Shown here: positions 1 through 37,521 of the stretch, piece after piece
How the letters are laid out: the number at the start of each line of letters is the position of its first letter
How positions within the stretch are numbered: position 1 is the stretch's first letter
Sequence record: DRR723986_16079
Length of the DNA: 37,521 bases
Direction: 5' to 3' (one strand)
Position numbers and translations under genes: made by a program
The notes under the pieces: generated by a model
The model's database searches: none
What the model saw: only the letters and a program-made list of their open reading frames with translations
Told to the model about the DNA's origin: nothing

Positions 1-29
1 GGCGCTTAGAATTCTAAGCGCCCTTTTTT
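1..29. terminator. Intrinsic terminator hairpin, probably bidirectional
   Basis: Perfect 22-nt palindrome GGCGCTTAGAATTCTAAGCGCC (1-22) followed by CTTTTTT on the + strand, lying just past the stop of the minus-strand gene at 43. A minus-strand U-tract would fall outside the window. Confidence 0.8.
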
Positions 30-42
30 ATTGATTAATGTT

Positions 43-882
43 TTATTGTGTAATGTCTCCAATGGAGAACACTGTAGAAGCATTTTGAGTCATATCTACT
101 TGAGCATTATAATTTGGCATCAACATCATATGAGCAGTGTTTAAATCCCACAAATTAGGATTGACAAACCATTGTGAGATGTCCATTTTAATTTCAATAT
201 TAGTATCTCCTCCAATTGAAAAGCTGTTAGGCATATTTATACTGGCAAAATTCGAATGAAAGGTGGTGTCTGAACCGTTAATTTGTCGAATCGTGCTTAG
301 GTTGTGATATTGGAAAGAAGTAGTATCCATATTTGAATCGACAAATCTACCTTCAAATTTCATTTGATGATAACCGCCTCCCAACATCATTGGAGATGAC
401 CAGCTCAGCACATTCAAATCTGGGTAAGCTCCGTCAACATTGTCTAACGAATCAAATCCGAATGTCATTCCCATTCCTTTAAATTCAGTGGCTTCAATCG
501 CAACTGGCAATTCATAGGTTGCTGTACCATTATCTGACATGTCGATAAAATGATAACCATCAATATGAATAGTATCACCATTTAACTTGTAGAATTGAAC
601 ATCTGATATTAAATATTGCATAGTAGTGATGCTCAATAATTCACCGTTTGCATTCGTATAATTCAATTGATCAAAATCCGCAGATGTCACTGCAGTTCCT
701 CCAAAGTTTTGCGTAAATGATAAGGTAACTTTTCCGGCTGTCGTGTATTCACATGAGCCATCATCTTTTTCAGCAGCTTCACTATAATTTTCAGCTGTTT
801 TATCAGTACAACCCTTCTTTTTACAAGCTGTAAATGGTAGGATTAACCCGCAAATACTTAAAATAATAAACGTCTTTTTCAT
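43..882 (-). CDS. MbnP-like lipoprotein (putative copper-binding), with N-terminal GCTD..A.NY...A..DDGSC motif
   Basis: Lipobox FTAC. MbnP-like segments YTNANGE..ITTMQYLISDV, FGFDS..N, SWSSPMMLGGGYHQMKFEG, FQYH and IKMDISQWF. Confidence 0.7.
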   Translation of the reverse strand: MKKTFIILSICGLILPFTACKKKGCTDKTAENYSEAAEKDDGSCEYTTAGKVTLSFTQNFGGTAVTSADFDQLNYTNANGELLSITTMQYLISDVQFYKLNGDTIHIDGYHFIDMSDNGTATYELPVAIEATEFKGMGMTFGFDSLDNVDGAYPDLNVLSWSSPMMLGGGYHQMKFEGRFVDSNMDTTSFQYHNLSTIRQINGSDTTFHSNFASINMPNSFSIGGDTNIEIKMDISQWFVNPNLWDLNTAHMMLMPNYNAQVDMTQNASTVFSIGDITQ

Positions 883-883
883 T

Positions 884-1618
884 TTAGTTTTTTATTGAAA
901 TACTCGATTTAAAATTATCGCTAACCATGTCAGAGATATGTTGATCATCCGTGTTGCCATGATAATTTGCTTCATTGATAATATCAAGATTTCCAGAACT
1001 CCCTTCTAATATACTTGAAATATCAATTACCAATTCAATTTGATACGTTTCATTCTTTTTAAACTCAAAATTTTGATTAAATGAAACGGTTCTAAAAGAA
1101 GCATTGTGGCCCGTATGATAAGAAAATGTTCCATCAAAAGTTTGATCTGGTTCAAGGTCGTATCTACCGTCAATCATAACAAAGCGATACATGCTATTCA
1201 TTCCCCAAAAAGTGGCTTGAGTTGTATTTAGCGGATGATCTTCTTCAGAATAATTGGATGGATCTTGCTCATTTAAATTTTGTGGAACACCAATTCCAAA
1301 TGATAAGCCGGTATACTTTCCTGTGGGAATAGCACTCGTAAAGCTAGTATAACCTGAGCTTCCTAAATCAAGTAAAACGATTTCTTCAAATTCGTGAAGT
1401 TCGCCTCCTTCATCTATAAAGCTCAGGTTTGATAAGTAGAATTTAAAAAGCTCTAGCCTAATTGATCTGTTTTGAGAATCAGAGAACGTATTTGACATGT
1501 CAAAGCTTGAACCATTCAGTTCTGTTTGAAAGCTAATTTCGAGTTCTGCCCTCTTATTTTTTTTACATGAAATAAAAAAAGTACCAAGAAAAAGTAAGAC
1601 TAGAATTTTCTTCATCAT
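884..1618 (-). CDS. MbnP-like lipoprotein (putative copper-binding)
   Basis: Lipobox FISC. Motifs FKFYLSNL, GKYTGLSFGIGVPQNLN..DP, HPL, FWGMNSMYRFVMIDG and FSYHTG are typical of Bacteroidota MbnP-family proteins. Confidence 0.75.
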   Translation of the reverse strand: MMKKILVLLFLGTFFISCKKNKRAELEISFQTELNGSSFDMSNTFSDSQNRSIRLELFKFYLSNLSFIDEGGELHEFEEIVLLDLGSSGYTSFTSAIPTGKYTGLSFGIGVPQNLNEQDPSNYSEEDHPLNTTQATFWGMNSMYRFVMIDGRYDLEPDQTFDGTFSYHTGHNASFRTVSFNQNFEFKKNETYQIELVIDISSILEGSSGNLDIINEANYHGNTDDQHISDMVSDNFKSSISIKN

Positions 1619-2008
1619 TTATTCTTCAAAATGTAACATCCATTTTTGACTTACAGTTTTGTCTTCTGCGTCAGTAACGGTAAAGTGAACCCATCTCATC
1701 ATCATTGCTGAGTCTGGAACCATAAAGTGCTCGTGGAAATCATATGACAAACCTTCAGACGTTCCTGATTTGTGAAAGTCAAACATATGGTCGTGCATTC
1801 CTGCTTCATCTCCAACCATTACTTCGTAGCTTTTTAAACCTCTATCATCTGCGAAAGTTGCATTGATGTGAACTTCATCTCCCCATTTGTGGGTTGAGTG
1901 CTCAGCAGGGGTAGTGATGGATATTGTCGGGTCTTCTTTGTCTTTTTTACATGATGTAAATCCAACTGATACGATTGCAAGTGCAACAAATACTATTCTA
2001 TTTTTCAT
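1619..2008 (-). CDS. DUF4625-like Ig-fold lipoprotein, His/Met-rich
   Basis: Lipobox FTSC-KKDKED. Pattern D.EDPTISITTP...GDEVHINATFADD.GL and FHEHF, ending VTDAE. Contains 10 His and 8 internal Met. Confidence 0.65.
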   Translation of the reverse strand: MKNRIVFVALAIVSVGFTSCKKDKEDPTISITTPAEHSTHKWGDEVHINATFADDRGLKSYEVMVGDEAGMHDHMFDFHKSGTSEGLSYDFHEHFMVPDSAMMMRWVHFTVTDAEDKTVSQKWMLHFEE

Positions 2009-2019
2009 TATTTTAATTT

Positions 2020-2955
2020 TTAAAAAGTATAGGCTAAGCCTACGTTGATTTTGTGTTTATTAATTAATTGGGTGTATCCATTAAATGAGTTGGATACTGA
2101 TTTTTGATATTCTCCAAAAAGTCCAAATCCTTTGTAATAAAGCCTTAGTCCTCCTTGTATAAACCAGCTTGTTCCTCCAGTGTCCTTATGGATTTCTGTT
2201 GATTCATCAAAAGCTGCTTTTTCAACGTTTGCACCTGCTATAGGCATAAACGTCAATTCGTTGATTTTGGTTTGATAAAACAAATTTAAAGTAGCATTAA
2301 ATGTGTTCCCATAGCTGTATAGATCCTTATTTTGACCGTTCCATTTACAGTTTACATTCACCATACTTCCAAAGTTTCCGAGTTTCATCCAATATTTAAC
2401 GATTCCCAAAATGTCCCAGCTGCCTGAGCCAGGTTGCAAATCAAGATTCATTAATTCCTCGTTAATCGTTATATCTGTTTTTCCTACAGGAAATTTAATT
2501 CCTGCTCCAATTTCAAATCGTTGAGTAAAGTTTGGATTGTTATAAGCTTTGAACGGATCAAAGAGTTGGACGCTTTGGATCACCACCGGATCACCTATTC
2601 CTCCAACTTGCTTGGATTCTACTCCCTTTATCTCCTGAGTATTATAGACGAACGGAATAATTAAATAAGTTCTTAGTCTATCTCCTTCAGCTATTTTTCC
2701 CCTTAACTCTAACGTATTGTAATGCTCTGTTACTTGGTTTCCCCAAAACTTCGGATTATTGCCATGAGCAGCATGCTTGGTCATCATCTGTTGTCCAAAA
2801 GGGCTATAGAGTCCCATCATTTGGCGTTGTCGATAATAAATTCCGATCTCATGCCTGTTGTCATTAGGTGTAATGTTTATATAGACATTACAATTATCAC
2901 AGCAAAATGCAAGAATTGAAGACCAACACAACAAAGCTGTTAAAATTAGTTTCAT
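2020..2955 (-). CDS. Outer-membrane beta-barrel transporter-family protein (MetA-pathway/phenol-degradation-like) with N-terminal CCDNC
   Basis: Signal peptide followed by CCDNC; GIGD, GIKFPVG and LQPGSGSWD motifs; C-terminal aromatic strand GLAYTF. Confidence 0.7.
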   Translation of the reverse strand: MKLILTALLCWSSILAFCCDNCNVYINITPNDNRHEIGIYYRQRQMMGLYSPFGQQMMTKHAAHGNNPKFWGNQVTEHYNTLELRGKIAEGDRLRTYLIIPFVYNTQEIKGVESKQVGGIGDPVVIQSVQLFDPFKAYNNPNFTQRFEIGAGIKFPVGKTDITINEELMNLDLQPGSGSWDILGIVKYWMKLGNFGSMVNVNCKWNGQNKDLYSYGNTFNATLNLFYQTKINELTFMPIAGANVEKAAFDESTEIHKDTGGTSWFIQGGLRLYYKGFGLFGEYQKSVSNSFNGYTQLINKHKINVGLAYTF

Positions 2956-2993
2956 TGTTTAAATTATTAGTAAAAAGTCTTTTTTTCTGACTG

Positions 2994-3377
2994 TTAACTA
3001 ATAATTTCTGGAGGGTCTAAAAGAGATTTAGAAATGCCTTCAGTCAACGTTGGCTGAAAGTTAAAATATGAAACGAGATTGTGATAAAATTTAGATAGTT
3101 GTGGGCTCTGGATGTCTTCAAATGCTTGAAAAATAATAATAGAGCTATTTACGTAATGTGTTTTATCGTCAAAGTCGTTTTGCGGCTTTTTTAATTGCTT
3201 TTTTAAATGGCATTGTCCATGACAGTTTAATTCTGGTTGGTCAATATTCTCACAAAAAGCTGCTTCAATTTGATCTTGATTAGCGTAGAAGTGCATCACC
3301 GTATAACTTTGCCAGCAAGTCAATACAAAAATTGCACAGGCTAGCACTAGAGAAATATGCTGAAACGGTTTGTTCAC
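2994..3377 (-). CDS. Small Cys/His-motif protein (DUF2946/CruR/CutF-like), first gene of the metal cluster
   Basis: GTG start, N-terminal hydrophobic segment, CEN-x7-CHGQCHL motif and C-terminal LLDPP. Confidence 0.6.
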   Translation of the reverse strand: MNKPFQHISLVLACAIFVLTCWQSYTVMHFYANQDQIEAAFCENIDQPELNCHGQCHLKKQLKKPQNDFDDKTHYVNSSIIIFQAFEDIQSPQLSKFYHNLVSYFNFQPTLTEGISKSLLDPPEIIS

Positions 3378-3381
3378 TAAA

Positions 3382-3389
3382 CGAAGATA
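3382..3389 (-). promoter_or_regulatory. Bacteroidota -7-like promoter box (TATCTTCG) 4 nt upstream of the GTG start
   Basis: One mismatch to TAnnTTTG; the spacing implies a leaderless transcript. Confidence 0.45.
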
Positions 3390-3410
3390 TGAATTAAAGA
3401 ATCAATCTTG

Positions 3411-3426
3411 TGTGATTTTTATCACT
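3411..3426. promoter_or_regulatory. CRP/FNR-family-like operator
   Basis: TGTGA-TTTTTA-TCACT (inverted repeat GTGAT-N4-ATCAC) in the 53-bp gap between egtD and the metal cluster. Confidence 0.5.
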
Positions 3427-3430
3427 TAAA

Positions 3431-4384
3431 TCAAGAGTTTCTTTTAGTCAATATAATATCAGCAAAATAGCCTCTGTGATCCATGATTTTTCCGGTAACA
3501 TCAAGTTGGGAGTCTTTAATTATTTTGGATAATATTTCGTCATTGTATTTTCGGGAAACTTCAGTTTGTATTTTTTCATCTTCCACGAATTCAACGCTCA
3601 AATCAAGTTTTTTAATTGTAACCTGTTGGTTTGATTTGCTTACGATATAACTCCTTGCAATTCCTTCTGTTTCATTGTATGTAGCCTTATGATAGAAGTT
3701 TTCTCTATTAAAATCTGCATCCAATTCGTTGTTGATTCTATCTAGAAGGTTTAAATTAAATTTTGCGGTAATTCCTTGTTTGTCTGAATAAGCTGGAAGC
3801 ACAATTTCTTGAGGTTTAATTAAATCTATTCCCAGTAAAATGCTATCTCCTGGATTCATAAATGTACTTGCAGTATTAATGAATTCTCTCGCTTTATCGT
3901 CAACAAAATTCCCAATGTTCGAACCTAGAAAAAGAATTATTTTTTGTTTGTTGTTCTTTTTTAATTCGGATAAAATATTGAAATAGTCTCCTTGTTGTTT
4001 GCTGATAGATAATTTTGGTATTTCGGACAATAAATTTTGTTCTAAACCATCAAGGGCATGATTCGAAATATCCACGGGATGATAAGTAAAATTGTATTTC
4101 TGCTTACTAAGCACCTTGAGTAGGTGAATGGTCTTAGTGCCATCACCGGGCCCTAACTCAATTAGATCAAATTCTGTATTCAGTTGAACCCCTAAATTGG
4201 TGATAATTTCGTTCGTTTTTTGGCTGAAGATTTCCATCTCACAATCAGTTAGATAGTATTCTTGCAAATTCATGATTTGAACGAATAACTCATCACCAAT
4301 TTCATCATAAAAATATTTTGAGGGTAAGCTTTTCGGGTGTGATGACAGTCCGTTTTTTACATCTTGTTTAAATTGTTCAATCAT
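3431..4384 (-). CDS. egtD: L-histidine N-alpha-methyltransferase (ergothioneine biosynthesis)
   Basis: PKSLPSKYFYD.GDELF.I..L.EYY, ELGPGDGTK, FLGSNIGN, AYSD..GITAKFNLNLL and TEVSRKY motifs; adjacent to egtB. Confidence 0.93.
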   Translation of the reverse strand: MIEQFKQDVKNGLSSHPKSLPSKYFYDEIGDELFVQIMNLQEYYLTDCEMEIFSQKTNEIITNLGVQLNTEFDLIELGPGDGTKTIHLLKVLSKQKYNFTYHPVDISNHALDGLEQNLLSEIPKLSISKQQGDYFNILSELKKNNKQKIILFLGSNIGNFVDDKAREFINTASTFMNPGDSILLGIDLIKPQEIVLPAYSDKQGITAKFNLNLLDRINNELDADFNRENFYHKATYNETEGIARSYIVSKSNQQVTIKKLDLSVEFVEDEKIQTEVSRKYNDEILSKIIKDSQLDVTGKIMDHRGYFADIILTKRNS

Positions 4385-4385
4385 G

Positions 4386-5537
4386 CTATTTTACTAATCT
4401 AATTCCATTAAACAGCCATCTCATTGAGGCTGGGAAGAAATTTCTATATGTTTTTCTACTGTGGTTCGGTGAGGTAGCAATAGAAGCTCCTCTTAAAACC
4501 ATTTGATTAATCATGAATTTACCATTATACTCACCAATTGCTCCAGGGGCTTTCGAAAAATTGGGATAAGGTAAGTAGGCCGAATTGGTCCATTCCCAAA
4601 CTTGACCCCAATTGAAATTGTCAGCTGCAACTTCCCATTCGAACTCAGTTGGTAATCGCATCCCACGCCATTCTGCATATGCATATGCTTCATACATTGA
4701 AATATGCGTTACAGGTTTATCTAATTCTAAGTCAGTGAGACCGGTTAATTCATAAGTTTTCCAGTGGTTATTTATTTTATGCCAATATAATGGCGCTATG
4801 ATTTCATATTGTTGGATATAATCCCATCCTTCAGCATGCCAAAGATTAAAATTTGAGTAGCCTCCTGCATCAATAAATTCTAAATATTCTTTATTGGTGA
4901 CTAGCTTATTGGAGATTTCAAATTCGTTCAAGAAAACTTTATGAACTCCCAATTCATTGTCAAAACAAAAGGAATTGTCCTGATGACCGATTGTATAGAC
5001 TCCTTCTTCAATTTTATAAAATCGTTGGTCATCTGAAATGGAATCCATCACAAACAAATCTGAATATGTAGGGAACGTTGGTTGATTTCCTAGAATGTAT
5101 TTGATATCGTAAACCAGTAATTCTTGATGCTGCTGTTCATGATTAATTCCAAGTGTCAACACTTCTATTAACTCTTTAGATTGCTGACCAGCTAACAATG
5201 AATTGATGTTATCCGTAACATAGGCTCGATACTCGTAAACTTCAGATACCGAGGGTCTTGTCATATTTCCTCGGTTCGGTCGTAGTACTCTTTCTCCTAC
5301 ATTATTGTAGTAAGAGTTAAATAGGTAAGCAAAATCTTCTGAAAATGGCTTGTATTTTCGGTTAAACTCGGCTAAAACAAATTGTTCAAAAAACCAAGTA
5401 GAATGGGCTAAATGCCATTTTGGAGGAGAAACGTCAACCATAGGTTGAACAGAATAATCCTCAGTCTTTAAAAAGGAGCAGATTTCTTCTGTTCGCTTTC
5501 TTGTTTGGTTAAAAAGAGTTCGAATATTTTCGGGCAT
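4386..5537 (-). CDS. egtB: Ergothioneine biosynthesis sulfoxide synthase (DinB-like + FGE-sulfatase domains)
   Basis: SPPKWHLAH and HEQQHQE iron ligands, FNSYY, RPNRG, RLPTEFEWE, GEYNGKFM and YRNFF motifs. Confidence 0.93.
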   Translation of the reverse strand: MPENIRTLFNQTRKRTEEICSFLKTEDYSVQPMVDVSPPKWHLAHSTWFFEQFVLAEFNRKYKPFSEDFAYLFNSYYNNVGERVLRPNRGNMTRPSVSEVYEYRAYVTDNINSLLAGQQSKELIEVLTLGINHEQQHQELLVYDIKYILGNQPTFPTYSDLFVMDSISDDQRFYKIEEGVYTIGHQDNSFCFDNELGVHKVFLNEFEISNKLVTNKEYLEFIDAGGYSNFNLWHAEGWDYIQQYEIIAPLYWHKINNHWKTYELTGLTDLELDKPVTHISMYEAYAYAEWRGMRLPTEFEWEVAADNFNWGQVWEWTNSAYLPYPNFSKAPGAIGEYNGKFMINQMVLRGASIATSPNHSRKTYRNFFPASMRWLFNGIRLVK

Positions 5538-5558
5538 TGATAAAATTTCTAGAACTAT

Positions 5559-5843
5559 TTATCCTTCTATTTGAACACCTTTCCAAAACGCAACATGACC
5601 TTTGATTGACTTCGCCAATTCAGATACTTCTGGATAGTACCAAGCCGCATCTTGATTCTGTTTGCCGTCAACTTCTATGGTGTAGTAAGATGCCTTACCT
5701 TTCCAATGACAAACTGTCGTAGTAGCACTTTCTTTAAAAAATTCTTTTTTAATTGAGTCCGCTGGGAAATAAGCATTTCCTTCAATATTGACTGTTTGAT
5801 CACTTTCTGCGATAACTTGACCATTCCAAATTGCTTTTTTCAT
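5559..5843 (-). CDS. DUF427 domain protein
   Basis: VIAES...EGNAYFP, TVCHWKGKASYY, DAAWYYP and IKGHVAFW motifs. Confidence 0.9.
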   Translation of the reverse strand: MKKAIWNGQVIAESDQTVNIEGNAYFPADSIKKEFFKESATTTVCHWKGKASYYTIEVDGKQNQDAAWYYPEVSELAKSIKGHVAFWKGVQIEG

Positions 5844-5920
5844 AAAAATTTTATCATTCTGACGTTTCGAAATACTTTAGCTTTCAATTTAGAAAATATA
5901 TCTCATTAAAGTGATTTAAT

Positions 5921-5953
5921 ATGGGGTGGATCTTGTTAACAACCCAACCCCAT
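5921..5953 (-). terminator. Possible terminator hairpin after the SRPBCC gene
   Basis: Imperfect inverted repeat ATGGGGTGG...CCAACCCCAT just past the stop codon; weak U-tract. Confidence 0.45.
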
Positions 5954-5962
5954 TTATAGTTT

Positions 5963-6559
5963 TTAGGCGGCCACCTTTTTATTTTTCTTCTCTAATGCGG
6001 CAATGCTCTCTGCTTTGGCTTTAGAAATCTTACCAGTCTCCGCATATATTTTTGCATCATTTAGAACAGTGTCTAAGGTTTTCACCATTTTCTTTCTCAT
6101 CATGCCATTCATCATAGCCCCCATCATTCCTTTTGATCTAAATATGGCGTTCATCACTAGCTTACTCTTGTTTTCACCTAATGAAACTACTGTCCAATCA
6201 TTTTGTGCTTTTGTGATGAAACCTGGCATTCCGTGTCTCACTTCATATGCTAAGTTCATTTTTGACTCATCATATTTTAAAAGTTTCTCACTGATTTTGT
6301 CGAAACCTTTCACAGACACATCACAGTATCTTTCGCTACATGTTGCTCCTTCAAATTCAGCTTCACCAGCACCTTCTGAATAATCTACATTAGATGCCCA
6401 TTTATAGACTTCGGTAAAGCCTGGTCCGACCATTTGCCATAATTTCTCTGCAGAAACATTGATTTCTATTTCTCTGCTTAAATCAAATCCTTTTTCTTTT
6501 GCCATAGTTGTACTTGTTAATGTTAATAATAGTGTTGCTACTCCAATTACTCTTTTCAT
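5963..6559 (-). CDS. SRPBCC (START/polyketide cyclase-like) family protein with signal peptide
   Basis: REIEINVSAEKLW, WAS.V, LAYEV..GMP and WTV..LG..KS pattern; C-terminal helix L.DAKIYAETG. Confidence 0.8.
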   Translation of the reverse strand: MKRVIGVATLLLTLTSTTMAKEKGFDLSREIEINVSAEKLWQMVGPGFTEVYKWASNVDYSEGAGEAEFEGATCSERYCDVSVKGFDKISEKLLKYDESKMNLAYEVRHGMPGFITKAQNDWTVVSLGENKSKLVMNAIFRSKGMMGAMMNGMMRKKMVKTLDTVLNDAKIYAETGKISKAKAESIAALEKKNKKVAA

Positions 6560-6609
6560 TTTTTACGTTTTTGTTTTATACAAATTTCGTAATCAAGTAC
6601 TTGAAAGGA

Positions 6610-6626
6610 TTTCCGAAAAAGTTCAA
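6610..6626 (-). promoter_or_regulatory. Candidate AraC operator, copy 1
   Basis: TTTCCGAAAAAGTTCAA (+ strand) is 14/17 identical to 7499-7515 and lies at the same offset from a -7-like box (6581-6588). Confidence 0.45.
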
Positions 6627-7463
6627 CTATTTTCTAGTTTGGTTCAATCTAAATTTAGAGGGAGATTCTCCGAATTTTTTTTGAAAACTATCAGAGAATG
6701 TAGTTACATCTTGAAAACCTGAATCATATGATATTGAGGAAATAGAATCATCATTGCAAAGCAACAATGATGCCGCATGTTGCAATCTTTTTTCTTTAAT
6801 GTACCTTGCTGGTGTTTCCTCAAATTCTTTTTTGAATTCTCTTTTGAAGGTAGACAAACTCATGTTGCAGATGAATGCTAATTCTTCAATATTGAGTGGG
6901 TTAAATATATTCTGCTTCACCGCCTCTTTGAATTTTACATTGACCGGAGAAAAGATATCTGACAAAAGTTGCTGGATGTTTTCGTGATCTTCAGAACGCA
7001 AGAGAATCATGATGAGCTCTTTAATTTTCAACACACCTAATTCTTCATCAATAGCTTCTGGATCTTCGAAGAAGACAACCAGATTATTCATGTACTGTTC
7101 AATCAATTTATTTCCAATGAGTTTCTTTGGTTTTTGATTAAAATCTCTGGTCACAAAAGAGGGAACTTCATCTTTGTAGATTTCTTTTAAAAGATCTGGA
7201 TATAAATAAACCGCAATCGCTTCACATTTTTCTGAGTCACCTGAAGTTACGTATTTTTGAACATAGCTACCGCAATTTTTTGTGATAGCTTCTTTTTCAG
7301 ATATTTTATGCCCACCCCTTGCATCATAGCTGAGCATTGTTCCCTCTAGGATATAAAAGAAACAGGCAAAATCTTCCAATGTACCCTGCATTACAAATGG
7401 CGGCTTGAATACTGCCTTTTGAAACAATGGCATGCCCTTAAACTCTATTGTTTTACTCTCCAT
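6627..7463 (-). CDS. AraC-family transcriptional regulator (ExsA-like N-terminal domain)
   Basis: C-terminal double HTH (IEELAFICNMSLSTFKREFKK ... GFQDVTTFSDSFQKKFGESPSKFR). ATG at 7463 is preferred over TTG at 7472, which overlaps the -7 box TAATTTTG (7470-7477). Confidence 0.92.
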   Translation of the reverse strand: MESKTIEFKGMPLFQKAVFKPPFVMQGTLEDFACFFYILEGTMLSYDARGGHKISEKEAITKNCGSYVQKYVTSGDSEKCEAIAVYLYPDLLKEIYKDEVPSFVTRDFNQKPKKLIGNKLIEQYMNNLVVFFEDPEAIDEELGVLKIKELIMILLRSEDHENIQQLLSDIFSPVNVKFKEAVKQNIFNPLNIEELAFICNMSLSTFKREFKKEFEETPARYIKEKRLQHAASLLLCNDDSISSISYDSGFQDVTTFSDSFQKKFGESPSKFRLNQTRK

Positions 7464-7498
7464 ATGGTCCAAAATTAAATGGAAATTAGCCCGTATAG

Positions 7499-7515
7499 TT
7501 TCTCAAAAAGTCCAA
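7499..7515 (-). promoter_or_regulatory. Candidate AraC operator, copy 2 (autoregulatory)
   Basis: TTTCTCAAAAAGTCCAA (+ strand), near-identical to 6610-6626. Confidence 0.45.
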
Positions 7516-7527
7516 ATTTAACACTCC

Positions 7528-8148
7528 ATGAAAAATGACAAAGCTGACGCAGGTCATTTTCGTTTAAAGAAAGATTTCATAATTTCAAGTCGAGTTGATA
7601 AGAAAATGCCGTTTAATAAAAAAGACCATCATAATTTTGGAGAAATAAGACCAAGGTTTAAACTACGTTCTCCTTTGTCTCAAGATGAAATTATGGATCG
7701 ATTAGTGAACAATACAGCCTCAGATAAAACTGTTAATACAAAACTTGTCTTAGGGCAGTTTTTTATTGATATGCCAATTCAAGAACGGCATTTTTGGTCA
7801 CCTGAACTAAAAGTAACCTTAGAAGATGACGAGTATAATGAGTATGACGGAGATACCTTAATTCGTGTAATGGTTGGTCCTGTCTACACTGTATGGGTAC
7901 TATTTGTATTTATTTATTCGTTTTTAGGATTATTATGTTTGATAGGAGGGATGTATGGTTTGTCAAATTTGACGCTCGGAATTGATTCTGCATGGATTTG
8001 GTGTTTTCCTATTACTTTTTTATTGATAATTGGAGTTTGGGTGATTGCTAAATCAGGGCAAAAGGCAGCTAGGGATGAGACTTTACATTTAGTGAGTACT
8101 TTATATCATGCTATTGGTGAGGGAAACGCAGAAAGGATTCATATTTGA
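7528..8148 (+). CDS. Conserved Bacteroidota membrane protein of unknown function
   Basis: IRPRF and HFWSPEL motifs, then GP..VW and two C-terminal transmembrane helices. The true start may be internal. Confidence 0.7.
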   Translation: MKNDKADAGHFRLKKDFIISSRVDKKMPFNKKDHHNFGEIRPRFKLRSPLSQDEIMDRLVNNTASDKTVNTKLVLGQFFIDMPIQERHFWSPELKVTLEDDEYNEYDGDTLIRVMVGPVYTVWVLFVFIYSFLGLLCLIGGMYGLSNLTLGIDSAWIWCFPITFLLIIGVWVIAKSGQKAARDETLHLVSTLYHAIGEGNAERIHI

Positions 8149-8149
8149 T

Positions 8150-8611
8150 TTAAAACTTTACAATATCTCGAATAATCTTAAGATGATGTTTCGTATGTAA
8201 CTTTAAAAACCACTTTGTATTTTTTTTATTAAGTCCACCAAAAATCGGATGTTTGAAATATACATTCGATTCAAGTTGGTCAAACTTTACAAGTAGTTCT
8301 TTACATTGTTCTAAGCGAATTAGTAGGTGATCTCTGTCAATATTTTCAGTTGGTAAAACAGCTTCTGGTGCCCTACCTAATCCCCGAGGAATGTATCCTA
8401 TCAACTTTATTTTGGTTCTGTTTTTATTCCGTTTATATCGATATTCAGTTGGATCTGATTTTGCTATAGATTTACAAACGGTAGATATGACCCTCAAACT
8501 GTGGTCTATATGCCATGCTACAGAAGTATTAGATACCTCAGGAACGAGTTTTTCTTCAAATTCAAGGTGTTGCTTTAATTCTGCAATTTCTTTATTTAAT
8601 GTGTAGTTCAT
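8150..8611 (-). CDS. DinB/DUF1569-family protein
   Basis: SVAWHIDHSL, FKHPIFG and LHTKHH metal-triad motifs. ATG at 8611 is preferred over TTG at 8650. Confidence 0.82.
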   Translation of the reverse strand: MNYTLNKEIAELKQHLEFEEKLVPEVSNTSVAWHIDHSLRVISTVCKSIAKSDPTEYRYKRNKNRTKIKLIGYIPRGLGRAPEAVLPTENIDRDHLLIRLEQCKELLVKFDQLESNVYFKHPIFGGLNKKNTKWFLKLHTKHHLKIIRDIVKF

Positions 8612-8700
8612 TGTTTTAAAGAAACACAAAATTTTGGTAATTGTTTGCAACTCGTATTAAGTATGAGAATTGATATGTGTTCGAATGAAAGTTTCTATAC

Positions 8701-8730
8701 AAAAAAAAACCAGCCCTAACGGACTGGTTT
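8701..8730 (-). terminator. Intrinsic terminator downstream of tRNA-His
   Basis: Minus strand AAACCAGTCC-GTTA-GGGCTGGTTT followed by a T-run. Confidence 0.85.
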
Positions 8731-8741
8731 CATTTTAGATG

Positions 8742-8816
8742 GGTGGATGATGGGATTCGAACCCACGACCCTTGGTACCACAAACCAATGCTCTAACCAA
8801 CTGAGCTACAACCACC
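8742..8816 (-). tRNA. tRNA-His (GTG)
   Basis: GGTGGTTGTAGCTCAGTTGGTTAGAGCATTGGTTTGTGGTACCAAGGGTCGTGGGTTCGAATCCCATCATCCACC folds as a cloverleaf with anticodon arm TTGGT-TTGTGGT-ACCAA, T-loop GGTTCGAATCC and the G-1:C73 His identity pair. CCA is not fully encoded. Confidence 0.96.
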
Positions 8817-8849
8817 ATACTTTGTACTTTCGCCGGAGTAGGCTCAGTT

Positions 8850-8888
8850 CTGAGCCCTGCCTGCCGGCAGGCAGGTACAACCACCATA
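8850..8888 (-). repeat. Duplicate of the tRNA-His 5' end, interrupted by a palindrome
   Basis: CTGAGC (8850-8855) + TACAACCACCATA (8876-8888) together equal 8801-8819 exactly. Confidence 0.85.
8856..8875. repeat. 20-bp perfect palindrome CCTGCCTGCCGGCAGGCAGG (REP-like element)
   Basis: Perfect, very GC-rich palindrome in an AT-rich context. From recall, it is a dispersed repeat in Bacteroidota genomes (translates as 'CLPAGR'). Confidence 0.85.
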
Positions 8889-8919
8889 AAAAATGCGCCT
8901 CACGTTCAAGACGCGGGCG

Positions 8920-8927
8920 CAAATATA
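8920..8927 (-). promoter_or_regulatory. -7 promoter box for tRNA-His
   Basis: TATATTTG is a perfect TAnnTTTG match, followed by a GC-rich tract as in stable-RNA promoters. Confidence 0.7.
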
Positions 8928-8953
8928 AAAGATTTTTTCTGAACAAAAACTAT

Positions 8954-11900
8954 CTATCGTTTAGATTTTTTAAAACTTATTTTTCCAAATAATTTTTCTA
9001 AACCATCCAATAACTTTTTCAAGGCGTCAAAATACAGGGTTATGATGAGGATTATACTCATTAACCATATAACAGCAATGTTCGCCCAATAAGTTGGAAC
9101 ATAAATCCCTAGCATTTGAATTTTCTTTCTAGGCGCATAAAAATGTGCATTCCAGAAGTTCTTATCATATGGGTCAAGATAAATTGGATCTGATTTTTGA
9201 ACTAGGTATCCGTTAGCCTCAATCAATTTAGTTAAATCAGTTTTATTTGTTGTAAATTGCTCTAAGGCTTCATTTGTTGTATTATCAACTAGCTCTAGAT
9301 ATTTCTCCTTACCGTATTTTTCAATGATTTCAGAATTTTTAGAATCAATTCGTCTTCTATTGGTGTCTACAATTGATTTGTAGTGCGTTTTAAGTATTGT
9401 GAAATACGTTTTTGCATTGTTGTAAGTCTGATCAGTGTACGCTTCAGGAGTTAGTGTTGCAACACAGTTTTCACATTTTAAGTTTTGAATGAATTGTTCT
9501 TCGCGTTCAATCTCATTTCTCAAAACAGTTAATGCTAATTCAGATTCAGTTTTCTTTTCAGGGTTATCTAAGTTCGTTTTAACATAATCCAATTTGGCAT
9601 TCAACTCTTGCAACCAATAATCTTTTTTCCAAGTCGCAAAACTCTTATTCTTCTCATATTCAAAGTAGATGGCACTGTATTCGTTGCCCTGGAATTGTTC
9701 AACAGCTAAGGCTTCATAGGCCCATCTAGATGCCATGACATTTCCAATTAGCGGCACGGCGCTTTCGTCACCAAACAAAGGATTCAGTTTGTCAAACTTT
9801 ACGATTACACCACTAAATAAAAGCTGTGGAATAATCAAAATCGGGATCAAAATGTATATTACTTTAACTGAATTAAAGCTGGCCGAAATGTTCAATCCAA
9901 GTAAATTAGCGAAGCATGATAGCGAGAACAGTATAATCCAATATTGCCACCACATCCCTTGAATCTCTAAAATCCAGTTTCCAATTACGACAAAAAACAG
10001 CATTTGAACAGCCGATATAATGAACATAATAGAAATCTTAGAAACCAGATAGGAGCCCTTGCTCAAATTCAAAAATGATTCTCTTTTTAATATTTTCTGA
10101 TCCTTAATAATTTCTTCGGCTGCTACCGTTAAACCAATAAACAAGGCTACAATTACTGAAATAAATAAGAATTGAGGAATGTTTTGATTTGACTTGAAAG
10201 TATATTCAGCACCTTCACCTAAATTGTAAAACTTCACAAAGAATGCCAAGATAAAGGCTAGAGCAGGAGCCTCTAATAAGTTGATCATCATGTATTGTCT
10301 GTTCGTTAATTTAGACAATACATCTCTCACGAAATACACTTTTAGTTGCTTGAAGAATCCAGGCTTTTTAAAGGTGCTTTCAGGAATTTCGTGCGCATCT
10401 TCAATCTCACTAGGTTTCGGCTCAAGATTTTCTAAATAGCTTTCATTCCATTCTTTAGGACTGATTTTTCTATGTTGTGTTTGATTACCGTATTCATCAA
10501 CGACCTTTGATTCAATGATGTTGAATATCTGCTCAGGGTTTACGTTACCACAAGTTGGACATTCACTTTCATCACTTTTAGCATGATTAATGCATTCTTT
10601 GAAATACATTACACCATCAACAGGATTACCGTTGTAAATAGGGAATCCACCAACATCCAATATTAATAGTTTATCAAACATCTTGAAGATGTCCGAAGAT
10701 GGTTGGTGAATAACCACAAATATCAATTTACCCTTTAAAGCTAATTCCTTTAAAAGGTCCATAATGTTTTCTGAATCTCTTGAAGATAAACCTGAGGTAG
10801 GCTCATCAACAAATAAAACAGATGGTTCTCTAATTAACTCGAGCGCAATATTCAAACGCTTTCTCTGACCACCTGAGATCGTTTTCTCTAGTGGAGATCC
10901 AACTTTTAAGTCTTTAGTCTCATATAAACCTAAAGAAGTTAGAGTCTTCAATACACGTTTAGCAATGAGCTTGTCATCCATCCCGCCAAAACATAGTTTG
11001 GCATTGTAGAATAGATTTTGAAATACTGTAAGCTCTTCAATTAACAAGTCGTCTTGCGATACATATCCAATAACTCCTTCAATCTGATTTTTGTTATGGT
11101 GGATATCAACATTGTTAATCGTTACCTTACCTTCGGCAGGTGTGTAATTTCCGTTGAGTACATTTAAGAGTGTAGATTTTCCTGCACCCGAACCTCCCAT
11201 GATCCCTAATAGAGAACCAGATTCTTCGGCAAAATTGAAATCGTGTAATCCAATTTTTCCACCTTTAAATTTGTAAACAACGTTCTCGGTTTTAAAGACA
11301 ATTTTCGCCTGAGTTTGATCAGATAAAAATTTTCCGATTATGTCTGAATAATATATCGGTTTAACCTTTGAAGACCTTACTGAACTACCTTGGTTCAATA
11401 TAACGTGTCTTCCTTTTAACAAGGGTTGACCATTTAAGTTGAGTTCCGCATCTCCCAAATATTTGAAGAAGTGGAAGTTTACACTCATTATTTTTAATAC
11501 CCTGATTTGCCCATCTATCCCTTCAGAATAAATGTGCTTAGCTTCTTTGAATGATTCGGTTTCATTCGCCGTAACGTAAAGCATTTCAGGTCTGTCAAGA
11601 ACTTTAGAAATTGGAGATTCAACAAATTCTTTGATTTGATTGTATTCGTCCATTGATACATTAAATGTATCGGCTACTGTTTGTGCGAATTCAAGCTCTT
11701 GTTCGTCTACAACCTCATTTGCATTAATAAATTCAAGGATTCGAACGAGTACAATGATTTTTTGACGTTGAGCCAATTCTTCATTGATTTGAGTACAAAT
11801 TCTTAAAACTTTAACAGAGTGTACAGAAGTTTTCTTTCTTTTTCCGTCTTTCTTTTTGGAGCTCCCTTGAAAGGTTATTAAAAACTCATCAAAGATGGCC

Positions 11901-12064
11901 AAATACTCTTGTACAGCAGCTGAACCTAATTCTTGATTTAAGAAAGATTCAACAATTTTTCGACCCTCACCAGAAGTGACCGGGTTTTGGCTATCAATTT
12001 CTTCATCAACTCTTGCAATAATTGCAAAGAGCTGCATTAAGGCTTTTAATATTCTTTCACTCAT
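8954..12064 (-). CDS. ABCG-like fused ABC transporter (TerB-like N-domain, FHA-like region, NBD, ABC-2 membrane domain)
   Basis: Walker A GGSGAGKST, Q-loop YVSQDD, signature ISGGQ, Walker B LFVDEPTSGL, H-loop IHQP, then multiple TM helices. The N-terminus has a TerB-like pattern (FAIIARVD ... LEFINANEVVDEQELEF). Confidence 0.85.
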   Translation of the reverse strand: MSERILKALMQLFAIIARVDEEIDSQNPVTSGEGRKIVESFLNQELGSAAVQEYLAIFDEFLITFQGSSKKKDGKRKKTSVHSVKVLRICTQINEELAQRQKIIVLVRILEFINANEVVDEQELEFAQTVADTFNVSMDEYNQIKEFVESPISKVLDRPEMLYVTANETESFKEAKHIYSEGIDGQIRVLKIMSVNFHFFKYLGDAELNLNGQPLLKGRHVILNQGSSVRSSKVKPIYYSDIIGKFLSDQTQAKIVFKTENVVYKFKGGKIGLHDFNFAEESGSLLGIMGGSGAGKSTLLNVLNGNYTPAEGKVTINNVDIHHNKNQIEGVIGYVSQDDLLIEELTVFQNLFYNAKLCFGGMDDKLIAKRVLKTLTSLGLYETKDLKVGSPLEKTISGGQRKRLNIALELIREPSVLFVDEPTSGLSSRDSENIMDLLKELALKGKLIFVVIHQPSSDIFKMFDKLLILDVGGFPIYNGNPVDGVMYFKECINHAKSDESECPTCGNVNPEQIFNIIESKVVDEYGNQTQHRKISPKEWNESYLENLEPKPSEIEDAHEIPESTFKKPGFFKQLKVYFVRDVLSKLTNRQYMMINLLEAPALAFILAFFVKFYNLGEGAEYTFKSNQNIPQFLFISVIVALFIGLTVAAEEIIKDQKILKRESFLNLSKGSYLVSKISIMFIISAVQMLFFVVIGNWILEIQGMWWQYWIILFSLSCFANLLGLNISASFNSVKVIYILIPILIIPQLLFSGVIVKFDKLNPLFGDESAVPLIGNVMASRWAYEALAVEQFQGNEYSAIYFEYEKNKSFATWKKDYWLQELNAKLDYVKTNLDNPEKKTESELALTVLRNEIEREEQFIQNLKCENCVATLTPEAYTDQTYNNAKTYFTILKTHYKSIVDTNRRRIDSKNSEIIEKYGKEKYLELVDNTTNEALEQFTTNKTDLTKLIEANGYLVQKSDPIYLDPYDKNFWNAHFYAPRKKIQMLGIYVPTYWANIAVIWLMSIILIITLYFDALKKLLDGLEKLFGKISFKKSKR

Positions 12065-12085
12065 TTAATAGAGATATATCTAAAA

Positions 12086-12517
12086 TTACTTGTTGAACCC
12101 AATCAATACGACTAAGCACCCAGAGACTTTCTTATCTATATCTAAATAAGCCTCAACGTAACAATCTAATGTGTTGTCAATTTTAAAATCCCAATAAGGA
12201 TGATTTTTATGATCTGCATTTGAAAAAAGTAGATTTCTGTCCTGATCATAAACATTGAAAATCACATAATCATCTTTTGTTCCTGCAGTAGTGGCAATTC
12301 TATATAAAGATCCCCCGTATAAGGTTACTTTGAATTCTGCTGACTGCTCAGCATCAACGAAAGCCTTATAAACTTGTCCGTCAGAAATAAATACTTTTCC
12401 TGATTTTGAGTCTTGGCTAAGGTATTTGTAACATACGTTTACGAGCGAATCACACTCTTGGCTAAAAGAACCGAAAGAGAAGAATCCTGCAATAAGTATT
12501 AGCAATAATTTTTTCAT
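12086..12517 (-). CDS. Small secreted protein of unknown function (beta-sandwich-like)
   Basis: Signal peptide SFS-QEC, four Cys and FISDGQVY motif; 4 bp from the upstream gene. Confidence 0.7.
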   Translation of the reverse strand: MKKLLLILIAGFFSFGSFSQECDSLVNVCYKYLSQDSKSGKVFISDGQVYKAFVDAEQSAEFKVTLYGGSLYRIATTAGTKDDYVIFNVYDQDRNLLFSNADHKNHPYWDFKIDNTLDCYVEAYLDIDKKVSGCLVVLIGFNK

Positions 12518-12521
12518 AATT

Positions 12522-13436
12522 CTATGCGATTAATCCGTTTCTGATTTTTTTAACTTTTTCAATAATATTGTTCAATACGTCACCTTCCATTTTTACAGAT
12601 GACTTACTTTTAATGGTAGTTTGGTGCTTTGCTGCATCATGAATCGGTTCAACATAAGTGTAGTTAAACTCGATCAAGTTAAAATCAGCTTGTAAGTCTT
12701 TTAAATCAGCAATTAAATTACTGTAAAATTCGTCTTGGTTATAATCTTCTAAAAGTGAAACGATTGTTTTTAAAGCAGTTTTTTGCTCTCCTATTCTGTT
12801 TGCTACTTCCTGCGATCCAGACTCTTCATAGCTCACTGCTGCAAAATACAATGATTCAATCCATCCACCAGTTAAAATCAATGTGGCCACGTCATGTTCC
12901 TCATTGTCTTTTAAGAACTTATCACCTTCACGATATCCTTCAGACATAATTACCAACATAGAGTCTTGGTCATTTCCATTTTCAATAAATCTTTCTAATA
13001 GATCTTGATCAAATGCTCCGGCAATTCCCAATTCATCTGAAAGTTTTTCTACTGATGACAAATAAGAAACAGCTTTAGTATTATTCTCGTAAATAGTTGC
13101 ATAACCTAAGTCTGCACCATAAACCCCCATGTTTATTGCTCTTTTAAACTTTGTGGTGAAATTTGCCACTCCTTCAGGATCTGTCAACAATTCTTCATTA
13201 AAAGTTGAGACATTATCTTTAATCATTGTTGCCATTTGAATGGGAGAGGGGATACTAAACATCTTCCCATTAATAGAGGTGTTTAAAGATGAGGCAGAAT
13301 CAAGAACGTTGTCTTGAACAACAATAATTTCGCTGTCATTACCATCTTCACTATCGACTTCGATACCCTCACCTCCGCACGAAACCATGAGCATGGACGC
13401 GAAAAGAAGGTAAAAAGATTTAAGCATTAATTTCAT
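12522..13436 (-). CDS. Conserved alpha-helical lipoprotein of unknown function
   Basis: Lipobox MVSC, acidic linker, SIPSP, MGVYGADLGY, GGWIESLY and RIGEQK motifs. Confidence 0.75.
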   Translation of the reverse strand: MKLMLKSFYLLFASMLMVSCGGEGIEVDSEDGNDSEIIVVQDNVLDSASSLNTSINGKMFSIPSPIQMATMIKDNVSTFNEELLTDPEGVANFTTKFKRAINMGVYGADLGYATIYENNTKAVSYLSSVEKLSDELGIAGAFDQDLLERFIENGNDQDSMLVIMSEGYREGDKFLKDNEEHDVATLILTGGWIESLYFAAVSYEESGSQEVANRIGEQKTALKTIVSLLEDYNQDEFYSNLIADLKDLQADFNLIEFNYTYVEPIHDAAKHQTTIKSKSSVKMEGDVLNNIIEKVKKIRNGLIA

Positions 13437-13454
13437 AGTAGTTTATTTTACCCT

Positions 13455-13462
13455 CAAAACTA
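13455..13462 (-). promoter_or_regulatory. -7 promoter box for the lipoprotein-ABC operon
   Basis: TAGTTTTG (TAnnTTTG) 18 nt upstream of the ATG. Confidence 0.55.
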
Positions 13463-13579
13463 AAAAAATTATTCAATTCAGCACCAGAAATGAGGGTCTA
13501 ATCGCAATTTAATTGAGACAGGTTTTAATTTCAATCAGTATTCACTGAAACTATCGTCAAGAAATTCAGTATTAATAGT

Positions 13580-13587
13580 TAATTTTG
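13580..13587 (+). promoter_or_regulatory. -7 promoter box for hemB
   Basis: TAATTTTG 16 nt upstream of the ATG. Confidence 0.55.
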
Positions 13588-13603
13588 AATTATATCGAGC
13601 TAA

Positions 13604-14581
13604 ATGCTAAATAGACCCAGACGAAATAGAAAACATCCAGCAATCAGACAAATGATTGAAGAAACGGTACTTAGACCTTCTAATCTAATTTACCCTTTAT
13701 TTGTTACTAATTCTGATGTAGAAAAAGAGGCAATTGATTCATTGCCAGATCTGTATCGTTGGAATTACAATGGTTTGTGCAGAGAAATTGAAGAGTCGAT
13801 TAATTTGGGATTAAGAACATTTGTTCTTTTTCCCGTTATTCCAGATGAATTTAAAGATAAAACCGCCACCTATTCTTATGCTGAATCTAATTTCTATTTA
13901 GATATTATTCATAAGCTTAAAACTGAATTTCCGGGAATTGTTTTGATGAGTGATGTTGCTATGGATCCATACAGTTCAGACGGTCATGATGGTTTTGTCC
14001 AAAACGGGAAAATTTTAAATGACAAAACACTTCCGATTTTAGGGAAAATGGCGGTGGCTCAGGCGCAAGCAGGGATTGACATTATCGGTCCTTCTGATAT
14101 GATGGATGGACGTGTAGCCTTTATTCGTGAACAGTTAGATATAAATGAGATGGATGAAGTTTCTATCATGTCTTATACGGCTAAGTATGCAAGCGCTTAC
14201 TATGGTCCGTTCAGAGATGCTTTAGATTCTGCGCCAAAAGCAGGTGATAAAAAAACGTATCAAATGAATCCTGCCAATAAAAAAGAGGCGCTGCGTGAAG
14301 CTGAATTGGATGAAATGGAAGGAGCCGACTTTTTGATGGTTAAGCCGGCATTATGTTATTTAGATGTAATTCATTCATTAAAAGAGCATTCAAGCTTGCC
14401 AATTGCAGCGTATAACGTAAGTGGTGAGTATGCTATGCTTAAAGCAGCCTGTCAAAATGGGTGGCTTGATTACAATACGGCTATGCCTGAAATGTTATTG
14501 AGCATGCGTAGAGCAGGAGCAGATAGTATTCTTACCTATTTTGCTAAAGATTATGCTCGACTACACAAGGATTTAAAATGA
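13604..14581 (+). CDS. hemB: Porphobilinogen synthase (delta-aminolevulinate dehydratase), Zn-independent type
   Basis: RPRRNR, PSDMMDGRV, AKYASAYYGPFRDA, MVKPA and AYNVSGEYAM motifs. The metal site is Asp-rich (DVAMDPYSSDGHDG) rather than Cys-rich. Confidence 0.97.
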   Translation: MLNRPRRNRKHPAIRQMIEETVLRPSNLIYPLFVTNSDVEKEAIDSLPDLYRWNYNGLCREIEESINLGLRTFVLFPVIPDEFKDKTATYSYAESNFYLDIIHKLKTEFPGIVLMSDVAMDPYSSDGHDGFVQNGKILNDKTLPILGKMAVAQAQAGIDIIGPSDMMDGRVAFIREQLDINEMDEVSIMSYTAKYASAYYGPFRDALDSAPKAGDKKTYQMNPANKKEALREAELDEMEGADFLMVKPALCYLDVIHSLKEHSSLPIAAYNVSGEYAMLKAACQNGWLDYNTAMPEMLLSMRRAGADSILTYFAKDYARLHKDLK

Positions 14582-15007
14582 TGTAAAGCTGATTTTGTCT
14601 TTCCATCCATCTAAAATCAACACGATTTCTTCTTGATGCTTATATTCTAAAGCTTTGATGTCAAATTTTAATTCTTCAGTTTTTAATTCTCTACAGTTGT
14701 CTCCATTATTATTGTGATACAACATTATTCCTCTTTGTGGTGGAAGAGATTTTGAGATCAGTCGAGATCCTATTAATGAAAACTCATGTTCTTCACAACC
14801 ACCACTATAAGAAACTCCCAATGTCATTACATTTTCATCAATTGAGACTGAAGTGATATCTGTTTTAGCGTTGTTCCTAAATTCTTCGAAGTCATCAACC
14901 AAGATTGCAGTTTTCGTGACAGCATCATCTTTTTTTTCTGATTTATCCTTGTTCCCGCAAGCTAATGTAAATGCTATAATGCTGATTATCAAGGTGATTT
15001 TTTTCAT
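14573..15007 (-). CDS. Lipoprotein of unknown function (NigD C-terminal-like)
   Basis: Lipobox TLAC; YSGGCEEHEF ... HNNNGDNC Cys pair. Confidence 0.65.
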   Translation of the reverse strand: MKKITLIISIIAFTLACGNKDKSEKKDDAVTKTAILVDDFEEFRNNAKTDITSVSIDENVMTLGVSYSGGCEEHEFSLIGSRLISKSLPPQRGIMLYHNNNGDNCRELKTEELKFDIKALEYKHQEEIVLILDGWKDKISFTSF

Positions 15008-15051
15008 GGTGTGTTTTTTTTAGTTGAGATAGTTCAAATTGCGTTCCAAAA

Positions 15052-16104
15052 TTAATTTTTTCTAGTTCTTACGAAAAGCAAAACAGCAATAAAAAATAAA
15101 AGTATGCCTCCGATAACTATAAACTGTATAGGGAAATTAACTAGTGGTTTCGCTTTGGGACTCATAGTTTCCGGAACCACATATTGAGTAGTATCATTCT
15201 TAGCGAACATGACTTTTTCTTTTAAAACGGCATAATCAAATCTCCAATATTCGATTCTAGGAAAATGTTTTCTAAAAACTGGGATTTTATATTTTTTCTC
15301 AGTGATTTTAGCTTTAACTGCTTTAATGTCTGCTAAAAGTTCCTTGTCCCATTTATTGTAATGTCGTCCCAAACTTAAAGCAATGTGCGCTTGGGTTAGC
15401 GAAAGGTGAAATTCAATAAACTGCCCCATTTCTCGACAAGTATTCGCAATAACGGCATCATCCTCATAAACATAGGCTATGATCAACTTTAATACGGCCT
15501 CCAAATTCTCCATTGGCCGAATTACACTTTGTTTAAATTCAGGTGAATCTTTGTCTAATAGATTTAGTGTTGAATCAAGTTCAAAATGCAGGACTTTATT
15601 CTTCTTATACCATTTCTCGGTTTTTGATTCTGCTTGTTTGGCTTTGAATATTTTTCTGAAGAAATAAATTTTTGAATATTCAAGTACCATTGGACTATCT
15701 CTTGTAATTAAATCAAGTCCTTTTGTGTATTCCTTGTTCAAGTAGGCAATCATTAATTGGTCATACCAGTACTCGGTTTCTTTTTTAAAACTGACATTTA
15801 GATGCTTGTAGTAATAACTTGAAAGCGCTATGTTTCCTGTCCTCAAAGATATTTGAGCGAAGTTCAGGCTGTCTTTACGTGACCATTCTTTTCTCGGTTT
15901 TGATTCTAATACATCCAAGTCTAGTTTGAGAGAGTCATTTGAAAATCCTCGTTTAAATTTTCCAAATTCAAAATATGGAGTGTACTCTGACCGATAAGGA
16001 GATTTGATGTATTTAACAGAATCTCTTTGACTGAACCCGACATTCTGAAACAGAATAATCAGGGTGATTATTAATATGGATCTAATGCGAAGCTGTGAAC
16101 ACAT
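15052..16104 (-). CDS. Hypothetical protein with signal peptide and C-terminal membrane anchor
   Basis: Long ORF with an N-terminal hydrophobic stretch and a C-terminal TM helix + RTRKN. Start moved to the ATG at 16104 to reduce overlap (uncertain). Confidence 0.6.
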   Translation of the reverse strand: MCSQLRIRSILIITLIILFQNVGFSQRDSVKYIKSPYRSEYTPYFEFGKFKRGFSNDSLKLDLDVLESKPRKEWSRKDSLNFAQISLRTGNIALSSYYYKHLNVSFKKETEYWYDQLMIAYLNKEYTKGLDLITRDSPMVLEYSKIYFFRKIFKAKQAESKTEKWYKKNKVLHFELDSTLNLLDKDSPEFKQSVIRPMENLEAVLKLIIAYVYEDDAVIANTCREMGQFIEFHLSLTQAHIALSLGRHYNKWDKELLADIKAVKAKITEKKYKIPVFRKHFPRIEYWRFDYAVLKEKVMFAKNDTTQYVVPETMSPKAKPLVNFPIQFIVIGGILLFFIAVLLFVRTRKN

Positions 16105-16750
16105 ATTGAATGATGTTTGCCCCCATTTGTAATGCTTCATCTCTTTTTGAGTTGGAATCTCCATGTACTTCTGTATCTTCCCAACCGTCCCCTAAATCTG
16201 ACTCATAGGTATAGAGGCAAACTAAGCGACCTTCATGCAATATTCCAAATGCCTGAGGTCGTCCACGATCATGTTCATGTATTTTGGGGAGACCTTTGTC
16301 AAAGTCATATTTTTGATGGAATATTGGGTGCGAATAGGGCAATTCAACCAATTCATTGTTCGGGAAAATTTTCTTTATTTCGGTTCTGACAAACTTGTCC
16401 ATTCCATAATTATCATCTATGTGAAGAAAACCGCCTCCAAGCATGTAGTTTCTTAAATTTTCCGCATCTTCATTCGAAAATACCACATTCCCATGACCAG
16501 TCATATGTACAAAGGGATAATTAAAAATTCCAGGATCTCCAGCGGCAACATGATCTACCGTTTCGGATATATTTGAACCTAAATTTTTATTGCAGTATTT
16601 CACAAGGTTAGGAACCGAAGTAGGGTTGGCATACCAATCTCCACCGCCACTGTATTTCAAAACAGCAACTTGATAACTTGCATTTTCTTGTGCAATCGCA
16701 GTTCCAACAAAGAAACTTGCTATTAATATTGTAAATATGCGGTATGACAT
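16082..16750 (-). CDS. DUF4159 domain protein
   Basis: KYSGGGDWYANPT, YPFVHMTGHG, GGFLHIDDNYG and DLGDGWED motifs. Confidence 0.9.
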   Translation of the reverse strand: MSYRIFTILIASFFVGTAIAQENASYQVAVLKYSGGGDWYANPTSVPNLVKYCNKNLGSNISETVDHVAAGDPGIFNYPFVHMTGHGNVVFSNEDAENLRNYMLGGGFLHIDDNYGMDKFVRTEIKKIFPNNELVELPYSHPIFHQKYDFDKGLPKIHEHDRGRPQAFGILHEGRLVCLYTYESDLGDGWEDTEVHGDSNSKRDEALQMGANIIQYVFTASH

Positions 16751-17433
16751 GCTATTATTCCAGCTGTTTCTGTTCTGAGCCTAGAATTTCCCAAGCTTAC
16801 AGGTGTAAAACCCTTTTCTTTTGCTAAGTTAATTTCTTCTTGTGTAAAATCTCCTTCTGGACCAATTAAAATTAGGATATCTTCATTTTTTTCTGTGAAA
16901 CAATCTTTAAAATTGACTTTGGCAGGGTCATTTTCACAATGCGCGATAAACTTTTTAGTTGCTCCAAATTCTTGAGTAATGAACTCCTTGAAATTTATTT
17001 GTTCAGTCAAGTCAGGAAGATATAAATTTCCCGACTGTTTTAACGCTGAAACAAGTGTTTTTACTCCCTTTTCAGCTTTAAATACTTTGCGCTCAGAATT
17101 TGATGTTTTTAAAGGAGTTATTGCTGACAGCCCCATTTCTGTGCATTTCTCTAGAAAAAAGTTAAATCTATCATTACTTTTAGTTGGTGCAATCGCAATA
17201 TGAAGCGGGATTTTGTTCGCTTCTTCTGCCATTTCTTGAATGGGTTTAAACGTCAAACTTTTTTTAGTGCTTTCAAGGATGGTTGCTGTTAACTTTCTTC
17301 CATTCCCGTTTATGACAGTTATTTGGTCTCCGACTTGCAGTCTTAGCACCCTCATAGCGTGACCAGCTTCAACCTCATCAAGCGTTCCCGAATCTAGATC
17401 TGGACAAAAAAAAGTGTGTTTAGACTTATTCAT
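16723..17433 (-). CDS. rsmE: 16S rRNA m3U1498 methyltransferase
   Basis: HAMRVLRL, EKCTEMG, ALKQS, LIGPEGDF and LGNSRLRTETA motifs. Confidence 0.95.
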   Translation of the reverse strand: MNKSKHTFFCPDLDSGTLDEVEAGHAMRVLRLQVGDQITVINGNGRKLTATILESTKKSLTFKPIQEMAEEANKIPLHIAIAPTKSNDRFNFFLEKCTEMGLSAITPLKTSNSERKVFKAEKGVKTLVSALKQSGNLYLPDLTEQINFKEFITQEFGATKKFIAHCENDPAKVNFKDCFTEKNEDILILIGPEGDFTQEEINLAKEKGFTPVSLGNSRLRTETAGIIACHTAYLQY

Positions 17434-17445
17434 CAATCAAAAATG

Positions 17446-17453
17446 TATTTTTG
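17446..17453 (+). promoter_or_regulatory. -7 promoter box for the GT4 / thioesterase / GT9 operon
   Basis: TATTTTTG 14 nt upstream of the ATG at 17468. Confidence 0.55.
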
Positions 17454-17467
17454 CTTAAAATTAGTAA

Positions 17468-18514
17468 ATGTCGGCTAGAAAAATAGCATTTTTATATTCA
17501 GAAGTTGCAGGTTATTTCTTGTCTGGAGTTGAGCAGCTAGCAAAAGAAGCAGATGTGCTAATTTTTAGATGGCCCGTTAATAATGAAGCTCCATTTGAAT
17601 TATCCAAAATTGATAAAGTCGAAATTCTTGACAGAAGTAAATTTAGTCAAGCTGAGCTAGAAGCTAAGTTGCATGAGTTTAACCCTGATACCTTGATTTG
17701 TTCAGGATGGATGGATAAAGGTTATGTTAAGGCAGTCAAGTCCTTCAAAAAAAAGATTCCTACAGTATTAACATTAGACAATCACTGGGTCGGGAGTTTG
17801 AAACAGAGAGTTGCTACATTATTGTCTCGATTTTTACTGAGAAATGTTTTTTCCCATGCTTGGGTTCCAGGTGCACCACAGGCCATTTTTGCTCAGAAAT
17901 TAGGATATAGTGGAGGGCAGTTATTAACCGGATTTTATTGTGCAAATACAGATTTGTTTCGCTCAGTTTTTGAGAATTCAATTGAATTTAAAAAGGAGAA
18001 ATTTCCAAGAAGATTTCTATATGTCGCAAGATATGTTGAACATAAAGGGATTTTTGAAATGTGGGAAGCATTTAAACAAATTAAAAAAGAATTAAATACT
18101 GACTGGGAGTTGTGGTGTTTAGGCACGGGAGATGAATTCGAAAATAGGGTAGAAGCTGAAGGAATATCTCATTTCGGATTTGTTCAACCAGATGAAATGG
18201 AGCAATACGTCAGAGATACTGGCGTTTATATCTTGCCAAGTAAATTTGAGCCTTGGGGAGTAACCGTTCAAGAATTTGCGATAAGTGGTTTCCCGCTAAT
18301 AGTAAGTGAAAAAGTTGGGTCAAAAACGCAATTTTTGGATGAGACAAATGGTTTTGAAATAAAAGCTGGAAGCATAGAAGATCTGAAATCTGCTATGAAA
18401 AAAATGATTGAAAAATCAGACGAAGAGTTATTGAAGATGGCGACTGAAAGTAATCGAATAGGGATGTCCTATCAGTCAAAAGATTGGGCGAACAAAGTTT
18501 TAGGAATTAAATAA
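17468..18514 (+). CDS. Glycosyltransferase family 4
   Basis: LYVARYVEHKG and ILPSKFEPWGVTVQE (EX7E) GT-B motifs. Confidence 0.9.
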   Translation: MSARKIAFLYSEVAGYFLSGVEQLAKEADVLIFRWPVNNEAPFELSKIDKVEILDRSKFSQAELEAKLHEFNPDTLICSGWMDKGYVKAVKSFKKKIPTVLTLDNHWVGSLKQRVATLLSRFLLRNVFSHAWVPGAPQAIFAQKLGYSGGQLLTGFYCANTDLFRSVFENSIEFKKEKFPRRFLYVARYVEHKGIFEMWEAFKQIKKELNTDWELWCLGTGDEFENRVEAEGISHFGFVQPDEMEQYVRDTGVYILPSKFEPWGVTVQEFAISGFPLIVSEKVGSKTQFLDETNGFEIKAGSIEDLKSAMKKMIEKSDEELLKMATESNRIGMSYQSKDWANKVLGIK

Positions 18515-18515
18515 G

Positions 18516-18905
18516 ATGGAAAAATTAGGAATGAAACTGTGCATGACCAAAGATATTGGTGTTCACGGTAATTTATTTGGAGGTATTATGTTATCATGGT
18601 TGGATGAAACAGCGGCTACATGGGCTTGTAGTGTATGTCAAAACCCAAACATGGTTACAGTAAAAATTGACGAAACAAACTTTGAGCGACCGGTAAAAGT
18701 AGGTAACCAGGTCATTATCTATGGTGAAGTTCAAAAAATGGGTACATCCTCATTAACCATGTATGTTGAAGGAAGAACGTCAAACTACTACACAGGAGAA
18801 GAACAATTGGTTTGCTCAACAATTTTCATTTTTGTTAGAATTGACGAAAGTGGAGGAGCCATTCCAATTGATGAAGCTGTGAGACGAAAATACCAGAATA
18901 AATAG
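18516..18905 (+). CDS. Acyl-CoA thioesterase (hotdog fold)
   Basis: HGNLFGGIMLSWLDE, F.RPVKVG and GTSS motifs. Confidence 0.9.
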   Translation: MEKLGMKLCMTKDIGVHGNLFGGIMLSWLDETAATWACSVCQNPNMVTVKIDETNFERPVKVGNQVIIYGEVQKMGTSSLTMYVEGRTSNYYTGEEQLVCSTIFIFVRIDESGGAIPIDEAVRRKYQNK

Positions 18906-18910
18906 ATCAA

Positions 18911-19882
18911 TTGAGTCGGTTTCTAATCATACAAACAGCTTTTATTGGAGATGTCATTTTGGCGACTTCCTTAATTGAATCATTGGCAAAAGGAGTAGAT
19001 GATGTTGAAATTGACGTTTTAGTTCGAAAGGGAAATGAAGGATTACTGAAGAATAATCCACATGTCAATCAAATACTTATTTGGGATAAATCGAATGCTA
19101 AATATGCTAATTTGAAAAAGTTGGCGAAAACCATTCGTCAAACAAGATATGACGTCTTGCTAAATTTGCAGAGATTTGGATCAACCGGTTATTTAAGTTG
19201 GCGAAGCAAAGCAAAGCAAATTATTGGTTTCGATAAAAATCCCTTTTCTTTTTGTTATACTCATAAGGTAAAACATGAAATCGGTAACGGAAGGCATGAA
19301 ATAGAACGTAATCTGGATTTAATTCAACAAATAGGTGATTTTATCCTCAGTAAGCCAAAATTGTATCCTGATGCAAATGATGACGAAAAAATTCGTCTTT
19401 TTTCAGAACGTAATTATTATGTTTTGGCTCCAGCATCTGTTTGGTTTACCAAACAATTACCTTCAGAAAAATGGATTGAATTAATCAACAAAATACCTGA
19501 AGACCATCAGATTCTGTTTATCGGTGCGCCTTCAGATCAATCTTTCATCAATGACTTAATTGATAAAAGTAAGAGATCGGATAGTCAGAATTTAGCAGGG
19601 GAATTGAACTTGTTGCAGTCTGCAGCCTTGATGAAAAATGCAAAGCGTGTATTTGTAAATGATTCTGCCCCTTTACACTTGGCATCAGCAGTAAATGCAC
19701 CTGTTACTGCATTCTTTTGCTCTACAATTCCAGAATTTGGATTTGGACCTCTGTCTGATGACCAAAAAATTCTTCAAATTGAAAAAGACCTAACTTGCCG
19801 CCCCTGCGGTTTACATGGAAAATCTTCATGCCCTAAACAACATTTTCACTGTGGACATAAAATAAGTGTAACTATCGATTAA
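18911..19882 (+). CDS. Glycosyltransferase family 9 (LPS heptosyltransferase-like)
   Basis: QTAFIGDVIL, APASVWFTK, NDSAPLHLASA and CRPCGLHG..CP motifs; TTG start. Confidence 0.9.
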   Translation: MSRFLIIQTAFIGDVILATSLIESLAKGVDDVEIDVLVRKGNEGLLKNNPHVNQILIWDKSNAKYANLKKLAKTIRQTRYDVLLNLQRFGSTGYLSWRSKAKQIIGFDKNPFSFCYTHKVKHEIGNGRHEIERNLDLIQQIGDFILSKPKLYPDANDDEKIRLFSERNYYVLAPASVWFTKQLPSEKWIELINKIPEDHQILFIGAPSDQSFINDLIDKSKRSDSQNLAGELNLLQSAALMKNAKRVFVNDSAPLHLASAVNAPVTAFFCSTIPEFGFGPLSDDQKILQIEKDLTCRPCGLHGKSSCPKQHFHCGHKISVTID

Positions 19883-19929
19883 ATAATCACGTTTAACGAT
19901 AGAACGAAATAATTAGTCTAAAAGAAGCT

Positions 19930-19937
19930 TACCTTTG
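19930..19937 (+). promoter_or_regulatory. -7 promoter box for the putative EPS operon
   Basis: TACCTTTG is a perfect TAnnTTTG match, 14 nt upstream of the ATG at 19952. Confidence 0.6.
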
Positions 19938-19951
19938 TCGGCTTATTGAAA

Positions 19952-21988
19952 ATGGTGAAAAGACTTATAACGATAGTATTATTAATACTGATGGGTGCCG
20001 GTGTGCACGCCCAATCAGATTCTCTGTTTTTCGTAAAAGTCGAAAAACTACAAGAGCTTTTTGATAAGGCAAACTATAAACCCATTCAATTTGAGGATAC
20101 TTCACTTGAGATTATCTCAACCATTGCATTGATGCAAAGAAGCGGGAATGATGTTACTCGTTCACTTTATCTAGAAAAACAGTTAGAACTCGCAAAGCGC
20201 GATTACGGAATTGGAATCACGGGAGGGTATCTTGAAAACTTGAATACCGCCTTTGGAGATGTTGAAGATAATGTCTTTTATGCGCGTAGATTCACTTTGG
20301 GTGCACAATGGGATGTGTTGAAAGGTGGATTTTTTGAAAATAAAGTTCGAGCTAGAATATTAGAAGATCGAATTTTACGTGAGCAAATGAATCAGGATGC
20401 AGCGGCAGAGAGCTACAATTACCTTAAAAGATTTGATCATACAATATATACCTTCAATGTTGTTAAGATTCAATTATTAGAAGCCAGAAAAAAACAATTA
20501 GAAAAGGAATACAGCACAATTAGTGAACTCGTCTATCTTAAAAAGTTAAAGAAAGAAGACCTAATAGGTTTGGATACAAGACTTTCAGAGGTGGAAAGTT
20601 TAATTAAAGTATACCAGAGTTATAACGAATACCTAACGCCAGAGAATGATTCTCTGGAATTTGACATTTATAACCTTCCACTGATTGATCTTGATTATGA
20701 TAAAATTTTTAAATCAATCGGAGCTCAAACGGATAGCTTGCTTTCTACACGTGTTTATGATGATTATTATAGCTGGTATCATCAGATTAATTTGAGAACT
20801 TATGTTCGCTATAACTATTACGACATTATAGATAATAACGACAGGTCTTTTGTGGCTGCCGGATTAAATTTCACGGTACCAATTCCTTTTAATACGAAAC
20901 TTAAAAATCAAGTAGCTCAAGAAAAATATCGATATGATAATTCCAAACTAGTTGAAAAGAGAGTGAATTTAGAAGAAGAGGTATTATCAACAGGATATGA
21001 GTTTAGATATAAATTAAAGCAATTCATCAGTTTTTACCAGAAGCGAAAAATGTTTATGGAGAAATTAAGAGTTGAAAAGGTGAAAATGAGATTACATGAT
21101 AATAATATTGATCCACTTTTAGGCCTTGAGCTTTATGATGACCTCTTACAAATTGATATCGAATTGGTTGATTTACTGCAAAACCTTTATCTAAAAGCAT
21201 TAAAAATCCATTCAAAAATTCCACATTCCAACATTCGTGATATCATAGTACCACAAACAGCTCAGCAGATTAACGAGTATGTGGATAATAAGAAAAGATC
21301 AGTCTATGTATGGACAAAAACATTTGAAGAATATTCAGCAGATTTCTTGGTTGAATACGCTATCTATAATGAGTTTAAGGATATCATAGTGTCAACTTCT
21401 GCTTCGGATACTTCAAGCGAAAAGGTAAAATTCATTGAAATGGCTGGCGCAAATGCTGACGTGCATTACATGCTTGGCGAAAACAGACTGTTTTATGAAG
21501 AAAATATTGAAGGTTATTTGGACGATATTTTAAGTAAATACAAGATTAAACCAGCTGGAATTCATATTGATATTGAACCACATACTTTCGAGAATTGGGC
21601 AACCGAAAAACAAAAATTGACCAGCCAATACCTTGAAATGATGGGAAAAATTAGTACGTACTGTAAAGGTAACGAACTCAAATTGGCAGTTTCTGTTCCT
21701 TTACATTATGGTGCTGAAGTAATAGACAGATTATTAGTTATTTGTGATGAAATATTCTTTATGTGCTACGAAAATGTGAAGGCTTCATACATCCAAAGAA
21801 AGGTTTTACCATATATAGATAACGGTAAAGATCAAATTGTATTAGCGTTTAGAACAGAAGATTTTGCCAACAGAGTTGAAATGGAGGATAAAATAAATGA
21901 GATGCAAAAGCTAACTTCTTTGCGCTCATTCGCGTATCATGACCTACGTAGAATAATTTCCTTTGATAGAAGTAATATAGAAAAGTGA
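19952..21988 (+). CDS. Secreted protein: TolC/OEP-like N-terminal region fused to a glycoside-hydrolase-like TIM-barrel domain
   Basis: Signal peptide AHA/VHA-Q; two repeats of beta-hairpin (LGAQWDVLKGG; AGLNFTVPI) plus long helices; C-terminal domain with SVYVW, GIHIDIEPH, FMCYE and FAYHD. Confidence 0.6.
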   Translation: MVKRLITIVLLILMGAGVHAQSDSLFFVKVEKLQELFDKANYKPIQFEDTSLEIISTIALMQRSGNDVTRSLYLEKQLELAKRDYGIGITGGYLENLNTAFGDVEDNVFYARRFTLGAQWDVLKGGFFENKVRARILEDRILREQMNQDAAAESYNYLKRFDHTIYTFNVVKIQLLEARKKQLEKEYSTISELVYLKKLKKEDLIGLDTRLSEVESLIKVYQSYNEYLTPENDSLEFDIYNLPLIDLDYDKIFKSIGAQTDSLLSTRVYDDYYSWYHQINLRTYVRYNYYDIIDNNDRSFVAAGLNFTVPIPFNTKLKNQVAQEKYRYDNSKLVEKRVNLEEEVLSTGYEFRYKLKQFISFYQKRKMFMEKLRVEKVKMRLHDNNIDPLLGLELYDDLLQIDIELVDLLQNLYLKALKIHSKIPHSNIRDIIVPQTAQQINEYVDNKKRSVYVWTKTFEEYSADFLVEYAIYNEFKDIIVSTSASDTSSEKVKFIEMAGANADVHYMLGENRLFYEENIEGYLDDILSKYKIKPAGIHIDIEPHTFENWATEKQKLTSQYLEMMGKISTYCKGNELKLAVSVPLHYGAEVIDRLLVICDEIFFMCYENVKASYIQRKVLPYIDNGKDQIVLAFRTEDFANRVEMEDKINEMQKLTSLRSFAYHDLRRIISFDRSNIEK

Positions 21989-21998
21989 TAGTGATTAC

Positions 21999-23162
21999 AT
22001 GAAAAGTGTAAACTTTAAAAGAAAAGAAGAGAGTTACCTAAGGTATTTTGAAGAACAAAGTGCCCGTAAAACTAAACGTCCGTTCAATTGGGATCGTTTT
22101 GTTTATTTGGTGCTGCTCGCTATTTTCTTGTTCTTTACGGGGAGATTTATTATTAACTCTTATTTCTACATTGAAGGTAATGGTCAAGTATTATTTGAAA
22201 GTGTTGACATTAGGCATACTGATGATATTCGAATACTTCAATTCAATGTTGAAGAAGGAGATGACGTGAAAATAGGGGATACACTTTTTACCTACTTTTT
22301 AGATGAAGATATGTTTGGTGATGGGCATGGAGGCGGATCTAATTCTGTAAGTATTGCAGGTGGAGGTAAAAAAGATTCTTGGATTGAAAGAGAGTTGTAT
22401 ACTTTACGTAAAAATGTACAGTTAAATGCTGTTAGAATAAATGATGATAAGGAACTATTGGCAATTTATGAGAGTGACCTTGAGCGCGTAAGAAATGAGG
22501 TTATCTTGGATGCAGTATCACACACAAATCTTGAAAATCTAGAATACCAGATTGCTAAATTGAATGCGGATATTAATGTCCTGTCATCTCAAATTGGTAT
22601 TTATAGGAAACAAATAGCCTATTTAGAAGGACTCATTCAAGAGGAAGACGACAGAGTGATTAAAATTGAACAAGAAACCAATGGAGGTGGAGGAGGAGCT
22701 GGCGGCGCAGGCGAAAAATATCCTTCAGCTTTTAAGAAGGATATGCTAATGCTCGCTGGAGTAGAGAATATTGAAGGCTTTAAAATATTCACTTGTCCTA
22801 TTGATGGTAATATAACTCGAATTCACAAGCAGCCTTATGAGGTAGCCTTGAAAACTGAAACCATTTGTTCAATCCATCAGCCAAATGATGTTCACATTAA
22901 AGGATTCTTTAATCAAGAAGATCTAAAACACTTGAACCAGGGTGATTTAGTAAACATTGAATTCCCAGATGGAACAATGTCTAAAGGAATTGTTGATCGT
23001 TTCTATTCTGCTACGTATATCTTACCTGAAGAATTCCAAAAGAAGTTTGAGCCAACTACAAGAACTTTGGCGGCAGATATTTTACCAATAGGAGAGAACG
23101 ACTTAGATATTTGGAGAAAATATTATAAGTTAAGTGTTAAAGTAACTAAACGTACATTCTAG
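21999..23162 (+). CDS. HlyD-like periplasmic adaptor / membrane fusion protein
   Basis: Single N-terminal TM helix; lipoyl half-motifs VEEGDDVKIGDTLF and CPIDGNI flanking a coiled coil; beta-barrel C-terminus. Confidence 0.8.
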   Translation: MKSVNFKRKEESYLRYFEEQSARKTKRPFNWDRFVYLVLLAIFLFFTGRFIINSYFYIEGNGQVLFESVDIRHTDDIRILQFNVEEGDDVKIGDTLFTYFLDEDMFGDGHGGGSNSVSIAGGGKKDSWIERELYTLRKNVQLNAVRINDDKELLAIYESDLERVRNEVILDAVSHTNLENLEYQIAKLNADINVLSSQIGIYRKQIAYLEGLIQEEDDRVIKIEQETNGGGGGAGGAGEKYPSAFKKDMLMLAGVENIEGFKIFTCPIDGNITRIHKQPYEVALKTETICSIHQPNDVHIKGFFNQEDLKHLNQGDLVNIEFPDGTMSKGIVDRFYSATYILPEEFQKKFEPTTRTLAADILPIGENDLDIWRKYYKLSVKVTKRTF

Positions 23163-23163
23163 T

Positions 23164-24582
23164 ATGGCGGCAAAATTAAATATCAATAAAGAAGATTCTG
23201 TCATTGAATTTGGTGGATTCACCTTTCTATTAATAGACGCCTTGGACAACTTGGATGTTGAAAACGTTCAGTTTCATTCGGCAGTTATTATTCAAGGGAA
23301 GGATAGAGCGTTTATCCGCCAGATTGTTACTCGTATTCGATCAAATAATTCGGCTGATATTTATTTGAAGCCCATCTTTATATTGAAGGGAATTACCATT
23401 GTAGATCCAATGGTGAACAAGCTGGTAGATGGAACACTGTACAGTTTAGATCAAATAGAATTGATCATACCAGAAGTAGAACGAATCCTTACTAAAACAA
23501 AAGATCTTCACTTTACCAATTCAATTTCGTTTGAAGCGCAAATGATTGAAAAGACGATTTCTTTCATGTACACCTGCGAAATTCAAGACCTTGATCCGAT
23601 TCCATATATCTATTCGTCTAACAATTATTCTTATCCGATTTTGTCTGTAAACTTTAGACAAAGAGATGAGCATATCGCGCTAGATATATTAGAGTTGGCC
23701 GAAAGAGAAGGGATTTTTAGTTCTACTTATGTAGATAGAATTTATTTATGTCCATCATGTCAAGGTGGGCATTTAACCTACAGAGAGGTTTGTCCTAAAT
23801 GTGGAAGTTCGAATTCTACAACCGAAGATATTATTCATCACTTTCCCTGTGCATACGTGGGACCATTAAGTGATTTTACCAATGAAATTGATGATCAATT
23901 AGATTGTCCAAAGTGTAATAAAAGATTGAGACACATTGGTGTAGATTACGATAAGCCTTCTGTTTTGCACGAGTGTAAGGCTTGCGACCATAAATTCCAA
24001 GACTTTAACGTGAAGGCCAAATGTTTGGCTTGTGGAACCGATAACCTGGTTGAGCAATTGAAAGGTAGAGAAGTTAGAAAATATAATCTTACTAAAAAAG
24101 GAGAGTTAGCGGCCATTAACGGATTTGTATCTACATCAAAAGACATTGAAGAGATTATTGGAACGGTGAAGTTTGAAACGTTCTTAACCATGTTGAAATA
24201 TGAGATCGAGCGTTTGAGACAAACAGAAGGTGCTTCAAATATTTGTGCAATTCACCTGTCTAATCCATCTCAGATCTATTCAAAAATGGGCTCTGAGGTA
24301 CAAAAGGTTTTGTTGAAAGACCTGGTGAAAGTGATTCGATCAAATATCCGTTCATCCGATATTATTTCATTCCAAAGTTCTTCAACGATTATTCTTTCAA
24401 TGAACGAAATTCCAACTAGAATTGCGAAACGTATCTTGAATGAGATCATTAACATGTTGAAAAAATTAATTGCAACAACCTTTAAGGATATCGTTGTTGA
24501 GTTCGAATTTGAAGTTGTAAAACTAGATTATAAATTGTCTCCGCAGCTGCATATCCAGCAGTTGACGAAGTCATTTGGATAA
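23164..24582 (+). CDS. TackOD1-like zinc-ribbon protein with degenerate REC-like N-terminus and degenerate GGDEF-like C-terminus
   Basis: CPSC, CPKC, HFPC, CPKC..LRHIGVDYD, CKAC and CLAC motifs; C-terminal EIER..Q / IRSNIRSSDII pattern without a GGDEF signature. Confidence 0.7.
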   Translation: MAAKLNINKEDSVIEFGGFTFLLIDALDNLDVENVQFHSAVIIQGKDRAFIRQIVTRIRSNNSADIYLKPIFILKGITIVDPMVNKLVDGTLYSLDQIELIIPEVERILTKTKDLHFTNSISFEAQMIEKTISFMYTCEIQDLDPIPYIYSSNNYSYPILSVNFRQRDEHIALDILELAEREGIFSSTYVDRIYLCPSCQGGHLTYREVCPKCGSSNSTTEDIIHHFPCAYVGPLSDFTNEIDDQLDCPKCNKRLRHIGVDYDKPSVLHECKACDHKFQDFNVKAKCLACGTDNLVEQLKGREVRKYNLTKKGELAAINGFVSTSKDIEEIIGTVKFETFLTMLKYEIERLRQTEGASNICAIHLSNPSQIYSKMGSEVQKVLLKDLVKVIRSNIRSSDIISFQSSSTIILSMNEIPTRIAKRILNEIINMLKKLIATTFKDIVVEFEFEVVKLDYKLSPQLHIQQLTKSFG

Positions 24583-25895
24583 TGTTCGAAGAGTTATTAG
24601 ATAACTACCTGCGATTCTTACAGAGTCTGACAGTCGATCATTTTATACGATTGTTCTGGTTCTACATTTTCTTTGAGTTTATCAGATACTTTTTACTGGA
24701 ATTCCTGGTTTTAAACCTTTGGAAATTATCTAAACTGTGGAACAAAGACAAGGTAGCCAAGGCGAAGAAAAAATTCCATTTTGAATATCCCTTAATATCG
24801 ATAATCATTCCTGGTAAAAACGAGGGAAAGCACTTATACAAGTTGATCAAGTCTCTTAATGAACAGACGTATAAGAATACAGAAATAATAGTCGTTGATG
24901 ACGGATCTGATGATGATACGCCTGTCATTGGTCGAGATTTGGAGAAGGCTGGGTTGATTGATGTTTTTATTCGAAACGAGGTTAGGGGAGGAAAGGCCTC
25001 TGGGGCAAATACGGCGCTTCGATTTACAAAAGGTAAATACATTGTCCATCTTGATGCCGATTGCTCTTATGACAGAGACGCAATAGAAAAGATTATCATT
25101 CCATTTTATTTGGATAAAAATGTTGCCGGGGTTGGTGGTAACGTAATGGTTCGAAATTATGACGAATCTCTCGTTACATCTTTACAAGCCATTGAATACT
25201 ATGATACCATCTCCATTGGTAGGGTAGTTACTTCTTATTTAGGGATATACAGAATTATTTCAGGTGCATTTGGTGCCTTTAGAGCTGATGCCTTAGAGCA
25301 GGTTAAAGGATGGGATATCGGCCCTGGACTAGATGGCGATATTACTGTAAAACTGAGGAAACTTGGTTATAAGATTAAATTCGAGCAAGAGGCTGTTTGT
25401 CTTACTTCTGTGCCAAATACGGTTAAAAAATTGACGAGACAACGCTTGAGGTGGGATAAATCTTTAATTCGTTTTAGAGTTCGAAAACATAAAGATGTAC
25501 TTATACCAAATCAGGCCTTTAGTTTTCTTAACTTTTTTGCCTTTTTAGAGAACATTACCTATAACTTAATATTAAACTTTAAATGGTATTTTTATTTAGG
25601 AGATATGTTGATCAATTATAGATCCATGTTGGTGAATATCATCATCACGAATATCTTACTTTATACCTTTACCAACTTTTTCAAATTCGTGGTCTATAGC
25701 TTGTACAGAGCAAGAACAAATGCATCCTATACCTACTTTTTGGTCTACATTCCTTGTATGGTTTTCTACTTCGGATATTACCTCAGGGTGGTACGAACCA
25801 TTGCTTATATTCAAGAGTTGTTCTTCAAAAGATCCTACAAAGATCCGTGGAATCCAGAGAAAACTTCAGTACACGCTCAACGAATGAAACTATAG
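24582..25895 (+). CDS. Processive membrane glycosyltransferase family 2 (PgaC/IcaA/hyaluronan-synthase-like)
   Basis: VDDGS, GGKA, DAD, SGAFGAFR, GLDGD (at the TED position) and QRLRW motifs; N- and C-terminal TM helices. Confidence 0.9.
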   Translation: MFEELLDNYLRFLQSLTVDHFIRLFWFYIFFEFIRYFLLEFLVLNLWKLSKLWNKDKVAKAKKKFHFEYPLISIIIPGKNEGKHLYKLIKSLNEQTYKNTEIIVVDDGSDDDTPVIGRDLEKAGLIDVFIRNEVRGGKASGANTALRFTKGKYIVHLDADCSYDRDAIEKIIIPFYLDKNVAGVGGNVMVRNYDESLVTSLQAIEYYDTISIGRVVTSYLGIYRIISGAFGAFRADALEQVKGWDIGPGLDGDITVKLRKLGYKIKFEQEAVCLTSVPNTVKKLTRQRLRWDKSLIRFRVRKHKDVLIPNQAFSFLNFFAFLENITYNLILNFKWYFYLGDMLINYRSMLVNIIITNILLYTFTNFFKFVVYSLYRARTNASYTYFLVYIPCMVFYFGYYLRVVRTIAYIQELFFKRSYKDPWNPEKTSVHAQRMKL

Positions 25896-27080
25896 GATTT
25901 TCTTGAAAGTGAAAACGTATTCTGTCCCAGCGGCTGAGTGATTTTGGACGCATTCGCCATCTAATTGTTCAGTAAACGATTCTATCAATTCCAATCCTAA
26001 ACTAGATTCTCTGCTTGGCGTTTTCCATTCACCGTTATCGCGATAAGTCACTGTTGTGATGCCGTTATCATCTTGCTGTGCTTGTATTTCTAGCCTACCC
26101 GTTACACGATCTGCGAATCCATGCTCAATTGAATTTGAAACCAATTCGTTAAATATCAATGCCATTGGAACGATTGATTTAGGTTCAATACGTTTAATGT
26201 TAGAGTGAATTGAAGTTTCTACTTTAAGATTGACTGCATAAGAAGAAATTAAATCACTCACTAAGGCGTCTAGATAAGATTCTAAATCAATTTCAGTTAA
26301 CGATTCGGTTTGATACATACGCTCATGAATCATTGCCATTGCTGAAACACGGTTAATTGAATCGGTAAAATGATGTTTAGTAGATTCGTCTTCAACGTCA
26401 TGCAACTGTAATCGCAATAAGGAGGTGATCACCTGAAGATTGTTTTTTACTCGGTGATGAATCTCTTTTAACATTACCGTTTTTTCTTCATTTGATTTAG
26501 ACAATTCAACATTCGCTTCAACGTAATTGATTTCAGTAAACCGAAGTGCATTAATGACTTGAATGATCAAATAAGAGAAAATAACTCCAGACAGTAGGAT
26601 GTTTACCGTAAAATTGATCTGAGAATAATCGGTGAATTCTTTAAATACCCTGGTGATTTCTCCAACTCTATCCAGGTACAGAATGACTCCTACGGCTGAA
26701 ATATTGGCAAATAAATTAATGATTCCGGTGATTTTTCCGAGTACAAAAAACACATAAACTGCAACTGAAATAATCCAGAAAAAATCTACAAAATGTCCAA
26801 AATTTGAGGTCACCATCATATTAAAGATGGTCATACCAAAACCAAGTAACATGGCTACAGATGCTGCCAACTTATAGTTCTTGAATTGGAACAATAAAAT
26901 TAGAACGATCAAACATATGCCTGCACCTGTTAATATCGGATACATGTTGATGTCGCCTTGAATTAAATTAATGGTTCCTAAAACAGTCAGAACAATAACC
27001 AGAAACGTGAACATATTTCTGGTGACATCAAACTTTACTTTGTCAATTGGATTATCGCTATTAGAATTAAAGAATCCCAT
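25890..27080 (-). CDS. Membrane sensor histidine kinase, HisKA_2/HWE type
   Basis: About 5-6 TM helices; H-box EIHHRVKNNLQ, N-box NELVSNSIEH, DNG and SLGL. Confidence 0.9.
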   Translation of the reverse strand: MGFFNSNSDNPIDKVKFDVTRNMFTFLVIVLTVLGTINLIQGDINMYPILTGAGICLIVLILLFQFKNYKLAASVAMLLGFGMTIFNMMVTSNFGHFVDFFWIISVAVYVFFVLGKITGIINLFANISAVGVILYLDRVGEITRVFKEFTDYSQINFTVNILLSGVIFSYLIIQVINALRFTEINYVEANVELSKSNEEKTVMLKEIHHRVKNNLQVITSLLRLQLHDVEDESTKHHFTDSINRVSAMAMIHERMYQTESLTEIDLESYLDALVSDLISSYAVNLKVETSIHSNIKRIEPKSIVPMALIFNELVSNSIEHGFADRVTGRLEIQAQQDDNGITTVTYRDNGEWKTPSRESSLGLELIESFTEQLDGECVQNHSAAGTEYVFTFKKIL

Positions 27081-27083
27081 TAA

Positions 27084-28328
27084 TTAACTGCCATGATTTT
27101 CAATTACTTTCCAAAAATCAGGGTAGCTTTTGGCTACAGCTTCTGCTTCTTCTATTTCTATGCCATCAGCGGTCAAACAACTTGCAATCGCAAGGCTCAT
27201 GGCCATTCTATGATCATTGTGAGACTGAACACTAGCCGATTTCAAAGAAGTAATTCCATTTATACGCATTGTATCTTTTTCTATTTCAATAGATAACCCT
27301 AATTTATGAAATTCTTTTTTGATGGCTTGGGCACGGTTACTTTCTTTATGTGTTAATCGATTCACGCCATGAATTTTAGAACAACCTGAAATAGAGGCTG
27401 CTAAAGTAGTTAGAATCGGAAACAAATCAGGGCAATTGTTGGCATCAAAATCAAAAGGTTTTAATTCGGATGGTTGGATTTGTAAAACATCATTAGTCCA
27501 ACTGTATTTAACACCGGTTTGATCCAAAACCTCCATGATTGCACGGTCAGCTTGTAATGAGTTTTTATTCAAGCCTTGAATTGCTATCGGATTTGCAATT
27601 GCTCCATAAACAATCCAAAATGCAGCTCCACTCCAATCAGCTTCAATTTGATAGGTTTTCGGACTATTATATTTTTGCCCACTTTTAATTGAGAATCGTT
27701 TAAAATCTTCGTTATGAATCTCTATTCCGAAATCCTTTAAAAGCGCTAAGGTCATTTCAACGTAAGGTATACTCTTTAAATTCTTAACCTCTATCATGGA
27801 ATCTTCTTGAGCCAATGGCAACGCCATCAATAGTCCTGACAGATATTGTGAAGAAATAGAACCGTCAATGGTAGTTCTACCACCTTTCAATTGATTAGAA
27901 ACTTTCAGCGGAACAAATCCCTCGTTAGAAGAAAAATTCACACCTAGATTGGGTAAAAATGCTGCGAATTCATGCATGGGTCTTTTCGATAAACTTCCAG
28001 ATCCCTCAATTGAAAATTCTGTTCCAAAGGTGGTTGCAATTGAAGTGGTTAATCTTATACCTAAACCTGATTCCCCACAGTTTAAAACTTGTTGAGGCGG
28101 ATTAATTCGCGGTTCAATAAGTGCGACTTGCCCCATTGTAGTGACTTTTGCTCCTAATTGCTGAATAATTTCACTTATGTGCAAGACGTCATCACTGCTC
28201 CCCAAATTTTTCAATTGCGTGGCCTGGTCACACAAAGCAGCAGCAAAGAGTGCCCGTTGAGCATAACTTTTACTTGCAGGCGCTAACACATTACTTACTT
28301 TGAAATCCGATTCGACTTTAATCTTCAT
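27084..28328 (-). CDS. aroA: 3-phosphoshikimate 1-carboxyvinyltransferase (EPSP synthase)
   Basis: PASKS, CGESG, SSQYLSGLL, KESNR, DHRMAM and KSYPDF motifs. Confidence 0.96.
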   Translation of the reverse strand: MKIKVESDFKVSNVLAPASKSYAQRALFAAALCDQATQLKNLGSSDDVLHISEIIQQLGAKVTTMGQVALIEPRINPPQQVLNCGESGLGIRLTTSIATTFGTEFSIEGSGSLSKRPMHEFAAFLPNLGVNFSSNEGFVPLKVSNQLKGGRTTIDGSISSQYLSGLLMALPLAQEDSMIEVKNLKSIPYVEMTLALLKDFGIEIHNEDFKRFSIKSGQKYNSPKTYQIEADWSGAAFWIVYGAIANPIAIQGLNKNSLQADRAIMEVLDQTGVKYSWTNDVLQIQPSELKPFDFDANNCPDLFPILTTLAASISGCSKIHGVNRLTHKESNRAQAIKKEFHKLGLSIEIEKDTMRINGITSLKSASVQSHNDHRMAMSLAIASCLTADGIEIEEAEAVAKSYPDFWKVIENHGS

Positions 28329-29386
28329 TTCTTATTCATGATTGAAGTTTGATGTCGAATTGATTCCTGGTGAATGGCTTCTAAATACTTAATAATAAAC
28401 TTGTGTGATAAGTCTTCTTTTTCTGCAGCAGCAAATTGTAGGCGTTTAATTTCTTCCCAGCGCTCAGGTTGCAGAATAGTAATATTATGGGCTTTTTTAT
28501 AAACACCAATTTCCTCAGCAATTCCCATTCTTTTTGCAATAAGTTTTACGAGCTCTTCATCAATGTCATTGATTTTTAACCTGAGCGTGTCTAAAGATTC
28601 AGAAAATGATTTGTCAGATGACTCAATATCTCTGATAACTAGATTTCCTAATAACTCTCCTAAAACCTCAGGTGTGATTTGTTGCTTCGCGTCACTCCAA
28701 GCCTCATCAGGTGTAATGTGTGATTCGATCATTAATCCATCAAAAGCCAGGTCAATTGCTTTTTGAGAAACTTCTTCCAAAATATCTCTCCTTCCACAAA
28801 TATGACTAGGATCACAAATCAACTTTATTTTTGGGAATTCAGCTCTTAAACCAATTGGAATCTCCCACATGGGTTCGTTTCTGTATTTATCACTTTTAAA
28901 TGAAGAGAAACCTCTGTGTATAGCATGTACATGTTCCAATCCTGCATTATGAAATCGTTCAATTGCGCCAATCCATAAATTCAAGTCTGGATTGATTGGG
29001 TTTTTGACTAACATTTCCACCCCAGTTCCTTCTAGAGCATCTGCAATTTCTTGAACAGTAAAAGGGTTTACTGTGGTTCTGGCACCAATCCATAATTTTT
29101 TGAATCCTGCTTTCAAGGCTTGTTCAACGTGTTGAGCATTTGCAACTTCAGTTATTGCCGGTAGATCGACCGAATTTGCAGCGTCAATTAACCATTTTAA
29201 TCCGATAGCACCAACTCCTTCAAATGAATTTGGTCGTGTTCTTGGTTTCCAGATGCCGGCTCTCAAAATGTTTACTTTTCCTAAGGTTTTTAACCTTTTG
29301 GCAGTTTCCATTACTTGCTCTGGCGACTCCGCGCTACATGGCCCAGAAATGATTATGGGTCTTGGTATGTCCTTAATGTTCTGCAT
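28325..29386 (-). CDS. Bifunctional DAHP synthase (type I-beta) / chorismate mutase
   Basis: GPCSAES, WKPRTRP, IGART, DPSH and GLMIESH motifs; C-terminal AroQ-type domain LR..I..ID ... IHQESIRHQ. Confidence 0.92.
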   Translation of the reverse strand: MQNIKDIPRPIIISGPCSAESPEQVMETAKRLKTLGKVNILRAGIWKPRTRPNSFEGVGAIGLKWLIDAANSVDLPAITEVANAQHVEQALKAGFKKLWIGARTTVNPFTVQEIADALEGTGVEMLVKNPINPDLNLWIGAIERFHNAGLEHVHAIHRGFSSFKSDKYRNEPMWEIPIGLRAEFPKIKLICDPSHICGRRDILEEVSQKAIDLAFDGLMIESHITPDEAWSDAKQQITPEVLGELLGNLVIRDIESSDKSFSESLDTLRLKINDIDEELVKLIAKRMGIAEEIGVYKKAHNITILQPERWEEIKRLQFAAAEKEDLSHKFIIKYLEAIHQESIRHQTSIMNKK

Positions 29387-29437
29387 TTATTCTTCTAATT
29401 TATTCAAATAACAACGATTGTTTCAAATTTGTTGCAT

Positions 29438-29466
29438 AAAAAAAGCCCCCTTTAAAAGGAGGCTTT
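29438..29466 (-). terminator. Attenuator terminator upstream of DAHP synthase
   Basis: Minus strand AAAGCCTCC-TTTTAAA-GGGGGCTTTTTTT, between the leader ORF and the DAHP synthase start. Confidence 0.85.
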
Positions 29467-29492
29467 AATTACTGTATATGTACATAGCTTCC

Positions 29493-29546
29493 CTAATTCA
29501 CGTTTGTGAACCAGTTCCAAGAAGTCATGTTTAGTGTTGCTTTCAT
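29493..29546 (-). CDS. Putative aromatic-amino-acid leader peptide MKATLNMTSWNWFTNVN
   Basis: 17-codon ORF (ATG...TAG) with a W-N-W-F cluster, ending 26 nt before the terminator hairpin. Confidence 0.72.
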   Translation of the reverse strand: MKATLNMTSWNWFTNVN

Positions 29547-29590
29547 TGTGCTACAAATCTTTCAAATAATTTTTCGATAATCCTAAAGAT

Positions 29591-32500
29591 TTACTTTTTT
29601 TCTTGAATAGTAAAATCTAAATAAGGATTTTTTATTCTTGAATTTGGCTGCTGTTTTCCACCAGTCAAAACAGGAACCTGCTTAATCAAATGAGCTTCTA
29701 ATTCAGACAAAGTAATAACACCATCTTGATTTAAATCTGCCGAATTACTTTGCAATCCACTAAGAATGGCATAAGTGAAAACTCCGTTTTTCCATTCATC
29801 CCCTTCCAAAGCGAATTCCACTCCCGCTGCAGAGGATATAAAACTAATTCCAGATGAACTTGAGAGATCGGTAAACAATTCTTTTGAAACATCAAACGCA
29901 CTTAAGTTGACAGTTGATGTGAAGTTTTGAAAGCCTCTAAAGCTAACATCTTCCGCTTCATCAGAAATACTTTCAGTTTTTTGAATCTCAGATTTATCAA
30001 TTTCTCCGCTGTGGCAGGCGTCAACGAATATCACTTTTTGCTTAGATTGGCTCGTTGAAACCTGTTCTTCAATAGCCCTTAATGCCATTCCATTTGCAGA
30101 GGGATTATTAAAGTCCATACTATGTGTAGCCAGAAAATAGTCATAATTAGCGTCCAATACCCCATGTGTTGAGATAAAAACCATTACCACGTCATTGCTT
30201 CTCGAATCCTTCAAAAAATCAGAAATGCCACTGATGCCTTTTTCATTGAAATCTTCATCTATTAATTGCAAAGTGTTCACCTCTCCAGCACTCCAATTAT
30301 TCATGAAATGTTCTTGAATATCCTTGGCATCTTTGGATGCATAGGTGAGGTTGAAGTTGTCATCCTTAAATTGGGAAGCTGCAATAGTTATAAGGTACAA
30401 ATTAGATGTTTGCTGATTCGAATTTTTTATCAAAGTATAAAAACTGCTGCTCTTGACGCCTGCGGTATTGATAGTATACATTTCAAAATGATTTTCCGCT
30501 GGTAATAACTCTATCGTACAGCTCTGACCTTTTTTATCCAATTCATACTGACTTTTAGAGAGCAAAACACCATTCTGCTTTATTTTTAAATGAGTAAAGT
30601 CTCCCTTAAAAGTTACACTCTTTCCCTGGTCATAATTAAATTCAATAGTTGGAGCGGTATCTAAATCTCCAAGGTCGGCAACAGATTTTTCTTCAATTCC
30701 CAGTCGTTCTAACCTCTTGGTGTATGCCTTTTTGTAAAATTCAATGAGTTCAGGATTACTTTCTTCAATAGATGCTAATACTTTGTCAGGACGATTTAAA
30801 TGCACATCAAATTGATCGAATAATCCAATTTTCCCGTCTTGGACAAAAAAGATATCAGTTACGTTTTCTTTAGATGAAAAATAATAAGATTCATCTGTCA
30901 ACAGCTGATAATTACTCGATTCTGCGTTGAAGTAAATAATTAACAACAACTTAGAGTTTTTCCAATCCCAAATTTTCATTGATTTATCCCAGGAGCACGA
31001 GATTAAATAGTTGCCATCTTGGCTAAATGCTAAATGAGAAATAATTGAGCCATGGGCCTCAAAAGTTGAAAGTACATCTCCTTCTAGATTTGAAATTTGA
31101 ATCGAAGCTTGCTTTTCACCGATAGTATTCTTGTAAAAAGCAATGCGTTCAGATGTTGGTTCAAAAGCTACGACTCTTCCAGCAGATCGATAAATTTCAG
31201 ACTTTGTTTTTAAATCTATGCCAATCACTTTTTGCGAAAAGCCACCTGTTGCATAAAAAAGAATATTCTTTTCAGGATAGTATTTTGCATCACTGATTGC
31301 TCTTTTACCAATTGAAATGGAATCCGTCAATTCTCCTTGCATATTGATAAAATAGATGTAAGCCTCTTTGAATGAGCTTCCATTACTAATCGCCAGCAAT
31401 TGTTTGTCGTTGATAAGCTCTAACTGGCTAACACTAGCACCTGAAAGTTTCAAGAATAATTCTCTTTTTTTAGTGGATAAATTAGTCGAGAATATTTCTG
31501 ACATATCGTAACCGGCAGAAACATCAAATAGGATATTGTCGTTTCCAGTAACAGCCAAAATTTGGTTATCAGTTTCATATCTTTTCAATATCTCTTTACT
31601 TTCTTTAGAGCATAAAAAAGCTTCTCTTTCATTAGAACTAAATACGTAATTTGAACCATGATAAAAGGTCTGAAGGTTTCCTGTGGTTTGTACATTTTCA
31701 TAAGCGTCATTGCGATTAAAATCAAAGCTTTCAGCATTTAAAATATTTTGAAAATCCAACTTTCTTATAATGCCATCTCTCCCTTTGAATAAAACACCAT
31801 CTTTTGTGGATTGAAGGCCCTCGCAGTGTACCATGTCTACACTAAATTTCTCATAACTTTTGTTGGAATCAAATTTCAAAACACCTATCGAAAAATCCCA
31901 ATTCCCTATGGCTAATTGACCATTAGAATTAGGCACAGATGGCAAGATAGATTCAAATGGAAATTCATTGACTTCGCAAGTCCCGTCTTTCCACTTAAAG
32001 AGTTTATTATAGGAGATTCCATAAACAGCCTCATCATGATAAAAACAGTTCGGTAAGTTTATTGCTTCTTCATGCTTAAACTCATTCAATAAGTTTCCTT
32101 TAAAATCTAATTCTCTAGCTGTAGCTGTATTTCCTGACACAATTAATTTATCAGTTGTAGGATGGATACTTAAAGAAATGATCTCACTCATACCGCAAGG
32201 CACCTCTCTAATTTGACTTAAGTTTTCAGACGAATACATCCTTAACAGTTGGTCGTTGTATCCGAAAGTAGATAAAGTTTTTCGCGCCGAATCATACCAG
32301 ATTTTAATCGGAAGTTGTTCAAGAACGGGTGATTTATGCAGTAGTTCTTTGGTTTTGAAATTAACGAGCTTAAGCTGATTATCTATTAAAACACAAGCCT
32401 GCTCTTCGTTTAGGATGATGGCGTTCATTCCAAGACCTTTGTATCGATCTGCAGGTTTAAGTTTGTATATCACCTTTAGGTTTTCAGCATTCCATACCCA

Positions 32501-32782
32501 AAATTCACCTTGATACATGGCTCCGAAATAGTCTCCACTTGGTGAAATGGATACATTCGAAAATCCCGAAGAGCCTTCAGAAATAACAGCTAATTCTTTC
32601 TTTAAGTTGGCGTCCCAATAAATCAGTTTTTTATCCCCAGCTGCTGATACCACACGTTGACCATCTTGAGATATAGCGATTGAATTTAGTTGAAAGTTAT
32701 GTCCCTGCACGACCTTTGGAACAGGTTGAGTAAATCCAAAACAAGAACAGACTATAAGTAGGACGGTGAATAGTATTTTCAT
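29591..32782 (-). CDS. Secreted WD40-repeat + caspase-family (peptidase C14) protein
   Basis: Signal peptide; WD40 repeats (GH...SQDG..VVSAAGDK..YWD; AH..ISHLAFSQDG..LISCSWDKSMKIWD); catalytic dyad FISTHG / VDACHSG; NGVFT. Confidence 0.9.
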   Translation of the reverse strand: MKILFTVLLIVCSCFGFTQPVPKVVQGHNFQLNSIAISQDGQRVVSAAGDKKLIYWDANLKKELAVISEGSSGFSNVSISPSGDYFGAMYQGEFWVWNAENLKVIYKLKPADRYKGLGMNAIILNEEQACVLIDNQLKLVNFKTKELLHKSPVLEQLPIKIWYDSARKTLSTFGYNDQLLRMYSSENLSQIREVPCGMSEIISLSIHPTTDKLIVSGNTATARELDFKGNLLNEFKHEEAINLPNCFYHDEAVYGISYNKLFKWKDGTCEVNEFPFESILPSVPNSNGQLAIGNWDFSIGVLKFDSNKSYEKFSVDMVHCEGLQSTKDGVLFKGRDGIIRKLDFQNILNAESFDFNRNDAYENVQTTGNLQTFYHGSNYVFSSNEREAFLCSKESKEILKRYETDNQILAVTGNDNILFDVSAGYDMSEIFSTNLSTKKRELFLKLSGASVSQLELINDKQLLAISNGSSFKEAYIYFINMQGELTDSISIGKRAISDAKYYPEKNILFYATGGFSQKVIGIDLKTKSEIYRSAGRVVAFEPTSERIAFYKNTIGEKQASIQISNLEGDVLSTFEAHGSIISHLAFSQDGNYLISCSWDKSMKIWDWKNSKLLLIIYFNAESSNYQLLTDESYYFSSKENVTDIFFVQDGKIGLFDQFDVHLNRPDKVLASIEESNPELIEFYKKAYTKRLERLGIEEKSVADLGDLDTAPTIEFNYDQGKSVTFKGDFTHLKIKQNGVLLSKSQYELDKKGQSCTIELLPAENHFEMYTINTAGVKSSSFYTLIKNSNQQTSNLYLITIAASQFKDDNFNLTYASKDAKDIQEHFMNNWSAGEVNTLQLIDEDFNEKGISGISDFLKDSRSNDVVMVFISTHGVLDANYDYFLATHSMDFNNPSANGMALRAIEEQVSTSQSKQKVIFVDACHSGEIDKSEIQKTESISDEAEDVSFRGFQNFTSTVNLSAFDVSKELFTDLSSSSGISFISSAAGVEFALEGDEWKNGVFTYAILSGLQSNSADLNQDGVITLSELEAHLIKQVPVLTGGKQQPNSRIKNPYLDFTIQEKK

Positions 32783-32854
32783 GGTCCTAAATTAAGCATA
32801 GATTTCTCTTTTTATCTAAGGTGATTTACTTAATTCAATCAAAATTAATTGACC

Positions 32855-32871
32855 CTATACCTACGGTATAG
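32855..32871. promoter_or_regulatory. Inverted repeat, possible transcription-factor operator
   Basis: CTATACC-TAC-GGTATAG between the divergent caspase and trp promoters. Confidence 0.35.
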
Positions 32872-32892
32872 AAAAAAATATTTTAAAAAAGA

Positions 32893-32925
32893 TTTGTTTT
32901 GTCGATAAATTATATTGAATCTTTG
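32893..32925 (+). promoter_or_regulatory. Putative trp promoter (-33 TTTG, -7 AATCTTTG)
   Basis: TTTG at 32893-32896, 21-nt spacer, then a -7 box with one mismatch, 20 nt before the leader ATG. Confidence 0.45.
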
Positions 32926-32945
32926 CAATGTCTAATCGACACAAA

Positions 32946-33011
32946 ATGAATTTTAGAAATTTAAATACAAATTGGTGGTGGTCTTCTCAAAAACTTGAGT
33001 GGATGAACTAA
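32946..33011 (+). CDS. trpL: trp operon leader peptide MNFRNLNTNWWWSSQKLEWMN
   Basis: 21-codon ORF with three tandem TGG codons (32973-32981) plus a fourth, upstream of a terminator and trpE. Confidence 0.88.
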   Translation: MNFRNLNTNWWWSSQKLEWMN

Positions 33012-33032
33012 TTGTATACCTTATAAATTTAC

Positions 33033-33068
33033 AACGGCTTATCGTACTCACGGTAAGCCGTTTTTTTT
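33033..33068 (+). terminator. trp attenuator terminator
   Basis: AACGGCTTATCG-TACTCA-CGGTAAGCCGTT followed by a T-run, 42 nt before trpE. Confidence 0.9.
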
Positions 33069-33110
33069 GCTTGCCGTTTTCCAAGCTTTTTAAATCGATA
33101 AAAATTAAAA

Positions 33111-34481
33111 ATGAAAATATTTACAAAATCACAGCAAGTACTTTGCGACACTTTTACACCAATCAGCACCTTCTTGAGCTTGAGAGATAGTTTTGCAAAC
33201 GTCTCGCTATTTGAGAGCTCAGATTATGCTTCCAAATCAAATTCGCATTCCTTTATAGGCGTGAATCCAATTGTGACCATTCAACAGAATGCGAGTTTTG
33301 CAGATGTTAGAATCAAGGGGAAATTGGAAGACCGAACTTCAGTTTCAAACGAGATTGATTTGGATAAAATCAAGTCAAGATTCGAATTTCAAGATCAGCT
33401 CAATGCTCATCAAAACGGATTCTTTGGGGTGATCGGATATGGAGCATTACAAATATTTGAGGACATTAAACTTCAAAATGAACAGGACAATTTGCCAGAT
33501 GTCTTTCTTGCGGCCTACGAGTTTGTTTTGGTTTTTGACCACTTTCATAACCAGTTAACTATTCTGCATAATTCATTTGATGCGAAGTCAAATAAATTGG
33601 CCATAATTCTCAAAGCCTTGAATAGAGATGTGAAAGATAGCGGTGGATTCAACACGCAGGGAGATATAGTATCATCTGAAACGAACGAATCTTTCAAAGA
33701 AAAAATTAAGCTGGCGAAAGATCATATTTTGAGAGGTGACGTTTTTCAATTGGTGCTGTCACGTCAGTTTTCTCAGAATTTTGAGGGAGATGATTTTGAA
33801 GTGTATCGTCAATTACGAACAATCAATCCTTCACCTTACATGTTCTATTTTGATTTAGAAAAAGCCAAGTTAATTGGTGCATCTCCTGAGGCTCAGATTA
33901 AAGTAGTCAACGGCTTGGCTGAGATTCACCCGATTGCGGGAACTGTTCTAAAATCTGAACATAAAGAAGAGAATCTTCAACGCATTGAGGCGCTTAAGGC
34001 AGATGAAAAAGAGAATGCAGAACACATCATGTTGGTTGATTTGGCAAGAAATGACCTAAATCGTTTCTGTGATGAGGTGAAAGTGGAGAATTTGAAAGAA
34101 GTACAGTCTTTTTCTCATGTCATTCATCTTGTTTCAAAGGTTACAGGACAAATAACTAAAGAGAAATCGCTTTCTGTTTTTGGAGGCGCTTTTCCAGCGG
34201 GAACACTTTCTGGAGCGCCTAAATATCGAGCCATTGAGCTCATAGATCAATATGAAAATACTGCTCGAAACTACTATGGCGGAGCAATTGGCCTTCTCGC
34301 CGCGAATGGAGATGTGAACATGGCCATTGTCATCAGAACAGCATTGTCACATCAAGGAAAGTTAATCTACCAAGCAGGTGCAGGAATAGTGCATGACTCA
34401 ACAATTGAAGGCGAGTGTCAAGAAGTTTACAATAAAGTGAAAGCAGTACAAACAGCAATTAAAAACGCATCAAAGTCATGA
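33111..34481 (+). CDS. trpE: Anthranilate synthase component I
   Basis: DTFTP, LFES, GDVFQLVLS, NPSPYM, HPIAGT, EHIMLVDLARND and FPAGTLSGAPK motifs. Confidence 0.95.
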   Translation: MKIFTKSQQVLCDTFTPISTFLSLRDSFANVSLFESSDYASKSNSHSFIGVNPIVTIQQNASFADVRIKGKLEDRTSVSNEIDLDKIKSRFEFQDQLNAHQNGFFGVIGYGALQIFEDIKLQNEQDNLPDVFLAAYEFVLVFDHFHNQLTILHNSFDAKSNKLAIILKALNRDVKDSGGFNTQGDIVSSETNESFKEKIKLAKDHILRGDVFQLVLSRQFSQNFEGDDFEVYRQLRTINPSPYMFYFDLEKAKLIGASPEAQIKVVNGLAEIHPIAGTVLKSEHKEENLQRIEALKADEKENAEHIMLVDLARNDLNRFCDEVKVENLKEVQSFSHVIHLVSKVTGQITKEKSLSVFGGAFPAGTLSGAPKYRAIELIDQYENTARNYYGGAIGLLAANGDVNMAIVIRTALSHQGKLIYQAGAGIVHDSTIEGECQEVYNKVKAVQTAIKNASKS

Positions 34482-35068
34482 AAATTCTATTGATAGATAA
34501 TTACGATTCGTTCACTTATAATTTAAAAGCATTGTTAGAAACGGCTGGGGCTGAAGTAAGAGTTCAACGAAACGATCAAGTGCGGGAAGATTCCATATTT
34601 GAGGCAGATGCTTTGGTGCTTTCTCCCGGCCCTGGAATTCCAGAAGAAGCGGGTCAAATGATGGATATTATTCAGACCTATCATCCGACAAAACCTATGC
34701 TGGGTATTTGTTTAGGTATGCAGGCCATAGGCGAGATATTTGGTTCAGAATTGCAACTGATGGAACGACCTATTCATGGCTTTTCAGCTCAAATCGCTCA
34801 TCAAGGAGATGCAATATTTAGCGGCTTAAATTCAACTTTTGAAGCTGCACGTTACCATTCATGGGTGGTTGCTGAAGAATCTATTCAATTGCCACTAAAA
34901 GTTATTGCTAAAAGTGAAGACGAGAAAGTGATGGCAATCAAGCACAATGAATTTCCGATTTACGGTTTTCAGTTCCATCCAGAATCTGTCTTAACTCAGC
35001 TTGGAATTCAGTTAATCAAAAATTTTTTAAACGAAGTTAAAGCGCATAGCTATGCAAAAGTTACTTGA
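34478..35068 (+). CDS. trpG: Anthranilate synthase component II (glutamine amidotransferase)
   Basis: IDNYDSFTYN, SPGPG, GICLGMQ, RYHS and QFHPES motifs; ATGA overlap with trpE. Confidence 0.95.
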   Translation: MKILLIDNYDSFTYNLKALLETAGAEVRVQRNDQVREDSIFEADALVLSPGPGIPEEAGQMMDIIQTYHPTKPMLGICLGMQAIGEIFGSELQLMERPIHGFSAQIAHQGDAIFSGLNSTFEAARYHSWVVAEESIQLPLKVIAKSEDEKVMAIKHNEFPIYGFQFHPESVLTQLGIQLIKNFLNEVKAHSYAKVT

Positions 35069-36068
35069 TAAAATATTTGAATTTGAGACCTTGACGACAG
35101 TTGAGGCCAAAGAATTACTCACTCAAATTACCAACGGAAAAGCCAATGATGCGCAAATTATAGCAGCAATCTCTGCTTTGAAAATGAGAAGTATTTCATC
35201 CTCTGAATTAAACGGATTCAGAGAGGCCTTGTTAGATCAAGCACTCATTCCTAATCTATATACCAATGATGCTATTGATGTTTGCGGAACGGGTGGAGAT
35301 GGTAGGAATACCTTCAACATTTCTACGCTTGCTGCAATTGTAATTGCTGGGGCAGGGTACAAAGTCATAAAGCATGGGAATTATGGCGTTTCGAGTTTGG
35401 TAGGTTCTTCATCCATTTTGGAAGAAATAGGATATCAATTCACGACCAATGATGATGTCTTGAACGAACAACTCAATTCAACGAATATTTGCTTTTTGCA
35501 CGCCCCTTTGTTTCATCCAGCTCTCAAAAAGGTTGGACCTATTCGAAAACAATTGGGAATCAGAACTTTCTTCAATTATTTAGGACCACTGGTGAATCCT
35601 GTGCAGCCAAAGTATCAGCTCACTGGAGTTTACAACCTTGAATTAATAAGAGTTTACAAGCAGATATTGAGCAAAGAACGTGAGGAATTTAGGGTGATCC
35701 ATAGTTTGGATGGTTATGATGAAGTCAGTTTAACATCTGCCTTTAAAATGGCCACCAAATCTCAAGAACTTATCCTTTATCCAGAAGATCTGGATCAAAA
35801 GCCTTTAAAGCAAGAGGATTTATTCTGCGGAGACAGCATTCAAGAAGCAAAAGAAATATTCATGAATGTTTTGAGCAACAATAGCACTTTGGCTCAGAAA
35901 AATGTAGTTGCTGTTAACGCCGCTTTGGGAATCCAATGCTTTAAACCAACTGCTTCATTTAATGACTGTTTTCAAGAAGCAATAGAAGCAATAGCATCTC
36001 AAAAAGCGCTTCAAAATTTTAAAAAAACGATTGAATTAAGTCAACAAATGCAAACCATATCAAAATGA
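35052..36068 (+). CDS. trpD: Anthranilate phosphoribosyltransferase
   Basis: DVCGTGGDG..TFNIST, KHGN, RTFFN.LGPL.NP and GYDE motifs. Confidence 0.96.
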   Translation: MQKLLDKIFEFETLTTVEAKELLTQITNGKANDAQIIAAISALKMRSISSSELNGFREALLDQALIPNLYTNDAIDVCGTGGDGRNTFNISTLAAIVIAGAGYKVIKHGNYGVSSLVGSSSILEEIGYQFTTNDDVLNEQLNSTNICFLHAPLFHPALKKVGPIRKQLGIRTFFNYLGPLVNPVQPKYQLTGVYNLELIRVYKQILSKEREEFRVIHSLDGYDEVSLTSAFKMATKSQELILYPEDLDQKPLKQEDLFCGDSIQEAKEIFMNVLSNNSTLAQKNVVAVNAALGIQCFKPTASFNDCFQEAIEAIASQKALQNFKKTIELSQQMQTISK

Positions 36069-36856
36069 ACATTTTAGATAACATATTAGACATTAAAAGA
36101 AAAGAGATTGAAGTGCGAAGAAGACAGCAGTCAATTGATACACTCATAAAACAACCACTTTTTAATTCAGAAACAAAATCGCTTTCAGAATCTATTAAAA
36201 ATGGATCAGGAATAATTGCTGAGTACAAAAGATGGTCGCCAAGTGCGGGTAAAATTCAGAACAAATCCATTGAAGAGGTAGTAGGGTTTTACAAAGCGCA
36301 CAATGTTTCTGGATACTCTGTTTTGACAGACGAAGAATATTTCGGAGGCCGAGTAGGAGATATGAAAACGGCAAAGAGCGTTGTTGAGGGACCTATTCTA
36401 CGTAAAGATTTCATTATAGATGAATATCAACTTTTTGAAGCAAAGGCCTATGGAGCGGATGCAATATTGTTGATAGCAGAGGCTTTAGATACCTATCACG
36501 CTTTATCACTTACAACCATGGCGCATTCAATTGGCTTAGAAGTGTTGATGGAGTTTCATTCAGCTGATGAGATTGAAAAACTAAATGATTCAGTTGATGT
36601 AATCGGGGTAAATAATAGAAACTTGAAAACGCTTGAAACGAGAATTGAGACCTCTGAAGAGATGTTGAAGTTTTTGCCTTACAACAAAGTGAAAATAACC
36701 GAGAGTGGGATAGAGCAGGCTAATCAGATTAAGTTCCTCTATGATCTTGGTTTTTCAGGTGCACTCATTGGAGAGTCAGTCTTAAAAAGTCCTGGGTTAC
36801 TTGCTGAATTGAGTGAAGCAGCTCTGGGCGCAAAAATTGTCAATCATGAAAATTAA
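36065..36856 (+). CDS. trpC: Indole-3-glycerol phosphate synthase
   Basis: IIAEYKR.SPS, SVLTD..YFGG, LRKDF, GVNNRNL and ESG motifs. Confidence 0.95.
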   Translation: MNILDNILDIKRKEIEVRRRQQSIDTLIKQPLFNSETKSLSESIKNGSGIIAEYKRWSPSAGKIQNKSIEEVVGFYKAHNVSGYSVLTDEEYFGGRVGDMKTAKSVVEGPILRKDFIIDEYQLFEAKAYGADAILLIAEALDTYHALSLTTMAHSIGLEVLMEFHSADEIEKLNDSVDVIGVNNRNLKTLETRIETSEEMLKFLPYNKVKITESGIEQANQIKFLYDLGFSGALIGESVLKSPGLLAELSEAALGAKIVNHEN

Positions 36857-37484
36857 AGTTTGCGGATTAAAATATGCCTTGAACGTTAAAGAAATAGGTG
36901 ATTTACCTATTGATTATGCCGGTTTTATTTTCGTAGGAGCATCTCCTAGAAACGTAGATTATTCGCCAGGATTGATGCTTGCTATGAATAAGCTTGAATG
37001 CAAAAAGGTGGGCGTCTTTGTGAATGCGCCAACCTATTTTATCAAAGCTAAGGCCGAGTTGTTTGGCTTAAATACCATTCAACTTCACGGAGATGAATCT
37101 CCATATCAGATTGAGGCGCTTTCAAAAGATTACGAGGTGATTAAGGTATTTTCTGTTGGAGATGATTTCAATTTTAATCTGTCGCAATACAGCAGGGCCG
37201 ATTATTTTTTATTTGACACAAAGGGAAAGAAAAGAGGAGGCAATGGAACCAAGTTTAATTGGGATTTACTAAATGAATACGTAGGAGATACACCTTTTTT
37301 ATTAAGTGGAGGACTCGGGCCAGAAGATGCTGAAGAAATTTTAAAAATAAATCATCCACAATTTGCTGGCATTGACGTGAACTCTGGTTTTGAGACTGAA
37401 CCTGGATTGAAAAATACCGAATTGCTGAAGCAATTTATTAATGTACTAAAACCAAATTGCCACACTGAGTTATTAAATATTTAA
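36846..37484 (+). CDS. trpF: Phosphoribosylanthranilate isomerase
   Basis: KIKVCGL (start at ATG 36846), VGVFVN, QLHGDE, GGNG..F.W and DVNSGFE..PG.K motifs. Confidence 0.95.
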   Translation: MKIKVCGLKYALNVKEIGDLPIDYAGFIFVGASPRNVDYSPGLMLAMNKLECKKVGVFVNAPTYFIKAKAELFGLNTIQLHGDESPYQIEALSKDYEVIKVFSVGDDFNFNLSQYSRADYFLFDTKGKKRGGNGTKFNWDLLNEYVGDTPFLLSGGLGPEDAEEILKINHPQFAGIDVNSGFETEPGLKNTELLKQFINVLKPNCHTELLNI

Positions 37485-37494
37485 AATTTAGATT

Positions 37495-37521
37495 TCCCCC
37501 TTTGGAGGGGGACTAAGGGGG
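37495..37521. repeat. GC-rich REP-like hairpin element after trpF (truncated by the window end)
   Basis: TCCCCCT-TTGG-AGGGGGA hairpin followed by CTAAGGGGG, with no U-tract. Confidence 0.55.

What the first reader, a model, noticed from the sequence alone, without database searches (positions are those of the whole stretch)
8801..8888. tRNA-His 5' end duplicated upstream and split exactly by a 20-bp palindrome
Seen: 8801-8819 (CTGAGCTACAACCACCATA) recurs at 8850-8888 with CCTGCCTGCCGGCAGGCAGG inserted between CTGAGC and TACAAC, with no clear target-site duplication. The intact tRNA therefore preserves the empty site, which is strong evidence that the palindrome is an insertion. A second hairpin GGCTCAG-TT-CTGAGCC (8841-8856) abuts it. 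All of this lies between the promoter and the tRNA, so it would be in the pre-tRNA leader. Inference: a tiny non-autonomous mobile palindrome (REP/HUH-type insertion, which lacks TSDs) sitting in a remnant att-like or repair duplication. Duplication of the 5' end is unusual because most tRNA-targeting integrases duplicate the 3' part.
Basis: partly seen in the sequence, partly recalled or inferred. Interest (0 to 1): 0.7.

Follow-up and report, generated by a model that had tools for sequence, protein, structure and literature searches.

The report
Mobile palindrome module lodged in tRNA-His
A 69-base block containing a 20-base palindrome found in many bacterial phyla has been inserted into the start of this marine bacterium's histidine tRNA gene, and a copied gene start keeps the tRNA intact.

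Summary
On the tRNA strand the order is promoter box, stub A (TAT, G-1, tRNA nt 1-9), 20-bp palindrome P, tRNA nt 10-15 (B), 30-nt filler S, then A-B again as the intact tRNA-His.

The nearest genome, G001, has the same block. All 8 other tRNA-His loci I inspected have a clean empty site, so the whole 69 nt is the indel.

P is not local. The exact 20-mer occurs in at least 123 genome stretches labelled as many phyla and in 40 viral-contig stretches. It lies inside tRNA stubs, in a 5S rRNA copy and in frame in genes.

P joined to the hairpin GCTCAG-AA(A)-CTGAGC recurs in 30 of 30 metagenome loci. Each has the layout stub | P | hairpin | filler | intact tRNA (Asn, Trp, His or Met).

At least 8 other P-bearing cassettes carry a 78-95-aa GIY-YIG nuclease ORF just after P, where this locus has only filler.

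I read this copy as a nuclease-less member of a tRNA-lodged selfish element. It sits in the pre-tRNA leader, where RNase P (the enzyme that trims tRNA 5' leaders) should remove it. The way it moves is inferred, not shown.

A REP/RAYT (HUH transposase) reading and an att-scar reading are not supported. This scan had noted the same 20-mer on other DNA. My three paper searches found no description of it.

The parts
8741..8816 (-). Intact tRNA-His(GTG) with encoded G-1 (8816); CCA not fully encoded
   Evidence: ARAGORN 8741-8815; Rfam RF00005 65.8 bits; G-1 read. No second tRNA-His-like match in G001.
8801..8819 (-). Repeat copy 2 inside the working gene: B2 = tRNA nt 10-15 (8801-8806) and A2 = TAT + G-1 + nt 1-9 (8807-8819)
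   Evidence: Sequence; architecture script (A=13, B=6, offset 36).
8820..8849 (-). Filler S (30 nt; tRNA sense AACTGAGCCTACTCCGGCGAAAGTACAAAG). Its first 8 nt form the loop and 3' arm of hairpin 2. Its last 22 nt are homologous to the filler of another tRNA-His copy (L218).
   Evidence: L218 filler has the same length of 22 nt, 13 of 22 identical, ending AAAGTACAAA.
8841..8856 (-). Hairpin 2: GGCTCAG-AA-CTGAGCC (tRNA sense), directly after the palindrome. Its 5' arm (8850-8855) is B1, the stub's copy of tRNA nt 10-15.
   Evidence: The same hairpin follows P in L040 and in the 30 metagenome loci that were searched for with it. The version without P was found in 0 of 301 genomes of the order.
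8856..8875 (.). Palindrome P, CCTGCCTGCCGGCAGGCAGG: 10-bp GC-rich stem, no stop codon in any frame
   Evidence: Exact copies elsewhere.
8876..8888 (-). Stub A1: copy of leader TAT + G-1 + tRNA nt 1-9, joined to the ancestral upstream flank
   Evidence: sister genomes read ...GGCGC(A)TTTTTT-TATGGTGGTTGTA-GCTCAG.
8820..8888 (-). The 69-nt indel relative to sister genomes. This is one of several equivalent placements, because of the 13-nt repeat.
   Evidence: BLAST hits of G007, G006 and G002 skip query 171-223; aligned flanks.
8919..8926 (-). Putative -7 promoter box TATATTTG of the tRNA-His transcript
   Evidence: Conserved as TA..TTTG upstream of tRNA-His in relatives. The consensus is recalled knowledge. 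No start site was mapped.
8894..8918 (-). GC hairpin followed by a T-run. Probably the terminator of the upstream ABC-transporter ORF; it overlaps the tRNA promoter region.
   Evidence: Sequence; conserved with changed loop sequence in sisters; ORF 8954-12064(-) = ABC_tran + ABC2_membrane. Inference.

Best explanation
The feature is one copy of a small, protein-less selfish DNA module lodged in the 5' end of the tRNA-His gene, which is the only tRNA-His-like match in G001.

What arrived. The module is the 20-bp palindrome P, a second hairpin (GCTCAG-AA-CTGAGC) and a short filler. It sits after tRNA nucleotide 9. It is followed by a fresh copy of the gene's first 13 bases (TAT, G-1, nt 1-9), so a complete tRNA gene is regenerated downstream. 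The old 5' end is left behind as a dead stub.

Why it is tolerated. The module ends up inside the pre-tRNA leader, is transcribed from the tRNA's own promoter, and should be cut off by RNase P. This step is inferred.

Where it comes from. In other genomes and one viral contig, P sits in the same way inside a tRNA stub with a 78-95-aa GIY-YIG nuclease gene just after it. Where the sequence reaches far enough (4 units), the intact tRNA follows that ORF directly. I infer that such a nuclease makes the break in the tRNA gene's D-arm. Repair from a filled copy would then install the module, with the tRNA sequence itself serving as the homology. On this view the window's copy is a non-autonomous or decayed relative that depends on a nuclease encoded elsewhere, or is now immobile.

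P itself. P is a widespread 20-bp unit that inserts cleanly, without target duplication, into hairpin-rich DNA, stable-RNA genes and open reading frames.

Shown: the anatomy, the filled and empty alleles, the recurrence, the link to GIY-YIG cassettes, and presence in an RNA library. Inferred: the nuclease's role, the repair route and RNase P removal.
For: 1. Anatomy: A-P-B-S-A-B.

2. Filled and empty alleles. G001 has the identical block. The 8 other tRNA-His loci inspected are empty: 4 of the same genus (G002, G005, G006, G007) and 4 of other genera.

3. Recurrence. A metagenome scan for the right half of P plus hairpin 2 gave 30 loci. In all 30 the left flank is a tRNA 5' stub ending in TA. 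An intact tRNA with the same 5' end follows 15-76 nt after the hairpin in 27; the other 3 run into a contig end. By tRNA: Asn 21, Trp 5, His 3, Met 1. These totals include one such cut locus each for Asn, Trp and His, assigned from its stub or partial tRNA. L040 (tRNA-Trp, another family of the order) has the same layout.

4. Common descent of the His copies: the window's filler and L218's have the same length and 13 of 22 identical bases.

5. ORF-bearing cassettes with the layout stub | P | B | GIY-YIG ORF: G026:C85 (tRNA-Arg, two tandem 295-bp units), L089 (Lys), L208 (Met), L173 and viral contig L268 were called by script. L046 and L160 were read by eye from the printed flanks. The intact tRNA starts within -22 to +1 nt of the ORF's end in L089, L208 and the tRNA-proximal G026 unit. 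The distal G026 unit is followed instead by the next stub-P unit.

6. The ORFs match Pfam GIY-YIG at E 7e-18 to 1.5e-14. The nearest solved chains are UPF0213 proteins and SLX1.

7. G001 itself has a 78-aa GIY-YIG gene between tRNA-Leu and a 3' pseudo-copy split by a P variant.

8. A GIY-YIG-like ORF lies within 700 nt in 5 of the 30 hairpin-2 loci.

9. P alone:
- Exact copies in 14 of 301 genomes of the order (21 sites; reversed control 0).
- At least 123 genome stretches from many labelled phyla and 40 viral-contig stretches.
- An intact tRNA within 150 nt in 14 of 142 instances.
- The A-P-B-S-A-B signature in 18 of 142 instances against 20 of 906 control sites.
- Insertion points straddled by stems of 6 bp or more in 19 of 137 against 32 of 847 controls.

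10. Transcription. A metatranscriptome contig of 118 nt, with 0 differences, covers 8766-8883. That is the tRNA 5' half, filler, hairpin 2, P and 8 nt of the stub. The tool's caveat applies: an RNA library can contain DNA.
Against: - No nuclease gene lies in the window (tblastn best E 0.32), and the window's own genome is not held. A trans-acting partner is therefore unproven here.
- Only 5 of 123 genome-scan P loci have a GIY-YIG-like ORF within about 400 nt, so most P copies are solitary.
- The 30-locus result is partly built in, because the search pattern required hairpin 2.
- I found no sign that the filler is a decayed nuclease ORF.
- Repair from a filled copy explains spread between orthologous tRNA genes. 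It does not explain how the module changed tRNA species while copying the new gene's own 5' end.
- The duplicated stub varies from 9 to 33 nt, or about 45 nt with mismatches. That does not fit a fixed staggered cut.
- The 19-bp direct repeat could delete the block precisely, so empty sites in relatives could in principle be losses.
- The regenerated A|B junction should still be a target for a nuclease that recognises it, which the model does not explain.
- No cleavage, transposition or RNase P processing was observed.
Confidence: 0.6

Rival explanations
1. Two independent local events. A short repair or slippage duplication of the tRNA 5' end arose first. A free 20-bp mobile palindrome later jumped into the spare copy.
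For: P does move as a bare 20-bp unit elsewhere: in frame in genes, nested inside P, and in a 5S copy. In this locus P interrupts an otherwise contiguous A-B stub.
Against: Sister genomes lack the duplication as well as P. P plus hairpin 2 recurs as one unit at four tRNA species. The hairpin without P was found in 0 of 301 genomes of the order. The filler is new sequence that a simple duplication cannot supply, and it is homologous to the filler of another filled tRNA-His locus.
Confidence: 0.15
2. The leader insert is, or has become, a functional RNA part of the pre-tRNA. It could be a processing or stability signal, or the source of a leader-derived small RNA, kept by selection rather than by mobility.
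For: It is present in an RNA-library contig. P, hairpin 2 and a CCGG motif 3-11 nt after it (8 or 10-11 nt in most loci) stay conserved while the rest of the filler diverges. The left half of P, which the search pattern did not constrain, is perfect in 26 of 30 loci.
Against: The same 20-mer sits in coding genes, in 5S and in unrelated intergenic DNA of many phyla. Most tRNA-His genes of relatives do without it. The predicted fold of the pre-tRNA is not better than shuffles (z = -1.03). Stubs decay: 8 of 29 differ from the working gene.
Confidence: 0.15
3. A REP/REPIN-type hairpin moved by a RAYT or IS200-like HUH tyrosine transposase.
For: It is a short perfect palindrome inserted without target duplication. 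Weak to good Y1_Tnp matches exist in 3 of 5 P-bearing genomes tested.
Against: There are only 1-3 exact copies per genome. There is no Y1_Tnp in G046 (24 P-like sites, 99% complete) or G048 (16 sites). None of 6 Y1_Tnp loci has a P-like sequence (5 or fewer mismatches) in the stretch fetched around it, up to about 1 kb on each side. P starts CCTG, not GTAG or CGTC (tags as in the abstract of PMC3733652, listing). 29 of 142 copies lie in long open frames.
Confidence: 0.06
4. A scar (att remnant) of a tRNA-targeting integrase element that later excised.
For: tRNA genes are classic integration sites, and partial tRNA duplications mark them (textbook knowledge).
Against: The 5' end is duplicated, not the 3' end. 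The repeats are only 30-50 nt apart. No integrase lies nearby (neighbours). The same tiny layout recurs in 30 loci without cargo.
Confidence: 0.03

Closest known systems
Ssn nucleases with NTS/SRM hairpin repeats (Chenal et al. 2025, PMC11893778; abstract and sections 6, 7 and 10 read)
   Same: A small single-domain GIY-YIG nuclease gene sits next to copies of a specific hairpin repeat. The paper shows that these enzymes cut single-stranded DNA near their hairpin and that the family is widespread.
   Different: NTS/SRM repeats are about 30 bp with oriented, non-palindromic flanks and occur in hundreds of copies per genome. P is a bare 20-bp perfect palindrome with 1-3 exact copies per genome. 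The paper sections I read do not describe tRNA-lodged cassettes or regenerating duplications. Whether the ORFs here belong to cd10448 could not be tested. Their nearest solved chains are UPF0213 proteins.
Free-standing and intron-borne GIY-YIG homing endonuclease genes (I-TevI type; recalled knowledge)
   Same: A selfish nuclease gene sits in a conserved gene. Filled and empty alleles exist among relatives. Spread is presumed to occur by break repair using the conserved gene as homology.
   Different: There is no intron or intein. Harmlessness would come from regenerating the tRNA 5' end and from RNase P trimming. The ORFs have about 80 aa and no separate DNA-binding domain. The window's copy has no ORF at all.
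REP / REPIN elements with RAYT transposases (Bertels and Rainey 2011, PMC3116915; passages read)
   Same: Tiny non-autonomous palindromic DNA that inserts without an obvious target duplication, sometimes into other copies of itself.
   Different: REPINs are abundant within a genome, mostly extragenic, specific to a species or genus, and cluster beside their RAYT. P is low-copy, found across phyla, often inside genes, and not found beside Y1_Tnp genes.
Rickettsia palindromic elements, cyanobacterial small dispersed repeats (SDR) and mitochondrial GC clusters / double-hairpin elements. RPE and SDR are recalled. For the GC clusters I saw only the listing of PMC4478555.
   Same: Very short GC-rich hairpin units in AT-rich genomes that land inside genes, including RNA genes and in frame in proteins, with no known enzyme of their own.
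   Different: Those families are confined to one lineage or organelle. P is identical across labelled phyla and viral contigs. It is tied to a tRNA-stub architecture and to GIY-YIG cassettes.

Membership tests
REP/REPIN-RAYT | Many copies (tens to hundreds) of the hairpin within one genome | tested here: not met
   G001: 1 exact site and 5 sites with 3 or fewer mismatches. Exact copies number 1-3 per genome in the 14 of 301 genomes that have any.
REP/REPIN-RAYT | Copies of the repeat flank the cognate Y1 (RAYT) transposase gene | tested here: not met
   None of 6 Y1_Tnp loci in G001, G026 and G180 has a P-like sequence (5 or fewer mismatches) in the stretch fetched around it, up to about 1 kb on each side. 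G046 and G048 have no Y1_Tnp match.
REP/REPIN-RAYT | GTAG or CGTC tag at one end of the palindrome (abstract of PMC3733652) | tested here: not met
   P begins CCTG and ends CAGG. The flanks show no conserved tag: the base next to P is A in 40% of cases, and 91 of 142 flanks do not extend the palindrome.
Ssn / SRM system (Chenal 2025) | Hairpin repeat lies next to a small single-domain GIY-YIG gene | tested here: met
   Met for the family of P copies: at least 8 cassettes with P 6-45 nt upstream of a 78-95-aa GIY-YIG ORF. Not met in the window itself, which has no such ORF.
Ssn / SRM system (Chenal 2025) | Nuclease belongs to CDD family cd10448 | not testable with these tools
   No CDD library is available. 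Pfam gives only PF01541. NCBIfam gives no hit. The nearest solved chains are UPF0213 and SLX1.
Ssn / SRM system (Chenal 2025) | Site-specific cleavage of single-stranded DNA near the hairpin | not testable with these tools
   Needs an enzyme assay.
Homing endonuclease cassette | Filled and empty alleles of a conserved host gene among relatives | tested here: met
   Window and G001 are filled. The 8 other tRNA-His loci inspected are empty.
Homing endonuclease cassette | Element encodes its own endonuclease | tested here: not met
   The 69-nt block has no room for an ORF. The only ORF called across it is a 50-aa frame that runs on through the tRNA.
Integrase att duplication at a tRNA gene | Integrase gene and cargo between a full tRNA and a partial 3' repeat | tested here: not met
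   The repeat is of the 5' end. Only 56 nt lie between the copies of A. The neighbours are an ABC transporter, a DUF1569 protein and an AraC-type regulator.
MITE | Terminal inverted repeats plus a fixed-length target-site duplication | tested here: not met
   The immediate direct repeat is 0-1 nt in 127 of 142 copies. There are four 7-nt cases; I took at least some of them to lie in heptamer-repeat DNA, from a reading of the printed flanks.

The most novel reading that the evidence does not exclude
P and its carriers form an undescribed class of selfish DNA. An approximately 80-aa, probably structure-specific GIY-YIG nuclease rides inside pre-tRNA leaders. It borrows the tRNA promoter for expression and RNase P for harmless removal. 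It homes between orthologous tRNA genes across phyla, with phages as vehicles. In trans it scatters a bare 20-bp hairpin into hairpin loops, stable-RNA genes and reading frames. That hairpin would be among the smallest mobile DNA units known. The window's copy would be a nuclease-less passenger of this system in a marine Bacteroidota genome.
Probability: 0.35. Interest if true: 0.9.

Novelty: new variant of a known kind. Interest (0 to 1): 0.72.

Why it matters
If the reading holds, tRNA genes host a compact parasite with its own way of being harmless. It rebuilds the gene's 5' end and relies on RNase P, where introns rely on splicing.

It would give a candidate enzyme partner to ultra-short palindromic insertions, whose mobility has long lacked one.

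It would also explain odd partial tRNA copies, and some assembly breaks at tRNA loci, in metagenome genomes. An identical 20-mer across phyla and viral contigs is also a useful marker of recent horizontal DNA traffic.

A small nuclease that recognises a defined hairpin or tRNA-gene structure could be useful as a tool. Ssn enzymes are already proposed for that purpose (PMC11893778 abstract).

Tried and rejected
- Own genome: not held, so the genome-wide count was done in G001 and in samples of relatives.
- The search of earlier findings by sequence found nothing.
- Literature: the 20-mer and two substrings as text gave only unrelated zebrafish papers. Two keyword searches gave no description of this element.
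- Is the filler a decayed nuclease ORF? I saw only a vague resemblance of TCCGGCGAA...GTACAAAG to the 3' end of the G026 ORF. I rejected it as unsupported.
- Is the filler an inverted copy of the stub? Local alignment beat shuffles in only 3 of 30 loci, though L230 has a perfect 10-nt match. A P-like start of the filler was significant in 11 of 30. This is left unexplained.
- A fixed target-site duplication is rejected.
- The hairpin-2 version without P: 0 of 301 genomes.
- My first regex screen for GIY-YIG near P found 1 of 142. tblastn then found more. One of my three tblastn queries was out of frame by my own error and contributed nothing.
- Pre-tRNA fold: the minimum-energy structure pairs the stub with the tRNA 3' acceptor strand, but z = -1.03, so I draw no conclusion.
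- RNA 5' end: the metatranscriptome run has no contig over 8888-9050 or below 8702. This is not usable as evidence for a start site.
- Complex prediction, structure prediction and the protein databases were not used, because no claim here needs them.

Full report
**What is there**

The window is 35% GC. tRNA-His(GTG) lies on the minus strand at 8741-8815 (ARAGORN; Rfam 65.8 bits). G-1 is encoded at 8816 by my reading.

In tRNA sense the region reads as follows.
- A TATATTTG box at 8926-8919.
- A GC hairpin with a T-run at 8918-8889.
- Stub A1, TATGGTGGTTGTA, at 8888-8876. It holds three leader bases, G-1 and tRNA nt 1-9.
- The perfect palindrome P, CCTGCCTGCCGGCAGGCAGG, at 8875-8856.
- B1, GCTCAG, at 8855-8850. 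This is tRNA nt 10-15.
- A 30-nt filler S at 8849-8820. Its first bases, AA-CTGAGC, close a second hairpin with B1.
- A2 and B2, which form the start of the intact tRNA.

P has no match in 100 shuffles of the window, and no bases are duplicated at its edges.

**It is a real insertion or deletion difference**

The window's own genome is not held. The nearest genome, G001, is 97% identical over 701 nt and carries the identical block.

In three other species of the genus (G007, G006, G002) BLAST skips query positions 171-223. The aligned sequences read ...TATATTTGCGCCCGC...GGCGC-T-run-TATGGTGGTTGTA-GCTCAGTTGG. A fourth genome of the genus (G005) and four genomes of other genera are also empty. 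That makes 8 of 8 loci inspected besides G001. The whole 69 nt, not just P, is therefore the difference.

DNA contigs of other public runs cover the filled form:
- X1: 492 nt over 8789-9050 with 9 differences, so a different strain.
- X2 and X3: 8789-8877 and 8848-9050. These two runs may be one data set filed twice.

This rules out misassembly.

One caveat on direction. The 19-bp direct repeat could delete the block precisely, so gain versus loss rests on parsimony.

**P is found across many phyla**

- The exact 20-mer occurs in 14 of 301 sampled genomes of the order, at 21 sites. The reversed-sequence control gave 0.
The record titles include Patescibacteria groups, Omnitrophota, Bacteroidota, Planctomycetota, Gamma- and Deltaproteobacteria, Bdellovibrionales, Thermodesulfovibrio and Chloroflexi. 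They also include isolates of Winogradskyella, Flagellimonas, Flavivirga and Longitalea.
- Forty viral-contig stretches hold it.

Across 142 distinct instances:
- The flanks do not extend the palindrome in 91 of 142.
- The adjacent base is A in 40%.
- An immediate direct repeat is 0-1 nt in 127 of 142.

Wherever an intact reference copy lies in cis, P splits contiguous sequence cleanly. Examples are the window, L040, L056, L136, the 5S rRNA copy L146, G026:C85 and, with a P variant, G001:C401.

Further properties of P:
- P lies inside P in L070 and L094.
- A long open frame runs through P in 29 of 142 instances, most often reading LPAGRQ. One example is an FtsK gene.
- Insertion points are straddled by stems of 6 bp or more in 19 of 137, against 32 of 847 control sites.
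- An intact tRNA lies within 150 nt in 14 of 142.

**The window's layout is a recurrent module**

The signature A-P-B-S-A-B (a flank of 8 nt or more repeated within 160 nt) occurs in 18 of 142 instances, against 20 of 906 control sites.

L040, from another family of the order, shows ACGGGTGTA | P | GCTCAG-AAA-CTGAGC | 62-nt filler | ACGGGTGTA-GCTCAG at tRNA-Trp.

A metagenome scan for the right half of P plus the second hairpin gave 30 loci. In all 30 the left flank is a tRNA 5' stub ending in TA. In 27 an intact tRNA with the same 5' end follows; the other 3 reach a contig end. The tRNAs are Asn 21, Trp 5, His 3 and Met 1. These totals include one contig-end locus each for Asn, Trp and His, assigned from its stub or partial tRNA. 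The hairpin was required by the pattern. The stub, the tRNA and the duplication were not.

Other features of these loci:
- The duplicated stub is 9-33 nt long, or about 45 nt with mismatches in L205.
- In 8 of 29 loci the stub has diverged from the working gene, as expected of a dead copy.
- The left half of P, which the pattern did not constrain, is perfect in 26 of 30.
- The tRNA-His copy L218 has a filler of the same length as the window's, with 13 of 22 bases identical.
- L225 and L211 carry tandem 72-nt units.
- The hairpin without P (TA-GCTCAG-AA(N)-CTGAGC) was found in 0 of 301 genomes of the order.

**Link to a nuclease**

The lead came from earlier notes of this scan. I tested it here.

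G026:C85 reads [tRNA-Arg nt 1-22] | P | GAGCACC | an 84-95-aa frame (about 80 aa of nuclease proper), twice in tandem with a 295-bp period. The intact tRNA-Arg then follows, and its start provides the ORF's stop codon. The tRNA-type TA..TTTG box lies upstream of the first stub.

A stub split by P with a GIY-YIG ORF just downstream is also seen in L089 (Lys), L208 (Met), L173 and viral contig L268 (called by script), and in L046 and L160 (read by eye). P lies 6-45 nt before the start codon. In L089, L208 and the tRNA-proximal G026 unit the tRNA starts within -22 to +1 nt of the ORF's end.

The ORFs match Pfam GIY-YIG (E 7e-18 to 1.5e-14) and no NCBIfam model. Their nearest solved chains are UPF0213 proteins and SLX1.

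G001 has a 78-aa GIY-YIG gene between tRNA-Leu(CAA) and a 3' pseudo-copy of that tRNA, which is split by the variant CCTGTCTGCCGACAGGCAGG.

A GIY-YIG-like ORF lies within the held flanks in:
- 5 of 30 hairpin-2 loci,
- 5 of 123 genome-scan loci,
- 1 of 15 order loci,
- 1 of 40 viral loci.

The window has none. Most P copies are therefore solitary, but the cassette architecture with the ORF matches the window's architecture without it.

**How it most likely works**

Shown: the module sits after tRNA nt 9, and a full tRNA is regenerated downstream.

Supported: the old promoter box stays upstream of the stub, here and in many of the 30 loci. An RNA-library contig covers 8766-8883 without a difference (with the tool's caveat that DNA can be present in such libraries).

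Inferred:
- The precursor carries the module in its leader, and RNase P removes it.
- In ORF-bearing relatives the tRNA promoter expresses the nuclease.
- The nuclease breaks the D-arm region of an empty tRNA gene.
- Synthesis-dependent repair from a filled copy uses the tRNA body as right homology and the stub as left homology. This would reproduce A-P-B-S-A-B and, on repetition, tandem units.

Not explained:
- How the module changed tRNA species.
- Why the regenerated site is not cut again.
- How bare P spreads.

**Rivals**

- REP/RAYT. Copy number is low. G046 and G048 have no Y1_Tnp. None of 6 Y1_Tnp loci has a P-like sequence nearby. There is no GTAG/CGTC tag (REPIN criteria from passages of PMC3116915).
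- att scar. The wrong end of the tRNA is duplicated, and there is no integrase or cargo.
- Two-step local origin. This is possible at the birth of the family but unlikely for this locus.
- A functional leader RNA. This cannot be excluded, but the predicted fold is not special.

**Comparison with what is known**

The closest described system is Ssn nucleases with NTS/SRM hairpins (PMC11893778; abstract and sections 6, 7 and 10 read). It shares the pairing of a small GIY-YIG nuclease gene with a hairpin repeat. It differs in repeat form, copy number and the tRNA-stub architecture. Membership in cd10448 could not be tested.

By way of working, the module resembles homing endonuclease genes, and P resembles the Rickettsia, cyanobacterial and mitochondrial mini-palindromes (recalled).

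Three paper searches found no description of this 20-mer or of the tRNA-stub cassette. Supplements were not examined.

This scan had already noted the same 20-mer on other DNA. One of those notes is marked as having partly failed a later check, and I do not know which part.

**Verdict**

The feature is a nuclease-less member of a recurrent, apparently undescribed tRNA-lodged element that carries a palindrome found across many phyla.

Noticed in passing
window 1-22: A perfect 22-bp palindrome, GGCGCTTAGAATTCTAAGCGCC, at the very start of the window.
   Followed up: no
window 8894-8926: A GC hairpin with a T-run sits directly downstream of the tRNA -7 box and 3' of the ABC-transporter ORF. The terminator of the upstream gene and the tRNA promoter appear to overlap. 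The stem is kept and the loop varies in sister genomes.
   Followed up: partly
L146 (genome contigs locus), around 301-320: P splits a 22-nt pseudo-copy of the 3' part of a 5S rRNA gene. The pseudo-copy lies just beyond that gene's terminator. This is the mirror image of the tRNA 5' stubs.
   Followed up: partly
G001:C401:8080-8530 (L186): tRNA-Leu(CAA), terminator, 78-aa GIY-YIG ORF, then a copy of the tRNA 3' end and terminator. That copy is split by the variant CCTGTCTGCCGACAGGCAGG, which also recurs in G046 and G048.
   Followed up: partly
L070, L094, L073, L080: P is inserted into another P or a P-like hairpin one base off its centre, giving nested palindromes.
   Followed up: no
L202-L231, filler after hairpin 2: The filler often begins, 8-11 nt after the hairpin, with CCGG(CA), the centre of P. 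Alignment to P beats shuffles in 11 of 30 loci. This could be a decayed second P.
   Followed up: partly
L260 and L268 (viral contigs): Deleting P from L260 restores a complete tRNA-Met. L268 carries a tRNA stub | P | GIY-YIG ORF cassette. Viral-contig labels may include prophage or misbinned DNA.
   Followed up: partly
window 14050-14070, 19992-20013, 22686-22715: Three other short GC-rich islands in the AT-rich window. None matches P.
   Followed up: no
window 8741-8908 (-): In the predicted precursor fold the stub pairs with the tRNA's 3' acceptor strand, and the 3' arm of hairpin 2 pairs with the real D-stem. This would be a possible misfolding cost, but z = -1.03.
   Followed up: no

Follow-up and report, generated by a model that had tools for sequence, protein, structure and literature searches.

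A four-gene Bacteroidota cassette related to Shewanella Mxd and predicted to synthesise and export an exopolysaccharide

Synthase-dependent export of exopolysaccharides through TPR-porin systems, as for cellulose, alginate, Pel and PNAG, is textbook knowledge. The adaptor-plus-TolC route has been recognised only recently, and tripartite synthase-HlyD-TolC export is described in the reports of the cyanobacterial Xcs model (PMC12430437) and of rhizobial BgsAB-TolC (2026; PMC13438883). In Shewanella, mxd mutants are reported not to build a three-dimensional biofilm (PMC3691769), and MxdA is reported to bind both c-di-GMP and CheY3-P (PMC7666153).

The window analysed here, a stretch of 37,521 nucleotides from sequence record DRR723986_16079, carries on its plus strand, as do all features given below, a cassette of four ORFs: g1 (19946–21988, 680 aa), g2 (21999–23162, 387 aa), g3 (23164–24582, 472 aa) and g4 (24582–25895, 437 aa). 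With a probability of roughly three in four, the cassette specifies, in a Bacteroidota form, an Mxd-type machine for synthase-dependent exopolysaccharide production that spans the cell envelope. The original prediction had proposed a tripartite conduit and an undescribed architecture. The former idea is not new, Xcs and BgsAB-TolC already being in print (PMC12430437, PMC13438883), and the latter is not supported, since g3, g4 and g2 have homologues in the MxdA, MxdB and MxdC proteins of the genetically studied Shewanella mxdABCD operon (PMC3691769, PMC7666153). The cassette therefore maps in part onto a characterised locus; Mxd is related, but as described it is characterised genetically rather than biochemically and lacks a channel-hydrolase fusion.

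The tight coupling that had been claimed for the four genes agrees with the junctions read from the sequence, at which the TGA of g1 and the ATG of g2 are 10 nt apart, the TAG of g2 and the ATG of g3 are separated by 1 nt, and g3 and g4 overlap by 1 nt (TAATG). The claim of an own -7 promoter stood only as far as the motif itself. TACCTTTG (19930–19937, sequence read) matches the Bacteroidetes -7 consensus TAnnTTTG and sits in the 63-bp gap upstream of g1, 9 nt before its first possible start codon. Across the window, TANNTTTG occurs 36 times against 51 ± 6.8 in shuffled sequences and is thus rarer than expected, so that the motif alone is no evidence for a promoter, and its location upstream of g1 may be taken as a positional hint and nothing more. 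Since the motif is not above chance, the cassette might also be transcribed by read-through from the upstream GT4-thioesterase-GT9 genes. No terminator-like sites were found within 19700–26200.

A gene-neighbourhood check showed the four genes to be syntenic elsewhere, the order g1N-g1C-g2-g3-g4 being colinear in 71 of 80 related Bacteroidota loci, with six others truncated by contig ends and three deviating. Clustering of this extent far exceeds chance; the genes flanking the cassette are conserved in close relatives only. The carriers are aquatic Crocinitomicaceae and other Bacteroidota, among them the culturable Crocinitomix catalasitica and Brumimicrobium glaciale. Operons with the order TackOD1 protein, GT2, adaptor are present also in Gamma- and Alphaproteobacteria, and this trio was seen in all five annotated proteobacterial plasmid loci examined. 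A Methylocystis locus combines it with a TolC-family gene.

The product of g1 begins with a signal peptide (residues 1–22) with no lipobox Cys and has no Pfam or NCBIfam match at E≤0.01; Pfam OEP is matched by 28 of 48 members of the g1 family, and by the window g1 itself at E 0.013 only. Its fold assignments rest on a predicted AF2 model (pLDDT 86.1), in which Foldseek and VIA delimit a TolC-fold part (residues ~26–430; 20021–21235), followed by a (beta/alpha)8 barrel (residues ~434–680; 21245–21985), which VIA places at 447–680. Foldseek returned TolC (7ng9, E=2e-11), CusC and OprM (E=2e-11 to 3e-8) over ~430 columns as well as PgaB (E=5e-7), and VIA aligned CusC across residues 53–428 (Z=17.7), which on the predicted model places g1 among the TolC-family outer-membrane channels. 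In 70 of 72 loci the two halves are read as one uninterrupted ORF. On this model g1 is a secreted TolC-fold outer-membrane channel joined to a hydrolase-like barrel, and the TolC-like/TIM-barrel fusion that had been proposed is supported.

The barrel dominates the VIA comparison of g1, in which 46 of the 50 top rows fall on residues ~445–680 and are mostly GH18 proteins. Many GH18 chains align at Z=16–19.5 (rmsd ~3.0–3.5 Å, 208–229 aligned residues) and BpsB and PgaB at Z=18.9 and 18.0, respectively, although high Z-scores come easily to TIM barrels. By VIA on the predicted model, it is a (beta/alpha)8 barrel of the GH18 type. Directly after strand beta4 (538–541, DSSP) stands a GH18-like D-x-D-x-E-type motif, H540-I-D542-I-E544 (21563–21577). 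The GH18 catalytic motif on beta4 is DxxDxDxE; the g1 sequence G-I-H540-I-D542-I-E544-P keeps its last Asp and its Glu, while His replaces the middle Asp. D542 and E544 do not vary among the 48 g1 homologues, and H540 is conserved to at least 90%; M606, Y608 and E609, of an M-x-Y-E that follows beta6, are also invariant, and H-x-D-x-E-P is found in 67 of 70 fused g1 ORFs from the loci. The "TIM barrel" can thus be refined to a GH18/PgaB-like one carrying a conserved catalytic-type motif.

A non-enzymatic barrel would be a lectin-like guide or plug, of the chitinase-like protein kind, binding the nascent chain, or a peptidoglycan anchor for the channel. Its top VIA match is indeed the non-catalytic IDGF-2 (Z=19.5), the cortex/peptidoglycan enzymes SleL and Cwp19 stand near the top of the same list, and the first Asp of D-x-D-x-E is the one replaced by His. 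The 27 Pfam families matched by any of the 48 members at E≤1 include no glycoside hydrolases, and the A1 profile against the PDB retrieved only a putative GH97 (E=0.018). Chi-lectins, however, have lost the acid/base-type Glu, which in g1 corresponds to the invariant E544; with D542 and the M-x-Y-E after beta6 likewise invariant, a non-enzymatic role appears rather unlikely.

The HlyD-like adaptor of the original prediction was recovered in g2, a periplasmic adaptor of the membrane fusion protein class that has a single transmembrane helix near its N-terminus (residues 34–52) and Gly-rich linkers. It matches HlyD_3 (Pfam; E=1.2e-4, 23.2 bits, over the cut-off of 22.2) and, below cut-off, the RND_mfp, type_I_hlyD and EmrA models, and its family profile matches EmrA (2.2e-4), MacA (3.6e-4) and ZneB. 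BLASTP found a HlyD-family gene of Plesiomonas (E=5e-5) and no direct match to the Shewanella-type MxdC. Judged from these sequence matches, g2 appears to be an EmrA/MacA/HlyD-type adaptor and the counterpart of MxdC.

Of the TackOD1 zinc-ribbon protein claimed for g3, the zinc ribbons stood (residues 125–309; 23536–24090; TackOD1 E=1.1e-51) and the description was extended by two domains. A receiver-like domain precedes them (residues 18–113; 23215–23502; VIA match to 3jte, Z=9.1) and a GGDEF-fold domain follows (residues 326–472; 24139–24579; GGDEF E=7e-4, below cut-off; VIA Z up to 17.6), as judged on an AF2 model with a pLDDT of 92. There is no hydrophobic segment and the protein is thus expected to be soluble. 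BLASTP aligned g3 with MxdA of S. oneidensis MR-1 (AAN57153.1, P0562) at 28% identity over 331 aa (E=2e-32), and MxdA gives the same two matches, TackOD1 and a degenerate GGDEF. Five residues after an I-site-like RxxD, R396-S-S-D399, g3 has S405-S-S-T-I409 where GG(D/E)EF would stand (24349–24390). The GG(D/E)EF motif is absent from all 69 g3 homologues aligned, the commonest residues being N/S, E/S, S, T and F. Position 44, mapped to the phospho-acceptor site of REC domains at the end of beta3 by strand order and not by residue-level superposition, is Gln in g3, and 21 of the 69 homologues have D there, 16 have E, 11 have N and 9 have Q; the receiver fold is matched and the phospho-acceptor Asp is missing. 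The protein is therefore composed of receiver-like, TackOD1 and dead GGDEF domains.

Were g3 to act as in Shewanella Mxd, it would be a c-di-GMP receptor in which binding to RxxD switches the synthase on. MxdA is reported as a c-di-GMP binder (PMC7666153 and PMC11395469, citing Gambari 2019), and the window g3 has an intact RxxD at which a dinucleotide might still be bound. D399 is kept by 66 of the 69 homologues, the fold of the GGDEF domain is preserved (Z=17.6), and VIA aligns the GGDEF-like c-di-GMP receptor PelD at Z=9.6. R396, on the other hand, is found in just 38 of 69, and none of 17 carrier genomes, each at least 98% complete, has a GGDEF match above the Pfam cut-off. No GGDEF, EAL or PilZ was detected in genome G001 (93% complete), and of 61 family genomes just one has a GGDEF match (103 bits) in a 255-aa ORF of unrelated length, another match above cut-off falling in an ORF of 478 aa, as long as g3 homologues are. 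Because no diguanylate cyclase was found in any of the 17 carrier genomes, the cassette is unlikely to be under the c-di-GMP control reported for Shewanella, and we attach little weight to g3 as a receptor of this kind.

The last gene, g4, specifies an inner-membrane processive GT2 that is PgaC-like (Glycos_transf_2 E=2.3e-28; Chitin_synth_2 E=1.8e-9). DD106–107, D158-A-D160 (25053–25061), D251-G-D253 and Q287-R-L-R-W291 (25440–25454) together make up the D, DxD, D, QxxRW pattern, and D107, D158, D160, D251, D253, Q287, R288, R290 and W291 show no variation among 30 homologues, so the predicted processive GT2 is borne out. The best named model is PgaC_IcaA (TIGR03937; 163.6 bits, under the cut-off of 422.3), the NodC model scores 73 bits and CelA a weak 23.3 bits (cut-off 699); Pfam gives no PilZ match. 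Sequence matches in the PDB include hyaluronan synthases (residues 141–390), and hydrophobic segments occupy residues 26–44 and 313–405. Across the loci g4 is 58–96% identical, and it shares 30% identity each with the Shewanella-type MxdB GT2 (E=1.7e-45) and with a Plesiomonas GT2 (E=1.5e-46). That the product is no secreted high-molecular-weight polymer but short GlcNAc oligomers acting as NodC-like signals, or else a glycolipid or a glycan of the periplasm, the adaptor-TolC pair exporting a small product or something unrelated, is very improbable, for although g4 also matches the NodC and GT21 (ceramide glucosyltransferase) models and a channel-fused hydrolase could yield oligomers, g4 has QxxRW, C-terminal membrane helices and hyaluronan synthase similarity over the transmembrane region, the cassette is without a small-molecule pump, and the Shewanella homologue is reported to have a matrix and aggregation phenotype (PMC3691769).

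The conduit first proposed, from GT2 through a HlyD-type adaptor to a TolC-fold protein with no pump, remains the best reading of this conserved unit, and profile searches confirmed that the cassette includes neither an ABC/RND pump nor Wzx/Wzy nor a deacetylase. As an Mxd-type exopolysaccharide machine it would work as follows. At the inner membrane g4 would polymerise a nucleotide sugar, most likely UDP-GlcNAc, and move the chain, a beta-linked GlcNAc-rich polymer, across. The single-pass adaptor g2 would span the periplasm to reach g1, whose TolC-fold trimer would serve as exit duct, while the GH18/PgaB-like barrel at its C-terminus, hanging in the periplasm, may trim or free the chain, as is done in other synthase systems by BcsZ, the PgaB C-domain, PelA or XcsC. 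The cytoplasmic, MxdA-like g3 would control or scaffold the synthase, its ancestral inputs having apparently been eroded in this lineage, with Q at the receiver phospho-acceptor position and SSSTI for GGDEF. Given these eroded inputs and genomes without diguanylate cyclases, control is probably not exerted via c-di-GMP. The GH18-like barrel with its conserved H-x-D-x-E-P points to a GlcNAc-rich polymer, and the product, left unnamed in the original prediction, can be narrowed to a probable GlcNAc polymer. The analysis itself shows the folds, the motifs, the homology to MxdA and MxdB, a conserved gene order and the lack of GGDEF enzymes. We infer that g1, g2, g3 and g4 assemble physically, and put forward on the same footing the identity of the polymer, the hydrolase activity of the barrel and the signal sensed by g3.

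A more specific proposal is offered tentatively, with the odds somewhat against it: that the cassette is a c-di-GMP-independent branch of a widespread "TackOD1-synthase-adaptor" type of export, with a GH18-like enzyme on a TolC-fold channel, a chitin- or PNAG-like GlcNAc product, and g3 as an obligatory synthase subunit reading some signal that is not a cyclic dinucleotide. Were this true, the Mxd polymer class would be named, TackOD1 would gain a function and the channel-enzyme fusion would join the known ways of polysaccharide export.

New here are the fusion of a dedicated channel to a GH18-like barrel in which H-x-D-x-E-P is conserved, the receiver-like + TackOD1 + dead GGDEF architecture of g3, and an MxdA-type protein in carriers in which no diguanylate cyclase was found (17/17 genomes). 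For the Mxd family, the GH18-like domain offers a first clue from sequence to the nature of its polymer, over 15 years after the genetic work in Shewanella, and a conserved MxdA-type protein in such genomes makes one ask what is sensed by a dead GGDEF domain with TackOD1 zinc ribbons. Since the whole route, including a dedicated channel, lies in one operon, the cassette is a cleaner object for reconstitution than the systems with a housekeeping TolC. In its aquatic Crocinitomicaceae and other Bacteroidota hosts, it may influence how cells aggregate and attach to particles.

With GH18 chitinases and chitinase-like proteins the g1 barrel shares the (beta/alpha)8 fold over ~210–230 aligned residues, the acidic motif after beta4 and the M-x-Y-E after beta6. 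It differs from them in being compact (~235 residues), in having His for the first Asp of the motif, in matching no GH Pfam profile and in its fusion to the C-terminus of a channel. PgaABCD is similar in that PgaC_IcaA is the top named model for g4 and the barrel resembles the C-terminal GH153 domain of PgaB/BpsB. Yet g4 scores far under the PgaC equivalog cut-off, profile searches of the four proteins found no PgaA-type TPR porin, CE4 deacetylase or PgaD, and export, unlike that of Pga, would proceed via an adaptor and a TolC-fold channel.

Xcs (XcsA/XcsB/TolC) and BgsA/BgsB/TolC, as described, have in common with the cassette a processive GT2, a HlyD-like adaptor and a TolC-type channel with no pump, and Xcs also has an accompanying glycoside hydrolase, the endoglucanase XcsC (PMC12430437). 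Their synthases are reported to make cellulose or mixed-linkage glucan and to sense c-di-GMP through domains of their own, whereas g4, with 23 bits to CelA and no PilZ, is not a BcsA/BgsA orthologue with its own c-di-GMP-binding domain. In these accounts both systems use a housekeeping TolC encoded elsewhere and include no TackOD1 protein, while the cassette has g3 and a dedicated in-operon channel fused to a hydrolase-like barrel.

The closest likeness is to Shewanella. MxdA resembles g3 in combining TackOD1 with a degenerate GGDEF, MxdB, a PgaC-like GT2 of about 440 aa, resembles g4, and MxdC resembles g2 as a HlyD-type adaptor. In both, a membrane GT2 of the MxdB kind adjoins the MxdA-like gene, here by the overlap of g4 with g3, and the adaptor is in the operon; both are tightly coupled single operons with a presumed matrix-polysaccharide role, as far as PMC3691769 describes mxdABCD. 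The gene order differs, being A-B-C-D in Mxd and channel-adaptor(C)-regulator(A)-synthase(B) in the cassette. In a Shewanella-type locus (L088, 76% identical to MxdA) the fourth ORF, which follows the MxdC-like gene and is presumably MxdD, specifies 129 aa with no Pfam match and no similarity to g1, and the cassette has no counterpart of it. Shewanella has many c-di-GMP enzymes, whereas the carriers of the cassette are without GGDEF enzymes, and where the Shewanella-type operon has no outer-membrane gene, the cassette encodes a predicted TolC-fold/GH18-like fusion.

The cassette consists of four open reading frames on the plus strand at nucleotides 19946–25895, designated g1 to g4 (680, 387, 472 and 437 amino acids), which specify a TolC-fold channel fused to a (beta/alpha)8 barrel, a HlyD-type adaptor, a TackOD1 protein and a PgaC-like processive glycosyltransferase (GT2), respectively. 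The tight coupling described in the original prediction was confirmed at each junction: the TGA of g1 is separated by 10 nt from the ATG of g2, the TAG of g2 by 1 nt from the ATG of g3, and the last A of the g3 TAA is shared with the ATG of g4. No terminator-like hairpin was found within 19700–26200, and the G+C content of the cassette is the same as that of its surroundings. The cassette had also been assigned its own -7 promoter. The motif, TACCTTTG (19930–19937), does lie before g1, in the 63-bp gap 3' of the upstream GT9 gene; the pattern TANNTTTG, with 36 occurrences in the window versus 51 +/- 6.8 in shuffles, is no commoner than in shuffled sequence, and TACCTTTG is therefore a positional hint and not evidence of a promoter.

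A one-genome-per-species scan using the g3 alignment gave 579 relatives, and the best 80 of these loci, 79 with Bacteroidota lineage names and one titled 'uncultured bacterium', were compared with the four proteins using tblastn. Channel half, barrel half, adaptor, regulator and synthase follow one another in this order on a single strand, with gaps below 600 nt, at 71 of the 80; contig ends cut another six, and three deviate. L053 has no synthase, L080 has no adaptor, and at L042 an 870 amino acid PKD/T9SS-tail ORF (1088–3700) is inserted between adaptor and regulator. This gene-neighbourhood comparison shows that the four genes occur as a unit elsewhere, and the coupled arrangement seen in the window is real and strongly conserved. 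Identity across the loci falls from the synthase (58–96%) through the regulator (35–90%) and the adaptor (32–84%) to the channel (27–77%), as expected on passing from cytoplasm to surface. Carriage is sparse: an evenly sampled set of 401 genomes from the phylum, spanning 180 genera, yielded homologs of g3 (E<=1e-20) in 15 genomes and 10 genera. One Bacteroidota genome (G440, contig C116) has two g3 homologs approximately 15 kb apart (53749–54963 and 68562–69578), which may represent a duplicated system.

The genes flanking the cassette in the window are kept in close relatives only, which sets the cassette apart as the conserved unit. Just upstream, on the plus strand at 17468–19882, are genes for a GT4 glycosyltransferase, a hotdog thioesterase and a heptosyltransferase-like GT9, with a separate TAnnTTTG match at 17446; their synteny is limited to 13–15 closely related, Crocinitomicaceae-level loci, and they are probably LPS-core genes and not members of the module. 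On the other flank are genes for a histidine kinase, AroA and DAHP synthase. The gene for the first, a HisKA_2/PhyK-like membrane protein (25890–27080, minus strand), runs towards g4 and shares the last 6 nt of g4. It adjoins the cassette at nine loci, all close relatives, and is absent from L007, L013–L015 and L019; as a conserved partner it was ruled out, and it is probably not dedicated to the cassette. In 19 of 72 cassette loci the synthase gene is followed, in the same orientation, by an ORF of approximately 1000 codons (L016, 10669–13686, and 18 others); at L016, the one locus examined, its product carries CotH, Lamin-tail and type IX secretion sorting domains. These products and the 870-residue protein of L042 may be surface proteins that in some lineages act together with the polymer. 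The window has neither type of ORF.

Gp1, as the product of g1 may be called, begins with a cleavable signal peptide that has no lipobox cysteine, and had no Pfam or NCBIfam match at E<=0.01. Its relatives number 117; every one that is named is annotated 'hypothetical protein' and belongs to Crocinitomicaceae, Flavobacteriales or Bacteroidota. Of 48 family members, 28 match the Pfam OEP model (best E-value=2.6e-7), the window's own protein reaching E-value=0.013. A confident AlphaFold model built from 48 relatives (pLDDT 86.1, pTM 0.73) showed two parts. Residues ~26–430 adopt a TolC fold, the Foldseek matches being TolC, ST50, CusC, SilC, CmeC, OprM, OprN, VceC and MtrE (E-values 2e-11 to 3e-8), and structural comparison with VIA aligned CusC with residues 53–428 (Z=17.7). 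Residues ~447–680 form a compact (beta/alpha)8 barrel, covered by 46 of the 50 VIA matches listed, the majority of them GH18 chitinases or GH18-like proteins (Z=16–19.5). The PNAG hydrolase domains of BpsB (Z=18.9) and PgaB (Z=18.0), and Cwp19 (Z=18.2), also align with the barrel.

Immediately following strand beta4 (538–541) the barrel carries the sequence H540-I-D542-I-E544-P, in which D542 and E544 do not vary among 48 homologs, nor do M606, Y608 and E609 after beta6. The GH18 signatures are DxxDxDxE on beta4 and MxYD after beta6, to which we take the motifs of the barrel to be a close, though not exact, match. No glycoside hydrolase Pfam model matched any of the 48 family members, and a profile search of PDB for a hydrolase family in the barrel returned only a putative GH97 (E-value=0.018). 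The fusion is stable across loci: channel and barrel share a single open frame at 70 of the 72 loci with good coverage of both, and H-x-D-x-E-P was found in 67 of these 70 ORFs. At L033 and L034 one stop codon separates the halves, which may reflect decay or an assembly error. TolC-family proteins have a periplasmic C-terminus, and the barrel should therefore lie in the periplasm beside the channel. No description of a TolC-fold channel/GH18-like fusion was found in the literature searched, in which coverage of subscription journals was thin.

The g2 protein is a membrane-fusion (periplasmic adaptor) protein. It contains a single N-terminal transmembrane helix (residues 34–52) and scores above the HlyD_3 cut-off (23.2 versus 22.2 bits), and a profile of 32 family members matched EmrA across most of its length (E-value=2.2e-4), MacA (3.6e-4) and ZneB in PDB. 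The g4 protein, a member of glycosyltransferase family 2, has hydrophobic segments at its two ends and DD, DAD, DGD and QRLRW motifs that are all invariant in 30 homologs. Its best named model is PgaC_IcaA, at 163.6 bits far under the cut-off of 422, which rules it out as a PgaC ortholog. An XrtG-associated glycosyltransferase and then NodC follow, Chitin_synth_2 also matches, and CelA reaches just 23 bits; in solved structures, the catalytic and membrane parts of hyaluronan synthases align with residues 141–390. These scores and this alignment group g4 with the processive synthases transferring GlcNAc and not with the cellulose synthases. The synthase gene at L060 (9433–10734) has an in-frame stop, which may be due to decay or assembly error.

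The g3 protein has no hydrophobic segment. It contains a TackOD1 domain (residues 125–309; E-value=1.1e-51), whose function has been described as obscure (PMC5847659), and a sub-threshold GGDEF match (E-value=7e-4). Its model (pLDDT 92) consists of a receiver-like alpha/beta domain at residues 18–113 (3jte; Z=9.1, rmsd 2.3 A over 91 aligned residues), a zinc-ribbon module, and a complete GGDEF fold at residues 326–472 (Z up to 17.6; PelD, Z=9.6). The phospho-acceptor position of the receiver, placed by strand order, is Gln in the window's protein and D, E, N or Q in 21, 16, 11 and 9 of 69 homologs. SSSTI stands in place of GG(D/E)EF, and the cyclase motif occurs in none of the 69. The upstream RxxD is intact in the window's protein, its Asp being present in 66 and its Arg in 38 of the 69. 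A complex prediction of g3 with g4, run without their own alignments and without folded controls, scored 0.10 against a mark of 0.34 and weighs neither way.

The homologous regulator of Shewanella oneidensis, MxdA, binds c-di-GMP and has phospho-CheY3 and a diguanylate cyclase as partners, according to two papers (PMC7666153, PMC11395469, citing Gambari 2019). In G001, the genome closest to that of the window and used in its place (98% DNA identity across the cassette; 93% complete), there is no GGDEF domain above the cut-off, no EAL and no PilZ. Among 61 genomes of the family, GGDEF was detected at E<=0.01 in 15 and above the cut-off in two, in ORFs of 255 amino acids, unrelated to g3, and of 478 amino acids, a g3-like length. 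Above the cut-off it is absent from each of 17 genomes taken as carriers of a g3 homolog (98–100% complete; 14 from the phylum sample and three of the family), in which just two sub-threshold matches occur, in ORFs of 478 and 486 amino acids. With no GGDEF match above the cut-off in G001 or in these 17 carriers, MxdA-style binding of c-di-GMP is unlikely here, though the RxxD of the window is intact. C-di-AMP is likewise an unlikely ligand in the genus of G001 and G005 (the latter a complete genome), neither of which has the DAC cyclase domain; it is present in two other carriers, G423 and G228. G001 and G005 yielded no GGDEF enzyme and no DAC domain, and their genus may produce neither of the two common cyclic dinucleotides.

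The folds, motifs, homology, gene coupling, synteny and missing cyclases are established by computation, and a mechanism may be proposed by analogy with tripartite pumps and synthase-dependent systems. In this scheme g4 would polymerise and translocate the chain, g2, anchored in the inner membrane, would bridge to a trimer of g1, and the polymer would exit via the TolC-type duct. Chains might be trimmed or released by the periplasmic barrel, as they are by BcsZ, PgaB, PelA, AlgL and XcsC in other synthase systems. GH18-type chemistry needs an N-acetyl group. The PgaC/NodC/chitin synthase/HAS-like synthase, the GH18-type motif and a cassette without a deacetylase hint, more weakly, at a polymer rich in beta-linked GlcNAc. 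The cassette is a worthwhile experimental target for its channel-hydrolase fusion, for this clue to the polymer and for its apparent c-di-GMP independence.

TackOD1 genes beside synthases also occur outside the Bacteroidota. A tblastn search with g3 matched 20 plasmid records, nine of which were examined. At each of the five annotated proteobacterial loci with enough room (Plesiomonas, Rhodobacteraceae M382, Methylocystis, Palleronia and Phyllobacterium), a TackOD1 protein is followed by a GT2 and a HlyD-type or adaptor-like protein, and an unannotated Photobacterium locus carries three ORFs in tandem whose sizes match. The Plesiomonas proteins resemble g3 (28.5%, E-value=9e-35), g4 (30%, 1.5e-46) and g2 (23%, 5e-5), and relatives of its TackOD1 protein are abundant in Vibrio, Photobacterium, Aliivibrio and Shewanella. 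At the Methylocystis locus a gene of the TolC family follows two genes after the trio, and the Palleronia TackOD1 protein has a genuine receiver domain. On the M382 plasmid (L104) galE is directly 3' of the trio, which points to Gal or GalNAc in the product of that lineage. The mobilizable 29-kb Aeromonas caviae plasmid pKAM345_3 (L084) carries an MxdA-like TackOD1/GGDEF gene at the end of its record; its GGDEF site reads SEEIL, which makes its 'diguanylate cyclase' annotation doubtful. The TackOD1-synthase link is not universal, since no annotated glycosyltransferase adjoins the TackOD1 gene at two haloarchaeal plasmid loci (L102, L103); the proteins there are ~325 amino acids long, with response-regulator genes nearby in Haloterrigena.

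The original prediction knew of no earlier description of this architecture in Bacteroidota and rated it the best candidate for a new system. No description of the Bacteroidota cassette was found in the literature searched, which most subscription journals lie outside. The homology of g3 to MxdA and of g4 to the GT2 of the same pathway leads elsewhere. MxdA contains TackOD1 (E-value=4.7e-71) and a sub-threshold GGDEF domain, described as degenerate (PMC3409153), and is 28% identical to g3 over 331 residues (E-value=2e-32). A Shewanella-type metagenome locus (L088), with a protein 76% identical to MxdA, has an operon of 462, 444 and 362 amino acid products and then a 129 amino acid ORF. The second product is a GT2 30% identical to g4 (E-value=1.7e-45), the third matches HlyD_3, and the fourth has neither a Pfam match nor similarity to g1. 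According to one study, mxdABCD is required for three-dimensional biofilm and aggregation in Shewanella, MxdB being a GT2, MxdC resembling an efflux-pump component and MxdD a hypothetical protein (PMC3691769). The synthase-HlyD-TolC idea itself has been published for cyanobacterial Xcs (PMC12430437, citing Maeda 2018) and for rhizobial BgsAB with TolC (PMC13438883). Unlike Mxd, the cassette includes a dedicated TolC-fold channel in the operon, fused to a GH18/PgaB-like barrel. It represents a variant, found in Bacteroidota, of the Mxd-type exopolysaccharide pathway, which is synthase-driven and TolC-dependent, and not a categorically new system.
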